Sequence record: NC_048170.1
Direction: 5' to 3' (one strand)
DNA: 64,000 nucleotides
Source of the DNA: Escherichia phage vB_EcoM_Goslar
Shown here: positions 1 through 64,000 of the stretch, piece by piece
Numbering within the stretch: the first letter of the stretch is position 1
How the letters are laid out: each line of letters starts with the position of its first letter
Translations under genes and position numbers: made by a program
Notes under the pieces: model-generated
What the model saw: the letters and a program-made list of their open reading frames with translations, nothing else
Databases searched by the model: none
Told to the model about the DNA's origin: nothing

Positions 1-406
1 CTGAATACCTGTAACTTTTTTACCATATCGAGCGAAAGCCGCTATCGCATACACTTCGTTGAAGGATTCAATATCCTCTATTTCACGCACGTCAAGACGC
101 AAGGTTTCACCCGTACCTTTCAGAGTTAGATTGCCATCGAACGCGCCTAACGGGATGGTCTTTGCCTTCACCATGAAGTTACCCAGTTTGTTGATTGCTG
201 AACCGAGAGCAGGGCAATAACCGGATACGAAGATTTCCGGCATTCCGTGTTCGGTTAGACCAACAGTATACATAAAGCCAGGCTCGTCGCTTCCCTCATC
301 AGGAGCGACACTGATAATAGCCCACTGCTTTTTCTCGATATATTCTTCGATAAAATCGTCCAGTTTTGAAAAATTGTTTTCATTAAGTTTAACTGTGTTA
401 CTCATG
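1..406 (-). CDS. hypothetical protein, 5' part only (gene runs off the window start)
   Basis: ATG at 406-404 on minus strand; frame stays open to position 1 (MSNTVKLNENNFSKLDDFIEEY...). Absent from ORF track because truncated. Confidence 0.35.
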
Positions 407-679
407 TTCTTTATCCTTTAATGCGTTTTCTAACCAGCGGACATAACTTTCACGATAAAGGTGAATATGTCTTTTACCGTCGCGAAAGTTAGGGTCAATA
501 AGATGAATCGCAGCATGGGTTGAGGTCGTCGCATGCTGTAAATGTTTTCGTGTTAATCGCCCAAGTTTTACCCAACGTTGAATATACCGTGCGTCTGCCG
601 CTAAACAGGTACGTTCATCGATGAAAGGTACCAATACCTGAACGATACTACCGTAATACACCATCGAACTGTTGAACAT
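398..679 (-). CDS. hypothetical protein
   Basis: 93-aa ORF in the minus-strand gene train; no recognisable motif. Confidence 0.35.
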   Translation of the reverse strand: MFNSSMVYYGSIVQVLVPFIDERTCLAADARYIQRWVKLGRLTRKHLQHATTSTHAAIHLIDPNFRDGKRHIHLYRESYVRWLENALKDKEHE

Positions 680-709
680 CTGCGTCTCCGTGCAAATGGA
701 TGGGGCGGA

Positions 710-1018
710 TTAGTGAAGAATTACCGTTTGCGATCCGTTCTCGTATTCGGTAAGTAACTCGTCGTACCGACGATCGACTGCCTTGATTGCATTATCAATC
801 TCCGACGTGTCTGATACAACAGATCGTTTCGCTTCCAGTCGATATACTAACGCATCACGCATACCCTCGGCTGCAGCGAGTTCACAGGTTGCTTGATGTT
901 TATTATCCGAAAAGACGAAGAATGGTTTGTTCTCTTCATCAGCCAAGAAGTAGTTACGAATCTCAACCAGCCTTTCATCTGGAACCAGGTTACAACTGTT
1001 TTCGTTCATTCTCATCAT
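710..1018 (-). CDS. hypothetical protein
   Basis: 102-aa ORF, co-directional tight packing. Confidence 0.4.
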   Translation of the reverse strand: MMRMNENSCNLVPDERLVEIRNYFLADEENKPFFVFSDNKHQATCELAAAEGMRDALVYRLEAKRSVVSDTSEIDNAIKAVDRRYDELLTEYENGSQTVILH

Positions 1019-1023
1019 CTCTC

Positions 1024-1356
1024 TTAAAGTTTTAACGTATTGACGCCGCTTATAAAGGCGTTGATTTCATTGTCGATGTTACCGGTTTGCTCGATAATCT
1101 TCTCCACCATCAATCTTGGTTTGTTATAAGCAATACTTACAGCATCGGGACCATTCCCATACATGCTCGCCACGTAAATTCGAAGTTCTTTTAAACGATC
1201 AAGTAACAACTGCGCGATTTCCAGAACTTCTTCTGTGGCGGTCTGTACATTGCATTCGCGTAACTTGTGCTCTAACAGCGATGTCGCGGCATCGAGCATG
1301 GATGTGTATTTACGGTAGTTATAAATATCAATTATAGCTGTCTGATTCATATACAC
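1024..1356 (-). CDS. hypothetical protein
   Basis: 110-aa ORF, 5-nt gap to neighbour. Confidence 0.4.
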   Translation of the reverse strand: MYMNQTAIIDIYNYRKYTSMLDAATSLLEHKLRECNVQTATEEVLEIAQLLLDRLKELRIYVASMYGNGPDAVSIAYNKPRLMVEKIIEQTGNIDNEINAFISGVNTLKL

Positions 1357-1361
1357 GTTAT

Positions 1362-1730
1362 TTATTTATCGGGGTCTGGAAAATAGTAAAATCGCCAATG
1401 TAACATAGAAATCGCATTTCTTATTCGATTCGCACGAACACGACGTCCGAGAAAGGACTTGTAGCAAGAATCGCAATCCATAAACAACTCATGGCTCGAT
1501 TTCATCAGAACCACGATGTCTCTTATATACGAATTGCAGTACTCGATAAACGGATCTGTATCGTACGTATATTTCCTCGCACTACCTATCCCCAACTCCC
1601 TATTTAACTCACGACAATTTATCATGAGCTTCACATAACGGATAAGCCGAACGAAGTCACGTAAATTACGATTAAACCAATATCGATACCAAAATGACCG
1701 TATATCCCAAACAGTTCTATTTAACTTCAT
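1362..1730 (-). CDS. hypothetical protein
   Basis: 122-aa ORF; start may be internal. Confidence 0.35.
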   Translation of the reverse strand: MKLNRTVWDIRSFWYRYWFNRNLRDFVRLIRYVKLMINCRELNRELGIGSARKYTYDTDPFIEYCNSYIRDIVVLMKSSHELFMDCDSCYKSFLGRRVRANRIRNAISMLHWRFYYFPDPDK

Positions 1731-2361
1731 TGATACCTTCTATTAGTTGTACAGCAACTTCTTTTTCGGTGCTATAAAAGAACTTGCGGTGGAACTGAAC
1801 AAGAAGCTTTTCGAATTTACATTGAACGATCTTTTTGCGTTCGATGTGACCCAGGGAGAGCAAAGCACCCATGCAGCGTACCGCTTGTTCGAGAACCTGT
1901 TTCGCGGTATCGTGATCGTCCGGTAACGGTAAATCTTCCTCGTCATCTTTAGCGATAAGACGTCTAATGATATTATCGATACGTATCTCATCACCGTTAA
2001 TGAAAGCGCCTTTCTCCCATTCATCAAATCGTTGATGGATTCGACGTTGTAAGTTGGCCCTGTCTTCCATTAACTCTTTCAACTGGCTTTCTAAGTTGAA
2101 TACGGTACGGCGGTCGGTATCAGTGAAGTTTTCCGATTCTTTGTACCACCAATCATTACGCGCTTGTAAGTCACTAATGCGAGAAATCGTCCGACGACAC
2201 TCGTTAACAAACGCATCACCGTTCGATAGCTCCGTACCGAAATAGCATTTGTATTTATAACGCATAACGCGGATTAGACGTTTCGCTAGAAAACCTTGCT
2301 TTTCCAGTTTCTTCTTCAATTGCGTGTATTTCTCTTCTTTTGTTTCCGCGATATCTTTCAT
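1717..2361 (-). CDS. hypothetical protein
   Basis: 214-aa ORF; 4-nt overlap with upstream gene suggests translational coupling. Confidence 0.45.
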   Translation of the reverse strand: MKDIAETKEEKYTQLKKKLEKQGFLAKRLIRVMRYKYKCYFGTELSNGDAFVNECRRTISRISDLQARNDWWYKESENFTDTDRRTVFNLESQLKELMEDRANLQRRIHQRFDEWEKGAFINGDEIRIDNIIRRLIAKDDEEDLPLPDDHDTAKQVLEQAVRCMGALLSLGHIERKKIVQCKFEKLLVQFHRKFFYSTEKEVAVQLIEGINEVK

Positions 2362-2708
2362 GCCATATTCTCCGTTATATGCTTTAAACTGTTACGTATA
2401 CTTTTCAATCGACGATTAAATCCGGAACGATAACATTTCCGTACAACCCTTGGCGCTCGCGCTTTATTCGCCTGGTGAAGCTGTTCATTCACCTGCGACG
2501 CTATACGTAAACGTTCTAATAAAGACCTCAACCGAACGACAACCAACGGTTGTTCTTTCACCTTCTCTAGTTTGAGTAAAGAGTCAATATGAAACTTTAT
2601 ATCGATAATCTGATTCCTGTTTTTGCGGTACTGATGAATATACCAGCATCGACGAAAATAGGTGATGCTAAGCATAGGGTGGATCCTCTTCAACGCTATC
2701 TCCAACAA
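2358..2708 (-). CDS. hypothetical protein
   Basis: 116-aa ORF, ATGA-type overlap with downstream gene. Confidence 0.4.
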   Translation of the reverse strand: MLEIALKRIHPMLSITYFRRCWYIHQYRKNRNQIIDIKFHIDSLLKLEKVKEQPLVVVRLRSLLERLRIASQVNEQLHQANKARAPRVVRKCYRSGFNRRLKSIRNSLKHITENMA

Positions 2709-2893
2709 TACATCGGATTAGGTGCTTTATGGCATTTATAAATACCTACTTTCTTCTGTCTACCTTTACCTGGGCCTCGTTTAACGCGTTTGTTATAAAC
2801 ACGATCCAAATATCGAGTGGCGATAAATCGGGATGAATACACCGGGTCGATATATTCTAGCGTACCTGCTTCTGTCACTTCGAGACATTGCAT
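2696..2893 (-). CDS. hypothetical small basic protein
   Basis: 65-aa ORF, lysine/arginine rich. Confidence 0.3.
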   Translation of the reverse strand: MQCLEVTEAGTLEYIDPVYSSRFIATRYLDRVYNKRVKRGPGKGRQKKVGIYKCHKAPNPMYCWR

Positions 2894-2919
2894 TCGTAAC
2901 CTCTCTTTCCTCTAAAAAG

Positions 2920-3126
2920 TCAGTCCAACATAAGCCACGGCATCGCTTTCGCGATAGAATCCACCGCAGCATTTGCGATCCTTCGTTCAGTCGTTGGTAC
3001 CACATGCGCAACAAACCGTTTCCCTTTATTGCAACCTTTCTTGTGTTTTCCTTTGACTAAACGAACACCGATCATGTCGCTGATAACATGATTTAGTATG
3101 TGGCGCTGTAGAGAATTAATCATCAC
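2920..3126 (-). CDS. hypothetical protein
   Basis: 68-aa ORF; start overlaps stop of a small upstream ORF. Confidence 0.3.
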   Translation of the reverse strand: MMINSLQRHILNHVISDMIGVRLVKGKHKKGCNKGKRFVAHVVPTTERRIANAAVDSIAKAMPWLMLD

Positions 3127-3262
3127 TTTTACTCCAGGCTGAGAAGATTCTCGGTTTTAGTTCTATCTGTCCACATATCCAGGTGTATCTCCATTTACCT
3201 TTACGAGGACCTTTCTTATTTTTAACACCTATCAGAATACGGTAGGGGTACGACCAAGTCAT
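3116..3262 (-). CDS. hypothetical small protein (below ORF-track size cutoff)
   Basis: ATG at 3262-3260 preceded by AGGAGG (plus strand cctcct at 3270-3275); about 48 codons, stop overlaps next start. Confidence 0.25.
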   Translation of the reverse strand: MTWSYPYRILIGVKNKKGPRKGKWRYTWICGQIELKPRIFSAWSKSDD

Positions 3263-3291
3263 TCTAACCTCCTAAATAAATCTCAATGTTC

Positions 3292-3618
3292 TTAATGCAG
3301 TTGCTTCTTAAAACCTAATTTAAGAAGCGTCATTCTCTTGTCGATGGTATCTAATGCTTCCAGCAAGGATTCACGCTGTTCTTTCGTAAGCATATCGACG
3401 CGTAGACGTTCGTTAATTTCTGCTTTAAGCTGTATAGGAAGGGTTTGTGTAAGTATGCTATCAGCCTCCATCTCGTAACTATTTTTCGGTATGGGTAATG
3501 CTTCAGTAACACCAGTGAGATAAAAACCGATAGTGGTTACTCGTTCATCCATTGCTTCTAACAGTTCAGAACTTACTTCATCCACGATAGTCCTCCGTAT
3601 TAGGGTGGGCGTACCCAC
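3292..3618 (-). CDS. hypothetical protein
   Basis: 108-aa ORF between a GC hairpin (3603-3620) and thyA. Confidence 0.4.
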   Translation of the reverse strand: MGTPTLIRRTIVDEVSSELLEAMDERVTTIGFYLTGVTEALPIPKNSYEMEADSILTQTLPIQLKAEINERLRVDMLTKEQRESLLEALDTIDKRMTLLKLGFKKQLH

Positions 3619-3632
3619 CCTCAGTTGTTAAT

Positions 3633-4652
3633 TTACACCGCCACCTTAGCCTTGATAGCGGGGTGTGATTGATATCCGACGAACACAAAGTCTTCGTAAC
3701 GGTAATCCGTAATACTTTCTGGTTTACGTACGATTGTTAGCTTCGGTAATGGATACGGCTCACGACTAAGTTGTTCTTTAACCTGTTCGAAGTGGTTGTG
3801 ATAGATGTGACAATCTCCACCCGTCCACACGAACTCACCAACGTCCATATTCAGCTGTTGGGCAAGCATGTGTGTCAGCAGTGAATATGATGCGATGTTA
3901 AAGGGAGTCCCTAAAACTGTGTCCTGTGATCTTGCGAGTAGCATGCATGATAAGGCGCGTGTCGGTACGTTGTGTGTATTCAACCAAAGTTCCGTTTCAC
4001 TGTGTCGTACATCATCCGTAACCCACTGGGTTCTTAATACGTCGTTGCGTTGAACATAATCAACACGTTCATCGATCGTGAGCTCGTGGGTATAGAACTG
4101 ATAGAAACTGTGGCATGCGGGAAGCGCCATATCGTCTAAATCACCTACGTTCCATGCGCTAACGATGATCCGTCGAGAATCAGGGTCTTCTTTAAGCTGA
4201 CGCATCACGTTTGCGATTTGGTCGTGGTGTTTAACATACAAGAGATGTTTGACCATACCGGCGTCAACAACACCGCAATACTCATAGCCGCGTTGCATCA
4301 ACTCACGAGTACGTTCTGTATCGTGCGGAACAACCACTTTGTAGTCGATCCATTCCCGCCATTGTTTGCCGTAAATCGGTCCTAGATTCCCTTCTTCGTC
4401 AGCCCATTCATTCCAGATACGAACACCGTTATCTTGAAGATAAGCAACGTTTGTGTCGCCGTTAAGAAACCAGAGCAGTTCGTGGATAACGCTCTTAAGG
4501 TGAATCTTCTTGGTGGTTACCAGCGGGAATCCTTTCTTCAAGTCAAAACGCATCTGACGCCCGAATACGGAACGGGTCCCGGTGCCTGTACGATCAGCTT
4601 TATCGCGACCGTTATCCATGATGTCTTGCAAAAGGTCCAAATACTGTTTCAT
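3633..4652 (-). CDS. thyA: thymidylate synthase
   Basis: Translation carries the ThyA core: [29 protein letters not shown] (catalytic Cys), [32 protein letters not shown]. Two insertions relative to bacterial ThyA. Confidence 0.9.
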
Positions 4653-4852
4653 TTTAATCCTCTAAGTGTTTCAAGTAGTTCCTGAAATTTATAACGATAT
4701 TTAGGATCGCTTAACGTGTAGCAGCAACCATGTAACACGTTATACGCGTAATCGGCTTGTAAACCACGAACCTTCGGATCCAATGATAGATTCAACGGTG
4801 CATCATCAAAAATCCACGCTTCAATGTTCTTCTTGGATTCCTTCGTTAACAT
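4649..4852 (-). CDS. hypothetical protein
   Basis: 67-aa ORF, 4-nt overlap with thyA start. Confidence 0.35.
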
Positions 4853-5017
4853 CGTTTTTCACCTCGTCGTAAAAGTAAATAGAGTTTTGTCGAGACGCCC
4901 TAATTACTTACAACGTCGGTTCTCCCGGCTTCAGAGAATTCTTAAAATCCGTTAGTTTTGATAGATAGGGTAAGACGGCATAAAAGCCTCCCATTACGGG
5001 AGGCTCTATTAATCAGC

Positions 5018-5566
5018 TTATTTCACAAGAACAGCGAATTCGAGAACATGAATAGCTTCATCGTCCATCGGATTTGTCGTGGTATAACCGACGAAGCAAT
5101 AGCCCATATCCACGATAAACTCTCTAAGTTTATCGATGACTGATGCCCCGATACGATCGTCAACAGACAGGCGACATTTACGGGTTATGTTTTGCCCGCG
5201 AGGAACGCCAGCTAACACGGATAGGAAATGTACGATCCGGTTATTGGTTGCGAACTGCTTGAAATCATCGTAGTGCTTAAGGTCTTTCATCGCAGACTCT
5301 ACCGTCATACGACGACCAGGCGACACATACTCAGAATAAGAATAAGCTGCAATCGTGCGGCGGTCTTCAGTGAGGTAAGTATTCCCTTCGGGATGATAGC
5401 TCTCGATTGTTCCGTCTTCATAAGCGACGGTCACAACAGGTGCGCCGTACTCGTCGCGACCGAAATCAATTTTACATTTATCCGAAAGCGGTAGAACCGT
5501 GCAAGGTTTTGCGTTGTTCTCATCAGGGAGATCGTAACCACTCATCATTTTCAAGAACATAGACAT
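5018..5566 (-). CDS. hypothetical protein, member of a tandem paralog family
   Basis: 182 aa; shares NNAKP, TIAAYSYS and a C-terminal ...VLVK with 5653-6186, and its C-terminal half with 6263-6562. Confidence 0.5.
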   Translation of the reverse strand: MSMFLKMMSGYDLPDENNAKPCTVLPLSDKCKIDFGRDEYGAPVVTVAYEDGTIESYHPEGNTYLTEDRRTIAAYSYSEYVSPGRRMTVESAMKDLKHYDDFKQFATNNRIVHFLSVLAGVPRGQNITRKCRLSVDDRIGASVIDKLREFIVDMGYCFVGYTTTNPMDDEAIHVLEFAVLVK

Positions 5567-5652
5567 AATAGAACCTCATGATAATAGATAATAGAAATGA
5601 TAGATAGTACAACAAATTGAGGGGGTATTATCCCACCCCCTCGTAGGGATTA

Positions 5653-6186
5653 CTACTTAACGATCACGATGATTTTTCCGCCCGCACCAGCGTAATATGC
5701 CGTTAAATTACCAGTAAACAACTCTTGTAAAAGACGATTTACGTGACTAACAAAGTTAGGATTGTCTGATTTTACAAACTCGATATTGCGCGTTTGTTTT
5801 ATATCACGATCGATTAAGCGTATTTCCAACAACGCACAAATAAGGCGATCGTCAAGTTTACCACTTGCATCCAGCACTTCTCCATACTTCGTAGCACGGA
5901 CGTCTGCATACATACGGTCAACATCATCCTTCCCAAAACCACAGGAATAGGCGTACGTTGCGATGGTATTACCATTGTCCATCACATAAACGTTACCGCC
6001 TGGGTAATCGATGAATCGTTGATCCTTATCACCATGAGCGACGAACTCCAGTGTCGGTCTACCTAGTGAATCGCGATTGAATTCGATTGTGGTCAAACGG
6101 TCAGGCACCACATGCAATGTAAACGGTTTCGCATTGTTACGATCGCTAGTATCGCAGTTAGCCATTACTTTTACAATAACACTCAT
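5653..6186 (-). CDS. hypothetical protein, member of a tandem paralog family
   Basis: 177 aa; NNAKP, TIATYAYS, C-terminal ...VIVK. Confidence 0.5.
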   Translation of the reverse strand: MSVIVKVMANCDTSDRNNAKPFTLHVVPDRLTTIEFNRDSLGRPTLEFVAHGDKDQRFIDYPGGNVYVMDNGNTIATYAYSCGFGKDDVDRMYADVRATKYGEVLDASGKLDDRLICALLEIRLIDRDIKQTRNIEFVKSDNPNFVSHVNRLLQELFTGNLTAYYAGAGGKIIVIVK

Positions 6187-6262
6187 GTTTATTCCTTAGT
6201 AGTCCTAGTAGTAGTAGTATTGAGGAATTTCACCTCATTAGATAATCAACTTTGGTAATGTT

Positions 6263-6562
6263 TTACTGAAACAAGACATTAAATTCGACGAGATACCCAT
6301 CGGATCTATCACCACGATATCTGTTGCAGAAAACACCGAATTTCATCAAGAACGCACATAACTCTTCGGCTTTGTATAGCGGAATACGATTTTCGTCGAG
6401 CAGAGGGCACTTATGGCTAACCCGCTCCGACGAATCAACGCAACACAAATAAAGAAGGAACCGAACGATAGCCCGGTTCTTAGTGAAGCTCTCGAATTCA
6501 CCTGCAGTTCTGAACTCATCGAGGAGCTTTGTCGTTTTCTTCAATCGTTCACGATCAAGCAT
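6263..6562 (-). CDS. hypothetical protein, resembles C-terminal half of the paralog family
   Basis: KNRAIVRFLLYL...RVSHKCPLLDENRI parallels NNRIVHFLSVL...ITRKCRLSVDDRI in 5018-5566. Start placed at the internal ATG because the longer ORF start overlaps a GC hairpin. Confidence 0.4.
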   Translation of the reverse strand: MLDRERLKKTTKLLDEFRTAGEFESFTKNRAIVRFLLYLCCVDSSERVSHKCPLLDENRIPLYKAEELCAFLMKFGVFCNRYRGDRSDGYLVEFNVLFQ

Positions 6563-6626
6563 GTTAACCTCAACACGAACATAACCCTCCTCCAACCCGT
6601 AAGGGAAGGAGGAGGTGATTATGCTG

Positions 6627-6941
6627 TTATTCTGTTTTAGGTGATGAGCCGTTCTTCTTGAAGTCGGATTCGTATTTCACGTTAGAATCGAGAACCTCAC
6701 GAACGGTTTTATCCGTACAGCCACGAGCGATGTATGCATTAAGATCATCACGTAATTTACGCATCGTTGTTTTATCCGCATCAGAAATATCTGACTTGGT
6801 AAGACGGAATGCGATTGCATCACGAATTTTATTCAACGTTGCTGGGTTATTACGCTGCTCTACAAATACCGCTTTGATGAATGTACCGCTATCTTTCGAA
6901 GCGATGGCTGCATCAAGAATCTCAATATGCTTTTCAGACAT
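6627..6941 (-). CDS. hypothetical protein
   Basis: 104-aa ORF. Confidence 0.4.
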   Translation of the reverse strand: MSEKHIEILDAAIASKDSGTFIKAVFVEQRNNPATLNKIRDAIAFRLTKSDISDADKTTMRKLRDDLNAYIARGCTDKTVREVLDSNVKYESDFKKNGSSPKTE

Positions 6942-6992
6942 CTTCTTTCCTTTAATAAACGATCATCGTCATATTCATTGCGCAGGACGCTA

Positions 6993-8246
6993 TCACTTCG
7001 GAAGCTTAGAGGCCGCCATGCTTCGCGCCTTCGCAACGTCATACGCATCCATGATTGCATCACCGATAGCGGTATGACGGATCAACGGAATACCCATATC
7101 TGGATACTCTTTGGTACCTAAGATGGATACCGGTTTGTCTTGATATGCGGCAATCATCGAACGGATATCCTGAACCTGGTTATAACGACAAACTGGCTTA
7201 AAGCCTGCTTTACGGAACCAATGCTCTAATTGAGGCCAATCTGTTTCACCGCGAGCAAGATAATAGAAGGTATCCTTACCGTAGTAATCAGTAAACACTT
7301 CACGAATTGTGTTAATAAACTCGTTTACTTCGGCGATGGCTTCTTTATAATCCATCACTTTACTATGTTGAAAACAATAGTCACGCGCTTCCTTCGGTGC
7401 TTTGGTTTGCCACCATTCTACCGTTGATTCACTGATACGACCACCGTCGGCGATTTGACCGTGAACGTCAGGGAAGATATCTATACGTGGACCGTTAGCG
7501 ATGGATTCCGGATTAGCTAGATCAAAGAACACAATACCGATTTCCAGCAGTACCCCGTTCTTTTCCAGACTGAGATTCTCAACATCCAGACAAAAAGCGG
7601 GTTTCTCTACCGTTGAAAGATCAAAACGTCCCTCATATCGTGGTGCTGGCTCGGCACCAAGGAACGTCTCTCGGATGAACTGGGAGAATGTTATATTCTC
7701 TGCTACTAAATCAATACCCAATTTACTTAACAAAGGTATAAGTTCACGATCGTTCTGCTGAATTAGCAACATTACTTGGTCGTTGACACAACAACTAATT
7801 GAGTAAAAGAGATGAACGATATCTAACGGTTTGTACGGAGCCTCAAAAATATGTGTCTGGAACGATTGGGCTAGCGCCTTATGCGTTTCTTCACGATGAT
7901 TCATCAGTTGGAAAATAGCACAGCGCAGATAATGTCGAAGTGTTATCTCGTGAAGATGCGACGTATCTTCTTGAAATAACGTCATGAAACCGTGATACGT
8001 ATAATACTCTCCTCTTTTAATTTCTTCGTGGAGTTCTTTGTTCCCCTTTATTTCTTCTGGCGTTATCGGGTCGATCTGATCACGGATAATGTTGAGTAGA
8101 TCATCGCCGTGTACCTTAAACAGTTTTTCAACGTCAAGATTAGGTAATGTCGCAATCGCCGCGTACATTAATGTTTCTGCGGGATTAAGTTCTTTATTGT
8201 CGATTGTGGTGGTTAAAGCCATTTTATTATACCTCATCGAAATCAA
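6993..8246 (-). CDS. hypothetical protein with C-terminal DnaQ-like 3'-5' exonuclease motifs
   Basis: FCLDVEN (Exo I D-x-E), LEIGIVFFD, HTAIGDAIMDAY (Exo III H-x4-D). Confidence 0.45.
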   Translation of the reverse strand: MISMRYNKMALTTTIDNKELNPAETLMYAAIATLPNLDVEKLFKVHGDDLLNIIRDQIDPITPEEIKGNKELHEEIKRGEYYTYHGFMTLFQEDTSHLHEITLRHYLRCAIFQLMNHREETHKALAQSFQTHIFEAPYKPLDIVHLFYSISCCVNDQVMLLIQQNDRELIPLLSKLGIDLVAENITFSQFIRETFLGAEPAPRYEGRFDLSTVEKPAFCLDVENLSLEKNGVLLEIGIVFFDLANPESIANGPRIDIFPDVHGQIADGGRISESTVEWWQTKAPKEARDYCFQHSKVMDYKEAIAEVNEFINTIREVFTDYYGKDTFYYLARGETDWPQLEHWFRKAGFKPVCRYNQVQDIRSMIAAYQDKPVSILGTKEYPDMGIPLIRHTAIGDAIMDAYDVAKARSMAASKLPK

Positions 8247-8266
8247 ATTAGTTCAGTTCTGGTTTA

Positions 8267-8602
8267 TCATTCCGGTCTATCAGCAGTCAGACCAAGTCCA
8301 GTCAACATCACGTAGTCGTACCAAGCTTTTACTTTTGCTTTCGCCTCATCTAAACTGAATGCGTTGATGTGTGGAAACTCATCGTTGACTGGGAAAGGTA
8401 AATCGCAGTCGTAGCTTGTATAATCCTTCCAACCTTTCCACTCGATAGTTAGAGAACCAAAAACGGTCTCAGCGACAACATGGTTATAGCGACATTCTTC
8501 ACATGGCGAGCGCTCTTCCGACCAAACAAGCTCATGCTGCGCTAAAAGTTGTTGTATGACCGATAACGGTTGCTCTTCATTAAGTTCGATGCTGTCTATC
8601 AT
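8267..8602 (-). CDS. hypothetical protein
   Basis: 111-aa ORF, 4-nt overlap with upstream gene. Confidence 0.4.
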   Translation of the reverse strand: MIDSIELNEEQPLSVIQQLLAQHELVWSEERSPCEECRYNHVVAETVFGSLTIEWKGWKDYTSYDCDLPFPVNDEFPHINAFSLDEAKAKVKAWYDYVMLTGLGLTADRPE

Positions 8603-9195
8603 CGCATACCCTCCTTTTCCTTATCGTAATCGCTGCAAATATTGACAAACGCAGTATTATCAGACAGCGTGGCGACCATCTGACGGATTGCGTCCAACGG
8701 TTCAAGTTTAGGATTGATTGATTCACCGGTCAACGCACTTATTGCTCGTGTGATCTCAACCAAATCGACGTTCGGGTCTTTGTCATCAATAATGAGTAAA
8801 CTCTTCGCCGGTTTCTGACGACGTTTGATAATTAACAGATACGTGATGAGATTCTCACGCCAAGCGTCAGAATCCAGATTGCGTATTACGGTTAACGCAC
8901 GACGTTCTTCCGCCCACGATGGTTTCTCACGGATAACAGGCATGTAAGATAACTGCTCAGCAAGCCCTTTCAAACTGACACGGTTGGTGCCACCGGGATG
9001 CTCACTAATCCGCAACATCTCGGCTAACAGACGGACATAGGCGGCTGTTGTCGAAACACCCCGCAGCGGCAGGAACACATTATGTCCTGGAACCCCATCG
9101 TGACTCAGCGGTGCGATATACGCCATGAATCGCCGAATATCATCATCGGTCTGTTCTCCAGCAACGAACTTAAACGCTTCACGTAAAACGCTCAC
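8599..9195 (-). CDS. hypothetical protein
   Basis: 198-aa ORF. Confidence 0.45.
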   Translation of the reverse strand: MSVLREAFKFVAGEQTDDDIRRFMAYIAPLSHDGVPGHNVFLPLRGVSTTAAYVRLLAEMLRISEHPGGTNRVSLKGLAEQLSYMPVIREKPSWAEERRALTVIRNLDSDAWRENLITYLLIIKRRQKPAKSLLIIDDKDPNVDLVEITRAISALTGESINPKLEPLDAIRQMVATLSDNTAFVNICSDYDKEKEGMR

Positions 9196-9481
9196 TATGA
9201 AGTCTCCTTAATGTTTCTTGCATACGTAGTCTCTTCGGCAGAAATAGACGTTTGTATAGATCAATTAACAGATAACGCATAACAGAAGCGACCACCAGGT
9301 ATTCACCTTCAGCTTCCGAATAACGTATCATGTTAATTGGGTAATTCAAATAAGAATAAGAAAAGAGATCATCGTTGGTAAGGTGATGATCTTCAAGATA
9401 CTGACGAAACAATTTTGCTAAGGCATCGTACTCCATTCCGTAGTAACACAACGACACCTGTCTTGCAGATAGTCGTTTCAT
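9179..9481 (-). CDS. hypothetical protein
   Basis: 100-aa ORF. Confidence 0.4.
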   Translation of the reverse strand: MKRLSARQVSLCYYGMEYDALAKLFRQYLEDHHLTNDDLFSYSYLNYPINMIRYSEAEGEYLVVASVMRYLLIDLYKRLFLPKRLRMQETLRRLHSERFT

Positions 9482-10320
9482 GCTGGGTTACCTTTTAGTT
9501 TTCCACGTATCATGTCGACAACGCGTGAGGGATCAGAAATAACACTGGCGATAAGATGATCGATAGGTAGGTCGAGAATGATATTCTTCAGCTGGAAAGC
9601 CGTATCTTTACGGCGCACGCCGTAGAACACGCCATCTTTAAACACAACCTCGTACGAAATGGGGAGCTGGCTAATAACCGTGTTAGCGTAATCACCCAAC
9701 CACATCGACCCCGCCATCAGATGCGCACAAACCGCATGACTAATACGCACATCTTTGTTCTTCCGGCTAACGTCTTTGGTTTTCGACATGGTAACCAGAA
9801 GCTCACCGATCTTACTCAGCATATCGTCGTATACCCCAAAGAACTTAATCAGTTGTCGGGCACCTAACGATATATATGTTTCTCGTGGTAAGACACAACA
9901 CACCTGCGGTAACGTTCCAACCCCATAGACACAACTGTGTGGTGATAATGGAAGCAAATCAGCAACCGCGTTCTTGATGTTGTTATACTCAACGATATCG
10001 TTGAACGGCGAAAGACCTTTCGTAATCGGTTTATCAATCGCCACATCGAACTCCGCGAACGTCCATGCTGCTTTACGTGGTTCCCCTTTCTGGTACGGTG
10101 GAGCCAGCACCGCGACAACACGAAGTCGATGTTCATGGGTATCACGTAGCTTAAGTTGGATACCCTCACCGTCACCCACACGCACAAGTGAGTAGCGGCT
10201 TGCGCAGTCATCACATACCACCGTTGGTTCGTGTTGACCGTATGCTGCAAGCATCGGTTTACTAAGATCTTTATCGCAGTGTTTACAGCGATGATCCTGT
10301 TCCTGATAACTGATTTTCAC
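9478..10320 (-). CDS. hypothetical zinc-ribbon protein
   Basis: N-terminal CKHCDK...CDDC cysteine pairs. Confidence 0.45.
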   Translation of the reverse strand: MKISYQEQDHRCKHCDKDLSKPMLAAYGQHEPTVVCDDCASRYSLVRVGDGEGIQLKLRDTHEHRLRVVAVLAPPYQKGEPRKAAWTFAEFDVAIDKPITKGLSPFNDIVEYNNIKNAVADLLPLSPHSCVYGVGTLPQVCCVLPRETYISLGARQLIKFFGVYDDMLSKIGELLVTMSKTKDVSRKNKDVRISHAVCAHLMAGSMWLGDYANTVISQLPISYEVVFKDGVFYGVRRKDTAFQLKNIILDLPIDHLIASVISDPSRVVDMIRGKLKGNPA

Positions 10321-10335
10321 ACCGAGACCCCTTTG

Positions 10336-11292
10336 TTAATGCAAGACACGATCTGCTGGAATTATCGAGGCATTGCTGTCGGACAGATTCGTCGCTTTAC
10401 GATCAGGACTGAATCGACGAGCGTTCTCTTCATGGTAGTTGACGGGGTTATCCTGTTTTAACAGTTCCATTGCCTCATCAAACGTTAGTTCCCGAAATCC
10501 TCTTGGATAGAGGAACAGGGGTTCATCAACATCCAACCCTTTAACAAACCCGTGCGACAACCAGACGCTACCATCAGCACTGTAAAGAACCGGCTCAACG
10601 TCATAATCCAAGACGTATTGATACCAATAATTAAACAGTTGGGCAATCCACCGATTACGTAATAAGTAATCGATCATAACCGCACTACGCACGCTGTGGC
10701 ACCAGCCGATCTTGCCATCAACTTTCTGCAACAACGTACCCTCATTTGCTTGATGAATAACCGCATTAAATAACCACGCGAGATCGGTTGCGAAAAGTGC
10801 GGCTTCTTGAATATCGCTAATGTAACGCACGGGTATCGTCAAATGTGTACGGTAATGCGACATCGCCTCTTCGTAGTTGTCTCCTTCGATGCAGAGAGTC
10901 CCGTTTGGTGACAGATGCCCCTGATTCAACGACTGACCAATATAAAGATCAGCGATCGCGTTAATATATTCGACGGTGCCCAAGGTTAACTCAGACATAA
11001 AACAATCGACATCAACAGCCATCGATGTACTGGAAACAAACGGATTGGTTGGGTGAGTTGTATTAGAGAAAATAATCGACCAAACCGCTTCATGTTTTTC
11101 ATCCGACGGCAAAAACGAAATATGGCGTTCTGCGCTATTATCGACAACAAATACCTTTACGGTTTTCAAACAGCTAGTACAAACATAGCACGTGTTCGGC
11201 AACGGCATATCCGAAAACATATCGTAACGAATCGATGCCAGCGAAATGTCATATCCGCAATGAGGGCATGTCGTATCAATAAGCGTTTTCAT
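10336..11292 (-). CDS. hypothetical zinc-ribbon protein
   Basis: CPHCGY...CYVCTSC cysteine pairs. Confidence 0.45.
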   Translation of the reverse strand: MKTLIDTTCPHCGYDISLASIRYDMFSDMPLPNTCYVCTSCLKTVKVFVVDNSAERHISFLPSDEKHEAVWSIIFSNTTHPTNPFVSSTSMAVDVDCFMSELTLGTVEYINAIADLYIGQSLNQGHLSPNGTLCIEGDNYEEAMSHYRTHLTIPVRYISDIQEAALFATDLAWLFNAVIHQANEGTLLQKVDGKIGWCHSVRSAVMIDYLLRNRWIAQLFNYWYQYVLDYDVEPVLYSADGSVWLSHGFVKGLDVDEPLFLYPRGFRELTFDEAMELLKQDNPVNYHEENARRFSPDRKATNLSDSNASIIPADRVLH

Positions 11293-11555
11293 TATTGAAT
11301 TCCTTTTGATAAGAATAACTGAATATCGGTAAACTGTTCTTCAGGAACATCGTCAGCGGCCGTTAGAACCTTAGGACCGTGTTCATTGAGGTAAGCTTCC
11401 CGTAGACAATGGTGACGTCGATTGGCCTCCTGGAACTCAGTGTCCGTCATGTAAACCAGCGTAAACTTCGAACGTTTATTCGGATTATATCTCTTATTAC
11501 GTTTCTTTGGTTTCTTCGCCATAATAGCCTCGTGAAGGTGGATGGATACACCCAT
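11292..11555 (-). CDS. hypothetical basic protein
   Basis: KKPKKRNKRYNPNKR tract; true start possibly the internal MAKK. Confidence 0.35.
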   Translation of the reverse strand: MGVSIHLHEAIMAKKPKKRNKRYNPNKRSKFTLVYMTDTEFQEANRRHHCLREAYLNEHGPKVLTAADDVPEEQFTDIQLFLSKGIQ

Positions 11556-11570
11556 CCACCTTCCTCCATG

Positions 11571-12092
11571 TTAAAGTGCGTTCAATTCTTCAGGTGTACG
11601 TACAGTACGCGTGTTGGGATCAACCATTGCTGGCACGCCCGCTGGGCATTTACGGACATCGATTCGCATCTCTGGTTCGATCGGACGAACGCGATAAGTT
11701 TTACCGTCGTCGGTTAACACCGAAATGGTCAACGCCTGATTCAATTCACTAACGAAGTTCACCAAACGCTGTTGTCCACCCTTCGACCAGAAGTTAAGAT
11801 CGGTTTCTCCATTGAAATAACTGATTCCATCAGCGGTTCCAATCGTGATTTTAACGATACCCGGATAGTCACGAAGAAGAGGTGCCTGATAACCTTCATC
11901 TTCCGTATCCAGTTTTACCCACGCGCCTCCCGTAGACAAACAGTTAACTTCCAGGGCGGTTGGTGCGCTGACTTCCGCCGATGACCAGGTATACATCGTG
12001 CCCAGTTTAGCGTGTCCGGTTTCCAGTTCGCTATAATCCCAAGCATGTGCTGATGCCGTAATAAATAAAGCCGCAAGAAACAACTTTTTCAT
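11571..12092 (-). CDS. hypothetical secreted protein
   Basis: N-terminal MKKLFLAALFITASAHA resembles a Sec signal peptide with AHA-W cleavage site. Confidence 0.5.
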   Translation of the reverse strand: MKKLFLAALFITASAHAWDYSELETGHAKLGTMYTWSSAEVSAPTALEVNCLSTGGAWVKLDTEDEGYQAPLLRDYPGIVKITIGTADGISYFNGETDLNFWSKGGQQRLVNFVSELNQALTISVLTDDGKTYRVRPIEPEMRIDVRKCPAGVPAMVDPNTRTVRTPEELNAL

Positions 12093-12147
12093 TCTTTTCG
12101 ATTCCTATTAAAAGTGACCGATTTCTGTGGTCGAGATTGCTAATAAA

Positions 12148-12609
12148 TTAATTCCGGTTTTGTTTCCGTATTGCACGGTTACGTTTACGTTCTTGGTCTT
12201 TGATGGCACCAAGAAACTTCTTTAATTCTGACGGTTCGAGCGTACCCTCACGTACCACACCGTTTTGTTCGATATGGTACGACCAATAACCAACTTCAGC
12301 CGTTAAGGATAACGTTGTCGGCTGCTCATCGGGTAACGATCTGGGTGAGAAAATAAAGAGTAATTCAAAAGGCGTTTCTCGGCTGATGGTGGGACGGATA
12401 CTAACGTCAAGCCCCTCCCATCGCTGAGGTTTAAATATTCCTCCAGCCGCGACGATTGTCTCCGAGCGTTGTTCTACAAGCTCGGCTAATTCACGATCGT
12501 CATTGAAATAAATATCGTGAAGGATATCCGTATCGATAAAAAACCCGCGATCCGAATCGTGACGAACAATGGAATTCTTCATTCTAACGCCTTTGTTGTT
12601 TGTTTTCAT
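12148..12609 (-). CDS. hypothetical protein
   Basis: 153-aa ORF. Confidence 0.45.
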   Translation of the reverse strand: MKTNNKGVRMKNSIVRHDSDRGFFIDTDILHDIYFNDDRELAELVEQRSETIVAAGGIFKPQRWEGLDVSIRPTISRETPFELLFIFSPRSLPDEQPTTLSLTAEVGYWSYHIEQNGVVREGTLEPSELKKFLGAIKDQERKRNRAIRKQNRN

Positions 12610-12656
12610 GTCCTATACGAACATGAAAAACCGTTAATTTTTACCATAGTCGTGTG

Positions 12657-12932
12657 TTAAAAATCCACACCGCGACCCGTCATCGACGAAGGAACCGCGC
12701 GATAATAGAAGTAGATGTAATGGTCACGATGGCTAAAATAGTTTTTGCAAGCATAGAACTCTCCAGATCCAATGAATGATTTAATACGTGTAACTTGAGG
12801 GTGTCGTGCGATTAACGCCCGTATAACGATTTCCATTTGGTGTGCGCTCAAGCCTGGTCGAGCGGCAACATGATAATGAAGCTCCCTAAGAAATTGTTTC
12901 CATGGGTCGGGGTGTGTCGATGATCGAGACAT
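12657..12932 (-). CDS. hypothetical protein
   Basis: 91-aa ORF. Confidence 0.4.
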   Translation of the reverse strand: MSRSSTHPDPWKQFLRELHYHVAARPGLSAHQMEIVIRALIARHPQVTRIKSFIGSGEFYACKNYFSHRDHYIYFYYRAVPSSMTGRGVDF

Positions 12933-12970
12933 CTTTATCTCCTTAACAGGTGCTGGTAACGCAGCATAAA

Positions 12971-12988
12971 CCCTCCCCGAAGGGAGGG
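12971..12988 (-). terminator. GC hairpin CCCTCCCC-GAA-GGGAGGG followed on the minus-sense RNA by UUUAUG
   Basis: Inverted repeat read directly; lies between two co-directional minus genes. Confidence 0.4.
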
Positions 12989-12998
12989 CGGTTGGCGA

Positions 12999-13556
12999 TT
13001 ACTCCATCCATACTTCTTCGTCGTAATGATTCTCTATCGCATTACGCCAAAAACGCACGGTGTCCAAACTAATCGGTGCGTAAAAATGTTGGTCAACGCC
13101 AACGTTAAGTCCGTTGGCCTTCGCTAACATACAGCGATGAATATGCCCGAATAGATTAAAGTAACCTGGGTTTCTTTCGCTGGGCTTATGGCATAGCCAG
13201 TAGGATTCGTCATTGCTAATCGGCAACACCAACGGGTGTTCATAAACAGCAGCAAACCCCATACCGAGCAGTTTATCACGCCACGCTTCGAAGCTTAATC
13301 CTGTCGCTTTGTATGCGTCTTCGTCCCAATTCCCCATTACCAATTGAACCTGGATATCAGAACGAATGGCTTCCACGAACTCAAACTTACCCCAATCACC
13401 TAAATGCCATAACACACTGTTCTTTGGAAGCTTGTTGATGGCTTTCAGCATATGCTGGTTCATATCGGCGACGCTTGCGAACGGACGGCGTGAATACGTC
13501 CATGTACGCTCGCTATCAAAATGGGTATCCGACATAAAGAAGATGGGTGGGGTCAT
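12999..13556 (-). CDS. calcineurin-like metallophosphoesterase
   Basis: FFMSDTHFD, HLGDWGK, MGNWDE, FGHIHR match metallophosphoesterase motifs I-V. Confidence 0.6.
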   Translation of the reverse strand: MTPPIFFMSDTHFDSERTWTYSRRPFASVADMNQHMLKAINKLPKNSVLWHLGDWGKFEFVEAIRSDIQVQLVMGNWDEDAYKATGLSFEAWRDKLLGMGFAAVYEHPLVLPISNDESYWLCHKPSERNPGYFNLFGHIHRCMLAKANGLNVGVDQHFYAPISLDTVRFWRNAIENHYDEEVWME

Positions 13557-14035
13557 TGATCTAATTGCTCCAGAAATGCACGACCCGATTTACTTGCTTT
13601 TAAATGCTGTTCTGCGGAAGTAAGCAGAAGATCGGTTGGCGTGTATGCAGCGCTACCTTTCCACTCTGTTTTCAGTTTACCCTCTTCGATACTGAACTGA
13701 ATCAGTTGTTGGGTGCCGAAGTTAAGCGTGTTCGTCGCAGCGCTAAATACACCACCCATCATGCTGTAACCAAAGACTTTCACGTCTTCCGTGTAGAAGT
13801 CATTGTCGATCAATTTGTTCTGGAGTTCGAGTTGGTCGGACGGCAGCAATCCCCCATCAAAGACGCTTAAAATACCCGCCAGGCGATACATACTCACCTT
13901 TCCTGAAACGCCCACCACGTAATTGCCGTACAGTGTCTCTTCCAGTTTAGCAACAACGGTGCGATCGTCGGAGGTTTTCATCGAAACCTCAATACCATCA
14001 CCAACTTCTGTTAACGTTAAATCAACGATACTCAT
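13553..14035 (-). CDS. hypothetical protein
   Basis: 160-aa ORF, 4-nt overlap with upstream gene. Confidence 0.45.
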   Translation of the reverse strand: MSIVDLTLTEVGDGIEVSMKTSDDRTVVAKLEETLYGNYVVGVSGKVSMYRLAGILSVFDGGLLPSDQLELQNKLIDNDFYTEDVKVFGYSMMGGVFSAATNTLNFGTQQLIQFSIEEGKLKTEWKGSAAYTPTDLLLTSAEQHLKASKSGRAFLEQLDQ

Positions 14036-14057
14036 TCATTATTCTCCGCTTTCATGA

Positions 14058-14744
14058 TTAACACATGATTTCACCATGTTTCTTTTCAACATACGTATAA
14101 ACGTCATCCAAATAAGCAATGAGTTTATCACGATCCGCACAGAGCGATTTAATCACCGCAATCTCTTTCATATAAAGCTGCTGACCTAACGCCGGATATG
14201 TAATCCACGCGTAGCCGTCAGGCGCAAATTTAGAAATAAGATAATCAGCGGTTTCCTGTAATGCGAACTCTTTACTCATCTGGCCGTAACGATGTTCGAT
14301 TGCGCGGATACCAAAACGTTCGCTATCGAGACGGCCCATATCTGCCAGACGAAGCACCTGAGAAGCAACCGAACTACGTGGACCAGAGTACGAGGCACGA
14401 TGTTCAGCAATAAGTACGCGTATCTCCTCGATGTCCTCCGGTGTGAAAATATGCTGCTCGTTACGAAGCAGGATAACCGACGCACGAATACCCCCGATAA
14501 GGTGGTGGTATGTTCTGTTTTCGTGGCAAGCGATATCATGCATAAAAGCAGCGGTTAATAGACGACGACGTTCCGTGGGTCTGATGATCCCAACCACATC
14601 AGCAAGTTCATTTGCCAGTTCAACAACAGCAAGCACATGTTCTTCTTGATGTGCAAGATCGTTCTTCCGAATATTTTCAATTACTTCGGTGCGTGTTTCC
14701 GGAGATAAGAAATTTAAACAATCCAACGAATATAAAGATTTCAT
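14058..14744 (-). CDS. putative HD-domain phosphohydrolase
   Basis: EEHVLAVVELA ... AAFMHDIA ... LRLADMGRLD gives an H...HD...D pattern. Confidence 0.45.
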   Translation of the reverse strand: MKSLYSLDCLNFLSPETRTEVIENIRKNDLAHQEEHVLAVVELANELADVVGIIRPTERRRLLTAAFMHDIACHENRTYHHLIGGIRASVILLRNEQHIFTPEDIEEIRVLIAEHRASYSGPRSSVASQVLRLADMGRLDSERFGIRAIEHRYGQMSKEFALQETADYLISKFAPDGYAWITYPALGQQLYMKEIAVIKSLCADRDKLIAYLDDVYTYVEKKHGEIMC

Positions 14745-14785
14745 CGCACGTACCTCTTTGAATCTATTAATAAATTTTCTTTACT

Positions 14786-14809
14786 CACGTAAGTAATATA
14801 GCCGTGAAA
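14786..14809 (-). promoter_or_regulatory. conserved promoter-like motif, copy 1
   Basis: Plus-strand cacgtaagtaatatagccgtgaaa, identical 24-mer at 38055-38078; minus-sense contains TATATTAC; 42 nt upstream of the minus gene start at 14744. Confidence 0.45.
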
Positions 14810-14888
14810 GGATTTGTGTTGGTCCGTCTCGATGCCCATCGTATTTTATGGATTGTCGAATGACGTCATTTTAAGGGACATCCCCGGC

Positions 14889-14922
14889 CTCCTCCCCAGG
14901 AAAGGTGTGGGGAGGAGTTTTT
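14889..14922 (+). terminator. intrinsic-terminator-like hairpin with U tract, plus orientation
   Basis: 10-bp stem ctcctcccca/tggggaggag, 9-nt loop, then TTTTTAT; sits 30 nt upstream of the helicase ATG with no plus-strand gene upstream. Confidence 0.4.
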
Positions 14923-14952
14923 ATCATACATTCTATTAAATCGAGCGCGATT

Positions 14953-17034
14953 ATGTTGGATAGAATCAATCGTTTAATGAACCGAATAACGGTTAAAAAT
15001 CAGAGTAACAATAGCGTGCATATCGGGGGTATCGATGCCTGGCGTCTTTCAGATGACATTCAGCGAATATGGGGTACCTCCCGATTTATGAAACATATGT
15101 TTCGTAATTTCTCTTCTAGTGGACTCAGTCTCCACAACTTTTACCTTCTCGATTTCGTTTATATTCTCGAAACGATCGTCGAAGCAAAGAATACCCGCAG
15201 TAATAAACGCATGCTGAAACACCTTATTGAGGTACTGCTGCAGGAAACCTGGTTGCAAAATACCACAATCGAGCAACCTGCAATCCTCGATAAAGCACGC
15301 ATGAACAAAATGCTAACGCTCTCCCTGTTCGATTATCAAGATGAGTTTATCGACATCTATAACCGTAACGTACCTAAATATCGACTGAAAGGATACGTGT
15401 GTGCGATGGGTGCGGGTGCTGGTAAAACAATCACCGCATTGGCTTTAAGCGCCGCAATGAACGTCGACGTATTTGTGGTCTGCTGTCCTAAGAACACCAT
15501 GCGTTCAGCATGGCAATCCGATGTAAACAAAGCCATCGTTGACCTCGCGACAGAAACCGCATTCTGGTCAGATACAATGCCACCATCACAGCTGCAGAAA
15601 AGCGATAAGTATTATTTTCTGCATTACGAGTCGATGGGTTTATTAAACGATGTAATGATCAAGCATAAACGCACCGCGAAGCGCGTGTTGATCGTGGTTG
15701 ATGAAAGCCATAACTTCAACGACAAGAACAGCCAACGTTCCCAACGACTGGTTGATCTCGTACAGACGATGCGTCAGACCATGAATGCGGATGTGCATGT
15801 CTTGTTTATGTCGGGTACGCCCGTTAAACAGATGGGTTCTGAGATGATCCCCTGTTTAGGTTGTATCGATCCGATGTTCCAAGGACAAGTGGTCGATAGC
15901 TTCAAAGCAATTTACGGTTTAACCAGCAGTCGCGCTAACGATATCCTCAGACATCGTCTTGGGTTCATGATGCATGTCGTACCTAAAGAGGCTTACCGTA
16001 AAACCCGTCCGGAAGTTCAGGATGTTTACGTGAAGCTTCCTAATGGTAGCGATTATACCATCTCGAGTATCCGCGACGACATGGCGATATTTGTACGCGA
16101 TCGGGCGAAGTATTACAAGGATAACTGGGGGCATTACAGAAAGATTTTTGATGACGCCTTGGACTACTATCGCAAGACTATTCGTACCGATGGTGAACGT
16201 AAAGAGCTATCTCGATACGAATCGATTGTTGCTCGTTTCCAGAAAGGTTACGACCCCGTCAGAGACAAAGAAGATGCGATGTTCTGCAACGTGTTTGAAA
16301 AACGAGCGATCATGCCGGTTCTTCCTTCTGATTTAAGGGTTGCTTTCAAAGACGCCAAGAGCGTCATCAAGTACGTTGGGTTGAAAATTCAGGGTGAAGC
16401 GTTGGCGCGTGTTCTAGGTGCAGCCCGCATTCGGTGTCATGTCGACATGGTGGAGTACATCGACTTCGAAGGGTACATCAACAACGCTGAAGCCAAGGTG
16501 TTGATCTTCACGTCGTACGTTCAGGTGGTTGAGCGCGTCGACAACATGCTTCGTGATGCGGGTTTCTTACCTGAACCCATTTACGGGAAGACCAACAAAA
16601 ACATCAACCAGATACTTGCTCGTCTACGCGATGATCCTGACAGCGGTCCCGCTATCGCAACATTTGATAGCTTAGCTGAAGGGGTTCCGATGCTGATGTG
16701 TAACGTCGGCCTTTTCCTGAACAATCCATGGCGCTCATCCGATGAAATCCAAGCCATCAGCCGTCTCGACCGTGTCGGGCAAACGCAGCCTGTTCGGATT
16801 TATCGTTTCATGTTGGATACAGGAAGCGAGGGTAACGTTTCTACACGTAGCCACGAAATCATGGAGTTAAGTCGACAGCTTGTTGAAGAAATCACGGGTG
16901 TCAAATATGTAGTGAACAAGCAAGACGATGTTAACTTGCAAGAAACGTTGGCGATGGAAGGATACGATCAATACGTTACCGTAAACACCACGGAATACGA
17001 TATTAAACCGCGACCTGCATTCTTGGAATGGTGA
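14953..17034 (+). CDS. SNF2-family (SF2) ATP-dependent helicase
   Basis: Walker A GAGAGKT, DExH box LIVVDESHNF, motif III MSGTP, motif VI QAISRLDRVGQ. Start set at ATG 14953 (ORF track begins at GTG 14905 inside the hairpin). Confidence 0.7.
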   Translation: MLDRINRLMNRITVKNQSNNSVHIGGIDAWRLSDDIQRIWGTSRFMKHMFRNFSSSGLSLHNFYLLDFVYILETIVEAKNTRSNKRMLKHLIEVLLQETWLQNTTIEQPAILDKARMNKMLTLSLFDYQDEFIDIYNRNVPKYRLKGYVCAMGAGAGKTITALALSAAMNVDVFVVCCPKNTMRSAWQSDVNKAIVDLATETAFWSDTMPPSQLQKSDKYYFLHYESMGLLNDVMIKHKRTAKRVLIVVDESHNFNDKNSQRSQRLVDLVQTMRQTMNADVHVLFMSGTPVKQMGSEMIPCLGCIDPMFQGQVVDSFKAIYGLTSSRANDILRHRLGFMMHVVPKEAYRKTRPEVQDVYVKLPNGSDYTISSIRDDMAIFVRDRAKYYKDNWGHYRKIFDDALDYYRKTIRTDGERKELSRYESIVARFQKGYDPVRDKEDAMFCNVFEKRAIMPVLPSDLRVAFKDAKSVIKYVGLKIQGEALARVLGAARIRCHVDMVEYIDFEGYINNAEAKVLIFTSYVQVVERVDNMLRDAGFLPEPIYGKTNKNINQILARLRDDPDSGPAIATFDSLAEGVPMLMCNVGLFLNNPWRSSDEIQAISRLDRVGQTQPVRIYRFMLDTGSEGNVSTRSHEIMELSRQLVEEITGVKYVVNKQDDVNLQETLAMEGYDQYVTVNTTEYDIKPRPAFLEW

Positions 17035-17038
17035 TTAA

Positions 17039-17068
17039 GAAGCTCTGCCTGACATCAGGCAGAGCTTC
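17039..17068 (+). terminator. intrinsic terminator of the helicase gene
   Basis: Long inverted repeat gaagctctgcctga/tcaggcagagcttc just after the stop, followed by a T-rich stretch. Confidence 0.55.
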
Positions 17069-17133
17069 ATGCTGTATTTGTTGCAAGATCGTATGACGTA
17101 TATGCGTCGTACTTATTTAATAGGACAGAATAA

Positions 17134-18585
17134 ATGAAACTCAAACAAAGCTGGAAAGACGAACTCCTTGCGCTAGTAAACAGCAAAAACAGCTTACAAC
17201 TGACGTTAGACGATGTAAAATTTGAACTGACGGCACCGGTAAGCGAAGTGCCTGGAACGGTTGTTGTTACGATCAAACCGAACGACGATAGCCGTTACTT
17301 TAACGAGCAATCTCTGACCTACGTTCGTCGAGACATCGCTAAAAACTTCACCGGGATCCCGTTACGGGTTATCGTTAAAAATGATACCGCCGTAAGGGAT
17401 ATCATCAATACGATCGCTGAACGTTACGGATTAGTATTTGACACAACCGTCGACTTCCTCGAATCCGAGCTGAATAAACAAATTACGTTCGCAGACACCG
17501 GTATTAAAGACATTACGGTTCCGGTTGCAAACACGTCTTATGTTTGGGCGGGTAATCTTCAGTTCAATATCGCTAACGATACGTTGAGCTTGATTACGAT
17601 CATCAAGCAAACCAATCTTACGAATCTGGTTTATCTGGATGGTGTTGAAGCTGACACATCGGGTTCGTTACTATTAGCAACAACCTCGGTTATCGGCGAA
17701 AACGGAAATGCCGAAACAACTGAAGGTGTCCTTGACGCCGCGTACTTCCAGAATATCCTGAACGTCATGGTTCGTTATGGTGATATTAACAGCGAACAAA
17801 TGCAACAAGCAATGCAGACAATTAACCAAAGCGAAGACGCTCGTAGAGTAGAAGTGCGGTCATACGGTGACGCCGAGTTACTGGTAACCACCAAGAAAGA
17901 TTGGGTTATCGGTAGCCTTAAGGGTGCTATGGTTGTTGGTCACGCTTCACCTAAACCGATCCAATACGTTCTTAAAACAAAAGGCGGCACCATTATATTG
18001 TCATTAGATGGTTGGACAAATGTCAATATCGATTGGGGTGATGGGAATAAGACGACGCAGGACTCAGGCGATAATGAATATCAGCACAATTATGCTGACA
18101 CTACAGAACGTACAATCGTCGCTACGGGTACCCCTACCAACACTGAAGATACAGACGTACAGCAAAGCTTCACCGGTGGTAACATCACTGAAATCGTTGA
18201 CTGGAACAACGGATTACCTAAGGCCCCATCATTCCTTGCGGCGAACAGTTTAATTAAGGTTCCCGATTATATCCCGGCATATTGGACGTCGTTAGAAAGT
18301 ATGTTTACGCGATGCAGCGCTATTAACGACGTGAGCATCACCAAATGGAACACCCGCAACGTTACTTCAATGAAGGACCTCTTCTACGGTTGCGCTACGT
18401 TCAACCAACCGATCGGTTCGTGGGATGTTTCGTCTGTTAAGAATGCAGACAATATGTTGTCTGGGTGCTTCGCGTTCAATCAGGATCTGAGTGGTTGGAC
18501 ATTCCCGGCAGGCACTTCACACATCAACTACGACGGCATGACCGCCGCATGGCAGCCTGATCACAAACCACGCTTCACCGAGTAA
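17134..18585 (+). CDS. hypothetical protein with C-terminal DUF285-like (BspA-type) repeats
   Basis: Repeats of the form F..C..FNQ.I..WDVS.V.N....LSGCFAFNQDLSGW near the C-terminus. Confidence 0.5.
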   Translation: MKLKQSWKDELLALVNSKNSLQLTLDDVKFELTAPVSEVPGTVVVTIKPNDDSRYFNEQSLTYVRRDIAKNFTGIPLRVIVKNDTAVRDIINTIAERYGLVFDTTVDFLESELNKQITFADTGIKDITVPVANTSYVWAGNLQFNIANDTLSLITIIKQTNLTNLVYLDGVEADTSGSLLLATTSVIGENGNAETTEGVLDAAYFQNILNVMVRYGDINSEQMQQAMQTINQSEDARRVEVRSYGDAELLVTTKKDWVIGSLKGAMVVGHASPKPIQYVLKTKGGTIILSLDGWTNVNIDWGDGNKTTQDSGDNEYQHNYADTTERTIVATGTPTNTEDTDVQQSFTGGNITEIVDWNNGLPKAPSFLAANSLIKVPDYIPAYWTSLESMFTRCSAINDVSITKWNTRNVTSMKDLFYGCATFNQPIGSWDVSSVKNADNMLSGCFAFNQDLSGWTFPAGTSHINYDGMTAAWQPDHKPRFTE

Positions 18586-18607
18586 AAAAAAAAATAGTTA
18601 GCATATC

Positions 18608-18639
18608 TTCCTCCCTACCCATAACGGGCGGGGAGGAAG
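18608..18639. terminator. GC hairpin between convergent genes
   Basis: cttcctccc ... gggaggaag inverted repeat followed by TTTAT; preceded by an A11 run. Confidence 0.45.
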
Positions 18640-18656
18640 GTTTATGACGATTTAAT

Positions 18657-18995
18657 TTAGAACCAGAGTTCTTTCATGAAGTAGGCTTCCACATCGTAGA
18701 TAAGCCATTCGTCAGGGATTTCTAAAGGATCGTCTTCGGTTAAGGTCAGCATGTGTAAGGCGAACGCACGCTTAATATCGTTCAGCAGTTTCTCGTCGTC
18801 GTAACCTTCTGGTAGTTTACGGTCTACCAGCTGGGTTTGTTTATAGACATCGCGGAACGCTTCAGGGTTGTGTTTATCCATCGGGAATTGTTCAGCAGCC
18901 TGAACCATCGAAAGCGTCCAGCTTACAACATTGTAACGCTCACCGTTAATTTCACTGAACTGATCATCGATTAAACAAATTTGTTGTACGTTCAT
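18657..18995 (-). CDS. hypothetical protein
   Basis: 112-aa ORF. Confidence 0.4.
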   Translation of the reverse strand: MNVQQICLIDDQFSEINGERYNVVSWTLSMVQAAEQFPMDKHNPEAFRDVYKQTQLVDRKLPEGYDDEKLLNDIKRAFALHMLTLTEDDPLEIPDEWLIYDVEAYFMKELWF

Positions 18996-19912
18996 TCATT
19001 TTCTCCATTCTTATCTTGGTCGCAATCACACTCTTCGACGTCTTTCTTACTTAAACGTAAGACACTGAGTGCAGCACGCTTAAGTTCTTGCAACGCGCTT
19101 TTCAGCTGACCTTCTTCATCGAAATCAAAATACTTCTCGTTGTAGCTTAATGCTGGAATCATATTTACGAGAGGTTCGATGGCGGGCATCAGCATTTCAA
19201 TGACGACCTTAGGATCAACAAAGCGTTCGAACCCTTCAGGAAGTTTGCTCGCTACAACCTTATCGTTTTTGATGTAGAATTTGTTCTTGAACAAATCGTC
19301 AAGAATAGCATTCTCTTCATCCGTACGTTTTGCGTGAGGACGATCGATCATCTGCACAAACACATCGCTCAACGCTTCAGGCAACGTCGGATTTTCACGA
19401 AGATAAGTTCCGGCCGGAATTTCAATATCGATCTTCGTCCACTCAACAACCTGGTGGTCTCGCGTATAGATGACGTCAACTTCCCATGCCAGGCCATCAG
19501 CGCTTTCTACGGTGTAACGTGTTTTCGCCTGGCCTTCAGGAGCCATGCGCTCGATCGCGTCAAACATCTCGACTGGGATTTCGACTTCGCTTTCCGTTGC
19601 ATCACCTGGACCACGATACACCTTCGTGGTCATGATGTATTTCGGCTCTTCGTTATCGATCTGTATCGCACGTGCGCGCACCTGACCTTTCACACCACCA
19701 ACGGCTGTGTTATCAAACAACCATTGATGTTGCACCATATGTTCGATTTTTGATGCGACTTGACGAAGACGTTCAACACCGTCTTCAGCCAGTTTACCAA
19801 AGAAGACCAGCTCACGTTCCTGCTGTGTCTCACCACTTAACATCATTAGATTGGCGATTTGTTTCACGCCTCTTACTTGTGACATACATGCTCCGGTTAT
19901 AAGGGCCTGCAT
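18992..19912 (-). CDS. hypothetical protein
   Basis: 306-aa ORF, 4-nt overlap with downstream gene. Confidence 0.45.
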   Translation of the reverse strand: MQALITGACMSQVRGVKQIANLMMLSGETQQERELVFFGKLAEDGVERLRQVASKIEHMVQHQWLFDNTAVGGVKGQVRARAIQIDNEEPKYIMTTKVYRGPGDATESEVEIPVEMFDAIERMAPEGQAKTRYTVESADGLAWEVDVIYTRDHQVVEWTKIDIEIPAGTYLRENPTLPEALSDVFVQMIDRPHAKRTDEENAILDDLFKNKFYIKNDKVVASKLPEGFERFVDPKVVIEMLMPAIEPLVNMIPALSYNEKYFDFDEEGQLKSALQELKRAALSVLRLSKKDVEECDCDQDKNGENE

Positions 19913-19953
19913 CTAGGCCCTTCATTGATTTTTGATTCCACCAAACGCTATCG

Positions 19954-21528
19954 TTACAATTCAAAATCTTCATCGATAACACGCTGGGTAAGCACCTTGT
20001 CGCTGAAGAACTCCACCTTGCGCTGATGGTATTTACGGTGCGCTTCGATAGATGTACATACCAGATACCAGAACGTTGGTGTCATTCCTTCGAACTTCCC
20101 TTTCAGCTGACGTAGGCGTCCCAATACCTGAATGTTACCGGTTCGTGACCCCATCGCTAACGTCATGAACGTCATCACCAAGTCAGGGAGGTCGATACCT
20201 GTACCTGCCGATTTCACCGTCGTAACGCTGATATCGTTATCCAACAAGACCATGAAATCTTCTTCAGCAGTATAAGGACCAATCTCTAACTCAGGAATAC
20301 GTTCACTGAGATAATGCGATAACGACTTACACATATCAACGGTTGCACAATACACCAGCATCTTCATGCCTTCCTGATACTGGTTCATGAAACCTTTGAT
20401 GATAACGGTATAGATAAAGTTGAAATAGGCGAGTTTGAGTTGCTTGTTCTTCATGATAGACTGTTCGAATATCGTGTGAGAATAAGAACCCCCAAAGCCT
20501 TTGTATCTGACTTTATCTGTACTGCGTAATCGATACGTTACCGCATTTACCGCAATGTATTTCTTGTATTCGCATTTCGCATAACGTGCTTCTTTCGGAT
20601 ACATCAAATACAACATCCGTTCGATGAACGGATCGTCGGACACTGCCGTTGCTGACAGATAGATGATTTCCGGAATATTCGCGTAACACTTCACTTTGAA
20701 CAAGAAATGCAATGCTTCGTGACATTCATCATGGATTAACAACCCAATGCCTGTTTTCTCCCAGAACTCGACAGGATGGAAAACATAAGGTGCGACACAG
20801 TTGTTCTTTTCATAATCGGTTATGTATCTCTGAAACATGTTCAGCGAGAATAACGCAATTTTGAAATCCAGCTCACCTTGTTCCACCAACGTCTGGAATT
20901 CCAGCATGCTGTAACGAGGAATGTCTGGATGTGGTGGGTCAGATTGAGCTGTGCCACGTATCTCGATAACATCGCCCGGTTCCATACCGAAGAAACTTAG
21001 CAGTGAGCTACGCCAACCAGGCATGTATCTCGGTGACAGGATAATACCCGTCCGTACACCGCGTCGGAAGGTGATCTCCTGCGACATGGCTGTTTTACCA
21101 GACCCCGTGCCTGCGGTGTTTAAGCTCATTCTGAAGGGGGTATCCTTACCCCCGTCCATGTACTCCAACCATTCTTGTTGATCTTCACGCCACGGAAACT
21201 TCCATTTCTTTACGAACTCCACTTCCTTACCTGGCACTGGATCGTGATAAACGATTTCCAACCACTCTTTTCGGATTCCTCGAGAGAAGATAAAATCCAA
21301 AAACGATTTCAACTGTTCGCGGAGTAAGTATACCTCGCTATAATCGCTTCTCGCTGCGGCATACGTGTTTATGGTATCGGTAACCATTCTCCGTGTACGA
21401 GGGTCACGCCGTTTCCTCAGATGCAAACAACGGTCTCGAAGGTAATGGCCGATAAGATGGGCAAATCGAAGTCCGTATCCGCTCAGCCTCATGCCATGCG
21501 AGAAGACGTCGATACGAGCTAACTTCAT
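19954..21528 (-). CDS. SF2 DExH-box helicase
   Basis: Walker A GTGSGKT, motif II LIHDECHEA, motif VI-like GSRTGNIQVLGRLRQ. Confidence 0.6.
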   Translation of the reverse strand: MKLARIDVFSHGMRLSGYGLRFAHLIGHYLRDRCLHLRKRRDPRTRRMVTDTINTYAAARSDYSEVYLLREQLKSFLDFIFSRGIRKEWLEIVYHDPVPGKEVEFVKKWKFPWREDQQEWLEYMDGGKDTPFRMSLNTAGTGSGKTAMSQEITFRRGVRTGIILSPRYMPGWRSSLLSFFGMEPGDVIEIRGTAQSDPPHPDIPRYSMLEFQTLVEQGELDFKIALFSLNMFQRYITDYEKNNCVAPYVFHPVEFWEKTGIGLLIHDECHEALHFLFKVKCYANIPEIIYLSATAVSDDPFIERMLYLMYPKEARYAKCEYKKYIAVNAVTYRLRSTDKVRYKGFGGSYSHTIFEQSIMKNKQLKLAYFNFIYTVIIKGFMNQYQEGMKMLVYCATVDMCKSLSHYLSERIPELEIGPYTAEEDFMVLLDNDISVTTVKSAGTGIDLPDLVMTFMTLAMGSRTGNIQVLGRLRQLKGKFEGMTPTFWYLVCTSIEAHRKYHQRKVEFFSDKVLTQRVIDEDFEL

Positions 21529-23531
21529 AACGTGATTACATCCTCCGGTTTAGGTTCTTTACGCGGTAAAAGCATGTAGTCGATCGGATGATCCGGCTTC
21601 ATGGTTGGGATATAACTGTTCGGGTTTTGGAACGCATCCAGTTGCTCTTGGTGAGCGAACTTCATACTCAAGGAGCGCATGTTCATGTTCTTCTTGAAGG
21701 TACTGAAGTATCGTGTTGTTCCCTGTTTCGGCATGCGATAATCTTTCGTGTGTGGTGAACGAATCATGCTGGCGTAGAGAATAACATCGAGATGCGAAAG
21801 GTTCATTCGCAGACGCTGGGCACACAGACGATGCCAATAGTACAGCACGTTTGCAACTTCTTCCGGTGTCGCTTCGTCTTCCGAAAGGAATCCGGCACTG
21901 AAAGAACCTTTCCCGAATTTGAATTCACGTTCGATTTCTTTTGCGTATTCCATCATGTTTTTGTGGATTAACGGCATCTGGAATAACGTACGTGAATTGT
22001 CCCAATGTTTCAAGTCGAAAATCACAATCCCGTCAGACGTCACTTCCCAGCTATGGCGTTTAAGATAACGGATAAACGCTTTACTCGGGACAACGGGACG
22101 TCCACAGAAATCGAAATTGACTTTGAGCTTACGGTAGCTTTCATCTTTCCTGTCGTAAATCTCCATATCACAAAGCGTCATGTTAAACAGGCGTTGCGGT
22201 ATCAGCGAACTGATTTCTTCCGCTTCCGCTACATCGTACAACATGTTCGCAAGACCTAACTTCATCTTAATCAGCACGTGTTTACCTTTCAGCTCACGTG
22301 CGAGTTTGATGTCGTTCATATTCTGGCTGTAGCGAAGGATATGTTGATATTCCGGTGGGATTGGTGCTGTGGATACCGTTGACGAACCATCATGGTGTTT
22401 GGTAGAAAGAATGTTCTGCGTTACCTGTTGCGAACAGGTACGCGCTGCGCCATCGCCGACATTATCGGTTAGTGCGAAGTTATGACTTAATTCACCGTAA
22501 CACGTCGTACATACCCCAGCAGGATCGGGATGATGACAATAGTTAACGGAGCGCATACGCACTGTGGTGCCGATCAATTCTTTCATGTGTGGTTGTATCG
22601 CTACCAACGAACCGTCATCGCGAATAATGAATCGACCGTGGAAGCCACGCAGGTCGGTCTCATCACGGATTGGCATCGGGATGGTCTCTTTACTACCACA
22701 ATCTCCAGGATGGAGTCGTTGTACAACCGCTGTCGCTATCTGAAGTTCACGACCGAAATATTCAGACTTCTTGATCTGCTCTTTGTTGAACAGCAACGAC
22801 TTCGCCGCAGAACGACTTTCTTTCAAGCTGTCGGGAAGAGAGATCAAACCTGCCGCGTACGACCGCATTACTGGATCACGGAATATCTCGGAGTTAATAT
22901 CGGTCAAGAATCCACGCATCCCAATACACTGCAGCACCTGCCCAATCGAAACGTGTTCGGTTCGTACCGCACGCGCAATAGGGTTTGCGTGTAACGTTTT
23001 ATCGGTGCTCAGTACCTTGGTCAGTTTCTTGTATGCGCTTTCGATACCTTCACGGGTGGGTTCCGCTTCGGCGATGATTTTCTTAACTTCAGGATGTACG
23101 GTAATCTGATAAAAATCATCCGCGCAAATAGTCGTTACGTATTCCTCCAGCGCATACGTAAAGAAGTTATATACATTGTTAAACATATCGAACAATGCTT
23201 TCCAGAGAACCTCACGATTCTCTTGTGGATAAGCATACATGCATTGACGATACGCGGCGCTTTGCAACGCAACCGACGAACCAGCAGTAAACTTGCGTTT
23301 ATCGACCAGGTTCTCTTTTGTCAATGGTGTCTCAGGATACATGCGATGCACAGACCAGTGCATGTAACTAAAGAAAATGCGTCGCGCACGCAATTCATGA
23401 ACGCCATCGTCCATCTCGATATATACACGGTCATTAGGCTGTGCCCACTCGAATACTTCATCAACCGGCCAGTGCATAAGCTCGCGTGCCCTCACACGAC
23501 GTTTCGTGGTGGTCGTCTGTGTTATAGTCAT
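21525..23531 (-). CDS. multisubunit RNA polymerase beta'-like subunit, C-terminal part
   Basis: MRSVNYCHHPDPAGVCTTCYGELS parallels bacterial beta' RSVVSCDTDFGVCAHCYG, followed by a degenerate bridge-helix region. Confidence 0.55.
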   Translation of the reverse strand: MTITQTTTTKRRVRARELMHWPVDEVFEWAQPNDRVYIEMDDGVHELRARRIFFSYMHWSVHRMYPETPLTKENLVDKRKFTAGSSVALQSAAYRQCMYAYPQENREVLWKALFDMFNNVYNFFTYALEEYVTTICADDFYQITVHPEVKKIIAEAEPTREGIESAYKKLTKVLSTDKTLHANPIARAVRTEHVSIGQVLQCIGMRGFLTDINSEIFRDPVMRSYAAGLISLPDSLKESRSAAKSLLFNKEQIKKSEYFGRELQIATAVVQRLHPGDCGSKETIPMPIRDETDLRGFHGRFIIRDDGSLVAIQPHMKELIGTTVRMRSVNYCHHPDPAGVCTTCYGELSHNFALTDNVGDGAARTCSQQVTQNILSTKHHDGSSTVSTAPIPPEYQHILRYSQNMNDIKLARELKGKHVLIKMKLGLANMLYDVAEAEEISSLIPQRLFNMTLCDMEIYDRKDESYRKLKVNFDFCGRPVVPSKAFIRYLKRHSWEVTSDGIVIFDLKHWDNSRTLFQMPLIHKNMMEYAKEIEREFKFGKGSFSAGFLSEDEATPEEVANVLYYWHRLCAQRLRMNLSHLDVILYASMIRSPHTKDYRMPKQGTTRYFSTFKKNMNMRSLSMKFAHQEQLDAFQNPNSYIPTMKPDHPIDYMLLPRKEPKPEDVITL

Positions 23532-23676
23532 TATTGCTTTCCGATTTAAATGGTTTTATCATACGGTTTACCAAATCCGTTGGACTTTACTATCGTTGTG
23601 ATAGCATTGGGAATCCCTTCCCTTAGGTTATGTAGGTGTTAATATATCTCCACTGCTGACCTTTATGTCGGCAGCA

Positions 23677-24162
23677 TTATCCAGCTTTCTGTTGTAAAGC
23701 GTATGGATCCATAGCGTCTGACATATCCGCAAAAACGGTGAGAATAAACCCCTTTATCTGTCTCACCTCGGTTACACGAAGCCCTTTATCATTGCGATAT
23801 ACGTTTTCTTCACCGACTAACTTTGGTCGAATAACATAAACTCCATCAACAAGCGGGAATGTCGGATACGGATAAATACCAATACGAATGATGTTTGGGC
23901 GATCGCCTAGAAGGTCACGTCCAAACTTATCGACTCGACCATAAATCGCCCCATCCGCACCTTCCACCTCAATGAGATCGTTTCGAATATCCTGAAATAG
24001 CTGCTCTAACGTGTCGGCGGGATACGCATATGCGACGCCTAACGCTGGATCCTCAATGGTTTTGACACTGAATCCGTTAAGCCAAACAATCCGTTCATCC
24101 GCCCATGTTTCTTCATATACCGTTAATCCATCGCCGTATATGTTGGCGTGTGCTATCTCCAT
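23677..24162 (-). CDS. hypothetical protein
   Basis: 161-aa ORF. Confidence 0.45.
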   Translation of the reverse strand: MEIAHANIYGDGLTVYEETWADERIVWLNGFSVKTIEDPALGVAYAYPADTLEQLFQDIRNDLIEVEGADGAIYGRVDKFGRDLLGDRPNIIRIGIYPYPTFPLVDGVYVIRPKLVGEENVYRNDKGLRVTEVRQIKGFILTVFADMSDAMDPYALQQKAG

Positions 24163-24319
24163 AATCTCATTTCCTCTTATACGTTAGGATAGATGACATG
24201 TTTGATATACGTTGCCTTTGCATATATTGCTTTATTTCCGTCAGAAATAACGGAAAATAAAAACAACGACATAGTTCCCTCCCACCTCCACATGGGAGAG
24301 GGAGGGCTATTCGTGTTTA

Positions 24320-24682
24320 TTACTCTATGCTGTCTTCTTCAGCACAATCCTCTTCTGAACCATCGAACGTTTTCTGCACTGCAGTGGTATCCCAGTTGGC
24401 AGCGTAATCAGCCATCGCTTCGCGCAGTGCTTCCTCACCAGCATCACCGGCCAGGTCAAGTACAACCAAACCTTGCGCGACGTTTTGAGCGACAGTATCA
24501 ATAACGGTCGCATCTTCTTCAAAACTACGTACCGGTTCAATGGTGCCTACATCAACAGCATAGTTCGTGGTCGCTGTAAGCACGGCGACTTGTAGCGCAT
24601 CACTATCTTCATCGTGCAATGCTGCTTCAATACCGATTGGACGGGCCAGTTCTTGTAGTGTTAATTTGCGAATTAAGTTCAT
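24320..24682 (-). CDS. hypothetical acidic protein
   Basis: 120-aa ORF, Asp/Glu rich. Confidence 0.4.
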   Translation of the reverse strand: MNLIRKLTLQELARPIGIEAALHDEDSDALQVAVLTATTNYAVDVGTIEPVRSFEEDATVIDTVAQNVAQGLVVLDLAGDAGEEALREAMADYAANWDTTAVQKTFDGSEEDCAEEDSIE

Positions 24683-24704
24683 TATGTTTTTCCTCAGGTG
24701 AATG

Positions 24705-25055
24705 TTAGCAATCGTTTAAAACTTTTTCGATACGATGGTTGACGAATTCATTGAACGACTCTTCGGCTTGTTCGATAATTTCATCAACATCGATATCTAA
24801 TTGTTGGGGTTGGATGACATGCTCTTTCATGGTTTCTAGCCAGTATTCGGCTTTAACCATAACGTTAGCGACTTGTTCGACCTGACTGCGTATGTCGACG
24901 ATCTGGCAATCAGGATTGTTAATATCGATGATGTGTCCGTGGTGTTTGATAAACCCTAACTTATTCGACGCCCTTACCGCATCGCGGGCAAGCTCTTGCA
25001 AGATTAAATTATTTACATAGTTCACTGCTATGGAACGACTTTCTTTATCACTCAT
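24705..25055 (-). CDS. hypothetical protein
   Basis: 116-aa ORF. Confidence 0.4.
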   Translation of the reverse strand: MSDKESRSIAVNYVNNLILQELARDAVRASNKLGFIKHHGHIIDINNPDCQIVDIRSQVEQVANVMVKAEYWLETMKEHVIQPQQLDIDVDEIIEQAEESFNEFVNHRIEKVLNDC

Positions 25056-25174
25056 ACCAGGGATCCTCTTTTAAGTGTTCACATTCTAGTGTTAAGCAGT
25101 TAAAATAAACCGTCCCTTTAATCAGCATAAACATCCTCCTCCCACCACATGGGCAGGAGGAGGCGTAATATGCA

Positions 25175-25585
25175 TCAGAAAGGAGGACGATCTTTAAATT
25201 CTAACAACGTGTCTTCGAAGCAAGCGATGAGTTCAGACTGTAATTCGGTACGGCCTTGTTCACCGAAGAGTTCCAGCAACATTAACCCCCGAGCGGTCTT
25301 CGTAGCAACCTCTTCGCAGATGCGGAGATCGTGAACTTCATCATCGTTGACATCTTTACGCAACTGTGCCGCAATGGGCTTAAGATTGCCGTTTTCATCG
25401 TGTTCGTCACGAAATGCATCATAAGCCGCATCGATGTTCGCGATCCGTGTCAATCCTTCAGAATCCCGCCAATCTCGATATAATCCAAGAAGACGATTAT
25501 GATTCTTCGTTTTGACGTTCGGTGCTGGAAGGTTGCGCAACAGATGTGGCGTAATCATTGCTATCACGCTATCCGAATGATTCAT
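25175..25585 (-). CDS. hypothetical protein
   Basis: 136-aa ORF. Confidence 0.4.
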   Translation of the reverse strand: MNHSDSVIAMITPHLLRNLPAPNVKTKNHNRLLGLYRDWRDSEGLTRIANIDAAYDAFRDEHDENGNLKPIAAQLRKDVNDDEVHDLRICEEVATKTARGLMLLELFGEQGRTELQSELIACFEDTLLEFKDRPPF

Positions 25586-25596
25586 CGTATACCTCG

Positions 25597-27765
25597 TTAG
25601 CTTTCGCAGTCATCTGCGTCGATGATTTGTCCGCCAGCAACGTTCAGCTGATGATACAGAATCCTCAACGCACGGTTGCCACCAATGGGATACTTCTCGA
25701 AGTTGGTTGCAATAGGAATCGCTGACGGCTTATCGGTCGCATAGATACTTTCAGTGATGCTATCCACCTGTTTTGGATTGTTCGCATAATCCATAAAGAC
25801 GCTTGCGAACCATCCGCCAGCAAAGGCGGTAACTTCGCGATGTTCAGATTCGCCACAGTAACGAGTTGGTTGCTCTTTACCCGGAGAACTGTATTTATCG
25901 CTATTACTGAGTTTCGACGGTAATCCATGCGCTTGCAATTTAGGAATACCCACAGCCGACCAATCGTTCGCCGTCTTCTCCAACATCATGATGTACGTGT
26001 CACCGATCGCAATATCGTTCTTGGTTGTCCGCCACTGCCCAGAACGCCCACGGTATCGTACAGGACCTTTCTTCAACGGGAACTCACGAATCAGATTCTC
26101 CATACGTTCTGAACCTGCTGCGATACTGTCCGTCGGGATATAAACTTCCGTACCGTGGCGTTGTACATACCGTAAATGATCCCATTTATCCTCATCCGTG
26201 ATACAGTATTTTTCAACAACCTGTTCCACGAATTCAGGACTGACGATATAGTAGTAACGCATTAGTGTGTTCCAAGCGGTCTCCAGATCGCCTGCATCCA
26301 TCACTGGTTTCAGTTCACGCATGATCTGATCGCCAACACCGTTGATGTAAGGTGCATTAACACGACTTAAACTCATCCTTTTGATTACCGTGCTATCGTC
26401 AAACATAAAGTCTGCAACGTTACCCCATTGGTCAACCGGCATCTCATCATCTTCCATGATGTCGGTTACGACGAATTTATCACCCGCCATACCAGTGAAT
26501 TTAAACCCGATACCTGGAACAACGTCGTACGTGTACGTGATGGTCACACGCCAATCATCGAGATTCTCTTTGCGGTAATCGCGGGTCGGTAACACATGAC
26601 GTAGCTGTCCATTAGGATTGCGGATATCAATACCATGTTCAGCATCAGCCAGGTTCAACCACCACATCACCGTTTGATGATGACGTATCGGCGTACCAAC
26701 GCGTTCACGTTCATACTTACGAACAGCATCCTGAATTCGGGTGTAAAGCAAACCGATTGCGTTCTCGTATTTCAGGAATTGACGATACGGAGGACGCATC
26801 TTCTCTTCCATCATAATCGCACGCTCGCGGGCTTGACGTCCAGAACGACGATGCCGGTCGCTGACAACATCGATATCCGTTACACGCGCATTCGGTTCAG
26901 CGTAAGTGAGGTCATCGTAAACATAATCCACACGCTGAAGATTACACGTCATCATGTCAACAACGCTGAGGATAGGATCTATTTCGCGTGTTGCTGCAAG
27001 TAACCCATCTTTACGAATACGCTCACCGTTCTCGGGTATTGCTTGATATACCTCATCATCGCCGTAGAGATTGATTGGGTATCGCGATTTACCTGATGTG
27101 ATTGTTCGCTTCTCAATGCCGGTACTGGTGAAATGTTTCAATACACCACGACGGGCAACACCACCATCCTCGATACACTGATAGAAGCTACCGAAACACA
27201 CTTTACAATCGCGACCGTAACCCCACTCGCGTGTTTCTTGATTGATCGCTGGGCTTTCCATCAAACGAGAATATCGCGGTACGATCTGGCCTCGACGGAG
27301 GGAATGGAACAAGTTGGTTGGTCGAAAACGGAAACCGTACTGCTGATGCATGATGTGATGCTCAGGCACTTCAAGCAAGCGTAGTTCGTGGCGGTTACCA
27401 TCCTCTTGGTTTTCATACAGCACGTAATGCATCGTGTTTGTTTTGATGCTGTTTGCTGTATGCCCCGGTTGGAAACGTGGGATGATATCTATGATGCGAG
27501 ATTCGACTGGAAACTCTACTGACCAAGTGTTCTGTCCGTACTGGTATTCAATCCCCGTCGTTAGTCGGGACGGTTTCGCATCTTTGATAACCAACGCTTG
27601 GCTAAGATGTCCACCAAACATCGCAGCGCGCTGTGCTGAGTTATAATGCAATAGCCCGTTAAGTCCAGTCCCTACGCCAGTATACTCCTGTTTAATGGGA
27701 ATGATTTTACCTTCAGCGATTGCCTGCTTCACAGATTCATAAAGAGGTTTTTCTTTATAATGCAT
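25597..27765 (-). CDS. multisubunit RNA polymerase beta-like subunit, C-terminal part
   Basis: GDKFVVTDIMEDDEMPVDQWGNVADFMF parallels beta GDKMAGRHGNKGV...EDMPYDENGTPVDIVLNP; YIMMLEK/GESEHREVTAF parallels YMYMLKL/GEMEVWALEAY. Start set at MHYKEK (ATG 27765, AGGAAG upstream) rather than the Ser/Arg-rich extension to 27930. Confidence 0.55.
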   Translation of the reverse strand: MHYKEKPLYESVKQAIAEGKIIPIKQEYTGVGTGLNGLLHYNSAQRAAMFGGHLSQALVIKDAKPSRLTTGIEYQYGQNTWSVEFPVESRIIDIIPRFQPGHTANSIKTNTMHYVLYENQEDGNRHELRLLEVPEHHIMHQQYGFRFRPTNLFHSLRRGQIVPRYSRLMESPAINQETREWGYGRDCKVCFGSFYQCIEDGGVARRGVLKHFTSTGIEKRTITSGKSRYPINLYGDDEVYQAIPENGERIRKDGLLAATREIDPILSVVDMMTCNLQRVDYVYDDLTYAEPNARVTDIDVVSDRHRRSGRQARERAIMMEEKMRPPYRQFLKYENAIGLLYTRIQDAVRKYERERVGTPIRHHQTVMWWLNLADAEHGIDIRNPNGQLRHVLPTRDYRKENLDDWRVTITYTYDVVPGIGFKFTGMAGDKFVVTDIMEDDEMPVDQWGNVADFMFDDSTVIKRMSLSRVNAPYINGVGDQIMRELKPVMDAGDLETAWNTLMRYYYIVSPEFVEQVVEKYCITDEDKWDHLRYVQRHGTEVYIPTDSIAAGSERMENLIREFPLKKGPVRYRGRSGQWRTTKNDIAIGDTYIMMLEKTANDWSAVGIPKLQAHGLPSKLSNSDKYSSPGKEQPTRYCGESEHREVTAFAGGWFASVFMDYANNPKQVDSITESIYATDKPSAIPIATNFEKYPIGGNRALRILYHQLNVAGGQIIDADDCES

Positions 27766-27796
27766 AGGACTTCCTATTATCGAATTGAGGTACGTC

Positions 27797-28150
27797 ATGT
27801 CTAACACGCCCCTGAACGACTTTCTTAAGACAAACCCCGATGACCTCATCCACGATCTTGATTTCAGGAACGTTGTTGAGATGCATCTGGAATATTTCAA
27901 AAATGCCGGACTGGTCTCTACGATAGACATACCACCCGAACGCGCCTACGAATTCGATGGTAACTTTTATGGATTGTGTCGTGTTCTGCTCGGCGAGGGT
28001 AGCGAACCAATGCACTGGATCACCCTGAGACTCAATGGTTATCGCGACCCTACGGAATACACCGCCGATGTTCTAACCATGAAGATTGTCGATACAAGCG
28101 CAATCAACACATTAAAACAACAGTACCGCACAATCCACTACAGCGCTTAA
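27797..28150 (+). CDS. hypothetical protein
   Basis: ATG 27797 with GAGGT 6 nt upstream; 117 aa; followed by GC hairpin. Confidence 0.4.
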   Translation: MSNTPLNDFLKTNPDDLIHDLDFRNVVEMHLEYFKNAGLVSTIDIPPERAYEFDGNFYGLCRVLLGEGSEPMHWITLRLNGYRDPTEYTADVLTMKIVDTSAINTLKQQYRTIHYSA

Positions 28151-28155
28151 GATAA

Positions 28156-28184
28156 CCCTCCCGCAACGTAAGGCGTAGGGAGGG
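28156..28184. terminator. GC hairpin between convergent genes
   Basis: ccctccc ... gggaggg inverted repeat followed by catttatg. Confidence 0.45.
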
Positions 28185-28215
28185 CATTTATGCCGTCGTT
28201 CGATGACTTAATACA

Positions 28216-29496
28216 TCAGAAACGATTTACAGTACGTCCTGTCCACGCGCTCAGGATGTTGTTACGTTCCATCTCAGCACGACGACGTAAACCGTTTGGC
28301 GACTGCGGTGCTGGCGGCATCCCCCATCCGGCAGGTTGCATGCCCATGCCCGGCCAAGCAGCATTATTGAACATCGTACCGTTACGTTCCGCAACACGGT
28401 TCATCAACGCATCAAACGTGCTATTACCTGCCGGTTGGTTACCACCACTTTCCCACTGATTAGGTTGGACAGGTGCGGTTTTACCTAACAGGTTATCGAT
28501 CACACTGCCTGTTGCAGCAGGACGCGGTTGCATACCTTCATGTGCGGCTGCCGATGGATTTGGCTTAACCGTCGGCTGTGGACGACTGTTCAGCGTTACA
28601 CCCATGTTGTATTTCGCTGGCGGAATCTGACCACGATGCTGATTAATCGGTTCAAAATCCTCGACCCAGGTAACATCGCAATAACCGTTCTCTTTACCGT
28701 CGTACTTATCACCAAACAGTTTGATGAGATTGTTCAGCGGTTCCATCAGCTTAGCGAAGCTGTGGATAAGACAGTCGAAATACGGAGCATGGGGATCGCT
28801 TGACCCAGCGTTGTACGTTTCGCTTACTTCACCCGCGTGCGGGATAACATACTCAACCAGGTTTCTCAGCATGTTAAGATCTTTCTTGGAAATCTCAACA
28901 CCACACCAATACGTTTTCTTATCTTTCGTGCTGATGTGTTCTTCTTCCATGAACGGGAAAGTAACGACCGCAACGCGGGTCATCTTCTTACCCATGTAGG
29001 TTGCACCAGTACGACGAAGATAAATTTTGGACAGCGTATACGGCGTATCACGTTTCAGCCAAACGGTGACCAGTTTGCCCAGGGTCGTTAGTGTTTTATC
29101 GCTGGCGTCCGCAAGGATGTTGAAGAACTCTTTTTGCTTCGGCCCGAAACGTTTTGCTTCTTTAGGATTGATTGCGGTTTCAACCATCCAAATCAGCATG
29201 GAGCATAGCGTGGCATTAAAACGAACAACCATCGCACGACGCAGGAACTGAAGGACTTCCGATTCGCCGTTCATCACGTCTTCACTTAGCGGATGGAACA
29301 ACACGCGTTCAGCTAACTGATTTCCGGTACGAACTTCAGAAACCGGCATCAACAACGGCATGCTTTCCACGGTAGCGGCAACTGCAACAACTTTACCATC
29401 CCCATCCGTAAAACGATATTCTAATTCGTGGGCGTCATTCTCAAAATAGTTAACGCTCTGTAGTGCTTTGCGATAAGCTTCGATAAGCTTCGACAT
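28216..29496 (-). CDS. hypothetical protein
   Basis: 426-aa ORF with Gly/Pro/Met-rich C-terminal region. Confidence 0.5.
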   Translation of the reverse strand: MSKLIEAYRKALQSVNYFENDAHELEYRFTDGDGKVVAVAATVESMPLLMPVSEVRTGNQLAERVLFHPLSEDVMNGESEVLQFLRRAMVVRFNATLCSMLIWMVETAINPKEAKRFGPKQKEFFNILADASDKTLTTLGKLVTVWLKRDTPYTLSKIYLRRTGATYMGKKMTRVAVVTFPFMEEEHISTKDKKTYWCGVEISKKDLNMLRNLVEYVIPHAGEVSETYNAGSSDPHAPYFDCLIHSFAKLMEPLNNLIKLFGDKYDGKENGYCDVTWVEDFEPINQHRGQIPPAKYNMGVTLNSRPQPTVKPNPSAAAHEGMQPRPAATGSVIDNLLGKTAPVQPNQWESGGNQPAGNSTFDALMNRVAERNGTMFNNAAWPGMGMQPAGWGMPPAPQSPNGLRRRAEMERNNILSAWTGRTVNRF

Positions 29497-29551
29497 ATTG
29501 TATTTCCTTTTCTTTACGTCAACGGTCCCCCTACAACAGGGGACCTATGGA

Positions 29552-31138
29552 TTAGAAGTTGCCTTTGGTAGTTACCGCATCCACCAGGTTAAACAAATCA
29601 ACACTCAGCTTATACACCTCCTGCTGGCTACGGTTGAGCAGCGGGCTGTATGCGGATGGGTTGATGTTCGGCATGGTGTACGGAATAGGTGCAGAGCCGT
29701 CAACGCTGATCTTGAACTGGCTGTCCAGGAACAGGTTAATCGCGCCGCTCACCATAACCGCATTCGGGTTGTTACCCAACATGGAGGGTAGGATATTGGT
29801 AATCATGTCAGAACGCATTTGTTCAGCAGCACGGTTACAATCGTATCCTTTAATGAACGGTACAGCGTCGGTAACCGCAACCGCCCACTGACCAGGCATG
29901 ATACCGAGTTCTGGGTGACCATGGTTGTCAGCAATGAAACGGAACGACTCCAACATGCGATACGTCATCGCAGCAGGCATCATCGCAGCAAGCGATGAGC
30001 AATACAGCGTTGGATAATCGATCACGTCCCAGCTCTGGCTGTCGGTCGGCATCCAACCAAACTCGGTGGTTGCTGATGTACCACGACGAGCTTCCACATA
30101 CGGGAATAACGTTAAGACGTCACGGATATGTTCACCGAACATCCGTTTCATGTCAGCCCAACTCAGGCTGCCGCTGAAAGCGAATCCTTCATCACGCATA
30201 ATCGCACCGAATACCGGATGTGCAACCAGCGGTTCTTCACGAACAGCTTGAGCGGCTTCTACGTAAATATCCTCGTTCTCTGCGCTACCTGGATGAGACC
30301 CGCTTTCGTACGTCTGACGAATAGCCCCAACATTATCGAAGGCTTTTCTCAGATAGATGGTTGGGATGTTCGTATCGGCACTAGCTGGTTTGATTTTCTC
30401 TGTTGCGAAACACATTGCTGCTTCCACACCACGGAAAACCGGTTCCGGTTGCGGTGGGTAGGATGTACGATGAACCACGTCAGCGTAGGCGGGATCGAAC
30501 TGCTGCATTACGTTCTGCATGGCTGGGTCCATGAACTGGTTATCAAAACCACCATTGCCCACCCAACGTGCTGTCGATGCATAAGTCAGCGTATCCTGAA
30601 CACGAGTACTGAACTGAACATCGCGATTAACAGGGTCGTACGCACCGGTCAAAAGGTTCGTTGCGTCCATCGGGGTCGCGCGAACGATTTGCTTACCGAA
30701 CATGTCCGTTGTGGTTGTTTCGGTTACCTGGATTACGTTCGTGAAGAAGAACACCAGTTCATTCGGCAGATCGATAGCACGCGTTGTAAACGCATCGAGG
30801 CTTACAGAATGGTCGGTGTATCCAGAAATGTAATGGACACGCTTGGTTCCTGGTGCAAGGGCCAAGGATTCTTCTACAGCCATCATGAAATGGAAACGAC
30901 GTGTGCCCCAACCATTCGCAATCTCCGAAACCCCCTCAGGTTCTGCAGACTGCTGCAACAAACCGGTTGCAAGCTTATTGATTGCTGATGGTGTTGTTGC
31001 CGTACCGAACCGCGTCGTGTTAATAAAGTCTTCGATGCTACGCATGCTATCTGCGTGGAATCGTAGTGGACGACGTTGTACGTTGTTGTACGGTGCGGTT
31101 TCAACCATCAGTATTTCACGAACATTCATCGGGATCAT
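29552..31138 (-). CDS. hypothetical protein
   Basis: 528-aa ORF. Confidence 0.5.
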   Translation of the reverse strand: MIPMNVREILMVETAPYNNVQRRPLRFHADSMRSIEDFINTTRFGTATTPSAINKLATGLLQQSAEPEGVSEIANGWGTRRFHFMMAVEESLALAPGTKRVHYISGYTDHSVSLDAFTTRAIDLPNELVFFFTNVIQVTETTTTDMFGKQIVRATPMDATNLLTGAYDPVNRDVQFSTRVQDTLTYASTARWVGNGGFDNQFMDPAMQNVMQQFDPAYADVVHRTSYPPQPEPVFRGVEAAMCFATEKIKPASADTNIPTIYLRKAFDNVGAIRQTYESGSHPGSAENEDIYVEAAQAVREEPLVAHPVFGAIMRDEGFAFSGSLSWADMKRMFGEHIRDVLTLFPYVEARRGTSATTEFGWMPTDSQSWDVIDYPTLYCSSLAAMMPAAMTYRMLESFRFIADNHGHPELGIMPGQWAVAVTDAVPFIKGYDCNRAAEQMRSDMITNILPSMLGNNPNAVMVSGAINLFLDSQFKISVDGSAPIPYTMPNINPSAYSPLLNRSQQEVYKLSVDLFNLVDAVTTKGNF

Positions 31139-31139
31139 T

Positions 31140-32726
31140 TTATTTTTTTCCTCTTAAATTTACTACGTGTTCATTTAATCGAACAACTAATTGCACAAGC
31201 TGCTGACGGATATCTGCTGGACAAAGCATCAATCCTTTACGGTCAGCTGGGACTTTCTCAAGGATTTCCGGGCCTGCTGCTGAAACATCCCAGTCCCATT
31301 CACAAAACGCATCGGCCACCATGTTAATACCGACAACCGGTAAAGTTGTACGTTCATCTTCATACATGGCGTGTGGATACAATTTATTGACAGTAATGAT
31401 CTCCTGTGGTTTTAATTGGTGGATAATCTGATAAACATCGTCGCGTTTAACCTGGATACCTACGGTCAGCGCTGCCAGTTGAGGAAAACCCCAATGGTCT
31501 AATAAGCAAGCTGCAATCGCTAACGCTTTTGCTTGATGCACGGCTTCAATCGGTGCCAGACTTCTCGCCGGAAGATGGCTATCAAGCAACCATTGTGCCA
31601 GTGCTCGGCATCCGCGGTTGATTGGTTTTAACTCAACGGTGTCATCATGTTTAGCGTACGTGTATCCGTCGTAACGTTTTGCGATACGCGCATACATGTC
31701 TTCAACTTTACCGTAAGGTGCTGTTTCGTCGACGTCGTGTAACACACGTTCCATCTGGGTAAGATACGCGATGTCAAGAATGAGTACACGCGGTGAACGT
31801 TTATCTTTCACCATCAACGCATCAATCACGCCTTGACTGTCTTCATCTTGCGCGTTCCCTCGTGGGGTTTTCTCACGAATCGGTCCGCTGAAACGTCGTT
31901 CCGTACAAAGGTTATTCACGTAGCTAAAGATCAGTGTTACCAGATGCGTACAACTCACCAACACCCCATCTTTAACGACAGGCTGTACGGCTTGGTCCAA
32001 ATCGCGTACGGCGAGACGGCGGACGATGGCTTGTGAACGCAACCAGCCGGGCACTTTCTCCGTCGACATGTAATCCACGGTCATCGACAGCGTGATCTTT
32101 TTATCACCCGTCTGTGCGCGGATATAGTCTTCCAGTCGGTCGTAAGCGGCGATATCATGAATGCATGTTTTATACATCAACGACATAGCCACTTCTTCTT
32201 TACGGACTGTCCCGTACGTTTTCCCTGCGTCAATCAGAAACTCCGCCCAAATCGGCACCATCAGACGGACGTAGATCGCTAACGCCGTTAACTCAACGTA
32301 ATCATTTCGTAAATAGGTTTTCTCAGGTATGTCATCCTCACCTAATGTTGTTTTCATGTCCGGTGGTAATTTTACCCAACCTGGGGTATTACACAACGCC
32401 AGAATCTCTTCATACACAACCGGTTTGTAAATTTCACCAACAGCGCGACTCAACTCCTCCATTTGTTGTTGTGGAGCAATGTAGTTATCCATCGCTTCAC
32501 GTGCTTTAACGAACCCTTCGAAGATGTCGTCAATTCGACGTGGGTTCTTTTGTTCTATCCAGGCGAGATACTTGTTAATCTCCCGCATCTGATTGCTAGC
32601 CATATCCCCATCAATCTTGATGTAACCCTGGCCTGAAAATTCCACAGTACGTCCATCACGATGTTTGATGAGATAGTGATCCAGCTTTTCTTTTCCTTGC
32701 GTCGTAATGACGGGCACTATGTGCAT
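31140..32726 (-). CDS. hypothetical protein
   Basis: Start set at ATG 32726 (MHIVPV...) preceded by AGAGG; the longer ORF to 32861 has an Arg-rich extension. Confidence 0.5.
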   Translation of the reverse strand: MHIVPVITTQGKEKLDHYLIKHRDGRTVEFSGQGYIKIDGDMASNQMREINKYLAWIEQKNPRRIDDIFEGFVKAREAMDNYIAPQQQMEELSRAVGEIYKPVVYEEILALCNTPGWVKLPPDMKTTLGEDDIPEKTYLRNDYVELTALAIYVRLMVPIWAEFLIDAGKTYGTVRKEEVAMSLMYKTCIHDIAAYDRLEDYIRAQTGDKKITLSMTVDYMSTEKVPGWLRSQAIVRRLAVRDLDQAVQPVVKDGVLVSCTHLVTLIFSYVNNLCTERRFSGPIREKTPRGNAQDEDSQGVIDALMVKDKRSPRVLILDIAYLTQMERVLHDVDETAPYGKVEDMYARIAKRYDGYTYAKHDDTVELKPINRGCRALAQWLLDSHLPARSLAPIEAVHQAKALAIAACLLDHWGFPQLAALTVGIQVKRDDVYQIIHQLKPQEIITVNKLYPHAMYEDERTTLPVVGINMVADAFCEWDWDVSAAGPEILEKVPADRKGLMLCPADIRQQLVQLVVRLNEHVVNLRGKK

Positions 32727-32930
32727 AACAACCTCTTTTCGCGGTTCCCTGTTAAAACGTCTTCTGTGACGTCTACCACAAAGGTAATATAAGCGTGAAT
32801 AATTTTGGATTCCGGCTGAGTTATCGCTCAGCATGCAAGGCATCCCGCCGAAGCGAGACACCTTGCACTAACGGAAAATATTCGCGTTACCTTCTGAATC
32901 GAAGACTCAGAATGCGATGCTAAAGCATTA

Positions 32931-33719
32931 TTAGAACGCTAAGCCATCAAAGGCTACGGACGGATCATCATCGTCGTTTGCGCTTGGCGCATCCCAACGG
33001 GTATCAGGGGCCGCTGAAGCCGAACTTGATGCGTTAGAGTTACCGTTGTACTGGCCGTTACCAGCATTACGGTTACCGCCGCCGTTGTTATTGTTACGGT
33101 TATAGCTATTGTTGCCATTACTTACGCTACGGCTTTCACCGTCGAAATTGGTTGCGAGGATGCTCGGCAACACCGCACGATGAATACGTACAAATTCCAA
33201 CGCACAAAGCGGAGAAACAACCCCGATCTGTAAAGGTTGCCCAGACTCATCAACCAGAGCGTGGAAGCGCGGTGGCTTGAATACGAATTGGATGTTCGGT
33301 TTTTGGTACGCCGTTACAGCGATATATACCGAACCATCATCGTTCTTACCAACCCATGTTGTACTTTCGGTAATCTGTTTCTTCTTACCTGGGTTATTGC
33401 GATCGTCGATAACCTTTTCGTTCTTCATCGCAAAACGTTGGCCTGGTTTACCCTTAGCAACCTGCTCGAGGATCGCAAGCAGGTTATAGAACGCGTATGA
33501 GCTCATGCGTGCCCAAATGCTTTCAGCGCGACCCTGCTGGTCTTTACGACCGGTGTAAACCGTGATACGCGGTTGATTCTTAGCAACGCTAATTTTCAAT
33601 GAGGGGATTGAATTACCGCCCTCAACCTTTTCGTCCGCCCACAGTTTCCAGTTGTTGTCGTCATACGCTGTAGGAATAATGTTTCCTTGTGGTTTACTGC
33701 CCGAATTCCAATTGCTCAT
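32931..33719 (-). CDS. putative single-stranded DNA-binding protein
   Basis: Asn/Gly-rich disordered C-terminal tail ending in an acidic tip (...SANDDDDPSVAFDGLAF), reminiscent of SSB tails; N-terminal domain not matched by eye. Confidence 0.4.
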   Translation of the reverse strand: MSNWNSGSKPQGNIIPTAYDDNNWKLWADEKVEGGNSIPSLKISVAKNQPRITVYTGRKDQQGRAESIWARMSSYAFYNLLAILEQVAKGKPGQRFAMKNEKVIDDRNNPGKKKQITESTTWVGKNDDGSVYIAVTAYQKPNIQFVFKPPRFHALVDESGQPLQIGVVSPLCALEFVRIHRAVLPSILATNFDGESRSVSNGNNSYNRNNNNGGGNRNAGNGQYNGNSNASSSASAAPDTRWDAPSANDDDDPSVAFDGLAF

Positions 33720-33791
33720 TTTCAGCCTCGTTACGTAGTTGAATCAATTTCTGGTTCAGATGATAGTTAATATTAGTTAAAAATTACAGCC

Positions 33792-34625
33792 TCAGCGGAA
33801 CATGTCCAACAGAAAACGTTTTGCAAAGGGGTCGCGTAACTGGTTGACACCGAAGCGTGTACGGTCTTCCGTTGTTAATGGATTCCACTGACTCTGTTTC
33901 GCAAGATCTAACAGCATCCTTTTTATTTTCACCGGCCCACTGTTAAACTGTACGGCTTGGTCACCGAACGTTCCCAAGGTCATCTTTGTAAATGGAAGAT
34001 TCGCAACCTCTGGACGATCCCCACCAGTAAGTTTAGTCGACCACTGATGTTTTCGTTTCAAGGTTCCGGTATGGCTCTCTACCAAAATAAGTTCACCAAA
34101 ACCGGTTCTTGCCAACAAGTCAGAAACATAGTGCGTGGTGATATACGATGTCTTGGTTATCGCGGGTAATTTACAATCCATCGATTCGATATTAGGGAGT
34201 CGATCTACAGACGCCATCAACCCACGATAAAGTGTAGCGAGTCCTTTTTGTTTTTCGGTGTGTGGCTCCTTATGTATAGCGTGCGGATAAACACGCTTTA
34301 TTGACGCATAGGTTGGCGCATATATCCGCAAGCGAATGTGGGGAACGAGTTCATTCACCAACTGTCTTAGCTGCAGTAACTCGTTTTGAAAATCCCCTGT
34401 TATCATCGATAACGGTAATTTATGTTGTTCAACGTCTTCAAAGCTTTCAACGAAATTGCGTGCTAAAGTACGCAGGTTGAACAACCAATCCATCGGTGTT
34501 TCTGGCTGTTGCTGTACTGCTGATAATGTTGCTGACGTCCCTACCGATAAAGGATAATCACCTAACGTGCGGGCGTACATATCGCTCATACCCCACAACT
34601 CCTTCTTATCATGGCAACGTATCAA
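33792..34625 (-). CDS. hypothetical protein
   Basis: 277-aa ORF overlapping the end of the Mre11-like gene. Confidence 0.45.
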   Translation of the reverse strand: MIRCHDKKELWGMSDMYARTLGDYPLSVGTSATLSAVQQQPETPMDWLFNLRTLARNFVESFEDVEQHKLPLSMITGDFQNELLQLRQLVNELVPHIRLRIYAPTYASIKRVYPHAIHKEPHTEKQKGLATLYRGLMASVDRLPNIESMDCKLPAITKTSYITTHYVSDLLARTGFGELILVESHTGTLKRKHQWSTKLTGGDRPEVANLPFTKMTLGTFGDQAVQFNSGPVKIKRMLLDLAKQSQWNPLTTEDRTRFGVNQLRDPFAKRFLLDMFR

Positions 34626-35751
34626 GCCAAGCAGAAACCTTTAAGGCATCAACGTTCGGGTATTTATTACGAATGCGTTCGACCAACAAACGCTTAACGT
34701 TGTCCTTTGTCAAGTCTCCACCTTTCTCGATAACGTTATTGACAAAACTGTTCTTTAATAGCGACTGGTTGTTCTTGGCATCCGTTTTAATTGACCAGAC
34801 AAAACCTGGATACAAAGAAGGAATAGAACGAAACGTTTTCGCCGCATCGTCTTCCTTATCGCAGCGTATTCGAATATGATCGCCCTTCTTCAGTGGAGCC
34901 AATTCCCGTTCCAACACACGGACAATTTCATCTCCAACAAGACCATGCAGTTTTATCGTCTTATAGACATCTGCTTTCTTGTTCTCAACAAATTCCCACT
35001 GGTCGTTAAACGATTCTGTTAACGTATAACGGAGATACCCCTTTGGACCTTCTTCGCCGTGCGCCAAGCGACCAAACGAACCGCCAACCATGATACGTCC
35101 TTTCTGGGATTGTAAGTGGATGTGCCCGCTCACAATCCATCCCTGGGTCTTCTCTACCATTGCGTTATACGCATCACTGCTATGAACACATGTTGCTTTT
35201 AACGCTTCTGGTGGAAGCTGATATTCGAACGCGCCATGCATCAGAATAAAGTCTGGCGATCCCTTCTCATCAATAAGTCGGTTCACGGCCGACAACGTCA
35301 CATCCGGATCGTGGCTGTAGTTATCTGGAAGATAAAGCACTTTTAAACCAAAGTCTTCATCAACCATGCAGAGGTCATCGTAATAACGAACTTTCGCTCC
35401 TATCTCCATGACCTCGTTCTGTTCAACGAACCACTGACTTTGCTTCTGGTCGTGTAAATTGGTACCCTCAAGAAAGATCAACGTAATATCGTGTTTTCTC
35501 GCATACCGTAACAACCAGGTACCCCAGGCACGAACAGCAACCACATCACTCGTCACAAATGTCGTAATACGATCGAAGACATCGCCACTGAACGTAATCA
35601 CATCAAGCAGCGCAGGATCTTCTTTTGTAATGTAATAACGCAGTTGGCTAATCAGGTTTACTGTCGGTGTTTGACGATGGATAAAGTGAATATCCGACAA
35701 ATTGATTCCACGTAATACCCCAGGCGTTTTATTTCGACTGAAGTCTCGCAT
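34609..35751 (-). CDS. Mre11/SbcD-like metallophosphoesterase nuclease
   Basis: INLSDIHF, FSGDVFD, GTNLHD, MHGAFE, SGHIH phosphoesterase motifs. Confidence 0.6.
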   Translation of the reverse strand: MRDFSRNKTPGVLRGINLSDIHFIHRQTPTVNLISQLRYYITKEDPALLDVITFSGDVFDRITTFVTSDVVAVRAWGTWLLRYARKHDITLIFLEGTNLHDQKQSQWFVEQNEVMEIGAKVRYYDDLCMVDEDFGLKVLYLPDNYSHDPDVTLSAVNRLIDEKGSPDFILMHGAFEYQLPPEALKATCVHSSDAYNAMVEKTQGWIVSGHIHLQSQKGRIMVGGSFGRLAHGEEGPKGYLRYTLTESFNDQWEFVENKKADVYKTIKLHGLVGDEIVRVLERELAPLKKGDHIRIRCDKEDDAAKTFRSIPSLYPGFVWSIKTDAKNNQSLLKNSFVNNVIEKGGDLTKDNVKRLLVERIRNKYPNVDALKVSAWLDTLP

Positions 35752-36533
35752 CAGAATTCCTCTAGGTTGCTGCTGCTAATAGTCCCCGTCGTAGACGGCA
35801 TGTTTCTACTGCTCGCTGACGCTGTTGTTGAAGAAGTTCTGGCTAGATTCAATCCATTTAATAACCCACGCTCTTTTACCGTACGACGTGAACCATCACG
35901 AACGTCGTAAAGGGGTACGTTATAATGGTCAAAAATCCGAAGCCATTGCACGTAATCAGCAACAACATGGTCTTTGCTTTCATTCGGGGCAAAGCGATCA
36001 AGCTGATGGTCGACGTAAGCTTTAGCGCTTTCAGGATTGAAGTTATACTGTCGACGTGCTTTGTCCACCATCGCGAGGAAACATGTGTTGGGGTCACGAT
36101 TGATGTATGAACGTGTCCGGATAAAGATAGCCGGTACCGTAAACAGAACCTTGTTGTTATTCCCATCAGCAACGATGTTAACCGCGCGATGTGGTTGGCC
36201 TGCTATCTTGCACCAATCGTGAACAATGGTACTATTACTCAGCATCTCCGCGTATTCAGGATCCTGTGAAAACATTCCTGCGAACGGATACAAGAAATGT
36301 TTAACAAACAGCGACTCAGGCAGGATGTTGGGACGCGTCATCTCTTGTAAACCTTTTCGTAGAAGCTCGCTGTTGTCTACCAGCTCCTGCCACATGTCTG
36401 GTCGTGTTTTCGGGATGGACGGATCCTGAGCGCGGCGAATGCGCTCTTCCTCATTTACAACCACTACCCCAGCCGGATACCCCAATAAATCCGTTCCTTC
36501 GCTAACGTTGCTGTTAGTTTGGCGCGCCTTCAT
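35751..36533 (-). CDS. hypothetical protein
   Basis: 260-aa ORF; stop/start overlap with the nuclease gene. Confidence 0.45.
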   Translation of the reverse strand: MKARQTNSNVSEGTDLLGYPAGVVVVNEEERIRRAQDPSIPKTRPDMWQELVDNSELLRKGLQEMTRPNILPESLFVKHFLYPFAGMFSQDPEYAEMLSNSTIVHDWCKIAGQPHRAVNIVADGNNNKVLFTVPAIFIRTRSYINRDPNTCFLAMVDKARRQYNFNPESAKAYVDHQLDRFAPNESKDHVVADYVQWLRIFDHYNVPLYDVRDGSRRTVKERGLLNGLNLARTSSTTASASSRNMPSTTGTISSSNLEEF

Positions 36534-36921
36534 TTACTTCCTCCTGCCACTTGATAAAATTACCACGCTCGGATCGCAGAACACCACCCAAATCGTACGA
36601 TATACCTTTCTCTGTGACAATCCCACCAATCTGGAGATCAACACGTTCCGTCGTCGGATCGATATACTTGACGCGGACTTTCAATTCCACGCGATCGTAA
36701 TAACGCATTAAATAATCATACAACATCCGGTATGTCGCATCTTCCAATTTGGGTGCGCTATACTGCGATGTTGCAATGAGGTACGGTAATGAAACGATAG
36801 AGCCTTGGTAGCAATACGACTGGGAATAATTCGATATTGCAAAATTGGTCATTAACCCATCCAGCTTTTTTCCCGACGCGGTTAAAAAGCTTGACAGCCC
36901 AGGTAATGGATTCGATGCCAT
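36514..36921 (-). CDS. hypothetical protein
   Basis: 135-aa ORF. Confidence 0.4.
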   Translation of the reverse strand: MASNPLPGLSSFLTASGKKLDGLMTNFAISNYSQSYCYQGSIVSLPYLIATSQYSAPKLEDATYRMLYDYLMRYYDRVELKVRVKYIDPTTERVDLQIGGIVTEKGISYDLGGVLRSERGNFIKWQEEVNEGAPN

Positions 36922-36934
36922 GAGGAACTCCTCT

Positions 36935-37408
36935 TTAAGCGTAATTCATTCCAACCAATCTATCGTAGTTAGGCATATGTCCTAACTCCAGTTCGACAGG
37001 CATGGATACATTGGTGCGCGGCGCGTAAAATGTTCGCGTATGCATATCGATATACCCACAGTCCAAATAAACAATATCGGACAACTCCGTCGGATGTTTA
37101 GGCGCGGGAATCTTTAATCGATTATAACACTCAAGCTGCCACCAGGCGTGAAAAAAGTTATTGTAGGCGTACGATTTACTGTTAGCAATTTTAAGACCGT
37201 AGATCACCCATAACGCCGCCATGAAGTTGGTCGCGTTAATTCGCATCGGTTGTTCATTATTGAGCATGTACGTGTAGGTAAATAACGGTGTGTTACCATC
37301 ACCGAAACGTCCGACCAGGGTATTGTTCGTGTGTTCGACCTCAAAGGAAAAATGCTGGCTGCTATTGCCATCAAAATGGATCATTCCGTTCTCCTCAAGC
37401 TTTTTCAT
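36935..37408 (-). CDS. hypothetical protein
   Basis: Start set at internal MKKLEE because the longer ORF overlaps the GC hairpin at 37464-37490. Confidence 0.4.
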   Translation of the reverse strand: MKKLEENGMIHFDGNSSQHFSFEVEHTNNTLVGRFGDGNTPLFTYTYMLNNEQPMRINATNFMAALWVIYGLKIANSKSYAYNNFFHAWWQLECYNRLKIPAPKHPTELSDIVYLDCGYIDMHTRTFYAPRTNVSMPVELELGHMPNYDRLVGMNYA

Positions 37409-37503
37409 TTCATAGAGTGGTGGAAATTCGTAGAAAGTTACAAAAATAAAAAAGAATGGGCAGCCCCTCCCCACCCGAAGGTAGGGAGGGACCGCAAATA
37501 TAC

Positions 37504-37989
37504 TTAAACCAAAGCTGCGATAACGTCGTTAACATTACGGCCTCGCAACTCTGCCGCTAAACGAATAACTTCATCCAGGGAACGGTTTGTACGAATCTTG
37601 GCCACTTTCCAATTTTCAGGATACTGTTCGAAGTTAAGCAACCAAGTCATTACCTTTGCTTGTTCCATACCGTTGAGTTTGATTGTCGTGCGCGGATTGG
37701 CTTTGAACCACTTCTTGCTCAGCTGTGCCATACGGCGAACAGGGTAAGCGTAAGCGCGAGTCCAGTCTTTGGACAGATTGTCGAGTAATTCACAGTAGCT
37801 GTTGTCGTAGTCTTTGTTGATACGACGTAATAACCAGTTGGCGGTCATCTGATAAAGTTTATCATCTTCACGTAACCGCATACCCGCTACTGCTAAATAA
37901 ACGATAAGACCTGCGCCCAGGATGAGAGACAGGATAAACAGAATTTGGGTTTCTTGTGCTAAAGTCATTTTACTATCCTCGGATTTCAT
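37504..37989 (-). CDS. hypothetical membrane protein
   Basis: Predicted transmembrane helix ILFILSLILGAGLIVYLAVAG near the N-terminus. Confidence 0.45.
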   Translation of the reverse strand: MKSEDSKMTLAQETQILFILSLILGAGLIVYLAVAGMRLREDDKLYQMTANWLLRRINKDYDNSYCELLDNLSKDWTRAYAYPVRRMAQLSKKWFKANPRTTIKLNGMEQAKVMTWLLNFEQYPENWKVAKIRTNRSLDEVIRLAAELRGRNVNDVIAALV

Positions 37990-38054
37990 TAGGATTTAAT
38001 TTCCAATATAAGGGCAATGTGATATGCCTTATACAGTCGATTGATGTTGTACAT

Positions 38055-38078
38055 CACGTAAGTAATATAGCCGTGAAA
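38055..38078 (-). promoter_or_regulatory. conserved promoter-like motif, copy 2
   Basis: Identical 24-mer to 14786-14809; 66 nt upstream of the minus gene start at 37989. Confidence 0.45.
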
Positions 38079-38087
38079 AATGTTGGA

Positions 38088-38924
38088 TTAACGTGTTCTC
38101 CTATCACGATGCGTATACGACTGAAGACCGATGTCCATATGCGGTAACGTCAGCGTCTGCCAGATCTGTCGTGCGTAACGATCGAGCGTATGATCATCAG
38201 TAACACAATCGACGGGTTCGATGAGGTGAGTCGTATACTGGCTTTTCTCAGAGAAAGGTTCGATGTTAGCTGTATCTCCTAATCCGCTTTTCACCGTGAA
38301 GACAAGACGTGTGACTACCATCGCCTTATGCTGCTGTTCATTATAGCGAAGGCTACGATATACCGCATAGCTCCCTCCTTTTAGGCTTCGGGTATAACGA
38401 AGGTCGGAGGTCGTCTCGGAAATCTGATACAGCATCCAGTCCAACGTATCACGCCAGTACGCATCATCCACATCAGGAACTGTAATACCATACCGCGTAG
38501 GCAGCAGTTCTAAAAGCAATTTATAAAGTCCGCGACGCAAGCCATGCTCTTCTGTTTCCGATAAACCGTTTCCAACATAACGTGAAATACGCGTACGTAA
38601 ATACGTACGGATGAACATATTCGCCATCAGTGTTTTCACTCTGCTACTGGTATCCTCAAAGCGATCAACGCTGAAACTCGTTTCAATCAGCCGTCCATTA
38701 AAATACAATGCGGCAACATACATCGCATTACTGCTATCACGTTCAATGTTTAAACGTCCGCAGATATTGGCTGCGTCGTTCATGGTAAATTCTAACTTAT
38801 CGTGTTCGATACGATAGATAATATCCTCTTGGGTTGCTAGGCTCGCAATACGACGATAGCCCGGAGAAGTACGTTTTACACTCATGATTGTCCTCGTTTT
38901 CAATTTTAAGATTGCATGCGGCAT
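38088..38924 (-). CDS. hypothetical protein
   Basis: 278-aa ORF. Confidence 0.45.
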   Translation of the reverse strand: MPHAILKLKTRTIMSVKRTSPGYRRIASLATQEDIIYRIEHDKLEFTMNDAANICGRLNIERDSSNAMYVAALYFNGRLIETSFSVDRFEDTSSRVKTLMANMFIRTYLRTRISRYVGNGLSETEEHGLRRGLYKLLLELLPTRYGITVPDVDDAYWRDTLDWMLYQISETTSDLRYTRSLKGGSYAVYRSLRYNEQQHKAMVVTRLVFTVKSGLGDTANIEPFSEKSQYTTHLIEPVDCVTDDHTLDRYARQIWQTLTLPHMDIGLQSYTHRDRRTR

Positions 38925-38967
38925 AAACCCTCCCCGCCTTATGCAGGGAGGGTAGCCATTAAATGGA

Positions 38968-39606
38968 TTAACCTAATTTACCACCGGCGATGTTGGTGAA
39001 ATCTTCGCCATCAGGAACTTGCAGTAGGATACGTGCCATGTCCCAGTTGGTTAATGTGATTGCTTTATCATCGATACTCAGTTCTGGTAGGTCGAGTTCA
39101 TGATCATCAAACTCGTAGGAAATACTCCACGTTTCGTCTGTTTTAGGATCGGTTATCAACACACCGTCTGTTACACGCATGTAGTCCGGATGCAGTTCAT
39201 TACTGAATGTGCTGAACGGATCGGTGTAACATTCAGCATACCCCTCGATCTGCTGACGCTGTGCCTTCGTACGTAATTCAGGGCATGCCATGATCAGTTG
39301 TCGAGATATGCCGTTTGCGGCACGGAAGTCTTCCACGGTGTTACATGGCATAACCACATCGTCATGGAAGATGTTCTCCGATTGTCTCAGCAAAGTCTTA
39401 CGGAGTTCAGCATAGTTTATCTGATTGAATGCATCGAACGTTGCTAACGATTCAGCGTAAAAATGCTTTACGTGTTCGCTTGCACCGCCGAGACTATTCA
39501 TCAACTTGTGACCGTACTCCATGAAACTTTTATCGAGACCGGAGGACATTTCTCCGAACCTCAGTGCACGATAACTGTCTCGTCCACCTGTAAATATTTG
39601 CGCCAT
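38968..39606 (-). CDS. hypothetical protein
   Basis: 212-aa ORF with AGGAGG RBS, directly downstream of beta'-N exon 3. Confidence 0.45.
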   Translation of the reverse strand: MAQIFTGGRDSYRALRFGEMSSGLDKSFMEYGHKLMNSLGGASEHVKHFYAESLATFDAFNQINYAELRKTLLRQSENIFHDDVVMPCNTVEDFRAANGISRQLIMACPELRTKAQRQQIEGYAECYTDPFSTFSNELHPDYMRVTDGVLITDPKTDETWSISYEFDDHELDLPELSIDDKAITLTNWDMARILLQVPDGEDFTNIAGGKLG

Positions 39607-39621
39607 TACAGGCGTCCTCCT

Positions 39622-39846
39622 TTAGCAATGGGTGTTAGTTGCTTCTATTTCGTCAAGATAAGGTTCTACGTCATCGCCCTCCACGAATTCGTTGAACCAG
39701 CAGTCAATGGTAGAAATAACCGGTGACTGGTGTTCACATTTCTTAGATACCTTAAAAGGTACGTTATTATCCATCATACCGAGTTCGGGTCGAAAACGCC
39801 CGAAATGTTTCGCAGTCCAAATGTCTGGGACGATATGGTTGTTCAT
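39622..39846 (-). CDS. RNA polymerase beta'-like N-terminal subunit, proposed exon 3
   Basis: Begins MNNHIVPD, aligning with beta' QMAVHVPL right after the catalytic DFDGD; in frame with proposed exons 1 and 2. The exact 3' splice site is uncertain. Confidence 0.45.
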   Translation of the reverse strand: MNNHIVPDIWTAKHFGRFRPELGMMDNNVPFKVSKKCEHQSPVISTIDCWFNEFVEGDDVEPYLDEIEATNTHC

Positions 39847-40201
39847 CGTGGTGTTCAGCATGAGTCGCTACCTCATACCCGCAGCTTTACCTGCAGCTTC
39901 CGGTGTTACCGGAATGTCCAGAATACATCTTATCCATATTCCAAATGGAACGTAGGACTTCCGCGCTGGATCTCGCTTGAGACCACGTATTCGTTGAACG
40001 TTCTCCTGAACGGAGCTTCGCTGCTGATCGAACATTGTCGCGTACGGTAGGCGTCCCCGAAGGGATTGTCATTGAAGCCGCGTACATCCGCTACCTTGTT
40101 TCTACCTTATCGGTTCCTCTTACGAGGCGTAGCGGCCTTAGCCCTTCCCAGCAATTCACGGAATCCAAGCTCTTCCTTTCGGAAGGCAGGGCCTATGATT
40201 A
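39847..40201 (-). ncRNA. putative group I intron 2 (ORF-less)
   Basis: Minus-sense elements in canonical order: P-like GAATTGCTGGGAAGGG (40157-40142), Q-like CAGCAGCGAAGC (40026-40015), R-like GTTCAACGAATACG (39999-39986), S-like AAGATGTATTCTGG (39931-39918). R/S pair as GAATAC/GTATTC. GAAA and UUCG tetraloop hairpins; ends in G at 39847. Confidence 0.5.
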
Positions 40202-40214
40202 AGCGTCACCGTCG
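40202..40214 (-). CDS. RNA polymerase beta'-like N-terminal subunit, proposed 13-nt mini-exon (encodes D-G-D-A)
   Basis: Minus-sense CGACGGTGACGCT supplies GAC GGT GAC; joined to exon 1 (...GAC TT) it restores NADFDGD. Confidence 0.4.
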
Positions 40215-41654
40215 CTTACGTGCACCGACGTTTATTAACTCATGGTTATCCACTGAAATACGGCGTTAGGGAAATAATCCTTCTTGCCGCGTTTTGAGAT
40301 TTGCAATGCCATATTACTCGGAGACAATCTGTAATGCCATGCTGCTTCATCGATAGAACTAAACTTCTTTGTTTCACCGTTATCAAAGATGATTTTCAAC
40401 GCCAGTTTAGGTAAATCGTCTTCCGTTTCTACTAATTCGAAAGAATCGATATTCTCTGCCAGCGTCAACGGATCAACTGGTAATATCAGCCAACCAGCAC
40501 GCTGCAATCCTCCACGTAGACTAATTTGTTTATTCAACGCAGGGGTAGCCATGCCAACTAACTTAGCAGCCAGCTTGCGGTCTTTAATATAAAGACGATA
40601 ATCTCCGGTATTATTAATAGCATACACACCAAAGTTATTGAACGATACCTTTCCAGCATCGGAACTAGTAAAGCCTACAAAGTCGTGGCTGTCGGTAGCC
40701 ACGTCGTATTTAAATGCTAATGGCTTGTTTCGACTGCCGCTAAGATACTTCTTGGCTGTAGATACCGATATGTTGAGATATCGTCCAATAGCATTCAAAC
40801 TTTCTAGTTCGATGATTTCTCCTGTCAATATGTCCTTTAACCGAACATTACCCATCGGTATTGGTGGTTTACCGACATAACCCAATTCACGATATGCGTG
40901 TTTCAAGTTATCTGAATCAGTAGCCCATTCCAAATTTTCTAGTCTGTTATCCCAACGCACCCCATTAAGATGATTAGGGACACGACGGATTATACCTGAC
41001 GTCGGATCTGGGTTAAATGTTTCAAGGACAATCTGATGATGGTATTTCACTTTATTGTTCCTAGTGAAAGCGCGATAGTTGTTTTTGCCCGACTTGGGTG
41101 GTTCAGTACGAAACAACACTGTCAGACTAGACACATCTACTATCGTACCGTTCTTATTAACAACGATACCATCAAAACCATTAACAGGACGATAATCAGA
41201 CAAACAATCTTCAGAAATTGCCTGTCCAACTAAAGGTTCACTCAATTTGACCTCCTTTATAAAAGAAGTCGGTGCACGTAATTATCGACTATATCTTCAT
41301 CCTCGTTGCGAGGAGTCTCCCGTTTTGGTCTGTGTTTAACAGAGCCTACTCTACTCGACATCGCGTCTTTCGATAGTCTGTGAGCACACATCTTAACGAA
41401 CATTCGTGGATTCCTAAACAGGTGAACGTTCTTGTTGAGATGCTTCGCTGCGGATTATTCCCGTCCTACCTCTTTTACCCTACCCAGTTCATTACGCTGG
41501 CCCTCATCTGTGTCACCACGATGAGTTGGTGTGTAGTCCGATTACAGAAACTTCCCGTCAATTAGAGAGTTTTAACTACGTTCCTGTTACCAGAAACCCG
41601 ACTCCGACGATATCAATAAATCAACGTAAGTTATTGATTTAATTGAAGAAACTG
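40215..41654 (-). mobile_element. putative group I intron 1 carrying an HNH homing endonuclease gene
   Basis: Minus-sense P AATTGACGGGAAG (41563-41551), Q AATCCGCAGC (41456-41447), R CTCACAGACTATCG (41384-41371), S AAGATATAGTCGA (41297-41285). Candidate internal guide GAGTCGG (41604-41598) pairs with the exon 1 end CCGACTT with G-U at the splice site. 14-bp inverted repeat (41268-41281 and 40216-40229) encloses the ORF; terminal G at 40215. Confidence 0.6.
40235..41245 (-). CDS. HNH homing endonuclease (intron-encoded)
   Basis: KYHHQIV...VPNHLNGVRWDNRLENLEWATDSDNLKH matches the HNH motif; C-terminal helix-turn-helix-like regions; TTG start 5 nt after AAAGGAGGT. Confidence 0.75.
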   Translation of the reverse strand: MSEPLVGQAISEDCLSDYRPVNGFDGIVVNKNGTIVDVSSLTVLFRTEPPKSGKNNYRAFTRNNKVKYHHQIVLETFNPDPTSGIIRRVPNHLNGVRWDNRLENLEWATDSDNLKHAYRELGYVGKPPIPMGNVRLKDILTGEIIELESLNAIGRYLNISVSTAKKYLSGSRNKPLAFKYDVATDSHDFVGFTSSDAGKVSFNNFGVYAINNTGDYRLYIKDRKLAAKLVGMATPALNKQISLRGGLQRAGWLILPVDPLTLAENIDSFELVETEDDLPKLALKIIFDNGETKKFSSIDEAAWHYRLSPSNMALQISKRGKKDYFPNAVFQWITMS

Positions 41655-42910
41655 AAGTCGGCATTATAACCTTTGAGGATCATCACGCTTAACCCGATGG
41701 TGTTATCCTGCGGATCGCGTTTAACCTTGGTGATTTCAAGACATTGGTTACTGCTTCGGTCAAGTGATGGGTTTCGAACAAAGCCACACACAATCCCATC
41801 GAACGGTGTATCAGCAATAAGCTCATCGTGCAGCTCGCTCATCATCGGATGATAATTACGGACATGTTCCGCAACGAACGCACGTGCTGCTCTCGGTGAA
41901 TAACCACGATGGAATAACTTGGATTGGATATGTTCTTTATTGGTTAAAGTAAATGGTGCGTATGGGAAATGCAGATGATAATAACGATGGTTCGCTGTTA
42001 TCGAACTGATTACAGTACGCGTGGTGAATGGATGTAATGTACCTAATATGTTTTTACGTGTAATACCTTTCTTCTTACCGATGAACTCATCGAAAATCGC
42101 CGCGTGGTATTGCAGCAGCTTCAATTGCACTTTCGCCATCCAGTTTTCTTTCTTTCTGGCGCTCAAAGGTGTTGTTGGATGATAGATACTATTCAACGTA
42201 CCGATAGCATCGATCGCACCTTCCATTTTGCTATCTGCATAACGACCGGTCGGCGTATTTTCGATAACGAACATCATGGCCGCAGGAAAGCTGATATACT
42301 GACTGAAGAACTTATCACGATGGATTCGGATGAATTCTCGTAGCGTGTCAACTTTCTCCGTGTTCTTCGGTCCACGTAACGTAGGTCCTTTATACAAGAT
42401 CTCCATGATGCGATCGAAGTTCTGTATAAAGCTATTTACGCCACGACGTATCCCGAATACATCGAATTGCTGCTCCAGATAGTTCTTGAGTTCGATGGGT
42501 CGTTTTACATTTGGACGGTAACTGGCATCAATGAGCCACGTCATCGTTTCAAAGCTTTTGATATTCAACTCGCTTGCCAGCACGAGATGGACCAACGGGT
42601 TAATGAACGCATCGATTCCTTCAGGAACACGCGCCCAAACCGTCGAACGAATCTCTTGTTCTGCTGGGTAGGTTACAACCGTTTTACAGTTTGGACACAC
42701 CGTGCCGAGTAGCTCACCACGATTGTAGAAACCACAACCACATTGTGGTGTGATATCCAACGTATCGCTGGAATAAACACGGGTGATAAAACTGTTTAAT
42801 TTCTTCTTCTCTTCGACGACTTTTGTATCGTAATCGTTCAACAAAATCGGCGTAAAAGGAAGTTCTGCGAGCTGTCTATCGAAACTCACGATATCGAGCA
42901 TGATGGCCAT
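41655..42910 (-). CDS. RNA polymerase beta'-like N-terminal subunit, exon 1
   Basis: Zinc ribbon CGCGFYN...CPNC; GITRKNILGTLHPFTTRTVI parallels [20 protein letters not shown]; ends ...LKGYNADF. The unspliced ORF then reads SFFN-stop. Confidence 0.7.
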
Positions 42911-42952
42911 GGGGTATCTCCTACAAATGAAAAAGAACGTTAGGACGTATAA

Positions 42953-42976
42953 GGGAGGGAGGTTGCCCTCCCTCCC
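42953..42976 (-). terminator. GC hairpin downstream of the 631-aa gene
   Basis: Perfect 10-bp inverted repeat gggagggagg/cctccctccc with 4-nt loop. Confidence 0.5.
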
Positions 42977-43002
42977 GTCAGATTACATCGAACGTTCTTC
43001 CA

Positions 43003-44898
43003 TTAGAACAGGTTGAATGCCCCACCCATGTTGTTAACGCCAACATTCGGACGATCGCTACGTGCGTAGATGTTACCGGAGATGTTACCCAGACCACGAG
43101 CACGTGCTGCCATGTTACCACGAACAGCGGTACCTGCCAGATGCTGGATGTTCTCAGGACGGATGGTGAAGCCAGCATCAGCAGCGGCTTCGATCAGCGC
43201 CTGCAGTGCTAACGGATCGAAGTCGTAACGCATTGCCCAGCCGGTTTGTTCCCAGCTACCAGACAGAACACGATCGATGATTTCGTGACGAGCGACAACA
43301 CGCTGAGACATCGTCATATCGGTACGGTCGAAGCTGTCTTCCCAAGCTTCTACGGTATCCGGGTTAGTGATGTTCATCATGTACAGATCGTCCATATCAC
43401 GAATATCGTGACGGTGACCATCCTGGTGGTTGTAGTGACCCAGCGGGATACGGTTACCGGTAGCGTAGACCAGCGGTAAGCCGTATTGATATTTCTTGCT
43501 GAAGCAACCCAGGGTAACATCATCGAACGCACGGTAAAGCGCTTTGTAACCTTCGGAGATTTCACGGACTTCACCTTCAACTTTGCCCGTATAGATCTTC
43601 TCAGCCGCCGGGATCATACGCAGCAGCCAGCTGTACTCACCTTCTTCCGGTACGTCGATAGAAATCAGCAGAGACGGATACAGTACCTGTTGCAGGAACT
43701 TGTAAATCTGCTCGTTGGTTTGAGTGGACAGATCCAGCGGTGCGGTAACTTCCGGATCCAGTACCATCGCCAGAGCACCCGGGTTATGCGGACCAATACC
43801 ACGGGCAGCGTTGCTGATTAAAGACTGTGCCCACGCCATACCGCTGTTCAGCGTAGCGATGGTGCCAATCAGCCCCAACACGAAAGTGTTCGGCGTGAAC
43901 GCATCCAGCTCCAGCGGGTAAGCGCTGGTCATCACGTAACGCGGCTGGTATTGTACAGTCGGCGGTACCGGATAACCGTTAACCAGAACAGGGCCTTGGT
44001 TGAAGGTCGGGTTCTGCGGGCTGTAGGTCAGGTCGATGTAACCGGTGGTGGCGACCAGACGCTGTTGACTATCGTAATCGCTCATCGCTTGACGGATACG
44101 GTTAGAGATAGTTACAGTGATGTCAGAACGCACAGGGTTACCAACAATATCGCTGTCCTGCATACCGCTGGTGTTATACTGAACGCTGCTGATTGGCTGA
44201 TCGCTTGCCATCATGCCCAGGTTGAACTGCGGCAGACCCAGTTTATCACCGAGACGGATTTCGATCGCGGTTTGGATTGCGTTATCTGCAGCAGACAGCA
44301 GGGTGGTTGCCAGATGCGCAGATTCAGCGGTGATTTCATTGGTCACCACAGCCAGACCAGCGATACGAGCAGTACCATTAGACTTACCGCCAATAGCTGC
44401 ATACATTGCCGCCATGACTTCGTTGATGAACGTACCGTTCAGGTTATCAACCCAGGTACGCGGTACCAGAATGTTACCATGCGGACCTTGTTCTTCACGA
44501 CGCGGCAGCGGAGCCAAACCGGCAACCAGCGGAAGCACATAACCAAAGAAGTGGTTATGGTCACCAACTTTTGCACCACTCATAACGACCAGGGTCGGAT
44601 ACGGTACGCTGTACTGGTTCGGGTCAACCGCAACAAAGATGAAGTCGTCTTTGAACCGGGTATCTTCCAGATATTTCTCCATCAGACGACGGAGATTCAG
44701 TACCTGCTCGGAGCCAGTATTACGGCTAATACGACGGCTCAGTGTACGGTTGATCGTACGCATCGTATGAGTTACTTTAGGCTGGCCAGCAAAATCTGCA
44801 GCGGTTTCCAGCGCCTCATCAGCACGTTGTGCGGTGCGGGTTTCAGCTGCACGAATTTCTACATTATCGTTACCGTTATTACGTACGTCTAAGCCCAT
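43003..44898 (-). CDS. abundant structural protein candidate: chimallin-like nuclear-shell protein (alternative: capsid or sheath protein)
   Basis: 631-aa ORF with codon usage that looks strongly biased; promoter-like motif 67 nt upstream; sits immediately upstream of the beta'-N gene, the arrangement I recall for the phiKZ shell-protein and RNAP genes. No diagnostic motif seen by eye. Confidence 0.45.
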   Translation of the reverse strand: MGLDVRNNGNDNVEIRAAETRTAQRADEALETAADFAGQPKVTHTMRTINRTLSRRISRNTGSEQVLNLRRLMEKYLEDTRFKDDFIFVAVDPNQYSVPYPTLVVMSGAKVGDHNHFFGYVLPLVAGLAPLPRREEQGPHGNILVPRTWVDNLNGTFINEVMAAMYAAIGGKSNGTARIAGLAVVTNEITAESAHLATTLLSAADNAIQTAIEIRLGDKLGLPQFNLGMMASDQPISSVQYNTSGMQDSDIVGNPVRSDITVTISNRIRQAMSDYDSQQRLVATTGYIDLTYSPQNPTFNQGPVLVNGYPVPPTVQYQPRYVMTSAYPLELDAFTPNTFVLGLIGTIATLNSGMAWAQSLISNAARGIGPHNPGALAMVLDPEVTAPLDLSTQTNEQIYKFLQQVLYPSLLISIDVPEEGEYSWLLRMIPAAEKIYTGKVEGEVREISEGYKALYRAFDDVTLGCFSKKYQYGLPLVYATGNRIPLGHYNHQDGHRHDIRDMDDLYMMNITNPDTVEAWEDSFDRTDMTMSQRVVARHEIIDRVLSGSWEQTGWAMRYDFDPLALQALIEAAADAGFTIRPENIQHLAGTAVRGNMAARARGLGNISGNIYARSDRPNVGVNNMGGAFNLF

Positions 44899-44964
44899 TT
44901 GGGATTCCTCTTTTCTTAAACTTTATTAAATGACGTCATTGAATCAGCTTCTACTCGCTCATTC

Positions 44965-44988
44965 ACCTAGGTAATATAACCCTGAAAT
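44965..44988 (-). promoter_or_regulatory. conserved promoter-like motif, copy 3
   Basis: cacctaggtaatataaccctgaaa, 20/24 identical to copies 1 and 2; 67 nt upstream of the gene start at 44898. Confidence 0.4.
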
Positions 44989-45152
44989 TTTTTTCAATAT
45001 TGGTGTAACCACATTGAACGATATAAACCCCTAGGCGAACGCTGCCGAGAAGCAACATTCTTTCTACATATAATCAGGATATGTCTGTAAACTTTTACTT
45101 CTCTTATTGAGAGTAATGTCATATCCGTTTACTACCTTCTTACGGAGTTCGT

Positions 45153-46247
45153 ATGTTTCGTGTTTTAAATAACCTCCCGCGAACATCATCGGGTGTGCAA
45201 CCCGTCCCTCAGAAAGACTATCTAATACGCGAAGTTCAAAGAAACCTACAGACAATCCAGAACCACTATCAAGGTTTTACCTTCGCGGTTCAGAGCGATC
45301 ACATCCTTGCGTTGCTGCTCGCACAGCTCCCTATGAGATACGACATCTCAGTACAAACTTACTACGACATGATTCTCGATCTTACCCCAGAATTGGGTAA
45401 TCGTGTCAAGTTGACAACATCAAGATACGCGGGTAAGTTATTCGACGGTGCTTTCTATCCGGGACTGCACGAAGCTATTATCGCAACCGGTGAAAGTCGT
45501 CTTATTTCACGTGATGTTCTTGACAACTGGCGTAATTGGTCACCAGTTAGAATCGTGACGCACCCATACGCAAATCTTCGTTACATTCCTCTTCACCAAA
45601 AGCAGGTTGAAGAAGGACGAGGTTTTGCGGTCATTATGGTTGATGTGCCTTTGTTAGCGCTACAGTATCGAATGTGGTCTTTGGTCATGGGTCATAACGT
45701 CGACGGTAAATGGGTGGTTAAAGAACCGGTTACAAGCTTCCTTGCGAGTTTTCCGTTGGTTAACGCATTATACTCACACAACGATGTTGTTATACGCAAT
45801 CGTTGTTTGTGGGTATCACCGGCTAAGAATCCACTCAAATCACCAATTTACGTTAACGACCTTGATAACGTATTCAGCCAAGTCGTTCTGTCCGTACAGC
45901 ATCATTTATTACGAAGAAGACGAAGCTACACCGATATGCTTAAACAGATACCGAGTTTATACGGGGATCAGTACCAAGCAACCCGAATGGGTTACACCGT
46001 CGATCTTCGACAAACACGATGGGCAAGGGATCTGGGTTGTCTGTCATTATGGCAACAACTCGTCACATTGCAAAACGTATCTGAAAGCGTCGGGTTCAGC
46101 AGTCAAATCGATAACGACCTGTACCGTGCTGCTGACCGTAGTCTAAAAGAAGGTAACTGGGAGTCCTCTCCGTTACCTGGCGATTTAAGACGTGAAGTTA
46201 TCGCACAGGTTGCCGACCTCTTAAAAATTCTTCCCGCCGGTGCATAA
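45153..46247 (+). CDS. hypothetical protein
   Basis: 364-aa plus-strand ORF followed by a GC hairpin (about 46256-46300). Confidence 0.5.
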   Translation: MFRVLNNLPRTSSGVQPVPQKDYLIREVQRNLQTIQNHYQGFTFAVQSDHILALLLAQLPMRYDISVQTYYDMILDLTPELGNRVKLTTSRYAGKLFDGAFYPGLHEAIIATGESRLISRDVLDNWRNWSPVRIVTHPYANLRYIPLHQKQVEEGRGFAVIMVDVPLLALQYRMWSLVMGHNVDGKWVVKEPVTSFLASFPLVNALYSHNDVVIRNRCLWVSPAKNPLKSPIYVNDLDNVFSQVVLSVQHHLLRRRRSYTDMLKQIPSLYGDQYQATRMGYTVDLRQTRWARDLGCLSLWQQLVTLQNVSESVGFSSQIDNDLYRAADRSLKEGNWESSPLPGDLRREVIAQVADLLKILPAGA

Positions 46248-46313
46248 TCACCCCCCTCTTCCCTTGCATCCTCCCAACCCGTAAGGGAAGGGAGGATGGG
46301 GTGGTGGGTTATG

Positions 46314-48467
46314 TTATTCTGCGGTTTCTTGCTTCGGTAAATAACTTGCTGCAATGTCTTGGGCTAACAATGTATTGTTTTTATTCGAGATGAAAATACC
46401 GTAACTTTCCATTAACGCGTAATACGAACGAACGAGCGTAGAGATCAATCGACGAATATCCATACCTTGAATAAAGATATCAGGAAGCCCGGAGGCTTCG
46501 ATCACCGGTAATGGTATCGTTAAGTTGCTTATCGTTTTCTTATCGTTACGTACAATCCAATCACGGAAACGTTGTTGTAACCCTTTATCCTCCCAGGAAT
46601 CAATCCAATCGTTAAGAAGCGTTTTGTTCTTCGTCGCCAACGGCACACGAACCCCAACATAGGGCGGTTCCTGGCAATGGCCGTACGATTGAGCAAACAC
46701 CTCTTCCCACATATCGTAAGACTGTTTCGTTACCGCAACATGTGGCTTCACTTTAACACGTGTTAAGAAATCGGGATCACCTCGTTTCATGGACTCAACG
46801 ATTTCGTTTTCTAACGAGATAATATCATCAAGAACCAATCGAATGCTGATCTTCTCGTTACGTAACAGCTTATCCATGATACCACACATCATGCGTTCAA
46901 CACGTTTGACGATCATTTTTGGTGCTGACGCGTCACGCATAACCGGACCTTTCAATTCCAGCTTCGGTGGGTTGATAGGAACCCCCTCACGCATGGTCAT
47001 GTAACCGTAATAGTTTTTACCCATCGAGGTTAACGACAGAATCAAGAACATATATTCGTTCTTCATTTCCATCACGTACATATGCTCTTTCGCTACACCG
47101 ATATTACCAGAACACATCGCCATCAGATGAACCGTAATCTGCGTAACCAGATAGATAAGCGTATTTGCTAAGCGCGTCGAAACTGGATTGATCTCCATAT
47201 TTCCAAATCGCCACTGCACCCACTCCTGGCAGGTAAACACCGTCGAGTCGGTATCAGACAACACACCCACTTCACGGATTGCTGATGGGAAAGCATAAAC
47301 GCCAGCCGGTTGGTTCTCGGTACGCCAGAATGCCATAATCAAATCTGCGTAGCTTTGAATACGCTGTAGCATTAATTTTGTCGTCGCCGCAGTAAGACGA
47401 TAACCAAGTTCATTTCCTTTTTCTAGCGCTACGTAAATCGCTTCCCCGTTCAAGAACTCCGTGCATTGTGCTGTAATCCAAGCGACCGTGTTGTTATCCA
47501 TGGAAGCAATAATGGCTTTAGCCTCTTCCATCGTTTCAACAGGTTCGGATGCCAGCTCACATAACGAGTCAAGAAAATCTCGAACAAATTCAGGATTAAG
47601 CTCACGTAACGAGTACAGGTTATTGCTGTACATGTAGCAGGCACGTTCCAACGGTGTTAAACCGGTAATTAACTCCCGGATAGTCAGTTCTTTCTCTGGG
47701 TCGAAAGTATATCGATGCAAGCATTTCGATACGTTAGCCCAAACCTCTTCCGGCGTAGGGTAATGTAGTTTGTATTTTACCATTACCTGCTCAATGGCTT
47801 TGCGATCGCTGTTACGAACAATACTTACGATGTTTTCAATTGCGATATCACAATCGTAATAATGGAAATTGCCCGCAAGGAAGCGTTCGTTGTTCGCATT
47901 GGCTGAACCTGAAGCACAGCGACATGTTGTCGTTAAACTTGGATGCGCGATCGGATTATAAAAAGGGTTAAACTTGGACGCCTGGGTTCCTGACAAACTG
48001 TTGTTGTCTAACTTGGTGTTGGTTTGTCGTTTATCGTGTAACTCAGCTTCGTCTTTACGTCCGTGTGCTTGCGCTATCGACATTTGTTTCTTTTGTTTCT
48101 TACGCAACTTACCGTTTTCAACCGCGAAGTCGCTTAGCACACTGGAACGTGTTTCACGTGGATAACAGTTAGCCCATACCGGCGTGATAATTAAATTATT
48201 TTCTTTAATATCATTGAAGTATTGGCTGAACTTGATGACTTCTTTTTCACGATTTCCTTCGGTACGCTGTGTTAATACAAGACAGTCGGGATCAACCATC
48301 CCGTATTTTCCACCGGGACGAACCGTATCAAGGACAAACTGCAACGCTTCCTGCTGTGATATCCCACGCATGCGCATTAAGAACAGGGTATAATCCTGTA
48401 CCGCTTCTTTGGTCATATCCAACGTACGACCATATCCGTTTTCATCGTAAAAGAACGGATTTTCCAT
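46314..48467 (-). CDS. hypothetical large protein
   Basis: 717-aa ORF; contains VLSDTDS, superficially like a polymerase motif C, but no other polymerase motifs confirmed. Confidence 0.5.
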   Translation of the reverse strand: MENPFFYDENGYGRTLDMTKEAVQDYTLFLMRMRGISQQEALQFVLDTVRPGGKYGMVDPDCLVLTQRTEGNREKEVIKFSQYFNDIKENNLIITPVWANCYPRETRSSVLSDFAVENGKLRKKQKKQMSIAQAHGRKDEAELHDKRQTNTKLDNNSLSGTQASKFNPFYNPIAHPSLTTTCRCASGSANANNERFLAGNFHYYDCDIAIENIVSIVRNSDRKAIEQVMVKYKLHYPTPEEVWANVSKCLHRYTFDPEKELTIRELITGLTPLERACYMYSNNLYSLRELNPEFVRDFLDSLCELASEPVETMEEAKAIIASMDNNTVAWITAQCTEFLNGEAIYVALEKGNELGYRLTAATTKLMLQRIQSYADLIMAFWRTENQPAGVYAFPSAIREVGVLSDTDSTVFTCQEWVQWRFGNMEINPVSTRLANTLIYLVTQITVHLMAMCSGNIGVAKEHMYVMEMKNEYMFLILSLTSMGKNYYGYMTMREGVPINPPKLELKGPVMRDASAPKMIVKRVERMMCGIMDKLLRNEKISIRLVLDDIISLENEIVESMKRGDPDFLTRVKVKPHVAVTKQSYDMWEEVFAQSYGHCQEPPYVGVRVPLATKNKTLLNDWIDSWEDKGLQQRFRDWIVRNDKKTISNLTIPLPVIEASGLPDIFIQGMDIRRLISTLVRSYYALMESYGIFISNKNNTLLAQDIAASYLPKQETAE

Positions 48468-48530
48468 AAATCCTCCAAAAGTTATTTAGTCTGTCTACAT
48501 CATCTCGTATATCTGTTAAAAAAGAAGGAC

Positions 48531-48570
48531 GGCATAAAAAAGAACCGATCCAGCCGAAGCCAGATCGGTT
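48531..48570 (-). terminator. rho-independent terminator, minus orientation
   Basis: Stem aaccgatc/gatcggtt; minus-sense RNA continues UCUUUUUUAUGCC. Confidence 0.55.
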
Positions 48571-48765
48571 AAAAAGGATAATAACTGACAGAAAGATATC
48601 GATGATGTTCGTGAAACAAGATCTTCTCTCGTGTACAATGATGCTAGATCAGAGGGAGGTTGTAACACGAGAGGTGGTTCGCCAAAGAAGGAATAAAAAC
48701 ACGAACCTATCTTATTTCACTGATGGCACTAACCACTCAAAATATATAGTACTGTATGTAAAAGT

Positions 48766-49179
48766 TTACTGATTAATCAAGTCGTTAGCAACAATCTTGG
48801 TGTAACCTGCCTGATTAAGAATCTGATTAATTTTCGTTACGTCGGTCGCATCCTCAATAACGATGCTGGGTTTATAGATCAGCGTCTTGGTAACGACGAT
48901 TGTACTCTCCTTAATCCAAGGAATCCCTAGAATCACATACTCGCCATCGGCTGTAATGACCTCGACGTAATTGTATTTCGTCGGATCGTTCGGTACACTA
49001 GACGGGAGCCGGGAATAAATCTGTTGGTGAATGGCGTCTACATCACGGCCGTTGCGCACAGCCGTACGATAGTTGTACACGGCGCTAATTTCTACTCCGT
49101 TGAAGTTAACCCCAAGTTCTGGGGCGTATACATCAAAACTCACAACAGAGCCAATCTTTTCTAAATCAGAAGCTGGCAT
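48766..49179 (-). CDS. hypothetical protein
   Basis: 137-aa ORF. Confidence 0.45.
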   Translation of the reverse strand: MPASDLEKIGSVVSFDVYAPELGVNFNGVEISAVYNYRTAVRNGRDVDAIHQQIYSRLPSSVPNDPTKYNYVEVITADGEYVILGIPWIKESTIVVTKTLIYKPSIVIEDATDVTKINQILNQAGYTKIVANDLINQ

Positions 49180-49190
49180 AATAGCATCCT

Positions 49191-49712
49191 TTATTTAAAA
49201 ATGTATTCGTATCCGAAGGTCGTCGCCGACCAGACCCGGATAGATGATAGTGTTCCGCCACGATAAAACGTTTTTGTGAATTCCATATCCTGGGCAACAC
49301 GATAATAAACACGTCCGATAATACGCACGATAAGGTTTCGTGATAACGATCTCTCCTCGCAGTATTCATCGATAAAGTCATCGTCGATATCCGATAAGAC
49401 AACATCCGCAATTTCTTGCAGTAGGTTCCTCATCAGCATCTGCCTTCCTTCGGTACCCCACCCAGACAAACAGTAATCGTCTTCTGCCTGACTATAGATG
49501 TCGTTAACCGCCTGTTCGAGCAGTTGCTCAAGATAGTAGTCATCGCGTTTTATAACGTGGCGACGGCGCTCAGTGGCGTATTTTTCCATCCTGTGTTTCT
49601 CTTGTTCGGCGTATGTATTAACGACGCCACAGTCTTTTCTGGATCGTCCCACAATGCACGACGAAAACTGGATACTACCATAACGGTAGGATAGATTTGT
49701 ACAACCTCCCAT
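49191..49712 (-). CDS. hypothetical protein (start uncertain)
   Basis: 173-aa ORF; overlaps the next ORF by about 160 nt, so the true start is probably internal. Confidence 0.4.
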   Translation of the reverse strand: MGGCTNLSYRYGSIQFSSCIVGRSRKDCGVVNTYAEQEKHRMEKYATERRRHVIKRDDYYLEQLLEQAVNDIYSQAEDDYCLSGWGTEGRQMLMRNLLQEIADVVLSDIDDDFIDEYCEERSLSRNLIVRIIGRVYYRVAQDMEFTKTFYRGGTLSSIRVWSATTFGYEYIFK

Positions 49713-50038
49713 CCGTAACGATGTGCGTTAGTCGTACGTCCGACATTGAACAGACATAGCTGATTTAAGAAACAGAGCTGCATCTTCGTAAACAACACCA
49801 TGTCTTCACGTTTAACGTATCCGAGGATATACGCATTCTCGAACGCCTCGCGTGACAAGACGGGACGATTAAGATACCGCAACGACAGTACCAACAACGT
49901 TGTTATGCGCAACGGATCTTCTGGGTCATTCATGGTGCTCAGCTCTGCTTGTAACCAGTCAGGGATAGTAACCGTCAGACGATAGGTATCTGTTCCACGA
50001 TCAACCACATTCAATGTTGAAAAAGGCAACATATCCAT
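49550..50038 (-). CDS. hypothetical protein
   Basis: 162-aa ORF. Confidence 0.4.
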   Translation of the reverse strand: MDMLPFSTLNVVDRGTDTYRLTVTIPDWLQAELSTMNDPEDPLRITTLLVLSLRYLNRPVLSREAFENAYILGYVKREDMVLFTKMQLCFLNQLCLFNVGRTTNAHRYGWEVVQIYPTVMVVSSFRRALWDDPEKTVASLIHTPNKRNTGWKNTPLSAVATL

Positions 50039-50576
50039 GAATTCCTTCTAGCTCGAGGTTGTTCTCGCCGGTCTTCGGTAATAACCCACTGGCCGTTAAC
50101 ATCTGCGTCATCGAGTAGTCAAAGCACGGAAATATCAGGTTAACGGTTTCCTGGATCGCGTCAACATAACTATAAATGGCTTCATAATACTCACCGTCAT
50201 GATCTACGCTAACCAGTTCCTGACACAGTTCTTCGCTTATCATTTCATATACCGGTGGATACCACGATTGAAATGGTCGCTGCATACGTAACGACCAATA
50301 CTCGTACGTCGTATACTGAAGCACGTCATAAGCCGATACGTTAATGCGGTCGAAGAAAGCATACTTGTCCATATGCTGATACAACATCGCCAGCACGGTT
50401 TCCAAGCACACCGATATCCGCACGCCGTCATCTTTCCCGTTAAGAAAATTAGGTTTCTGCCGATAACGCACAAATGCCGACGGCTTTGATTGCATTATTC
50501 CACCACCAACCATAACGTCATACTCGTATCTAACGTAAAATTGAAATGCCACCAATCTTCTACACGTGGAATCCAC
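50001..50576 (-). CDS. hypothetical protein
   Basis: 191-aa ORF. Confidence 0.4.
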   Translation of the reverse strand: MDSTCRRLVAFQFYVRYEYDVMVGGGIMQSKPSAFVRYRQKPNFLNGKDDGVRISVCLETVLAMLYQHMDKYAFFDRINVSAYDVLQYTTYEYWSLRMQRPFQSWYPPVYEMISEELCQELVSVDHDGEYYEAIYSYVDAIQETVNLIFPCFDYSMTQMLTASGLLPKTGENNLELEGIHGYVAFFNIECG

Positions 50577-51046
50577 GTACGAAGGATTTGGTTAACTTCG
50601 CTTCGCATCACCGATAAACGACAACGAAAATCGAACTTCTCATCATGACCGTAGTCTTCATGCATGAAAACTTCATCCAAAACGAACTCAAGTTGCATGT
50701 CGACATCACGGCCAGAGATATTCCGTTTGTACAAATACAACTCAATCGTGTCGTAAAGCAACGTATGAATATCATAATTTCCGTTCGGTGAGAAATAAGG
50801 TAATCGCTCATCGAGCATCGAAAACAGATATTCACTGTAGTTTAATAACGGGATGATGTACCGACGCCCTGTCTGTGGTGTGCGAATATGTATCGAAACC
50901 TGACTTGGGCGCGGAATAACCGACGGCTTAGAATCGTCTCTCTGAAATTGCTCTAAAGATCGCAACAAAGGTGGCCGCATTGTAACTCTCCAACGCCCAA
51001 TTGTAAGGCCCTTCCAACATGTGTTCCCATACGTGAATAAACTCAC
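50495..51046 (-). CDS. hypothetical protein (start probably internal, near MRPPLL at about 50980)
   Basis: 183-aa ORF. Confidence 0.4.
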   Translation of the reverse strand: MSLFTYGNTCWKGLTIGRWRVTMRPPLLRSLEQFQRDDSKPSVIPRPSQVSIHIRTPQTGRRYIIPLLNYSEYLFSMLDERLPYFSPNGNYDIHTLLYDTIELYLYKRNISGRDVDMQLEFVLDEVFMHEDYGHDEKFDFRCRLSVMRSEVNQILRTWIPRVEDWWHFNFTLDTSMTLWLVVE

Positions 51047-51557
51047 TACCGAAGACAGGCTCTAGTGCCATAGTGAGATTCGTAAGTTCTGACGCGGCCG
51101 CATGGTAAGCATCAACATGTCTTTCCATTGACGGATCGTCTTCATTGAAAATACGTTCTGTATCGCCAGCGCGCTCAATAAGTTCGGTAATGAGATCTGT
51201 CCATGTCTCGTGACACGTCATCATTTCCTGTTCTCGACTTAGTATGCCGATGTCTGCGTGGACGCTGGACTCGAACCGGTCTAAAAGGACCCGAAGAACG
51301 TGCACCTTGTCGATGTATTTCACCGTTATCCAGGAAAGCGGTTGCCACCGACTCAGCATCCATCCGGTACTCGGGAACCCCAAACTCATATAGTACGGGT
51401 TGCACCGGACCGAAGACGGAGCGACGTTGTTTAAATCGCTCCTTAAGGGCAAGGCCTTGTTTAATATAAACGGGTTCATTGGCGAGCTGTTCCGCTTTTC
51501 GTTTTGCGTGAGCCAATCGAAGTTCTTCCAATTGCCCAAGCCATTCAAATTGTTCAT
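50928..51557 (-). CDS. hypothetical protein (start uncertain)
   Basis: 209-aa ORF overlapping its upstream neighbour by about 380 nt in another frame. Confidence 0.35.
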   Translation of the reverse strand: MNNLNGLGNWKNFDWLTQNEKRNSSPMNPFILNKALPLRSDLNNVAPSSVRCNPYYMSLGFPSTGWMLSRWQPLSWITVKYIDKVHVLRVLLDRFESSVHADIGILSREQEMMTCHETWTDLITELIERAGDTERIFNEDDPSMERHVDAYHAAASELTNLTMALEPVFGSEFIHVWEHMLEGPYNWALESYNAATFVAIFRAISERRF

Positions 51558-52152
51558 CTGTTAGCTCCTGGGGACGTTCAACAATCGCGCCAGATGGGCA
51601 GACATTGATCGTGATGTTAATTGACGGCATCGCCATCACTCGAGGATTACTATTACGTACGCGGACAACGTGTTCGGTTGCTGATTTACGATCGACGCAA
51701 TACTCTGTTTCTTGGAACTCAAATGCTTTTAACGGTGTTGGTTTTGTTTGACGTTTAGGAACGCGGCCAAGATCGACAATATAGGCATAATCGCACACAC
51801 GTTCTATTCCGTAAATACGGTTATCCGACCAGTTCTTACCAAACAGCTTGTTGTGATGATAAGACAAATATTCGGTTACCATACCCTGGACAACATCGAA
51901 GTCTTCTCGAAATTCAGGTTGGTACCAAATCGGGCCGAGAATATCTGCGAACGATTCATGACGATATCGAGGATCATGTCGAGTCCAGGTCATTCTCTGA
52001 TTAAGATCGAAATCCACCAACAACTCGGTTAATTGCAATTTTTCCTTCGGAGAAAGCTGGCGTTGATGATGCAAACTCAGGCAATCGATAAGCGGTAATG
52101 AAACCCACGATGCTAATGTGTACAAATCGATCCTGGCTAATCTCTTGGTCAT
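51175..52152 (-). CDS. hypothetical protein
   Basis: 325-aa ORF; C-terminal about 40 residues Arg/Ser-rich and overlapping the next ORF. Confidence 0.4.
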   Translation of the reverse strand: MTKRLARIDLYTLASWVSLPLIDCLSLHHQRQLSPKEKLQLTELLVDFDLNQRMTWTRHDPRYRHESFADILGPIWYQPEFREDFDVVQGMVTEYLSYHHNKLFGKNWSDNRIYGIERVCDYAYIVDLGRVPKRQTKPTPLKAFEFQETEYCVDRKSATEHVVRVRNSNPRVMAMPSINITINVCPSGAIVERPQELTDEQFEWLGQLEELRLAHAKRKAEQLANEPVYIKQGLALKERFKQRRSVFGPVQPVLYEFGVPEYRMDAESVATAFLDNGEIHRQGARSSGPFRPVRVQRPRRHRHTKSRTGNDDVSRDMDRSHYRTY

Positions 52153-52243
52153 ACTCTTTTCCTAAGTCCCCATTGTTTATACACACGATATCTGGGAATA
52201 GTTAAAATATACGGCGTAAAACGAAGCAGGAGAGTTTCTGACG

Positions 52244-52564
52244 TCATTTTCTCCCTCTTCGAATACCACCGATACCTCTTTCGTCTAAGACGTCCCAAGC
52301 ACGCTTTATTTCATCCTCCGTTGCTCTGGTATCTGGAGGGACAACCATAACACAGTCGTGGAATGGCCAATGTGTAGGTCTGGGGTTAGCGAACAAATCA
52401 TCCCATTCAAATGTCCATTCTTTCTTTGAGCGATTGTAGTAGAGCGTAAGGTACGTGTTGGTATACGCCGGATAACCACGCATAACTTCAATATCCTTAC
52501 GATCTTGCCGTTCCTGATTCCAATCGTTAAACCGCTTTCTTATTTTCTCCCACCACTTTCCCAT
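52244..52564 (-). CDS. hypothetical protein
   Basis: 106-aa ORF. Confidence 0.4.
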   Translation of the reverse strand: MGKWWEKIRKRFNDWNQERQDRKDIEVMRGYPAYTNTYLTLYYNRSKKEWTFEWDDLFANPRPTHWPFHDCVMVVPPDTRATEDEIKRAWDVLDERGIGGIRRGRK

Positions 52565-52617
52565 GCTTTCTCCTACACGGCATAAAAGCCTGCCCCGAAG
52601 GACAGGCTCGATAGAAC

Positions 52618-52818
52618 TTAATAACCATCCAATTTCAATGAAGGATGGTTGACGATATGTGCGTGTTTTGCTGGGTCATATAGCTGATATGGAAAATAGC
52701 CATGCCATTGACGGCCTTGGCATTTCGTACACAGGAACTGACCAACACCTTGTCGATTCTCGTAAGCGAGTTCGGTACTATCAACATGTCCGCAACGTTC
52801 GCAGATAAACAGCGACAT
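52618..52818 (-). CDS. hypothetical zinc-ribbon protein
   Basis: CERCGH...CTKCQG cysteine pairs. Confidence 0.4.
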   Translation of the reverse strand: MSLFICERCGHVDSTELAYENRQGVGQFLCTKCQGRQWHGYFPYQLYDPAKHAHIVNHPSLKLDGY

Positions 52819-52855
52819 AGCGCATCCCCATTCACTTGAACCTTTTGGTTCGGCA

Positions 52856-53836
52856 TTAGAAAAGCAAGAAACCGCTATTCTTCGCTTCCGCTACAGTTTC
52901 GTCACCAACTTTCGGTGCTTGTTGACGTGCGTTACGATGTTCGATGTAACGTTTCGCTTCGTCAGCGATTTGTTTGATAATACCCCCTAAACGATCGGTA
53001 CTTAAAACAAACGACGTCGCTTCACGAATCGGGCTGCTTTCAGGCACAAAACCATCACAGCTATAAATAGCGCTAACACCCATGACTTTTGTCGCGTCTT
53101 TCGGATAAAGCGTACAGAAAGCAATCGGGCTATCGTTCTCTTTCGTCCATTCGTATCCCATGAACGTATTCAGTTCGGTGATCGTCGGTTCCAAACCGGT
53201 AACACGTGGATGGTTTAAGAAGTTTTCCAGGTCGGCGCTGTCAAGACGACGGTTCTCGCCAGAAAACAGAACACAAAGCTGGCTAATAACAACCTGCACG
53301 TCCAGGTTGACATCCTGCTCCGATTTCCCATTTTCGCCATTCATGTGATAGCTAACAATCACTGGACGTTTCAACCCTTCTGCAGCCGCCATCAGTCCTT
53401 TGAAGGTGCGATCGGCGTTGATCGTCTGGCGCTCATCATCGAACGAGGCAACGATACAACACACCACACGTTCACCGCGTTCCAGCAGGTTAGCAACCAA
53501 CGCAGGACCGGCAACAGAACCTGAACCACCGCTCAAACTAAAGACCACGATATTAAATTTACCTGGCGTATGCTTATTGAGAATACCTGGGATTTGTGAA
53601 CAGATCAGTTCAGCGTTCTCATCACGCTTCTTACCAGAACCGTCTAACTCACGACCAGCTGCATCTTTAAAGATGTAAATATGATCGTCGCCCAGTGTGC
53701 TATCGCGTAGGTTAGCGCGGCTGGTATCAACATACGTCATGCTGTGTAATCCTTTCGCGACTTCGCCTTCAAATGCTGAGCCGATTTCGCCACCACAACC
53801 ACCGACAGCCCAAATATGTACTTGGTTCTCTTGCAT
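52856..53836 (-). CDS. phuZ: tubulin/FtsZ-like GTPase, PhuZ-like
   Basis: N-terminal VHIWAVGGCGGEIG (FtsZ GVGGGGxN-like) and FSLSGGSGSVAGPALV (tubulin signature GGGTGSG-like); about 326 aa with an acidic C-terminal tail. Confidence 0.65.
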   Translation of the reverse strand: MQENQVHIWAVGGCGGEIGSAFEGEVAKGLHSMTYVDTSRANLRDSTLGDDHIYIFKDAAGRELDGSGKKRDENAELICSQIPGILNKHTPGKFNIVVFSLSGGSGSVAGPALVANLLERGERVVCCIVASFDDERQTINADRTFKGLMAAAEGLKRPVIVSYHMNGENGKSEQDVNLDVQVVISQLCVLFSGENRRLDSADLENFLNHPRVTGLEPTITELNTFMGYEWTKENDSPIAFCTLYPKDATKVMGVSAIYSCDGFVPESSPIREATSFVLSTDRLGGIIKQIADEAKRYIEHRNARQQAPKVGDETVAEAKNSGFLLF

Positions 53837-53900
53837 GTGAACTCCTAATTTAATATGTATTTAACGCACAATGAATCTTTCTTTGCTAAAGGGGTGACCC

Positions 53901-54743
53901 ATGGGTGCTATTGACTACAGTGTAGATCGTATCTGTCGTACAATACCGGCAGACATCCTACAGTATTGCTATATCGATCGCTACGACTGGCGTAATCGCT
54001 ATCCTCGTTCCGTAGAAGACATCATTACCGATTGGGTAATCCGTAAACGGGTTATCGGCGACATCGATATCTACGGGGGACTACAAACCGTTATTCCCCT
54101 TGATGATGCCGGTGTCACTATCGAAGAAGTCACCATCAACTGTTATGTTTTCCACATTCCGTTGGAAGCCACGCAGGGACGTTATATCACGTCTGCATTA
54201 TCCATTATCTCAGGGAGCGTGAACAACTACGGAATAAACTATAACGGGCAATGGGGCGCTTTCAACCAAACCCAATTTCAACGTCAGCTTTGTGGGTGGA
54301 ACCCCGCAAGCAACACGTTACAGCAAGGGATGAACGCGTTCGGTCCCATGAACGTTCTTAGTACAGCCAACGTTGATATCATCGCACCTAACACCATCAT
54401 GGTGAACAACGTCACGCCGGTACAATTTCCCCTGAGCCTACGCTGTTTCCTTGCCCACGATCCGGAACTTACCAACCTCAGCATGGAGGTTTGGAACGAC
54501 TTCTACAAACTCTGTTTATACGCCACACAAAGTGACATCTACAACAGAACCGTTATCCGTCTCGATAGAGGTGTTACAGCACAAGGACAAGAAGTCGGTG
54601 CATTCAAGGAATACATCGATCGCTTTGCCGATGCTGAAAACACATATCAGGAATTCCTGAACGAAACGTGGGCTGGCGTTGCTGCCTGGAACGATCCACA
54701 AACTAAACGTCGCGCCATTCGACTACAAACCGGTTACTTCTGA
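53901..54743 (+). CDS. hypothetical protein
   Basis: 280-aa plus-strand ORF followed by hairpin plus T tract. Confidence 0.45.
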   Translation: MGAIDYSVDRICRTIPADILQYCYIDRYDWRNRYPRSVEDIITDWVIRKRVIGDIDIYGGLQTVIPLDDAGVTIEEVTINCYVFHIPLEATQGRYITSALSIISGSVNNYGINYNGQWGAFNQTQFQRQLCGWNPASNTLQQGMNAFGPMNVLSTANVDIIAPNTIMVNNVTPVQFPLSLRCFLAHDPELTNLSMEVWNDFYKLCLYATQSDIYNRTVIRLDRGVTAQGQEVGAFKEYIDRFADAENTYQEFLNETWAGVAAWNDPQTKRRAIRLQTGYF

Positions 54744-55351
54744 TTAACGACAGCTTCCTCCCTCGGCGTTTTCGAGGGAGGTATTTGCCGTTTGAACACT
54801 TTCAGCATGTTCGCAAAATCAGCAGCAATAATACAGGCCGAGCTTGATAGCTTATTGCTGAAAATGAGATCGTCCGGTAAACAATCGAACTGAATACCGT
54901 ATTGCGTCTTTGTCTCATCAACGATCAATGATGGTGTCGATCTTGTCTTCGCGATGTCGGTGATATACAAACGTAAAAATAATTCACCGTCTTCGCTATC
55001 CATAAAACGATAAGCGTTACCAGAAAACGCAGCATGCGGCGTAACGATAAATTGAACACGATCGTCGGTCGGATGGATATTTAACCAACGTTCGATATCA
55101 TTACTACTCACATTTCGCATATTTACTACGGTAAAAGCAAATAGCGTATCGTGATGTTTGGAATAATGCAGCACATACGCCGCATCTTTCTTTCCGTGAA
55201 TCCCTTCAATGTATTCTATTGTCGTATAGCCGGATTTATATAGCTTTACTTGCGGTTTATCACTCATCATAACAACCCTTCCCGTTTCATCGCGGCACGC
55301 ATACTTGCGTAAAGCGCATTCTTCATTGCACCCGGACGCAACGGATAACAA
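54734..55351 (-). CDS. hypothetical protein
   Basis: 205-aa ORF. Confidence 0.4.
   Translation of the reverse strand: MLSVASGCNEECALRKYACRDETGRVVMMSDKPQVKLYKSGYTTIEYIEGIHGKKDAAYVLHYSKHHDTLFAFTVVNMRNVSSNDIERWLNIHPTDDRVQFIVTPHAAFSGNAYRFMDSEDGELFLRLYITDIAKTRSTPSLIVDETKTQYGIQFDCLPDDLIFSNKLSSSACIIAADFANMLKVFKRQIPPSKTPREEAVVNQK
54758..54781 (+). terminator. hairpin terminator of the plus-strand gene
   Basis: 9-bp stem cctccctcg/cgagggagg followed by TATTTG; overlaps the last codons of the convergent minus ORF. Confidence 0.45.
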
Positions 55352-55566
55352 ATCTCATATCGACGTCCTTGTTTTACAGCAATTTTCCTTCCGTTCAGAA
55401 ACAACGTGCCGTTATCCAGCAACAACTCACCTTGTAGTACCATGAGTCCTGCTTTAACATGACGTCCTTCTTCTTTAGTTAAGACCTTATAGCCGTGTTT
55501 ATCCAATAACCACAATTCGTAGATACCGTGCGCAGCCTTCGGCATTACTTTCTTCTTCGTCGTCAT
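55267..55566 (-). CDS. hypothetical protein
   Basis: 99-aa ORF. Confidence 0.35.
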   Translation of the reverse strand: MTTKKKVMPKAAHGIYELWLLDKHGYKVLTKEEGRHVKAGLMVLQGELLLDNGTLFLNGRKIAVKQGRRYEICYPLRPGAMKNALYASMRAAMKREGLL

Positions 55567-55578
55567 GGAAGATCCTCC

Positions 55579-55953
55579 TTAAACTCCTTGTCGGATCATC
55601 ACCAACCGGAGCATGTTGTATTCCAATGTAGCGCTTTCTAATTCGAATTCATATCGATACCAGAAATTCGGCTCTAATTGACCTACAACACATTTACGAA
55701 CATCTGTCTGCACCTTCCTCGACAACACCTGTAACAGTTGTGTTATCTCCGGCTTGAAGTAATACGCCAAACCTAACTGATCAGAATAAAACAGGCCACA
55801 ATCAAAGATGGCCTGTAAAATAACATATTCAACCATCAGGTGACGCGCATCGGGGTCAGGGAATGGCGAACGTAAAGCGAGGTCTAACACATCGACAATT
55901 GGGCCGACATAAATGGCGGCACGGTACTCACGAATAACACTGATGTTATCCAT
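55579..55953 (-). CDS. hypothetical protein
   Basis: 124-aa ORF. Confidence 0.4.
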   Translation of the reverse strand: MDNISVIREYRAAIYVGPIVDVLDLALRSPFPDPDARHLMVEYVILQAIFDCGLFYSDQLGLAYYFKPEITQLLQVLSRKVQTDVRKCVVGQLEPNFWYRYEFELESATLEYNMLRLVMIRQGV

Positions 55954-55966
55954 GATAACCTATTCG

Positions 55967-56791
55967 TTAACTGTCGCTTTCTGATGTATCGACGTAGTTG
56001 AAAATACGATCCCGTAAACACTCGTAACGAGGCAACGCACTAAGAATGATCATCTTCAGCTGCATCGCGATCGATACACGTTCTTCATCCGACGCATCGT
56101 CTCCCCATTTACCCGGCTTAACCTGAATGGGTTCGTGCGGATCCTGCGGGAATATAAAACTTAACAACAGATAATCCGTACGGAACTCCCATACTTCTCG
56201 ACCGTCGTTATCGGTTTCTTTACGCAACGTGAAGAGTTGGCGTTCGGTGGTTGGATCCAGCATCAGCGGTCGGCCACGAACAATCTCCAGTTTACGTGGG
56301 CTGACGAACGTCGTACGTTCAGGAAGGTATTTTTCAACATCATCCGTATCCAACAAGAACAAAATGATATCGTCGAAATACTTCGGTGCGTACGTGTGTA
56401 TCGGTTCGCCGTCGCTATACGAAGAGATCTCTTGAAGTATTGGTGTCTTACACGAAAAGTTCTGGCACGAACCACGGGTTATCGGTAAGGTGGTCCATTG
56501 ATGTTCTGTAGACAATTCAACAGGCACCAACGGATAATCATCGATGAAGACCACGCACGTTGTACTAATGGGTATTCTTCCATCATTACCTGGTTCAAAA
56601 ACCAAACGTATCTTACCGGTAATCAGCGCCATCTCATCTGGCATTAAATGGCTTGCTGAACGAGCAAGTCTGAAACCGCTCGCCTGTTTATAAGGTTCGG
56701 GTTTATAGCCACGGACAATAAGAGAGACATCCGCAAGTTCAACGCTCACGAATACATCTTTGGTGTCTTCATTGTTCGTCGTTAACGTCAT
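55967..56791 (-). CDS. hypothetical protein
   Basis: 274-aa ORF. Confidence 0.45.
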   Translation of the reverse strand: MTLTTNNEDTKDVFVSVELADVSLIVRGYKPEPYKQASGFRLARSASHLMPDEMALITGKIRLVFEPGNDGRIPISTTCVVFIDDYPLVPVELSTEHQWTTLPITRGSCQNFSCKTPILQEISSYSDGEPIHTYAPKYFDDIILFLLDTDDVEKYLPERTTFVSPRKLEIVRGRPLMLDPTTERQLFTLRKETDNDGREVWEFRTDYLLLSFIFPQDPHEPIQVKPGKWGDDASDEERVSIAMQLKMIILSALPRYECLRDRIFNYVDTSESDS

Positions 56792-57806
56792 TGTTCATTT
56801 TCTCCATTGCAACAAATCGTTCAAGCTCGCGTAATAAACGCTCTTTTAACGCAGTATCAACTTCCGGAGCATGTTTATCACGATACCACTCTGTCCCGTT
56901 GTATTGCAGGCTAACGTGCCATGTTCCTAACGGGCTTTCCTCTGCAGCAGCAATGAAATTCTTAACGCCGGTTTTGGTAGGATACTCCATGATAGGAACA
57001 GCCTGCTTCAGATCCATTACGGTAAGATCCTGGAAGTTATAATCCAGAAGCGTTAATGCACGTTTGTCGCGTAACAGTAACCCGCAATCTAAGATAGTGA
57101 AATCGATACCCCAAAATTGTAGCTTACCACCCGTACTGATAGGAATATGACCGCGATAGACCGCGAGATAGATCTCCCCTTTATCGGTTTCTTTATTGTA
57201 TCCTGCGATGAATGCTGCGGTAATTAACGGCTGATCGCCTTTCGCAAAGAAAACAGGATGCGTACGATAAAGCCAATCATTACGAATTAAATCTGATACT
57301 TGACCTAAACGTGCCGTAGGCACCATTGTCGATCCTAAGTCACCATTACTAACTTCGAATTGGTAATATTCAAACAGAACACCGTCGACTTCTTCTTTGG
57401 CGTATGGCTCACGAGCCGGGTTAGCGAGTAGGTAACGCAACTTGCTATCGATTTCGGTTACGCGTTCCTCATGGGTATCCATACGACTAGCGACGACGAA
57501 AGCGGCCAGATTACGTACGCTAAGGAACACGTCGTCTTTCTCTTGGTCAGTTAGCCCTTCTTCATCTGCTATCGTTGTCCAATGCAGTGGTCCCTCCACC
57601 ATCTTTAACCATTTGTCTTCACGTTCTGGGTAAACAAAGGGTTTATGTACAGGAACATTGGTATGCTGAACGCGCAATAGTAACGAACAAGGGGATTGCA
57701 TTATCGACTCCCATGGCACTATACCACTCGTGACAGCGATGACGTGACGATTAAGAACAAGAGAAGCTGAATAGGTGATGTTATCTAATCCTGGTAATTG
57801 ATCCAT
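56769..57806 (-). CDS. hypothetical protein
   Basis: 345-aa ORF preceded by a 300-bp AT-rich intergenic region. Confidence 0.45.
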   Translation of the reverse strand: MDQLPGLDNITYSASLVLNRHVIAVTSGIVPWESIMQSPCSLLLRVQHTNVPVHKPFVYPEREDKWLKMVEGPLHWTTIADEEGLTDQEKDDVFLSVRNLAAFVVASRMDTHEERVTEIDSKLRYLLANPAREPYAKEEVDGVLFEYYQFEVSNGDLGSTMVPTARLGQVSDLIRNDWLYRTHPVFFAKGDQPLITAAFIAGYNKETDKGEIYLAVYRGHIPISTGGKLQFWGIDFTILDCGLLLRDKRALTLLDYNFQDLTVMDLKQAVPIMEYPTKTGVKNFIAAAEESPLGTWHVSLQYNGTEWYRDKHAPEVDTALKERLLRELERFVAMEKMNNDVNDEQ

Positions 57807-58061
57807 GATAGGAATCCTTAGTATGTTTGATATGTTGTTTAATTGACATATTAAGTTTAAAAGAGGTTATGTTTTACGTAATGTTAATAACGTATTCTTA
57901 TCTCTATTAAGTTATGTTCTATCTAAAGATAGTAAACAGATATAATGCTCCCCACCTCCCCATTCTCCCAAGTAATACTGGCCTACCGGCCCTCTCCTTT
58001 TTAAGGGAGAGAGTAAGCATTCAGTATTGCTCAAATGAATAAGCAAAACAGTATAAACTTA

Positions 58062-58085
58062 CCGTCTCGAGACAACTCGAGACGG
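58062..58085. terminator. perfect 10-bp hairpin ccgtctcgag-acaa-ctcgagacgg
   Basis: Inverted repeat read directly, downstream of minus gene 58115-58468. Confidence 0.4.
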
Positions 58086-58114
58086 CGTAGTAGTATCTGT
58101 TTATCTCTTTTATG

Positions 58115-58468
58115 CTAACAGCCTATTTCTGCATGAACCTTTAACGATTCGAATACATCTTCCTTCTTTGTCATCGTCTTGTATAAACGCGATTGAGCGA
58201 TGATCTTTATCCATTGTTGGGGATCGTGTAAATTCACATTTTCAAAACGGGGTGGGGTATTATCTCCGTCGAGTCGGATATACCCTAAGAGCAATCCTTC
58301 ATGGTCTCCTCGACGGATTTCGATATGTGGTTTGAGGAAGACACGATTGTCTGGTGGATACCAGCTTACGGTGTAGTAATGGTTTCCTGAAACAACGAAT
58401 TCGTGAACGATTTTTGTCTCATCGTCAATGACCGCATTTACGCTGGGAATCATTAATTTTTGAAGCAT
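58115..58468 (-). CDS. hypothetical protein
   Basis: 117-aa ORF. Confidence 0.4.
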   Translation of the reverse strand: MLQKLMIPSVNAVIDDETKIVHEFVVSGNHYYTVSWYPPDNRVFLKPHIEIRRGDHEGLLLGYIRLDGDNTPPRFENVNLHDPQQWIKIIAQSRLYKTMTKKEDVFESLKVHAEIGC

Positions 58469-59052
58469 GGGACATAAACCTCCATCAACATCGCATAAAG
58501 CGCACCAAGCCCATGCAGGACTTGGTTAGGTGCAAAGGTCGGAGTGTAACATACTTGTTCGGTTGGTGCTTGTTGACGTAAGTCTAACGGATCTCCGTTG
58601 ATAAGCATCTGCAGGAGATCAGCATCATCTTGCAATGTGTCTTCATCGATATACGCATCAACACAAAGCAGTCGGTGTAACTGTTCGGGTTTAATTGAAA
58701 TACCTACAACCATGCAGTTGTTGTAGGTGGCGTTGTCCAGAAAGAAGTGGATGACGCCTGCTTGAGGATCGCCACCGTAGTGAAGCCAACGCGTAAAACC
58801 AGCCGACATCATCCATAGCGGGTTGTGTTGTAACGCACTGACGACACGGGTCTCGAAATCCAAACCAAACTTCTGGAAGATTGCACCCATCTGGAAACGA
58901 TCTTCATCGAGACGGTAGCGGAATATACAGGCATCCGATCCCGTTGAGTTATCGTACACCGAAAGATACCCACGATGGATTTCCACGGTAACATTGTTAT
59001 CGTCAAGCGTAGCGCTCGCAACGCCGTTAGAAAAGGTTGGAACAAAGCTCAT
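58453..59052 (-). CDS. hypothetical protein
   Basis: 199-aa ORF. Confidence 0.45.
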   Translation of the reverse strand: MSFVPTFSNGVASATLDDNNVTVEIHRGYLSVYDNSTGSDACIFRYRLDEDRFQMGAIFQKFGLDFETRVVSALQHNPLWMMSAGFTRWLHYGGDPQAGVIHFFLDNATYNNCMVVGISIKPEQLHRLLCVDAYIDEDTLQDDADLLQMLINGDPLDLRQQAPTEQVCYTPTFAPNQVLHGLGALYAMLMEVYVPCFKN

Positions 59053-59600
59053 CTTGTAATCCTTAATTTACCTGAATGAATTATCGTTGATGGGTCCACG
59101 ACGCGACCATATTTCGCGTTACGTAATACACGATGCCCAAAGAAGTCAGCGGTTTCCAAAACAACCGTATAACAACCCAGCTGATGTTGATGTCCCCAAA
59201 ACCGTTCAATGGGAATCCAGCAGGGCGACATGCCTTTGTGTCGCCAATCCGTAACACAGCCGAATTCAGCAAACTGTTCAGTAAACCACTCGTCAATGTC
59301 GGTATCCGTAAAGAGAAACACGTGGTTTTTAACCAGATAAGCGAACCCAGGATAAAAAAGCTGAGGGTCATCTGGGTCACGGAGATAAACACGAAGTTTG
59401 TCTAGCGTACCCTCGACAACGATCGTATCGGGTAATCCCGGCGGCGTGAACCGAAGTTGGAAGTTATCCTCGTTTGCCGAGGCGTTAACCAAATACCCCA
59501 ATTGAAGGGGCCGATGCAATTCGAAAAGGTTAAACGTTAATGCATATTCGATATACTCTAATCCTATATTCATGTCTGACCTATGTGGTATGGACGGCAT
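59049..59600 (-). CDS. hypothetical protein
   Basis: 183-aa ORF, 4-nt overlap with downstream gene. Confidence 0.45.
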   Translation of the reverse strand: MPSIPHRSDMNIGLEYIEYALTFNLFELHRPLQLGYLVNASANEDNFQLRFTPPGLPDTIVVEGTLDKLRVYLRDPDDPQLFYPGFAYLVKNHVFLFTDTDIDEWFTEQFAEFGCVTDWRHKGMSPCWIPIERFWGHQHQLGCYTVVLETADFFGHRVLRNAKYGRVVDPSTIIHSGKLRITR

Positions 59601-59705
59601 TGCATTGCCTTCCGCGAGTGTAATCAGGAAGGTAATGTAGGTTTATTTTAATCTCCATTTCGCGATGATATGACAGTCTTTATTACGTTTACCATCTGAG
59701 GGAGC

Positions 59706-60950
59706 ATGCTCATGTCTTCTATTTTACAGGTGTTTAATGCGCATGCGGAAGGCATTGACATCGACGAGTATTTTGTTAATCAGGTTATCCGTTACGCGAC
59801 ACGCTTCCGTACGCAAGACCAAGAACACATGCGTTTTTTCGGTGGGGTTCTGTTAGGTGTACAGAAAATCCGATTCACAACAAGACATAACGATACATGG
59901 TTTTCAGACGTCTTGATGATGGATGAAGAAAGCTTACGACGCGATTTGAGTAAACTACCCTTCTACAATACGCAGACCAACCGTGTTGCCTCAAACGCCT
60001 TTAACCTAAGTTGCTGTTGGTTGCTTTATGCGATCTTCCACAGCAAACAAATCAAAAAAGAAAAGGTTCGTGAAGCCGGGATGCTTGCAGCAATGCAAGT
60101 CCTCCATTATAAATTCATTTGCGGTCTGGTAGCACGACGTTATCCTTATAACGCTGATCCGGCTATCGCTATTAAAGCGTACGATGAGTTAACCCTCAAA
60201 TCAGGCATCAAGCGCATGAATAGCTGGAATGAGTACATCGACGAACGCTGTAATGCCATCATTGCGCGTAATAGTACACATTTCAGTCGTTGGTCAACCC
60301 TGGAACCTGATAGCGTCGCCGAACGTTTTGTGCGTGATGTGAATACCGGAATCCGTAAGGTTATCAACCGTATCACCGATACGTACTACGCGATGTACGA
60401 AGAAGGTAAGAAGATAGGCACGTCTTCTCAAACTGTAGAGTTAGACGATGGTCTCGCTGTCCGCGATATTAAACGCAACGAAACCACTTATCGTCAATAT
60501 CTGTTCGAAATCGCTTATGACCGAACGAGTTTCGTTAAACGCGAACTCATGGTCGTCATCCTTGACGTACACCATACTACCAATCTTTTATCCCTTGAGC
60601 GAGCGTTAAGCTATATCAGCGCTAACGTAGAACGACCGACAAGAGACGGAAAACAGGTCTCTCAGATGTTGCGGCTTGTAATGGAGCATGCTATCGAGTA
60701 TATCATCTTGAATAAGGTCGATATGCGCGATCTTACGTTCTTATTCTACATGCGTAACGTGTACACGTCTAACCGCACTAGCAACCCGAAACTGTTAGAA
60801 CTGCGTAAAATTGGCTCTGAAGTCATTAAGAAAGCAACCAATGCGAGAAATGACGCTGAGGCTGCGGCGACACGCACCGGTGTCTTTCTGTATATCCTGC
60901 TTCGTGTGTTTAGCCGTAACTATTACGTTCGACGTGCGATGTCACGTTAA
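59706..60950 (+). CDS. hypothetical protein
   Basis: 414-aa plus-strand ORF. Confidence 0.45.
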   Translation: MLMSSILQVFNAHAEGIDIDEYFVNQVIRYATRFRTQDQEHMRFFGGVLLGVQKIRFTTRHNDTWFSDVLMMDEESLRRDLSKLPFYNTQTNRVASNAFNLSCCWLLYAIFHSKQIKKEKVREAGMLAAMQVLHYKFICGLVARRYPYNADPAIAIKAYDELTLKSGIKRMNSWNEYIDERCNAIIARNSTHFSRWSTLEPDSVAERFVRDVNTGIRKVINRITDTYYAMYEEGKKIGTSSQTVELDDGLAVRDIKRNETTYRQYLFEIAYDRTSFVKRELMVVILDVHHTTNLLSLERALSYISANVERPTRDGKQVSQMLRLVMEHAIEYIILNKVDMRDLTFLFYMRNVYTSNRTSNPKLLELRKIGSEVIKKATNARNDAEAAATRTGVFLYILLRVFSRNYYVRRAMSR

Positions 60951-61143
60951 CAATGTAACGGTAAAACTTTACTGACGTTGGTTATTATTTGAAGCATAGG
61001 GCTTCACCCAGGAGTACCATCCCTTTAAGTCGTTTGTCCTCTCCTGGTTAACTGTCGTTCTCTCACAGTGCTCGACAGACCAAAAATGCTCAGGCCTCAT
61101 AGCCTCCTCTGGGAATGGAACCCAGAGGAGGACTATGTTTGCC

Positions 61144-61464
61144 TTAAAATTCAATGCGACCTTTTGTCGTAAACAATACACCTCTTTGCCAACAGAAAAG
61201 ATCCTCCGATTGAGCGCAAACACGAATACCCGCATCGAATAGATGTTTTGTTCTAGCGCTTAAACAATCAGGATCTTCTACATACAACAGAAGACGTTGG
61301 CATTTATTTTGAATGCGTTCGACAAGGATGTTCTTATCGCTTAAAATAAAATGCGCGTTATCTGTTAAGTTATCGTCGGTTTCCAGCTGCTTGACAAGTT
61401 TGATTAAAATACGTAATTGCTCAAGTGTGTCATGATCAAGTGAATCACCCATGGCGTACCTCAA
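61144..61464 (-). CDS. hypothetical protein
   Basis: 106-aa ORF immediately downstream of the terminase gene. Confidence 0.4.
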   Translation of the reverse strand: MRYAMGDSLDHDTLEQLRILIKLVKQLETDDNLTDNAHFILSDKNILVERIQNKCQRLLLYVEDPDCLSARTKHLFDAGIRVCAQSEDLFCWQRGVLFTTKGRIEF

Positions 61465-61537
61465 CGTTATACGTCGTTTGTATTATAATACGCTATCGTC
61501 TCCCCGCCTGTATTAACGGGGAGTCTGCAAACTACTC

Positions 61538-63769
61538 TTAGAAAAAACCGCCCGGACGGTATTGACCCATCGTCATCCACGCATTACGAGAAATATTCCG
61601 TTCATTCGAAGAGCGGCTTATTTGACGATAAGTATTCGCTCGTTCCTCCCTTGCTTTCGTGATCATCGCATCAATAGAAACAGCCGCTGAATCTTCCCCA
61701 CGTATTTTTCCTTTATACGTAAGAAGCTCTGCCTCCAATCGATCCAAGATAAGGCCGTTGGTTTCGGTCTTAAGCAACTCATAGATTTCAGCAACGCGTT
61801 GACGAAGCTTCGCCTGCTGTTGGTTAAGATAAGCTTCATACGGATCGATTTCACCCGTCACAGATGCCGGTAAACGACTCATGACTTTAAGCGGATCGAT
61901 ACCATAATGAATCTGTTTCTTAGCGCGCTTGATGAACCACATCGCTAACATCCAGGCGAACGTCATGTCGTCGTGCATTCCATCCTGGTGATCGACACGC
62001 CCATCTTTGATAACCAATCCAAGGATCTCGGAACACAACATCTTATCACGTAATTGCCCGCGGGTTTCTACAATACCTTCCATCAAGATGTCGGAATACA
62101 ACTCCATACGTTTGCGTGCATCCGTTGTGAAGCCCAAATGCCGTTTACGTTGAGCATACCAACTTTCATCACGCATGCTCAATGGTAATTTCAGGTCTTC
62201 GAACATCGCTGGGTTATCAGCATGTCTGTCCACAATTGTGTTGTATACGCGTTTGAATACGTCGATGCCCGCTTGTCTCAGGAACTCTTCAATTGCGTCT
62301 AACAACATGATTGCGCTGCTTTTACGTTCAGGAATCAACGTAACGTTCTTAAAACGCATCATGAAGTTGGCCATCCAACGAGCAAAAGAAAGCAAGCTCA
62401 GTTTATTAAAACGTCCTGTCGCAACAACTTCTGCTGTTTCTACATCCACCATCACCAAACCGATAGCGTCACGACCTATTGCATCGCTGGTGTCTAAACC
62501 AGCAACCACCTTATTGTTCTGCATGTATGTCTCGATTTGACCTCGAGGTATATACCAGTTAATGCAGTAGCCTTCAGGTGAGATCTCGATGTGGTCGATT
62601 TCACGTTGTCCTGCCATGATCATCTCAACCATCTCAGCGGTTAACGGGCTTTCTGCTGAACCGTTGGTCCAGATGTTCATGTAGTCGCGGTCTTTCTGAA
62701 GTTTATCACCTTCCGTTTCGTTCATGGTTTTTGCTAACCATTCATCACTGAATCCCAACTGAGCATGGTTCCATTGTGCCCCGATCCTGACGGTCGCTTT
62801 GCTGAGCTCGCACGGTACGTTGTTCAATACCGTCTGATGCAGATGCTTTTCGTTACGGCAGTCAAAGAAACTTTCAGAGAACGGCGCGGAACGCATGAAA
62901 ACTTCATAAGCCCATTTGCCTTCGCGTTTATCCAATTCACCTGCTGTTGTCGTATAGATGATACTTGTCAGGTCGCCGTTGCTTAATGCTTCATCGCGTG
63001 CCGCACCCATCGCACCGATACCAGCAGGAACAATAATTTCGATGTATTTCGTAAACGCGGTTTCGTCGCTATGGAATAGCGGGGTTGTTAGACCACGGCC
63101 GATGTTTGTTGCTTGTTTCTTATCCGAACGTGGAATCTTTACCGATAACTTGTTCTTGAAACGTGTGTAGGTTACGTTCTCTTTGTTCGATGAATCCCGA
63201 CTATCCAGCGTCCAGAGATACGCAGGTAACAGATCGCGTATACTACGCACGTCTTCTACCGTTTTCGTACGGGCGTCACCGTCTTTTGTTAATTGAATAA
63301 CCTCGGTGTTTCGACTACGAACATAGGTTAGATAACAGAACAGTCCTAACATGGTCATGGATTTACCGGTCTGACGTATCTGTATCTGATACCAGTTCGT
63401 TCGGGTAAATATCCCCCAGAGCATCGGAATGTTACCGCGGTTAGCACGGAATGAAATTTTGTTATCACCCGCTTTAGCCGGAACACGCATCACTTCACGG
63501 AAGAAGTACCATGGATTAAGATAGCATTCCGCACTGATCATCTGAATCTGTTCTGACGTCAAATTCGGTGCGTGGGGATCAACACCAATCAATCTTGGGT
63601 TTAATAACGCCATGAAAAACGCAGAGTTCCGGACACCGAATTCACGACGATACAAGATCGCTAAATCACGCCAACTTGTGTTTGTTGTTTCCCAGTGTGG
63701 AACAGCCTGAGGAAAATAATCCCAATCTTCCTCAAACAGGATGATTTTCTTCGGATCGACAATCGACAT
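61538..63769 (-). CDS. terminase large subunit
   Basis: Walker A-like IQIRQTGKS, Walker B-like LFHSDETAF, C-terminal acidic nuclease-type motifs (LVMVDVETAE, DHQDGMHDDMTFAW). Confidence 0.6.
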   Translation of the reverse strand: MSIVDPKKIILFEEDWDYFPQAVPHWETTNTSWRDLAILYRREFGVRNSAFFMALLNPRLIGVDPHAPNLTSEQIQMISAECYLNPWYFFREVMRVPAKAGDNKISFRANRGNIPMLWGIFTRTNWYQIQIRQTGKSMTMLGLFCYLTYVRSRNTEVIQLTKDGDARTKTVEDVRSIRDLLPAYLWTLDSRDSSNKENVTYTRFKNKLSVKIPRSDKKQATNIGRGLTTPLFHSDETAFTKYIEIIVPAGIGAMGAARDEALSNGDLTSIIYTTTAGELDKREGKWAYEVFMRSAPFSESFFDCRNEKHLHQTVLNNVPCELSKATVRIGAQWNHAQLGFSDEWLAKTMNETEGDKLQKDRDYMNIWTNGSAESPLTAEMVEMIMAGQREIDHIEISPEGYCINWYIPRGQIETYMQNNKVVAGLDTSDAIGRDAIGLVMVDVETAEVVATGRFNKLSLLSFARWMANFMMRFKNVTLIPERKSSAIMLLDAIEEFLRQAGIDVFKRVYNTIVDRHADNPAMFEDLKLPLSMRDESWYAQRKRHLGFTTDARKRMELYSDILMEGIVETRGQLRDKMLCSEILGLVIKDGRVDHQDGMHDDMTFAWMLAMWFIKRAKKQIHYGIDPLKVMSRLPASVTGEIDPYEAYLNQQQAKLRQRVAEIYELLKTETNGLILDRLEAELLTYKGKIRGEDSAAVSIDAMITKAREERANTYRQISRSSNERNISRNAWMTMGQYRPGGFF

Positions 63770-63780
63770 ATAAACTCCTC

Positions 63781-63808
63781 CGATGGAGGGTGCCGGGCAC
63801 CCTCCATC
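63781..63808 (-). other. 14-bp-stem GC hairpin immediately 5' of the terminase RBS
   Basis: cgatggagggtgcc/ggcaccctccatcg inverted repeat; minus-sense RNA continues GGAGGAGUUUAUAUG. Confidence 0.4.
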
Positions 63809-63819
63809 GTTGTATTACC

Positions 63820-64000
63820 TTATGCGACTTTACTAATAACGACTGCAGTGATACCAAGATGTAGGTCGACGCCATTCTGTACTTTAATCCAGCGGATATA
63901 CAGGTTAGCGTTATCCTGTCCCGTACCACCTGGGACGTTATTGTTCCTATTCCATTGCGAGATTTCGAAACGTTTCTGCACGTTAGGACCAACCATGATT
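63820..64000 (-). CDS. hypothetical protein, 3' part only (gene starts beyond the window end)
   Basis: Frame open from the window edge to TAA at 63822-63820 (...NANLYIRWIKVQNGVDLHLGITAVVISKVA). Confidence 0.35.
   Translation of the reverse strand, partial: IMVGPNVQKRFEISQWNRNNNVPGGTGQDNANLYIRWIKVQNGVDLHLGITAVVISKVA

What the first reader, a model, noticed from the sequence alone, without database searches (positions are those of the whole stretch)
32931..33719. SSB-like protein recognised only by its tail
The long Asn/Gly-rich low-complexity C-terminal region ending in an acidic tip (DDDDPSVAFDGLAF) resembles the partner-recruiting tail of SSBs, while the N-terminal domain is not recognisable by eye. 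It would be a diverged SSB if confirmed.
Basis: inference. Interest (0 to 1): 0.4.

Follow-up and report, generated by a model that had tools for sequence, protein, structure and literature searches.

The report
ChmC/Imp6 ortholog with SSB-like tail

The parts
32931..33719 (-). chmC/imp6 ortholog CDS, 262 aa plus stop
   Evidence: ORF list. phrog_3284 at E=1.1e-35; phiKZ gp67 and PhiPA3 gp61 fall in the same PHROG at E~6e-80. BLASTP to phiKZ gp67 gives E=2.6e-18 and to PhiPA3 gp61 5.8e-14, in a small database. tblastn finds 67 phage records, all nucleus-forming-type jumbo phages.
33726..33729 (-). Shine-Dalgarno GAGG, 6 nt upstream of the ATG
   Evidence: Read directly from the sequence: minus strand ...aacGAGGctgaaaATG.
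33663..33719 (-). N-terminal residues 1-19, low-confidence and probably disordered
   Evidence: pLDDT below 50 for residues 1-17.
33150..33662 (-). Whirly/PUR-like nucleic-acid-binding core, residues ~20-190 (beta-beta-beta-alpha then beta-beta-beta-beta-alpha)
33033..33119 (-). Asn/Gly-rich segment of the disordered linker, residues 201-229
   Evidence: Composition and predicted disorder. It is the equivalent of the N/G-rich region that drives condensate formation in PhiPA3 ChmC (PMC11077065).
32976..33032 (-). Ser/Ala-rich spacer, residues 230-248
   Evidence: Sequence and predicted disorder.
32934..32975 (-). Acidic-hydrophobic C-terminal tip DDDDPSVAFDGLAF, residues 249-262. It is a degenerate variant of the family's SSB-Ct-like D-D-D-[ILFM]-P-[FWM] end.
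   Evidence: Alignment A1. Scores 5.0 bits on the family tip PSSM, the 6th percentile of the family; 4% of its own shuffles score as high. Family statistics.
32727..32930 (-). Strongly structured 204-nt intergenic RNA downstream of chmC, including a 16-bp (4 G-U) UUCG hairpin at 32833-32868
   Evidence: RNA fold of the 209-nt stretch 32727-32935, which adds the stop codon and two preceding bases: MFE -74.8 kcal/mol, z=-5.6, 0 of 200 shuffles fold as well. No Rfam family and no U-tract terminator on the minus strand. Its function was not established.
29552..31138 (-). PicA/Imp1 homolog. Imp1 is the published direct binding partner of Imp6/ChmC.
   Evidence: BLASTP to PhiPA3 gp63 at 5.9e-24 and phiKZ gp69 at 3.6e-15; phrog_3141. 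The Imp1-Imp6 complex is described in bioRxiv 10.1101/2024.03.27.586873.
31140..32726 (-). phiKZ gp68-like nvRNAP subunit, immediately downstream
   Evidence: BLASTP to phiKZ gp68 at 1.9e-32 and PhiPA3 gp62 at 1.1e-32. The start near 32726 is taken from the 528-aa gene call in the 99%-identical contig.
33792..34625 (-). phiKZ gp66-like gene, immediately upstream
   Evidence: BLASTP to PhiPA3 gp60 at 5.7e-32; phrog_3229.
43003..44898 (-). Chimallin (ChmA) nuclear shell protein, which marks the phage as a chimallivirus
   Evidence: phrog_4795 'nuclear shell protein', E=4.3e-52.

Best explanation
The ORF encodes the ChmC/Imp6 protein of an undescribed, deeply divergent nucleus-forming jumbo phage (chimallivirus). 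Shown here: it is homologous to and syntenic with PhiPA3 gp61 and phiKZ gp67; it has a confident Whirly/PUR-type core (residues ~20-190); and it has a 72-residue disordered tail made of an N/G-rich stretch, an S/A spacer and an acidic-hydrophobic tip. Inferred from the characterised orthologs: the core forms a homotetramer whose basic face binds single-stranded nucleic acid (ssRNA better than ssDNA), and in infected cells it binds phage mRNAs. The N/G-rich linker gives weak multivalent self-association, so the protein and RNA condense at or near the nuclear shell. The protein associates with PicA/Imp1, encoded two genes downstream. This assembly supports mRNA export from, and protein import into, the phage nucleus. 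My own inference from family statistics: the last ~6 residues are a position-specific short linear motif of the SSB-Ct type. It probably acts as it does in SSB, either docking into a partner's pocket or folding back onto the protein's own basic nucleic-acid-binding face. That would make it more than a generic 'electronegative cluster'. In this phage's clade the motif has drifted to AF(D/Q)GL(A/P)(F/L), with the acidic run moved upstream.
For: Homology: phrog_3284 for the query (1.1e-35) and for the two characterised ChmCs; tblastn to phiKZ PHIKZ067, PhiPA3 061 and 201phi2-1 gp123; BLASTP. Synteny: eleven consecutive genes are collinear with phiKZ gp55-gp71 and PhiPA3 gp54-gp64, and ChmA, nvRNAP subunits and a DNA polymerase lie in the window. 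Fold. Tail architecture as described for ChmC: and PMC11077065. Function of orthologs: tetramer, Kd values, eCLIP, the knockdown phenotype and the failure of deltaC to rescue titre (PMC11077065); Imp1 binding. Tip as a specific motif: P at -2 in 129 of 157 representatives, D at -4 in 115, D at -5 in 107, I/L/F/M at -3 in 137, F/W/M/L at -1 in 145. Information content is 1.9-3.1 bits at positions -6 to -1 and about 1 bit upstream. The hydrophobic-Pro-hydrophobic C-terminal ending (h-P-h) is retained in 15 of 17 members that lack an N/G-rich linker.
Against: Identity to the characterised orthologs is only 28-33% over the core. No biochemistry exists for this protein. Only 3 of the 6 basic residues mutated in PhiPA3 ChmC (R35, R44, R63) align with basic residues here; K30, K48 and K59 do not, although other Lys/Arg lie nearby. 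The tetramer was not modelled. The window's tip fits the family motif poorly (5.0 bits against a family mean of 18.1), so what holds for the canonical tip may not transfer. The 150 representatives were ranked with a full-length profile that included tail columns, which may mildly enrich SSB-like tails.
Confidence: 0.85

Rival explanations
1. Functional SSB analogue. ChmC is also, or mainly, the chimallivirus's own single-stranded-DNA-binding protein, built on a Whirly scaffold instead of an OB fold. It coats ssDNA in the phage nucleus and uses the SSB-Ct-like tip to recruit host SSB-interacting proteins or phage replication and recombination enzymes. This overlaps with the best explanation and is not exclusive of it.
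For: The architecture parallels SSB point for point: tetramer, Gly/Asn-rich disordered linker, and an acidic tip. The family consensus FDDDIPF equals the E. coli SSB C-terminus, and the EcSSB tip scores 23.7 bits on the ChmC tip PSSM, above the family mean. PhiPA3 ChmC binds ssDNA at 184 nM. Goslar ChmC forms puncta inside the nucleus, and knockdown nuclei contain less DNA. tblastn with E. coli SSB finds no homolog in this 64-kb window (best E=0.59). Whirly proteins in plants are ssDNA binders (PMC11077065). SSB-Ct recruits at least 17 partners (PMC10018359, PMC5872125).
Against: RNA is bound about 3-fold tighter than ssDNA. eCLIP shows binding to phage mRNA, and the knockdown phenotype is nuclear retention of mRNA (PMC11077065). 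PhiPA3 ChmC sits on the shell, not throughout the nucleus. Only 64 kb of a ~241-kb genome was examined, so a canonical SSB may be encoded elsewhere. This window's tip is degenerate.
Confidence: 0.25
2. One reading: a highly diverged member of the OB-fold SSB family whose N-terminal domain has drifted beyond recognition.
For: Only the tail composition and the acidic tip with a terminal Phe.
Confidence: 0.02
3. The tail is only a compositionally biased condensate-forming region plus a non-specific 'electronegative cluster', as interpreted in the ChmC paper. On this view the resemblance to SSB-Ct is coincidental and has no specific docking role.
For: Deleting the whole tail abolishes condensates and shell localisation in PhiPA3 and fails to rescue Goslar titre, which the condensate model explains. 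The window's own tip departs from the motif. Acidic C-termini are common in nucleic-acid-binding proteins.
Against: A non-specific acidic cluster does not predict a near-invariant Pro at -2 (129 of 157), a hydrophobic residue at -3, an aromatic or Met as the very last residue, or information concentrated in exactly six terminal positions. It also does not predict retention of the tip in lineages without the N/G linker.
Confidence: 0.2

Closest known systems
ChmC / Imp6 of Chimalliviridae (PhiPA3 gp61, phiKZ gp67, Goslar gp176, 201phi2-1 gp123)
   Same: Same PHROG family. Same position in the conserved gp65-gp66-gp67-gp68-gp69 block next to nvRNAP subunits and PicA/Imp1, in a phage that encodes ChmA. 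Same predicted Whirly-type core, similar length (262 aa against 246-252), and the same tail plan of an N/G-rich stretch followed by an acidic end.
   Different: Only 28-33% identical over the core, and the tail does not align beyond composition. Three of the six experimentally mutated basic residues are not conserved in position. The tip is extended and rearranged (DDDDPSVAFDGLAF, against FDEDMPSF and FDDEIPNF in the studied orthologs and ...DDDIPF in most of the family). The host phage is at most 36% identical in DNA polymerase to any deposited phage.
Bacterial SSB (E. coli Ssb; OB fold, Pfam PF00436)
   Same: A homotetrameric binder of single-stranded nucleic acid with a Gly/Asn/Gln-rich disordered linker that promotes phase separation, and an acidic C-terminal tip ending in a hydrophobic-Pro-Phe motif. 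The family consensus of the last 7 residues is identical to that of EcSSB.
   Different: The globular domain is unrelated (Whirly/PUR, not OB). The preferred ligand of the characterised ortholog is RNA. The documented role is mRNA and protein traffic at the phage nucleus, not replication. This particular protein's tip lacks the penultimate Pro and the contiguous D-D-D directly before the hydrophobic end.
Whirly / PUR / MRP1-MRP2 single-stranded nucleic-acid-binding proteins (PBF-2 p24, StWhy2, T. brucei MRP1/2, Pur-alpha)
   Different: There is no detectable sequence similarity (9-11% identity in the structural alignments) and no Pfam Whirly hit. Each repeat has three strands where the canonical fold has four (noted for ChmC in PMC11077065). 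Those families lack the SSB-like linker and tip.

Membership tests
ChmC/Imp6 (Chimalliviridae) | Significant sequence homology to the experimentally characterised members (PhiPA3 gp61, phiKZ gp67) | tested here: met
   The query and both characterised proteins fall in phrog_3284 (1.1e-35; 6e-80 and 6e-81). tblastn E=5e-11 to PHIKZ067 in a 2.3-Gb database. BLASTP 2.6e-18 and 5.8e-14.
ChmC/Imp6 (Chimalliviridae) | Encoded in the conserved gene block with nvRNAP subunits and PicA/Imp1, in a phage that encodes chimallin (ChmA) | tested here: met
   The gene order is collinear with phiKZ gp55-gp71 and PhiPA3 gp54-gp64. ChmA phrog_4795 at 4.3e-52, plus nvRNAP beta subunits.
ChmC/Imp6 (Chimalliviridae) | Whirly/PUR-type fold made of a tandem beta-beta-beta-alpha repeat | tested here: met
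ChmC/Imp6 (Chimalliviridae) | Disordered C-terminal 50-70 residues: an N/G-rich stretch of ~40 aa followed by an S/D/E-rich end of ~15 aa | tested here: met
   pLDDT below 50 for residues 191-262. N+G is 47% in residues 196-240, and there are 5 acidic residues in the last 14.
ChmC/Imp6 (Chimalliviridae) | Basic nucleic-acid-binding surface (PhiPA3 K30/K48/K59 and R35/R44/R63) | tested here: inconclusive
   The pairwise alignment keeps R35->K, R44->R and R63->R. K30, K48 and K59 are not basic at the aligned positions, but K47, R58, K59 and R64 lie nearby and the core net charge is +8.
ChmC/Imp6 (Chimalliviridae) | Homotetramer; binds ssRNA better than ssDNA; forms condensates; binds Imp1 | not testable with these tools
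   Known only for the orthologs (PMC11077065; bioRxiv 10.1101/2024.03.27.586873). No multimer modelling or biochemistry was available here.
Bacterial/phage OB-fold SSB (PF00436, phrog_44) | OB-fold DNA-binding domain detectable by sequence or by structure | tested here: not met
Bacterial/phage OB-fold SSB (PF00436, phrog_44) | C-terminal SSB-Ct tip (D-D-D-I/L-P-F) after a disordered Gly-rich linker | tested here: inconclusive
   The family consensus is identical to EcSSB. This protein keeps the linker, an acidic run, Leu at -3 and a terminal Phe, but lacks Pro at -2 and the contiguous acidic residues; it scores 5.0 bits against a family mean of 18.1.
Whirly family (Pfam Whirly) | Sequence match to the Whirly profile | tested here: not met

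The most novel reading that the evidence does not exclude
Chimalliviruses have rebuilt the whole bacterial SSB architecture on an unrelated Whirly scaffold: tetramer, phase-separating disordered linker, and the DDDIPF partner-docking tip. On this reading ChmC's tip is a true SSB-Ct mimic. It would plug ChmC-coated RNA or ssDNA at the phage nucleus into the host's SSB interactome, or into phage enzymes and Imp1 that carry SSB-Ct-type pockets. ChmC would then double as the phage's missing SSB, and the tip would have a function separable from condensate formation. The papers held here on ChmC/Imp6 do not mention the resemblance.
Probability: 0.3. Interest if true: 0.7.

Novelty: new member of a known kind. 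Interest (0 to 1): 0.4.

Why it matters
For this window, the result turns an unannotated ORF ('hypothetical protein', no Pfam or NCBIfam family) into a named, experimentally characterised component of the phage nucleus. It also shows that the window comes from a chimallivirus lineage absent from the deposited phage collection but present in a Salmonella assembly. The published tail deletions removed linker and tip together, so the tip's role is untested. Because SSB-Ct is a well-understood docking motif with known pockets, mutants and peptide assays, the question of how ChmC/Imp6 is anchored, and what it recruits at the nuclear shell, becomes directly testable.

Tried and rejected
1. Pfam, NCBIfam, and PDB searches with the sequence and the full-length profile gave no informative hit. 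The family has no curated model and no solved structure.

2. Megablast of 32000-36000 against phages found no match, so the phage is not a close relative of any deposited genome.

3. A tails-only HMM (alignment A2) against the PDB did not find SSB. With filters off, the same HMM scores its own family's tails at only E=0.5 (phiKZ) and E=92 (PhiPA3), and does not report EcSSB at all. The method fails its positive control, because the profile is short and compositionally biased and is penalised by HMMER's bias correction. I therefore relied on an ungapped PSSM, per-position counts and regular expressions instead.

4. BLASTP of EcSSB against long family members with composition correction and SEG switched off aligned the linker plus tip at ~40% identity. 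I treat this as descriptive only, not as evidence of common descent.

5. The Goslar record could not be fetched under accession MK327938, and no supplementary text is held for the ChmC paper, so the Goslar gp176 tail was not examined.

6. Rfam and the promoter/terminator scan gave nothing for the structured downstream intergenic region or for a sigma-70 promoter. That is expected, since these phages use their own RNA polymerases.

7. The overlapping plus-strand ORFs (for example 33237-33500) were considered and dismissed. They lie inside a conserved minus-strand gene and have no support.

Full report
OBSERVATION. The coordinates 32931-33719 delimit a real ORF on the minus strand. It is 262 codons plus a stop, starts with ATG, and has a GAGG ribosome-binding site 6 nt upstream. 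Residues 196-240 are 47% Asn+Gly, against 13.7% in residues 1-190. The tail (191-262) carries net charge -5 and the core +8. At sequence level the N-terminal part is unrecognisable. Pfam gave nothing at E<=10, NCBIfam gave nothing meaningful, and the PDB gave nothing by sequence or by profile.

WHAT IT IS. The protein matches phrog_3284 (unknown function) at E=1.1e-35. tblastn against 50,697 phage records found 67 hits, all below 60% identity. Nearly all are phiKZ-like jumbo phages, including PHIKZ067, PhiPA3 061 and 201phi2-1 gp123. phiKZ gp67 and PhiPA3 gp61 fall in the same PHROG at E~6e-80.

The neighbourhood is collinear with phiKZ and PhiPA3 over about 17 kb. On the window's minus strand the order is:
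- nvRNAP beta subunit, gp55-like (41639-42910);
- gp59/Imp3-like;
- gp62-like and gp64-like;
- SbcD-like, gp65 (34609-35751);
- gp66-like (33792-34625);
- the target, gp67-like;
- gp68-like nvRNAP subunit (31140-~32726);
- gp69 PicA/Imp1-like (29552-31138);
- gp70-like;
- gp71-73-like.

The chimallin shell protein ChmA lies at 43003-44898 (phrog_4795, 4.3e-52), and a DNA polymerase and helicases are nearby.

PhiPA3 gp61, phiKZ gp67 and Goslar gp176 are the published ChmC (Enustun et al. 2024, PMC11077065), also named Imp6 (bioRxiv 10.1101/2024.03.27.586873; review PMC13282480). The ORF is therefore a ChmC/Imp6 ortholog.

HOW IT MOST LIKELY WORKS. These points come from the orthologs (literature; inference for this protein):
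- ChmC is a homotetramer.
- It binds ssRNA (Kd 58 nM) more tightly than ssDNA (184 nM) through a basic face.
- It localises to the nuclear shell (PhiPA3), or to puncta on and inside the nucleus (Goslar).
- Knockdown retains phage mRNAs in the nucleus, lowers phage protein levels, gives smaller nuclei with less DNA, and drops plating efficiency to ~4%.
- A tail-less mutant supports nucleus growth but does not rescue titre.
- phiKZ gp67/Imp6 forms a stable complex with Imp1/PicA, with an apparent 2:1 stoichiometry.

In the window the Imp1 homolog lies two genes downstream. Of the six basic residues mutated in PhiPA3 ChmC, three align with basic residues here (R35->K, R44->R, R63->R). Three do not, although other Lys/Arg lie nearby. 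I rate nucleic-acid binding as likely but untested.

An exhaustive profile search found 1,239 clusters (50% identity) at E<=1e-3. In the 157 sequences retrieved, the C-terminus is strikingly position-specific:
- position -1 is F 94, W 22, M 19, L 10;
- position -2 is P in 129;
- position -3 is I 72, L 37, F 21, M 7;
- position -4 is D in 115;
- position -5 is D in 107;
- position -6 is D in 84;
- position -7 has F (34) as its commonest residue.

The per-position consensus of the last seven residues, F-D-D-D-I-P-F, is identical to the end of E. coli SSB (...PPMDFDDDIPF). I obtained that sequence by translating ssb from NC_000913.3. Many members end literally in DFDDDIPF, and one ends in PPMDFDDSIPF.

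On an ungapped PSSM built only from ChmC tips, the EcSSB tip scores 23.7 bits. The family mean is 18.1 bits (SD 6.4), and the C-termini of 136 window ORFs average -21.9 bits. Information content is 1.9-3.1 bits at positions -6 to -1 and about 1 bit upstream. The tip survives in 15 of 17 members whose linker is not N/G-rich. Cultured phages on several hosts carry it: Erwinia pEa_SNUABM_54 PPAFDTDIPF, Xanthomonas LucasX GDDDIPM, Burkholderia FLC9 SEDLPF, Bacillus AgentSmith FDTDVPM and Ralstonia RSL2 DFDDISF.

The two best-studied orthologs have a one-residue insertion (phiKZ FDEDMPSF, PhiPA3 FDDEIPNF), which may be why the resemblance was not remarked. The ChmC paper calls the region an S/D/E 'electronegative cluster' and never mentions SSB. 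A library search for ChmC plus SSB returned nothing relevant, and neither did the reviews. I cannot exclude that it is noted in papers outside the held library.

SSB-Ct (DDDIPF) is a documented docking motif for at least 17 partner proteins. SSB is a homotetramer whose disordered linker promotes phase separation (PMC5872125, PMC10018359, PMC4872115, bioRxiv 10.1101/2022.01.17.476650). The family thus parallels SSB in everything except the globular fold.

CAVEATS ON THE TAIL. The window's own tip is a degenerate version, scoring 5.0 bits at the 6th percentile. It keeps an acidic run, Leu at -3 and a terminal Phe, but has Ala in place of Pro at -2 and Gly in place of Asp at -4. Its only close relatives end in DDDDDDAAPAFQGLPL. 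The 150 representatives were ranked with a profile that included tail columns, so SSB-like tails may be mildly enriched. A tails-only HMM search of the PDB did not return SSB, but that method also fails on the family's own tails and is uninformative. Whether the tails share ancestry with ssb or converged was not resolved. The ~40% identity alignments obtained without composition correction are not evidence either way.

COMPARISON AND NOVELTY. The protein is a member of the ChmC/Imp6 family. Homology, synteny, fold and tail plan were all tested and met; oligomeric state and binding were not testable. It is not a member of the OB-fold SSB family, because both fold and sequence tests failed. It resembles Whirly proteins in fold only. 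It works like a single-stranded-nucleic-acid binder with an SSB-style tail. I classify it as a new, divergent member of a known kind.

The host genome is itself unusual. Its DNA polymerase is at most 36% identical to any deposited phage, and megablast finds nothing. A 99%-identical chmC sits on a 241,126-bp contig in a Salmonella enterica assembly and in one SRA run.

VERDICT. The 'SSB' label is wrong as to family and fold. It is right that the tail is SSB-like and that the protein belongs to a family that binds single-stranded nucleic acids. Interest is 0.4. The gene itself is ordinary for a chimallivirus, but the family-wide SSB-Ct tip is a concrete, cheaply testable lead.

Noticed in passing
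window 32727-32930 (minus strand); hairpins at 32833-32868 and 32892-32912: The 204-nt intergenic region between chmC and the gp68-like gene folds far better than chance. The folded 209-nt stretch 32727-32935 gives MFE -74.8 kcal/mol, z=-5.6, with 0 of 200 shuffles as stable. It contains a 16-bp stem (4 G-U pairs) capped by a UUCG tetraloop, plus several shorter hairpins. There is no U-tract and no Rfam family. It could be a 3' stabiliser or terminator for a very highly expressed gene, or a signal for the phage RNA polymerase.
   Followed up: partly
whole window; L004 (ABWJZQ010000008.1, GCA_044983125.1) and L005 (SRR33321300): The window comes from a chimallivirus with no close relative among 50,697 deposited phage genomes (no megablast match; DNA polymerase at most 36% identical). 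A 99%-identical chmC and the same gene neighbourhood lie on a 241-kb contig inside a Salmonella enterica serovar Schwarzengrund assembly. That contig is probably a complete phage genome carried in, or contaminating, an isolate.
   Followed up: partly
P0047 (466 aa), P0105 (420 aa); L006:140-1552 (Erwinia phage pEa_SNUABM_54, 470 aa): Some family members are tandem duplications: two ChmC Whirly modules in one chain followed by a single linker and an SSB-like tip (PPAFDTDIPF, PPMDFDDSIPF). This would give a covalent pseudo-dimer with half as many tails per tetramer-equivalent.
   Followed up: partly
window 31140-32861 (minus strand): The mechanical ORF for the gp68-like nvRNAP subunit starts at a GTG at 32861 (573 aa). 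However, homology to phiKZ gp68 begins near residue 65, and the gene call in the 99%-identical contig is 528 aa. The true start is therefore probably the Met near 32726, which is what creates the ~205-nt intergenic gap.
   Followed up: partly
L001:6959-7699 (phiKZ gp67) and L002:6935-7693 (PhiPA3 gp61): The two experimentally studied ChmC proteins carry a one-residue insertion between the Pro and the terminal Phe (MPSF, IPNF). They score low (3.1 and 8.3 bits) on the ungapped family tip PSSM, so they are atypical representatives of the family's C-terminus.
   Followed up: yes
window 34609-34625: The SbcD-like ORF and the mechanical gp66-like ORF overlap by 17 nt. The gene call in the near-identical contig starts gp66-like at an internal Met (265 aa), which removes the overlap.
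   Followed up: no

What the first reader, a model, noticed from the sequence alone, without database searches (positions are those of the whole stretch)
39622..42910. RNA polymerase beta'-N gene interrupted inside the catalytic NADFDGD motif by two group I introns
The ORF 41655-42910 has beta' N-terminal hallmarks (CxC...CxxC zinc ribbon; G-x-x-R-K-N-x-L-G...R-T-V-I) and runs to ...GYNADF, but the unspliced frame continues SFFN-stop, so the three catalytic aspartates are missing. Downstream lie about 400 nt with canonical group I elements P, Q, R and S in order, an HNH endonuclease ORF, 13 nt encoding DGD, another 355 nt with P/Q/R/S-like elements and GNRA/UNCG hairpins, then an ORF beginning MNNHIVPD. 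Splicing at U41655, G40215/C40214, U40202 and G39847 gives in-frame ...YNADFDGDAMNNHIVPD, which aligns without gaps to bacterial ...YNADFDGDQMAVHVPL. Intron-encoded endonucleases in jumbo-phage RNAP genes are known, but a twin-intron arrangement splitting the Mg-binding motif codon by codon would be unusual.
Basis: partly seen in the sequence, partly recalled or inferred. Interest (0 to 1): 0.95.

Follow-up and report, generated by a model that had tools for sequence, protein, structure and literature searches.

The report
Two introns split RNA polymerase active-site motif

Summary
On the minus strand the gene for the non-virion RNA polymerase beta'-N subunit (a phiKZ gp55 homologue, next to chimallin) is three exons. 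They are 42910-41655, 40214-40202 (13 nt, CGACGGTGACGCT) and 39846-39622. Intron 1 is 1440 nt and carries an HNH/NUMOD endonuclease ORF. Intron 2 is 355 nt and has no ORF.

Splicing gives a 497-aa protein that aligns gap-free to spliced phiKZ gp55 across NADFDGD (E 1e-74). Intron 1 has a near-threshold Rfam hit, a 7-bp P1 with two compensatory exon/guide changes in relatives, a 5-bp P10 and a terminal G. Intron 2 scores poorly in Rfam, but a 10-sequence alignment supports a full group I fold: 99% of cells paired and 36 of 94 pairs with compensatory changes.

Relatives that are about 98% identical lack intron 1, intron 2 or both, and there they read ...NADFDGDAMNN... continuously. This confirms both junctions. 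Other relatives carry three introns with 14-nt and 13-nt microexons. In all there are four insertion sites within about 27 nt.

An intron with an HNH gene in this motif is already known in phiKZ (gp55/56/56.1). I therefore class this as a new variant of a known kind. The window is probably E. coli phage Goslar. Splicing itself was not tested.

The parts
41655..42910 (-). Exon 1 of the nvRNAP beta'-N gene (a phiKZ gp55 homologue, probably Goslar gp188). It encodes residues 1-418 plus the first two bases of the Phe419 codon and ends ...GCC GAC UU.
   Evidence: ORF list and translation. Pfam RNA_pol_Rpb1_2. phmmer against 7OGP_A gives E 1e-74. Relatives differ at 20-35 synonymous but only 0-2 non-synonymous codons.
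40215..41654 (-). Intron 1, a 1440-nt group I intron carrying a homing-endonuclease ORF.
   Evidence: RF00028 at 41269-41645, 46.9 bits, E 6.8e-10, covering the full model 1-253. Canonical R (CACAGACUA) and S (AAGAUAUAGUC) elements. ORF-less alleles of 376-380 nt sit at the same site in five relatives. The site is empty in L002, L008, L010 and L013.
41598..41609 (-). Internal guide of intron 1. CGUCG (41609-41605) pairs with the first 5 nt of exon 2 to form P10. GAGUCGG (41604-41598) pairs with the exon 1 end CCGACUU to form P1, with U.G at the splice site.
   Evidence: 7/7 pairs in P1 and 5/5 in P10 in all six alleles. Relatives have exon CAGAUUU with guide GGAUCUG, which is two compensatory pairs.
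40235..41245 (-). HNH/NUMOD homing-endonuclease ORF (336 aa, TTG start preceded by AAGGAGG) inside intron 1.
   Evidence: Pfam HNH_3 1.9e-7 and NUMOD1 4.4e-5. PHROG 59 at 2.9e-23. The best full-length phage match is PhiPA3 gp210. It is homologous to phiKZ gp56 and to the L010 intron ORF.
40216..41281 (-). A perfect 14-bp stem, UUACGUGCACCGAC (41281-41268) with GUCGGUGCACGUAA (40229-40216), encloses the endonuclease ORF just before the terminal G40215. It is a P9-type terminal stem-loop.
   Evidence: Read directly. The stem and ORF are missing as one unit from the ORF-less alleles, which end ...GAUAUAGUCGAUAACAG.
40202..40214 (-). Exon 2, a 13-nt microexon CGACGGUGACGCU. It supplies the last base of the Phe codon plus Asp-Gly-Asp-Ala.
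   Evidence: The same 13 nt (with synonymous variants) lie between introns in L003, L007, L009, L012 and L014. They are continuous with neighbouring exon sequence in L008, L010 and L013.
39847..40201 (-). Intron 2, a 355-nt ORF-less group I intron with P1-P9.2, a large P5 extension, P7.1, and P7 = GAAUAC/GUAUUC.
   Evidence: RNAalifold on A1 finds the nested helices. With P7 added, 99.3% of cells pair and 36/94 pairs show compensatory change, against 34-44% and 1-4 pairs for the slid controls. RF00028 gives 16.7 bits here and 28 bits for the L002 allele. The site is empty in L008, L010, L011 and L013.
39622..39846 (-). Exon 3, MNNHIVPD...THC plus the stop codon (74 codons). It is the C-terminal part of beta'-N.
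   Evidence: It aligns to phiKZ gp55 residues 443-495, which are encoded by PHIKZ056.1. It is under purifying selection.

Best explanation
The gene for the beta'-N subunit of the phage's non-virion multisubunit RNA polymerase is interrupted, inside the DNA that encodes the Mg-binding NADFDGD loop, by two independent self-splicing group I introns separated by a 13-nt exon.

Intron 1 aligns its exons on one contiguous guide, 5'-CGUCG|GAGUCGG-3'. GAGUCGG pairs with the exon 1 end CCGACUU (P1, with U.G at the cleavage site). CGUCG pairs with the first five bases of exon 2 (P10). Exogenous G attacks after U41655, and the freed exon 1 3'-OH then attacks after the terminal G40215.

Intron 2 uses a short P1 hairpin: the exon bases GCU pair with the guide GGC, and two further pairs lie on the intron side. 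It ends in G39847. The two guides use opposite ends of the 13-nt exon (bases 1-5 and 11-13). The introns can therefore splice in either order.

Ligation gives ...GYNADF-DGDA-MNNHIVPD..., a 497-aa subunit.

Intron 1 is a mobile element. Its I-HmuI/gp210-like HNH-NUMOD endonuclease, encoded in the loop of a terminal 14-bp stem, is inferred to nick intron-less alleles in co-infecting relatives and so drive homing. Because intron 2 lies only 13 nt away, homing of intron 1 would co-convert it.

Shown here: the sequence anatomy, the fold covariation, the empty-site alleles and the homology of the spliced product. Inferred: actual splicing, the order of splicing, and endonuclease activity and target.
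For: - The frame is restored exactly.
- The spliced product aligns gap-free to spliced phiKZ gp55 through NADFDGD and on to residue 476. 258 phage records cover at least 80% of it in one tblastn place, and all 40 rows listed are a single uninterrupted piece running past the motif.
- Intron 1 hits RF00028 at 46.9 bits, E 6.8e-10.
- P1 of intron 1 shows two compensatory exon/guide changes, and P10 is perfect in six alleles.
- Intron 2 fold: 19 helices, 99.3% of cells paired, 36 pairs with compensatory change, 0/500 shuffles reaching the observed value, and the slid controls collapse.
- The P7 G-C pair at the position of the G-binding pair never varies across the 10 sequences (columns 223-297).
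- Both introns follow a U and end in G.
- Each site is empty in some alleles that are about 98% identical, and those alleles show the predicted ligated sequence.
- ORF-plus and ORF-less forms of intron 1 differ by exactly the stem plus the ORF.
- Both long exons are under purifying selection in the spliced frame.
- Precedent: the phiKZ gp55/56/56.1 intron in the same motif. Its product, named PHIKZ055 plus PHIKZ056.1, is chain A of the solved phiKZ RNA polymerase structures 7OGP/7OGR.
Against: - No RNA or protein data were available, so splicing is inferred.
- Both Rfam hits in the window are below the family's gathering score of 50 bits. Intron 2 on its own is not significant (E 0.72).
- P1 of intron 2 has only three exon base pairs, and its P10 is at best 4 bp (UCAU with AUGA), so splice-site definition by the guide alone looks weak.
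- Most covariation for intron 2 comes from one deep split between the site-c introns and the site-a' introns, that is, from few independent events.
- No completely intron-free allele was found in this clade.
Confidence: 0.9

Rival explanations
1. Only intron 1 is a working ribozyme. The 355-nt segment is a decayed intron remnant that splices poorly or needs a protein or another RNA in trans, so much of the transcript yields no active subunit.
For: The Rfam score in the window is 16.7 bits, E 0.72. P1 has three exon pairs and P10 is weak. P7 departs from the consensus (GAAUA instead of GACUA).
Against: The P7 change is compensated on the other strand (UAUUC). Three further P7 variants in relatives are also compensated. 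36 pairs covary and 99.3% of cells pair. The element is kept at 355 +/- 2 nt in seven alleles while the exons stay under purifying selection. The enzyme cannot work without exon 3 joined in frame.
Confidence: 0.05
2. The tandem arrangement is used for regulation. Skipping the 13-nt exon (exon 1 joined to exon 3) or delayed splicing would give a catalytically dead beta'-N lacking DGDA, which would tune polymerase activity during infection.
For: Exon skipping by tandem phage group I introns has been reported for Twort orf142 and for a gene of phage SIOphi (PMC11878797). A 13-nt exon is easy to lose.
Against: Skipping 13 nt shifts the frame, so the product would be truncated rather than a clean deletion. 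The guide of intron 2 (GGC) does not match the exon 1 end (ACUU), and the P10 guide of intron 1 (CGUCG) does not match exon 3 (AUGAA). Close relatives manage with one, two or three introns at different sites, which argues against a conserved regulatory role.
Confidence: 0.07
3. There is no RNA splicing. The gene is naturally fragmented, as other RNAP subunits of these phages are, or is a pseudogene. The 423-aa and roughly 79-aa products assemble without the aspartate triad, or another gene supplies it.
For: Jumbo-phage RNAP subunits are split into separate genes. An ATG-initiated ORF (39861-39622) overlaps exon 3.
Against: The missing DGDA is encoded exactly in frame between two ribozyme-like elements that have correct U/G boundaries. 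Alleles with empty sites have the continuous motif. Homologues are continuous. The phiKZ homologue with the same interruption appears in the solved polymerase structure as the fused product.
Confidence: 0.02
4. The arrangement is an assembly or chimera artefact.
For: None specific. Repeated intron-like sequences can confuse assemblers.
Against: An identical sequence is present in an independent 237,307-bp IMG/VR record. Related arrangements recur in eight or more independent metagenome assemblies.
Confidence: 0.01

Closest known systems
phiKZ gene 55 intron (PHIKZ055 | gp56 HNH endonuclease | PHIKZ056.1)
   Same: The same gene (nvRNAP beta'-N, next to chimallin) and the same motif. It is a group I intron (RF00028 75.6 bits) with a homologous HNH ORF of about 334 aa. 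Its 3'-terminal domain is 81% identical over 47 nt to window intron 2. The spliced product is chain A of the solved polymerase structure 7OGP. The intron is cited in the literature (PMC11512511).
   Different: phiKZ has one intron, inserted between Asn and Ala (AAU|GCU), and its ORF lies in the P1 loop near the 5' end. The window has two introns at other positions (after GAC UU and after GCU) with a 13-nt exon between them, and its ORF lies in a 3'-terminal stem-loop.
PhiPA3 gp210 intron (Birkholz et al. 2024, Science; PMC11620839)
   Same: A group I intron with an HNH nicking homing endonuclease in a chimallivirus RNA polymerase gene, inserted next to conserved aspartates. gp210 is the best full-length phage match of the window ORF (23% identity, 92% coverage).
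   Different: It lies in the virion RNAP beta (RpoB-like) gene gp211/209, not in nvRNAP beta'. It is a single intron. Its endonuclease activity and competitive benefit were demonstrated there, whereas nothing was tested here.
Unannotated intron in Erwinia phage pEa_SNUABM_54 (MW879341)
   Same: A gp55 homologue interrupted in the same motif by a group I intron (RF00028 47 bits) with a 334-aa HNH-like ORF after the core. Its P1 is GACGGU with GCCGUC, and its P10 is AGAGCGU with ACGCUCU.
   Different: It has a single intron at yet another site (DFDG|D). The host gene is only about 36% identical.
Multi-intron phage genes (Twort orf142 and nrdE; Bastillevirinae DNA polymerase, terminase and rNDP reductase)
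   Same: Two or three group I introns in one essential gene. A small extra exon lies between two introns in the phiNIT1 rNDP reductase gene, and exon skipping was seen (PMC11878797).
   Different: The genes and phage families differ. No report I could read gives exons as short as 13-14 nt or four alternative sites within about 27 nt among near-identical genomes.
Tandem introns with mini-exons in fungal mitochondrial genes
   Same: Self-splicing introns separated by exons of one to a few nucleotides are described there, for example rnl-576/577 of Ophiostoma (PMC12308204).
   Different: That case involves group II introns in an organellar rRNA gene. It is an analogy of arrangement only.

Membership tests
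Group I self-splicing intron (Rfam RF00028): intron 1 | Conserved core P3-P8 with P/Q/R/S elements, scored by a covariance model | tested here: met
   46.9 bits, E 6.8e-10, full model 1-253. This is 3 bits below the curated gathering score of 50. The ORF-less allele in L003 scores 46.5 bits.
Group I self-splicing intron: intron 1 | P1 formed between the 5' exon end and an internal guide, with U.G at the cleavage site; P10 with the 3' exon; terminal G | tested here: met
   CCGACUU pairs with GAGUCGG (7 bp, U.G). CGACG pairs with CGUCG (5 bp, adjacent to P1). The last base is G. Relatives show two compensatory P1 changes.
Group I self-splicing intron: intron 2 | Covariance-model match to RF00028 | tested here: inconclusive
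   16.7 bits, E 0.72 in the window, and only a partial model match. Alleles in L002 give 28.0 bits (E 6e-5) and 26.4 bits (E 2e-4) over the full model. All are below the gathering score.
Group I self-splicing intron: intron 2 | Group I helix topology (P1-P2, P3/P7 pseudoknot, P4-P6, P8, P9) maintained by compensatory change | tested here: met
   94 pairs in 19 helices, 99.3% of cells paired, 36 pairs with changes on both sides. The slid controls give 34-44% paired and 1-4 such pairs. P7 shows three compensated variants.
Group I self-splicing intron: intron 2 | U at position -1 paired to G of the guide; terminal G; P10 | tested here: inconclusive
   U.G is present in 9 of 10 alleles (C-G in L002), and all end in G. 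However, P1 has only 3 exon pairs, and P10 is at most 4 bp and overlaps the P1 hairpin.
Group I self-splicing intron (both introns) | Autocatalytic, guanosine-dependent excision and exon ligation | not testable with these tools
   No RNA data were available. The indirect support is the empty-site alleles with the predicted ligated sequence.
Subgroup IA2 (T4 td / Twort type) | Extra helices P7.1 and P7.2 between P7 and P3' | tested here: inconclusive
   Intron 2 has one well-covarying extra hairpin between P7 and P3' (columns 231-249, all six pairs compensated). A second helix (P7.2) was not identified. The resemblance of its 5' end to T4 td is from memory only.
HNH homing endonuclease of the I-HmuI / PhiPA3 gp210 type | HNH catalytic motif plus NUMOD-type DNA-binding modules, encoded in a peripheral loop of a group I intron | tested here: met
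   HNH_3 and NUMOD1 are above the Pfam cut-offs; the I-HmuI NUMOD-like match is below its cut-off. PHROG 59. tblastn to gp210 gives E 4e-9. The ORF lies in the loop of a 14-bp stem. There is no sequence-level match in the PDB.
HNH homing endonuclease | Site-specific nicking of the intron-less allele | not testable with these tools
   Candidate substrates exist: the site-b-empty alleles of L002, L008, L010 and L013.
Chimallivirus nvRNAP beta'-N subunit (phiKZ gp55 family) | Sequence homology over the full length, an N-terminal Cys4 zinc ribbon, NADFDGD, and a position next to chimallin | tested here: met
   7OGP_A E 1e-74 over residues 21-476. CxC...CxxC and, after splicing, NADFDGD. Chimallin (PF25677, E 4.8e-25) lies immediately upstream.
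Twintron (an intron nested in an intron) | One intron inserted inside another, requiring sequential removal | tested here: not met
   The two introns lie side by side and are separated by 13 coding nucleotides. These nucleotides are exon sequence in the alleles with empty sites.

The most novel reading that the evidence does not exclude
The roughly 27 nt that encode (G)YNADFDGDA may be a contested homing hot spot.

- In one near-clonal phage population, introns occupy four different positions. Two more positions are used in phiKZ and in Erwinia phage pEa_SNUABM_54.
- 11 of the 12 codons LKGYNADFDGDA are synonymously polymorphic.
- Two ORF-less paralogous introns (71% identical, with the same guide GGC) each sit after a GCU codon, at N-A|D and at D-A|M.

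This pattern fits ORF-less introns reaching new sites by guide-directed reverse splicing rather than by endonuclease homing. It also fits stacked introns being kept because each one destroys the recognition sites of rival phages' intron endonucleases, that is, introns acting as immunity in the interference competition shown for PhiPA3 against phiKZ.
Probability: 0.25. Interest if true: 0.8.

Novelty: new variant of a known kind. Interest (0 to 1): 0.6.

Why it matters
- **Annotation.** If the window is phage Goslar, the E. coli model chimallivirus, its nvRNAP beta'-N is a 497-aa product of three exons. The 423-aa ORF lacks the catalytic aspartates. Expression constructs, knock-downs and structural models of this subunit need the spliced sequence.
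- **Intron biology.** A 13-nt exon, and 14 + 13 nt in relatives, is about as short as two group I guide sequences allow, so this is a compact test of how neighbouring ribozymes avoid mis-splicing.
- **Intron spread.** The population carries every intermediate: empty sites, ORF-less and ORF-containing forms, and paralogous introns at two GCU sites. These sit in genomes about 98% identical that infect a tractable host. It is therefore a practical system for asking how group I introns reach new sites and whether intron occupancy protects against competitors' homing endonucleases.

Tried and rejected
- Megablast of the region against INPHARED phages found nothing. The source phage and its close relatives seem to be absent from that collection, so relatives came from IMG/VR and metagenomes instead.
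- phmmer of the HNH ORF against PDB sequences found nothing, so the I-HmuI relationship rests on Pfam, PHROG and gp210 only.
- The AR9 genome paper and the Twort three-intron paper are not held. I therefore could not compare AR9 intron positions or Twort exon lengths.
- A search for 'NADFDGD' together with 'group I intron' found no paper. The microexon search returned almost only spliceosomal work.
- nhmmer with alignment A1 failed on a file-format option. blastn of all four intron types against the window found no further copies, and the whole-window Rfam scan found none.
- I built no family-specific covariance model, because at 350-380 columns it would exceed the calibration limit.
- I first mis-placed the 3' splice site of the pEa_SNUABM_54 intron at the annotated ATG. 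The P10 pairing (AGAGCGU with ACGCUCU) and homology place it before GACGCTCTC.
- I considered and rejected four readings, for the reasons given under the rival explanations and the membership test: twintron, intein, naturally split subunit, and assembly artefact.
- I did not run the large protein-database searches. Every junction already had an empty-site allele, so the answer did not depend on them.
Full report
**1. What is there**

All features lie on the minus strand. An ORF at 42910-41639 has the N-terminal hallmarks of an RNA polymerase beta' subunit: CGCG...CPNC and KKGITRKNILG...TTRTVIS. It runs to ...KGYNADF and then reads SFFN-stop.

| exon | window coordinates | length |
|---|---|---|
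| 1 | 42910-41655 | 1256 nt |
| 2 | 40214-40202 | 13 nt, CGACGGTGACGCT |
| 3 | 39846-39622 | 225 nt including the stop |

Joined, they form one open frame of 497 codons reading ...GYNADF-DGDA-MNNHIVPD.... The two intervening segments are 1440 nt and 355 nt. Each follows a U and ends in G.

**2. The gene and the phage**

- The ORF immediately upstream (44898-43003) is a chimallin (PF25677, E 4.8e-25).
- The spliced product matches chain A of the phiKZ non-virion RNA polymerase structure (7OGP, 'PHIKZ055 ... PHIKZ056.1') with E 1e-74 over residues 21-476. NADFDGDAMNNHIVPD aligns without gaps to NADFDGDQLNLTLMPD.
- By tblastn, 258 phage records cover at least 80% of the product in one place, and the listed matches are single pieces running past the motif.

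The gene is therefore the nvRNAP beta'-N subunit of a chimallivirus. An IMG/VR record identical over 39400-43100 is 237,307 bp long. That is the published genome size of E. coli phage vB_EcoM_Goslar, which also has no tRNAs, and Goslar gp188 is described as the phiKZ gp055 homologue. The window is thus very probably Goslar. I could not confirm this by accession.

**3. Intron 1 (41654-40215)**

- Rfam RF00028 matches 41645-41269 over the whole model at 46.9 bits. E is 6.8e-10 in the 5-kb search and 8.7e-9 over the whole window. The score is 3 bits under the curated threshold.
- The R (CACAGACUA) and S (AAGAUAUAGUC) elements are canonical.
- Intron bases 46-57 form one contiguous guide. CGUCG pairs with the first five bases of exon 2 (P10). 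GAGUCGG pairs with the exon 1 end CCGACUU (P1, U.G at the splice site).
- In five related alleles the exon reads CAGAUUU and the guide reads GGAUCUG. That is two compensatory pairs plus one A-U to G.U change, and all seven pairs are kept.
- After P7, a perfect 14-bp stem (41281-41268 with 40229-40216) carries a 336-aa ORF in its loop. The ORF has an AAGGAGG ribosome-binding site and a TTG start, and it matches HNH_3, NUMOD1 and the PHROG 59 HNH endonucleases.
- The best full-length phage match of this ORF is PhiPA3 gp210, the intron endonuclease shown to nick a competitor's RNAP gene.
- The related alleles lack the stem and ORF as one unit and end ...GAUAUAGUCGAUAACAG. This is the usual relation between the ORF-containing and ORF-less forms of a mobile intron.

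**4. Intron 2 (40201-39847)**

On its own it is a weak Rfam match: 16.7 bits, E 0.72, partial model. Its core matched unannotated gaps in several phages by blastn. The three I inspected lie beside endonuclease genes in split RNAP-beta and DNA-polymerase genes, or in a gap between genes.

The decisive evidence is comparative. I aligned seven alleles at this site with three copies of a 71%-identical paralogue found at another site (alignment A1).

- RNAalifold, with no guidance, predicted P1, P2, P3, P4, P5 with a long extension, P6, P6a, an extra hairpin between P7 and P3', P8 and three 3' hairpins.
- I added P7 as the expected pseudoknot. Then 99.3% of 940 cells pair and 36 of 94 pairs show changes on both sides. 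No shuffle out of 500 reaches the observed values. Sliding the 3' partners by 1-3 columns drops pairing to 34-44% and compensated pairs to 1-4.
- P7 is GAAUAC/GUAUUC in the window, GAUCAU/AUGAUC in the paralogue and GAGUA/UACUC in L002. Each departure from the consensus GACUA/UAGUC is compensated.
- The G-C pair at the position of the guanosine-binding pair never varies.
- The L002 alleles reach 28.0 and 26.4 bits over the full Rfam model (E 6e-5 and 2e-4). In L003, three consecutive RF00028 hits line up.

The weak points are P1 and P10. P1 has three exon pairs (GCU with GGC) plus two intron-side pairs. P10 is at most UCAU with AUGA. The covariation also rests largely on one deep split between two intron lineages.

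**5. Natural proof of the junctions**

A degenerate pattern for MNNHIVPDIW recovered eight metagenome loci in addition to three IMG/VR contigs. Their exon 1 differs from the window at 20-35 synonymous and 0-2 non-synonymous codons out of 411. Exon 3 differs at 0-15 synonymous and 1-3 non-synonymous codons. Both long exons are therefore under purifying selection in the frame that splicing creates. Around the motif the alleles differ in intron content:

| allele(s) | arrangement around the motif |
|---|---|
| window / L001 | ...GCC GAC TT \| intron 1 with HNH ORF \| C GAC GGT GAC GCT \| intron 2 \| ATG... |
| L003, L007, L009, L012, L014 | ...GGG T \| intron A (365 nt) \| AT AAT GCA GAT TT \| intron 1 without ORF \| C GAC GGN GAY GCT \| intron 2 \| ATG... 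(three introns; 14-nt and 13-nt exons) |
| L002 | ...AAC GCT \| intron B (350 nt) \| GAC TTT GAC GGT GAT GCC \| intron 2' \| ATG... |
| L008, L013 (L011 at least downstream) | intron B only, then continuous GAC TTT GAC GGN GAC GCN ATG AAC |
| L010 | intron A only, carrying a different HNH ORF in its P1 loop, then continuous AT AAT GCT GAT TTC GAC GGG GAC GCG ATG AAC |

I found no fully intron-free allele.

**6. Mechanism**

The guide of intron 1 uses bases 1-5 of the 13-nt exon. The guide of intron 2 uses bases 11-13. The two ribozymes can therefore define their sites independently and splice in either order. Neither guide matches the other intron's exon, which argues against systematic exon skipping. 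Skipping would also shift the frame.

The HNH enzyme is inferred to nick alleles with site b empty and so drive homing. Intron 2 lies only 13 nt away and would be co-converted. Consistent with this, every allele that has intron 1 also has intron 2 (6 of 6). Splicing, endonuclease activity and the enzyme's target were not tested.

**7. What is known and what is not**

It is not.

- phiKZ itself has PHIKZ055 ending ...LKAPN, then the gp56 HNH ORF, then a ribozyme core (RF00028 75.6 bits), then PHIKZ056.1 beginning ADFDGDQLNL.
- The literature lists introns in phiKZ gp55 and gp180 and the endonucleases gp56, gp72 and gp179 (PMC11512511). The fused protein is in the solved polymerase structure.
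- The phiKZ intron shares its 3' domain with window intron 2 (81% over 47 nt). Its ORF is homologous to those found here.
- Phage U5 carries the same intron with a decayed ORF.
- Erwinia phage pEa_SNUABM_54 has an unannotated intron at DFDG|D.
- Introns are also known in PhiPA3 vRNAP beta, in PhiPA3 nvRNAP beta gp65-66, and in the virion beta'-N genes of AR9, PBS1 and other phages.
- Multi-intron phage genes, a small inter-intron exon and exon skipping have been reported.

I did not find described, in the papers I could search or read:

- two or three introns stacked in this motif with 13-14-nt exons;
- four alternative sites within about 27 nt among genomes about 98% identical, six sites counting phiKZ and pEa_SNUABM_54;
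- any mention of introns in Goslar gp188.

**8. An extra pattern worth testing**

Among the alleles, 11 of the 12 codons LKGYNADFDGDA vary synonymously and none varies in amino acid. Elsewhere in exon 1, 5-9% of codons differ from the window in any one relative.

Introns B and 2 are ORF-less paralogues with the same guide. Each is inserted after a GCU alanine codon: AAY GCU|GAC and GAY GCU|AUG. Intron A shares a 94%-identical 3' block of 48 nt with intron B.

This looks like movement between neighbouring sites, possibly by reverse splicing, together with recombination among introns. It could also reflect selection to escape or block rival homing endonucleases. I rate that reading at about 0.25.

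**9. Verdict**

This is a new variant of a known kind. My confidence in the two-intron splicing model is 0.9, and I score interest at 0.6.

Noticed in passing
window 43003-44898 (-), and the whole window: The gene upstream of the split polymerase gene is a chimallin (PF25677). An identical IMG/VR contig is 237,307 bp, the published size of E. coli phage vB_EcoM_Goslar, and the window has no tRNA genes. The window is therefore probably Goslar, whose close relatives seem to be absent from the phage BLAST collection.
   Followed up: partly
L003 7243-8364 (also L007, L009, L012, L014): Relatives about 98% identical carry three group I introns in the same motif, separated by a 14-nt exon (ATAATGCAGATTT) and a 13-nt exon. 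Three consecutive RF00028 hits score 30.3, 46.5 and 16.7 bits.
   Followed up: yes
L010, intron after AAAGGGT (1381 nt): The site-a intron exists in a form that carries a 323-aa HNH-like ORF in its P1/P2 loop (27% identical to the window ORF). The three-intron alleles carry the ORF-less form of this intron. Two different endonuclease-bearing introns therefore compete for the same 30 nt.
   Followed up: partly
L002 7604-7975: The site-c intron of this allele follows GCC rather than GCU. The base at position -1 is C, paired C-G with the guide, instead of the near-universal U.G wobble. Its P1/P2 region has diverged from the homologous intron that lies 18 nt upstream in the same gene.
   Followed up: no
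L018 (Erwinia phage pEa_SNUABM_54, MW879341) 4264-5639: A 1376-nt group I intron with an HNH-like ORF interrupts the gp55 homologue after GAC TTT GAC GGT. The record annotates the pieces as four separate hypothetical proteins.
   Followed up: yes
alleles L001-L014, codons LKGYNADFDGDA (window about 41677-40202): Eleven of these twelve codons are synonymously polymorphic among the alleles, while the amino acids never change. This is far denser than in the rest of exon 1.
   Followed up: partly
window about 42953-42976 (-): A G+C-rich inverted repeat, GGGAGGGAGGG-CAAC-CTCCCTCCC, followed by TTAT lies between the chimallin stop codon and the beta'-N start codon. It looks like a terminator or a processing hairpin.
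   Followed up: no
L015 (Serratia phage 2050HW) 1-3838; L017 (Pseudomonas phage HPP-Temi) 1-3027: Short core matches to window intron 2 fall beside endonuclease genes that split an RNAP beta gene (2050HW) and a DNA polymerase gene (HPP-Temi). Related introns are thus spread across several essential genes of jumbo phages.
   Followed up: partly

What the first reader, a model, noticed from the sequence alone, without database searches (positions are those of the whole stretch)
40215..41281. HNH homing endonuclease gene looped out by a 14-bp perfect inverted repeat at the 3' end of intron 1
ttacgtgcaccgac at 41281-41268 (minus sense) is exactly complementary to gtcggtgcacgtaa at 40229-40216. These two arms bracket the RBS (AAAGGAGGT), the TTG start and the whole HNH ORF, and the downstream arm is followed by the intron's terminal G. 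This is the architecture expected for an ORF sitting in a peripheral (P9-type) loop, and makes the endonuclease a candidate mobile or interference element as described for other jumbo-phage intron endonucleases.
Basis: partly seen in the sequence, partly recalled or inferred. Interest (0 to 1): 0.7.

Follow-up and report, generated by a model that had tools for sequence, protein, structure and literature searches.

The report
Intron endonuclease gene closed by hairpin
A self-splicing intron that splits the catalytic motif of a giant phage's RNA polymerase gene carries a DNA-nicking enzyme gene at its very end, held out of the way by a perfect 14-base-pair RNA stem; close relatives lack the gene and stem together, so it is a separable mobile module of a known kind.

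Summary
On the minus strand, 41281-41268 and 40229-40216 are perfectly complementary over 14 nt. Between them lie the RBS, the TTG start and a 336-aa HNH/NUMOD (I-HmuI-like) ORF. G40215 follows directly and is the intron's terminal G.

The host gene is the chimallivirus non-virion RNA polymerase beta'-N subunit. Intron 1 (41654-40215) splits NADF|DGD. A 13-nt mini-exon and a second, ORF-less intron (40201-39847) follow. The spliced product aligns without gaps to intron-less homologues.

New points:
- Four related contigs carry intron 1 without the ORF and without either arm.
- Two ORF alleles differ at dS about 1 (flanking exon 0.15; ORF dN/dS 0.07), yet both arms are invariant.
- The fused ORF flanks copy the exon junction (17 of 19), with the ORF at the intron-insertion position. 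This is the T4 sunY/I-TevII pattern.

I read the stem as an RNA clamp that returns the distant 3' splice site to the ribozyme core. The stem-plus-ORF unit is a separable homing module. It is a new member of a known kind. Splicing, nicking and interference are untested.

The parts
41655..42910 (-). Exon 1 of the non-virion RNA polymerase beta'-N gene (phiKZ gp55 / 201phi2-1 gp107 homologue). It ends ...AAT GCC GAC TT.
   Evidence: tblastn found 294 jumbo-phage records, many annotated as RNA polymerase beta or beta' subunit, including nvRNAP beta'. The gene lies directly downstream of the chimallin ORF 44898-43003. The spliced protein aligns without gaps.
40215..41654 (-). Intron 1, a group I intron of 1,440 nt inserted inside the Phe codon of NADFDGD (TT|C).
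   Evidence: RF00028 hit at 41645-41269, 46.9 bits, E 7e-10. P1, P10 and the terminal G are given in the rows below. An in-frame stop lies at 41641-41639.
41598..41608 (-). Internal guide sequence GUCG|GAGUCGG. GAGUCGG pairs with the exon-1 end CCGACUU (P1). GUCG pairs with the exon-2 start CGAC (P10).
   Evidence: All 7 P1 pairs are kept in both haplotypes (CCGACUU/GAGUCGG and CAGAUUU/GGAUCUG), through two double compensatory changes. P10 is kept in all 8 sequences.
41282..41298 (-). P7 3' strand GAAGAUAUAGUC followed by J7/9 GAUAA, the last core elements before the stem.
   Evidence: cmscan alignment; coordinates.
41268..41281 (-). 5' arm of the 14-bp closing stem, UUACGUGCACCGAC. Its end plus the next bases (CCGACUUC, 41272-41265) repeats the exon-1/intron junction CCGACUU|C (41661-41654).
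   Evidence: Identical in the second HNH allele.
41250..41258 (-). Shine-Dalgarno sequence AAAGGAGGU of the endonuclease gene, in the loop and not in the stem.
   Evidence: A GGAGG is also kept upstream of the same TTG in the L008 allele.
40235..41245 (-). HNH homing-endonuclease ORF: TTG start, 336 aa, HNH_3 at residues 68-114, NUMOD1 at 138-168, and a weak I-HmuI NUMOD-like match at 286-308.
   Evidence: dN/dS is 0.066 against the 90%-identical allele. PhiPA3 gp210 matches at E 4e-9 over 92% of the length. Foldseek finds I-HmuI 1u3e at E 4.8e-5 from a low-confidence model.
40216..40229 (-). 3' arm of the closing stem, GUCGGUGCACGUAA. Together with the preceding C it resembles the exon-2 start (CGUCGGUG against CGACGGUG).
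40215..40215 (-). Terminal G (omega-G) of intron 1, immediately after the stem.
   Evidence: Exon 2 must start at C40214 to complete TTC-GAC-GGT-GAC. ORF-less alleles end ...CAG|CGACGG at the same point.
40202..40214 (-). 13-nt mini-exon CGACGGUGACGCU. It encodes (F)DGDA, the last two Mg-binding aspartates of the NADFDGD triad.
   Evidence: The same mini-exon is present in L006, L008 and L019-L021.
39847..40201 (-). [quoted passage not shown] The 5' splice site follows GCU and the 3' splice site follows G39847.
   Evidence: Weak RF00028 hit at 40163-39959 (16.7 bits). Its L005 copies score 28 and 26 bits. alifold with the 77%-identical copy 2b shows compensatory pairs in P1, P2 and other helices.
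39622..39846 (-). Exon 3: ATG AAC AAC CAT ... (MNNHIVPD...) through to the stop codon.
   Evidence: Gap-free alignment to Eowyn, 201phi2-1, L022 and L023.

Best explanation
Anatomy. The 14-bp inverted repeat is an RNA helix. It closes a 1,038-nt loop (RBS plus a TTG-initiated, I-HmuI-like HNH endonuclease gene). The loop is inserted between J7/9 and the terminal G of a group I intron. That intron splits the Phe codon of the catalytic NADFDGD motif in the phage's non-virion RNA polymerase beta'-N gene.

Role of the stem (inferred). In ORF-less relatives the terminal G lies only 8-9 nt after P7. In the ORF-bearing form the helix removes the kilobase insertion topologically: J7/9 GAUAA, then the helix, then G. 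The 3' splice site and its P10 partner can then still reach the ribozyme core.

A separable module (shown by comparison). The helix and the ORF behave as one unit:
- They are absent together in four near-identical introns.
- They are present as two alleles whose synonymous divergence is about 7 times that of the flanking gene.
- The arms are invariant between those two alleles.

Origin (inferred). The apex of the helix copies the exon-1/exon-2 junction, with the ORF at the position that the intron occupies in the gene. This fits origin or spread by the endonuclease acting on a look-alike of its own homing site.

Function of the protein (inferred from homology). It nicks intron-less or ORF-less alleles of co-infecting relatives near CCGACTT^CGACGGTG, and recombinational repair copies the module in. 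It may also damage competitors, as PhiPA3 gp210 does.
For: - Stem: real, improbable by chance and predicted to form.
- Group I core: RF00028, E 7e-10. alifold recovers P1, P2, P3 and P8. All 7 P1 pairs are kept through two double compensatory changes, and P10 is kept in 8 of 8 sequences.
- Splice model: the spliced product reads GYNADFDGDAMNNH. It aligns without gaps to Eowyn and 201phi2-1 and to the intron-less relatives L022 and L023 at 62-65% identity.
- ORF-less alleles: L006, L019, L020 and L021 end GATAACAG|CGAC or GATAAACAG|CGAC, with neither arm present. The WIN and L006 cores are identical over the 3' 300 nt or so.
- Segment identities, WIN against L008: exon 1 97.1%, intron core 96.5%, both arms 100%, RBS spacer 62.5%, ORF 83.1%.
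- Divergence: ORF dS 0.985, dN 0.065, dN/dS 0.066, against exon-1 dS 0.147.
- Homing-site copy: fused ORF flanks CCGACTTCGTCGGTGCACG against exon junction CCGACTTCGACGGTG-ACG, 17 of 19. This score was reached by 0 of 5000 shuffles and by 8 of 5000 random perfect hairpins. The same was reported for I-TevII in T4 sunY (Loizos et al., as summarised in PMC3984707).
- Protein family: Pfam HNH_3 and NUMOD1; PhiPA3 gp210, a proven nicking homing endonuclease (PMC11620839); I-HmuI as the only significant fold hit.
- Same architecture elsewhere: the Erwinia phage pEa_SNUABM_54 intron in the same gene has the core, then an HNH ORF closed by a perfect 10-bp repeat ending 11 nt before the terminal G.
Against: - No experiment supports any step. 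Self-splicing, use of G40215, nicking and the target site are all inferred.
- The stem shows invariance, not covariation, and only two ORF alleles exist. Sequence-specific or DNA-level constraint therefore cannot be separated from pairing.
- The RF00028 score of 46.9 bits is just below the gathering score of 50.
- The minimum-free-energy fold keeps only 11 of the 14 pairs.
- No ORF-less intron carrying the empty hairpin was found. The invasion intermediate is unobserved, and the direction of change (gain or loss) is open.
- Neither a clean insertion nor a clean deletion converts GAUAA[..]G into GAUAACAG without an extra change.
- In the CAGAUUU haplotype (L009) the arms still carry CCGAC. The resemblance to the exon junction is therefore not maintained everywhere.
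- The structure model is of low confidence (pLDDT 60).
Confidence: 0.75

Rival explanations
1. Resident P9 hairpin. The 14-bp stem is the intron's own ancestral P9 and the ORF simply filled its loop. The ORF-less alleles are then secondary deletions that removed P9 together with the ORF.
For: The stem sits exactly where P9 belongs, after P7/J7/9. The two ORF alleles are old (dS about 1) and share the stem, so the stem and ORF have been associated for a long time. Other introns in the same gene have P9-type hairpins (pEa_SNUABM_54; L025).
Against: Four independent ORF-less contigs have only 8-9 nt between P7 and the terminal G. They belong to long phage contigs in which this essential gene must still be spliced. 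Deletion between the flanking TAA repeats would give GAUAAG, not the observed GAUAACAG or GAUAAACAG. No hairpin-only allele was found in viral contigs.
Confidence: 0.25
2. The arms are terminal inverted repeats of a DNA transposon-like cassette that moves at the DNA level, in the manner of an IS, MITE or IStron. RNA pairing would then be incidental.
For: The arms are present only when the ORF is present. The arms are invariant rather than covarying. Group I introns carrying IS elements at their 3' ends (IStrons) are known (PMC4227781, listed).
Against: There is no transposase: the only ORF is an HNH/NUMOD endonuclease. No target-site duplication is seen at the empty site. No other copy of the arms or of close ORF relatives was found outside this intron. 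An unclamped 1-kb insertion between the core and the terminal G would be expected to impair splicing of an essential gene, so an RNA role is required in any case.
Confidence: 0.05
3. The stem is mainly a regulator of the endonuclease gene or of RNA processing. For example, it could gate translation, or the CCGACUU|C copy in the 5' arm could be an alternative ribozyme cleavage site that releases an ORF mRNA.
For: CCGACUUC occurs both at the 5' splice site (41661-41654) and at the arm/loop boundary (41272-41265). The guide sequence GAGUCGG could pair with either copy. The ORF uses a weak TTG start that is conserved in both alleles.
Against: The RBS and start codon lie in the loop, not in the stem. 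In the L009 haplotype the guide sequence has changed to GGAUCUG but the arm has not, so the alternative pairing is not maintained. The stem needs about 1 kb of downstream transcription before it can form, so it cannot act as a local translational hairpin.
Confidence: 0.1
4. The inverted repeat is a chance match with no function.
For: Perfect repeats of 12-13 nt do arise in shuffled sequence.
Against: Only 1 of 500 shuffles reached 14 nt. The arms bracket the ORF and RBS exactly and abut the terminal G. The 28 arm bases are unchanged between alleles with 17% ORF divergence; 0.83 to the power 28 is about 0.005.
Confidence: 0.02

Closest known systems
Phage T4 nrdD (sunY) group I intron with I-TevII
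   Same: The ORF lies downstream of the whole catalytic core, so the 3' splice site is about 1 kb from the ribozyme (own knowledge; not checked in the papers read here). The intron sequences flanking the ORF resemble the exon junction that is the endonuclease's target (Loizos et al., summarised in PMC3984707). Here the resemblance is 17 of 19.
   Different: I-TevII is a GIY-YIG enzyme, whereas this one is HNH/NUMOD. The host gene differs. Here the look-alike halves are the two strands of one perfect 14-bp helix that directly abuts the terminal G, and natural ORF-less alleles exist.
PhiPA3 gp210 intron endonuclease (Birkholz et al. 2024, PMC11620839)
   Same: It is an HNH endonuclease inside a group I intron that interrupts conserved residues of a chimallivirus multisubunit RNA polymerase gene. 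It is a distant homologue (23% identity over 92%, E 4e-9). Its ORF is also largely bracketed by a long-range inverted repeat (21 nt, 86%).
   Different: gp210 sits in the virion RNAP beta subunit gene, not in the nvRNAP beta'-N gene. Its ORF lies 5' of the ribozyme core (L024 ORF 1489-2481, core 2438-2726). Nicking and interference are demonstrated there and untested here.
I-HmuI / I-BasI introns of Bacillus phages SPO1 and Bastille
   Same: These are nicking HNH plus NUMOD endonucleases encoded in phage group I introns within an active-site-coding region. I-HmuI is the only significant structural match (1u3e, E 4.8e-5).
   Different: The host gene there is DNA polymerase. There is no detectable sequence match to PDB chains. 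This protein is about twice as long as I-HmuI (336 against 174 aa).
Unannotated intron in Erwinia phage pEa_SNUABM_54 (MW879341.1) and in metagenomic locus L025
   Same: The gene and motif are the same (insertion at NADFDG|D, 7 nt downstream of this site). The order is the same: core, then an HNH_3 ORF of about 335 aa, then the 3' splice site. In pEa_SNUABM_54 a perfect 10-bp inverted repeat brackets the ORF, with its 3' arm 11 nt before the terminal G.
   Different: The insertion site is different. The endonucleases are barely related (28% identity over 74 aa). These introns have P9/P9.1 hairpins upstream of the ORF, and neither has a second intron or a mini-exon.
IStrons (group I intron plus IS element)
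   Same: A group I ribozyme carries a large protein-coding insertion (PMC4227781 abstract, listed). That the insertion lies towards the intron's 3' end is own knowledge, not read here.
   Different: IStrons carry IS transposase genes and move by transposition. Here the cargo is a homing endonuclease, with no transposase and no target-site duplication.

Membership tests
Group I intron (Rfam RF00028) | Conserved catalytic core (P3-P8, P4-P6, P7 G-binding helix) recognised by the covariance model | tested here: met
   Match at 41645-41269 over model positions 1-253, 46.9 bits, E 7e-10. The score is 3 bits below the gathering score. The ORF-less copy in L006 scores 46.5 bits.
Group I intron (Rfam RF00028) | 5' splice site after a U that forms a U.G pair in P1 with an internal guide sequence; P10 formed with the 3' exon | tested here: met
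   CCGACUU pairs with GAGUCGG, with a terminal U.G. The pairing is kept as CAGAUUU/GGAUCUG in the other haplotype through two double compensatory changes. P10 CGAC/GUCG is kept in 8 of 8 sequences.
Group I intron (Rfam RF00028) | Terminal G at the 3' end, and removal restores the host reading frame | tested here: met
   G40215 precedes CGACGGTGAC. The spliced product reads NADFDGDAMNNH and aligns without gaps to four homologues.
Group I intron (Rfam RF00028) | Self-splicing with guanosine in vitro or in vivo | not testable with these tools
   Needs in vitro transcription and splicing, or RT-PCR from infected cells.
HNH homing endonuclease, I-HmuI type | HNH motif with catalytic His/Asn residues | tested here: met
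   Pfam HNH_3 scores 31.1 bits (cut-off 24.8) at residues 68-114. H70, N91, H92, N104 and N113 are invariant across 8 homologues and unchanged between the two alleles.
HNH homing endonuclease, I-HmuI type | NUMOD-type DNA-binding modules C-terminal to the nuclease | tested here: met
   NUMOD1 scores 24.0 bits (cut-off 22.8) at residues 138-168. The I-HmuI NUMOD-like match scores 16.9 bits, below its cut-off of 27.
HNH homing endonuclease, I-HmuI type | Fold similar to I-HmuI | tested here: inconclusive
   The only PDB match with E below 0.001 is 1u3e (E 4.8e-5, probability 1.00). However, the model is poor (pLDDT 60, TM 0.22/0.37). A sequence search of the PDB found nothing.
HNH homing endonuclease, I-HmuI type | Site-specific nicking of the intron-less allele near the insertion site | not testable with these tools
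   Needs purified protein and plasmid substrates, as was done for gp210 (PMC11620839).
Mobile intron / homing module | Presence/absence polymorphism at the same site among close relatives | tested here: met
   ORF-bearing: window/L004/L014 and L008-L013. ORF-less intron 1: L006, L019, L020, L021. No intron 1: L005. Fully intron-less: L022, L023.
sunY-type 'endonuclease-gene invasion' signature (Loizos et al.) | Intron sequences flanking the ORF resemble the exon junction (homing site) | tested here: met
   17 of 19 matches with one gap. The score was reached by 0 of 5000 shuffles and by 8 of 5000 random hairpins. The ORF lies at the position equivalent to the intron insertion point.
sunY-type 'endonuclease-gene invasion' signature (Loizos et al.) | The endonuclease cleaves the fused ORF-flanking sequence | not testable with these tools
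   Needs an in vitro nicking assay on the hairpin DNA TTACGTGCACCGACTTCGTCGGTGCACGTAA.
PhiPA3 gp210-type interference endonuclease | Reduces the fitness of a co-infecting intron-less competitor | not testable with these tools
   Only homology and an analogous genomic setting are available. Needs co-infection experiments.
TIR-bounded DNA transposon / IStron | Transposase gene and target-site duplication | tested here: not met
   The only ORF is HNH/NUMOD. The empty site GATAACAG, compared with the filled site, shows no duplication.

The most novel reading that the evidence does not exclude
The hairpin-plus-HNH unit is an autonomous homing module. It recognises the CCGACTT^CG(A/T)CGGTG sequence wherever that occurs, whether at the exon junction or at a look-alike inside an intron, and so moves independently of the ribozyme. 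The NADFDGD codons of chimallivirus nvRNAP beta' are then a battleground: several unrelated introns (four insertion sites within 26 nt among phages at least 95% identical, and more sites in distant relatives) break up each other's endonuclease target sites, leaving 13-nt mini-exons. This would be a natural, still-segregating snapshot of endonuclease-gene invasion and of competition between introns.
Probability: 0.3. Interest if true: 0.7.

Novelty: new member of a known kind. Interest (0 to 1): 0.5.

Why it matters
Intron-encoded HNH endonucleases in nucleus-forming jumbo phages have recently been shown to act as weapons between co-infecting phages (PhiPA3 gp210, PMC11620839). This locus offers a second, distantly related case in a different polymerase, the non-virion RNAP, at its catalytic aspartate motif.

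Natural alleles are available for every state needed in an experiment:
- ORF-bearing intron, in two alleles;
- ORF-less intron;
- intron 1 absent;
- fully intron-less.

The locus therefore makes three things directly testable. First, whether a long-range clamp helix is what allows a ribozyme to tolerate a kilobase insertion next to its 3' splice site. Second, whether an endonuclease gene enters an intron through a look-alike of its own homing site. Third, whether neighbouring introns protect a gene from rival endonucleases.

It also shows that annotation of public jumbo-phage genomes misses such introns. In pEa_SNUABM_54 the gene is annotated as separate hypothetical proteins.

Tried and rejected
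- megablast of the locus against GenBank phages found no match. The phage is known only from metagenome and IMG/VR contigs.
- A PDB sequence search with the HNH protein found nothing.
- A viral-contig scan for the P7 3' strand returned two unrelated AT-rich introns with a LAGLIDADG-like ORF and an ordinary P9 (L015, L018). These were discarded as not homologous.
- A scan for an empty version of the hairpin (GTGCACCGAC N0-12 GTCGGTGCAC) in viral contigs found nothing.
- Only two close HNH alleles exist in 5.8 billion proteins, so covariation in the stem could not be tested.
- I first took the hairpin AAAUCAAU...GUUGAUUU, which cmscan aligned as P1, for the real P1. I rejected this because it would place an in-frame stop in the exon. 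The real P1 is exon CCGACUU with GAGUCGG, and that hairpin lies inside the P1 loop.
- I considered G39859 as the 3' splice site of intron 2. I rejected it because it adds four residues between DGD and M that no homologue has.
- I could not at first close the pEa_SNUABM_54 intron because I assumed exon 2 began at the annotated ATG. Comparison with L025 showed that exon 2 begins 21 nt further on, after CAG.
- The idea that the CCGACUU copy in the 5' arm is an alternative ribozyme substrate was downgraded. The guide sequence changes in the L009 haplotype while the arm does not.
- The AlphaFold model was poor (pLDDT 60), so only the single I-HmuI hit is used, and cautiously.
Full report
**1. The observation**

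All features are on the minus strand. The arms are 41281-41268 (UUACGUGCACCGAC) and 40229-40216 (GUCGGUGCACGUAA). They are complementary at 14 of 14 positions.

Between the arms lie:
- a U-rich spacer;
- AAAGGAGGU (41258-41250);
- a TTG start at 41245;
- a 336-aa ORF ending at stop codon 40237-40235.

G40215 follows the 3' arm directly.

A perfect inverted repeat this long arose in 1 of 500 dinucleotide shuffles of the intron and in 5 of 300 shuffles of the surrounding 2.5 kb. The centroid fold of the complete 1,440-nt intron keeps all 14 pairs, and the minimum-free-energy fold keeps 11.

**2. The host gene and the splice model**

- ORF 44898-43003 is a chimallin (Pfam PF25677).
- The next gene, 42910-41639, matches the N-terminal beta' subunit of the non-virion RNA polymerase of nucleus-forming jumbo phages. 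These include phiKZ gp55, 201phi2-1 gp107 and Eowyn RpoBC. Identity is at most 36%.
- Its reading frame breaks inside the catalytic motif, reading NADF then SFFN-stop.

cmscan finds a full-length group I intron at 41645-41269 (46.9 bits, E 7e-10, just under the gathering score). It finds a weak second one at 40163-39959.

Splicing as exon 1 ...GCCGACTT (to 41655), then CGACGGTGACGCT (40214-40202), then ATGAACAAC... (from 39846) gives GYNADFDGDAMNNHIVPD. This aligns without gaps to Eowyn and 201phi2-1. It also aligns to two intron-less relatives of 62-65% identity recovered from metagenomes (L022 GYNADFDGDAMNHH, L023 AYNADFDGDEMNNH).

The locus therefore holds two introns separated by a 13-nt mini-exon that encodes DGD:
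- intron 1, 41654-40215, 1,440 nt, carrying the ORF;
- intron 2, 40201-39847, 355 nt, with no ORF.

**3. Intron 1 is a real ribozyme-type intron**

- The exon-1 end CCGACUU pairs with GAGUCGG (41604-41598), with the canonical terminal U.G.
- The adjacent GUCG pairs with the exon-2 start CGAC (P10).
- In a second haplotype the exon reads CAGAUUU and the guide GGAUCUG. All seven pairs are kept through two double compensatory changes.
- alifold on eight distinct ORF-deleted copies recovers P1, P2, P3 and P8, with further compensatory changes.
- The exon frame meets a stop 13 nt into the intron (41641-41639).

**4. Position of the ORF**

After the P7 3' strand (GAAGAUAUAGUC, 41298-41287) come five bases (GAUAA), then the 5' arm.

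**5. The protein**

- Pfam gives HNH_3 (31.1 bits) and NUMOD1 (24.0 bits), both above their cut-offs. There is also a sub-threshold I-HmuI NUMOD-like match.
- The best full-length hit among GenBank phages is PhiPA3 gp210 (23% identity over 92%, E 4e-9). gp210 is the nicking, intron-encoded endonuclease shown to interfere with phiKZ (PMC11620839).
- A low-confidence AlphaFold model (pLDDT 60) has a single significant PDB match, I-HmuI 1u3e (E 4.8e-5).
- Against a 90%-identical allele, dN/dS is 0.066. The protein is therefore under purifying selection.

**6. Relatives show what the stem belongs to**

The window is identical to IMG/VR contig UViG_2974650247_000001. Related contigs are 95-98% identical in the flanks. 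They fall into four haplotypes:

| Haplotype | Contigs | Intron content |
|---|---|---|
| A | window/L004/L014, L008, L011 | intron 1 with ORF, intron 2 |
| B | L009, L010, L012, L013 | extra intron X, intron 1 with ORF, intron 2 |
| C | L006, L019, L020, L021 | intron X, intron 1 without ORF, intron 2 |
| D | L005 | intron '2b' at NA\|DF, intron 2; no intron 1 |

In all four haplotype C contigs both arms are missing along with the ORF. The intron ends ...GAUAUAGUCGAUAACAG|CGAC, or GAUAAACAG in L020.

The window and L006 cores are identical over the 3' 300 nt or so, up to the insertion point. In this sample the stem therefore travels with the ORF. It is not a fixed P9 of the ribozyme.

**7. 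The module has its own history**

Between the window and L008 the identities by segment are:

| Segment | Identity |
|---|---|
| exon 1 | 97.1% |
| intron 1 core | 96.5% |
| intron 2 | 94.9% |
| exon 3 | 98.7% |
| ORF | 83.1% |
| RBS spacer | 62.5% |
| both arms | 100% |

ORF dS is 0.985, against 0.147 for exon 1. Two old ORF alleles thus sit in nearly identical, recombining backgrounds. The 28 arm bases are the only part of the insert that has not changed; 0.83 to the power 28 is about 0.005. This is strong constraint, but it is invariance and not covariation.

**8. The arms copy the homing site**

Removing the loop fuses the flanks to CCGACTT-CGTCGGTGCACG. The exon junction is CCGACTT|CGACGGTG-ACG. 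That is 17 matches in 19 positions.

The ORF loop occupies the same position that the intron occupies in the gene. No plain shuffle in 5000 reached this score, and only 8 of 5000 random perfect hairpins did.

This matches what Loizos and colleagues reported for I-TevII in the T4 sunY intron. They used it to argue that an endonuclease gene invades an intron at a look-alike of its own target (review PMC3984707).

A hairpin-only, ORF-less intermediate was not found. The direction of change stays open.

One detail is noted as inference only. If the last two A's of the 3' arm are counted as native tail, the empty-site lengths match the ORF-less tails: 8 nt for the window against L006, and 9 nt for L008 against L020. 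The window/L006 pair then differs by one substitution and the L008/L020 pair by two.

**9. Mechanism proposed**

Shown:
- the anatomy;
- P1/P10 pairing with covariation;
- restoration of the reading frame;
- segregation of the module;
- selection on the protein and on the arms;
- the homing-site copy.

Inferred:
- The helix clamps the kilobase loop so that the terminal G and exon 2 sit as close to P7 as they do in the ORF-less intron.
- The endonuclease nicks intron-less or ORF-less alleles near CCGACTT^CGACGGTG, and repair copies the module in.
- Because the ORF sits next to exon 2, homology for repair exists on both sides in either kind of recipient.

Speculative:
- interference with competitors, as shown for gp210.

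**10. Comparison with known systems**

- The closest architecture is T4 sunY/I-TevII: the ORF lies 3' of the core and the flanks mimic the target.
- The closest biological setting and protein is PhiPA3 gp210. However, that ORF lies 5' of the core, in the virion RNAP beta gene. It too is largely bracketed by a 21-nt, 86% inverted repeat.
- The same gene in Erwinia phage pEa_SNUABM_54 carries an unannotated 1,376-nt intron at NADFDG|D (L003 3764-5139). It has a 334-aa HNH ORF closed by a perfect 10-bp repeat that ends 11 nt before the terminal G. Its spliced product is gap-free.
- Metagenomic locus L025 has the same site and the same order of parts.

The clamp-plus-3'-ORF design therefore recurs. 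This locus is a new member of a known kind.

**11. Caveats**

- Nothing here is experimental.
- The Rfam score is marginally sub-threshold.
- There are only two ORF alleles.
- The structure model is of low confidence.
- The related sequences are mostly metagenome assemblies.

Noticed in passing
window 40214-39847 (minus strand): A 13-nt mini-exon (CGACGGTGACGCT, encoding DGD-A) separates intron 1 from a second, ORF-less group I intron of 355 nt. Two of the three catalytic aspartates are thus encoded on a 13-nt exon flanked by two ribozymes.
   Followed up: yes
L006 7242-8365; L005 7248-7976; L009/L010/L012/L013: Phages at least 95% identical to the window differ in intron content at this motif. 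There is an extra intron X after the first base of the Tyr codon (G|Y), and an intron '2b' after AACGCT (NA|DF). Up to three group I introns occur in a row, with three consecutive RF00028 hits in L006. That makes four insertion sites within 26 nt of coding sequence.
   Followed up: partly
L005 7614-7976: In L005 the 5' exon of intron 2 ends GCC and not GCU. The predicted P1 changes from GCUU/AGGC to GCCA/UGGC. The cleavage-site pair would therefore be C-G instead of the near-universal U.G wobble.
   Followed up: partly
L006 7570-7606 and L005 7560-7600: Intron X and intron 2b share a near-identical 3' terminal module (GGGTATGGAGTAGCGAACCATACTGAAGA), although their 5' parts differ. Intron 2b is about 77% identical to intron 2 and inserts after a similar sequence (AACGCT|T against GACGCT|T). 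This suggests mosaic introns and ectopic re-insertion.
   Followed up: no
window 40217-40201 (minus strand): A small hairpin, AAGCG-ACGGUGA-CGCUU, spans the whole mini-exon. It pairs the terminal G of intron 1 and the 5' splice-site U of intron 2. cmscan used it as a pseudo-P9 for the ORF-less intron in L006 (that hit extends to 8013). Its function is unknown.
   Followed up: no
L003 (Erwinia phage pEa_SNUABM_54, MW879341.1) 3764-5139: A public phage genome has an unannotated group I intron (RF00028, 47 bits) in the same gene at NADFDG|D, with a 334-aa HNH ORF. The record annotates the pieces as four separate hypothetical proteins.
   Followed up: yes
proteins P0033, P0038, P0039, P0041, P0051, P0053, P0062, P0063, P0069, P0070, P0074: Many metagenomic beta'-N homologues (30-39% identity) are truncated at different points inside the motif: after NA, NAD, NADFDG or NADFDGD. 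This suggests that the catalytic motif is a widespread intron-insertion hot spot in chimalliviruses. Only L025 was checked at the DNA level.
   Followed up: partly
L026 3745-6245: One truncated homologue (ending at NA|) is followed by about 940 nt with no called gene. Further on there is an IS605 OrfB/TnpB-like (Cas12f-like) gene. This could be an IStron-like or unrelated insertion.
   Followed up: no
L012 (GCA_008102125.1, AAJPOU010000051.1): The 90%-identical HNH allele and its intron occur on a 2.3-kb contig of a Salmonella enterica serovar Kentucky isolate assembly. This hints that Salmonella is the host of this roughly 237-kb uncultured chimallivirus lineage.
   Followed up: no
L024 (PhiPA3) 1482-1502 / 2405-2425: The gp210 ORF of PhiPA3 is itself largely bracketed by a 21-nt, 86% inverted repeat. 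The 5' arm overlaps the start codon and the 3' arm lies in the C-terminal coding region, just before the ribozyme core.
   Followed up: partly
window mini-exon compared with L008-L013, L020, L021: The mini-exon has two synonymous versions (GGTGAC and GGGGAT). HNH allele a is found only with GGTGAC and allele b only with GGGGAT, whereas ORF-less introns carry either. This could reflect co-conversion or co-evolved specificity, but the sample is too small to tell.
   Followed up: no
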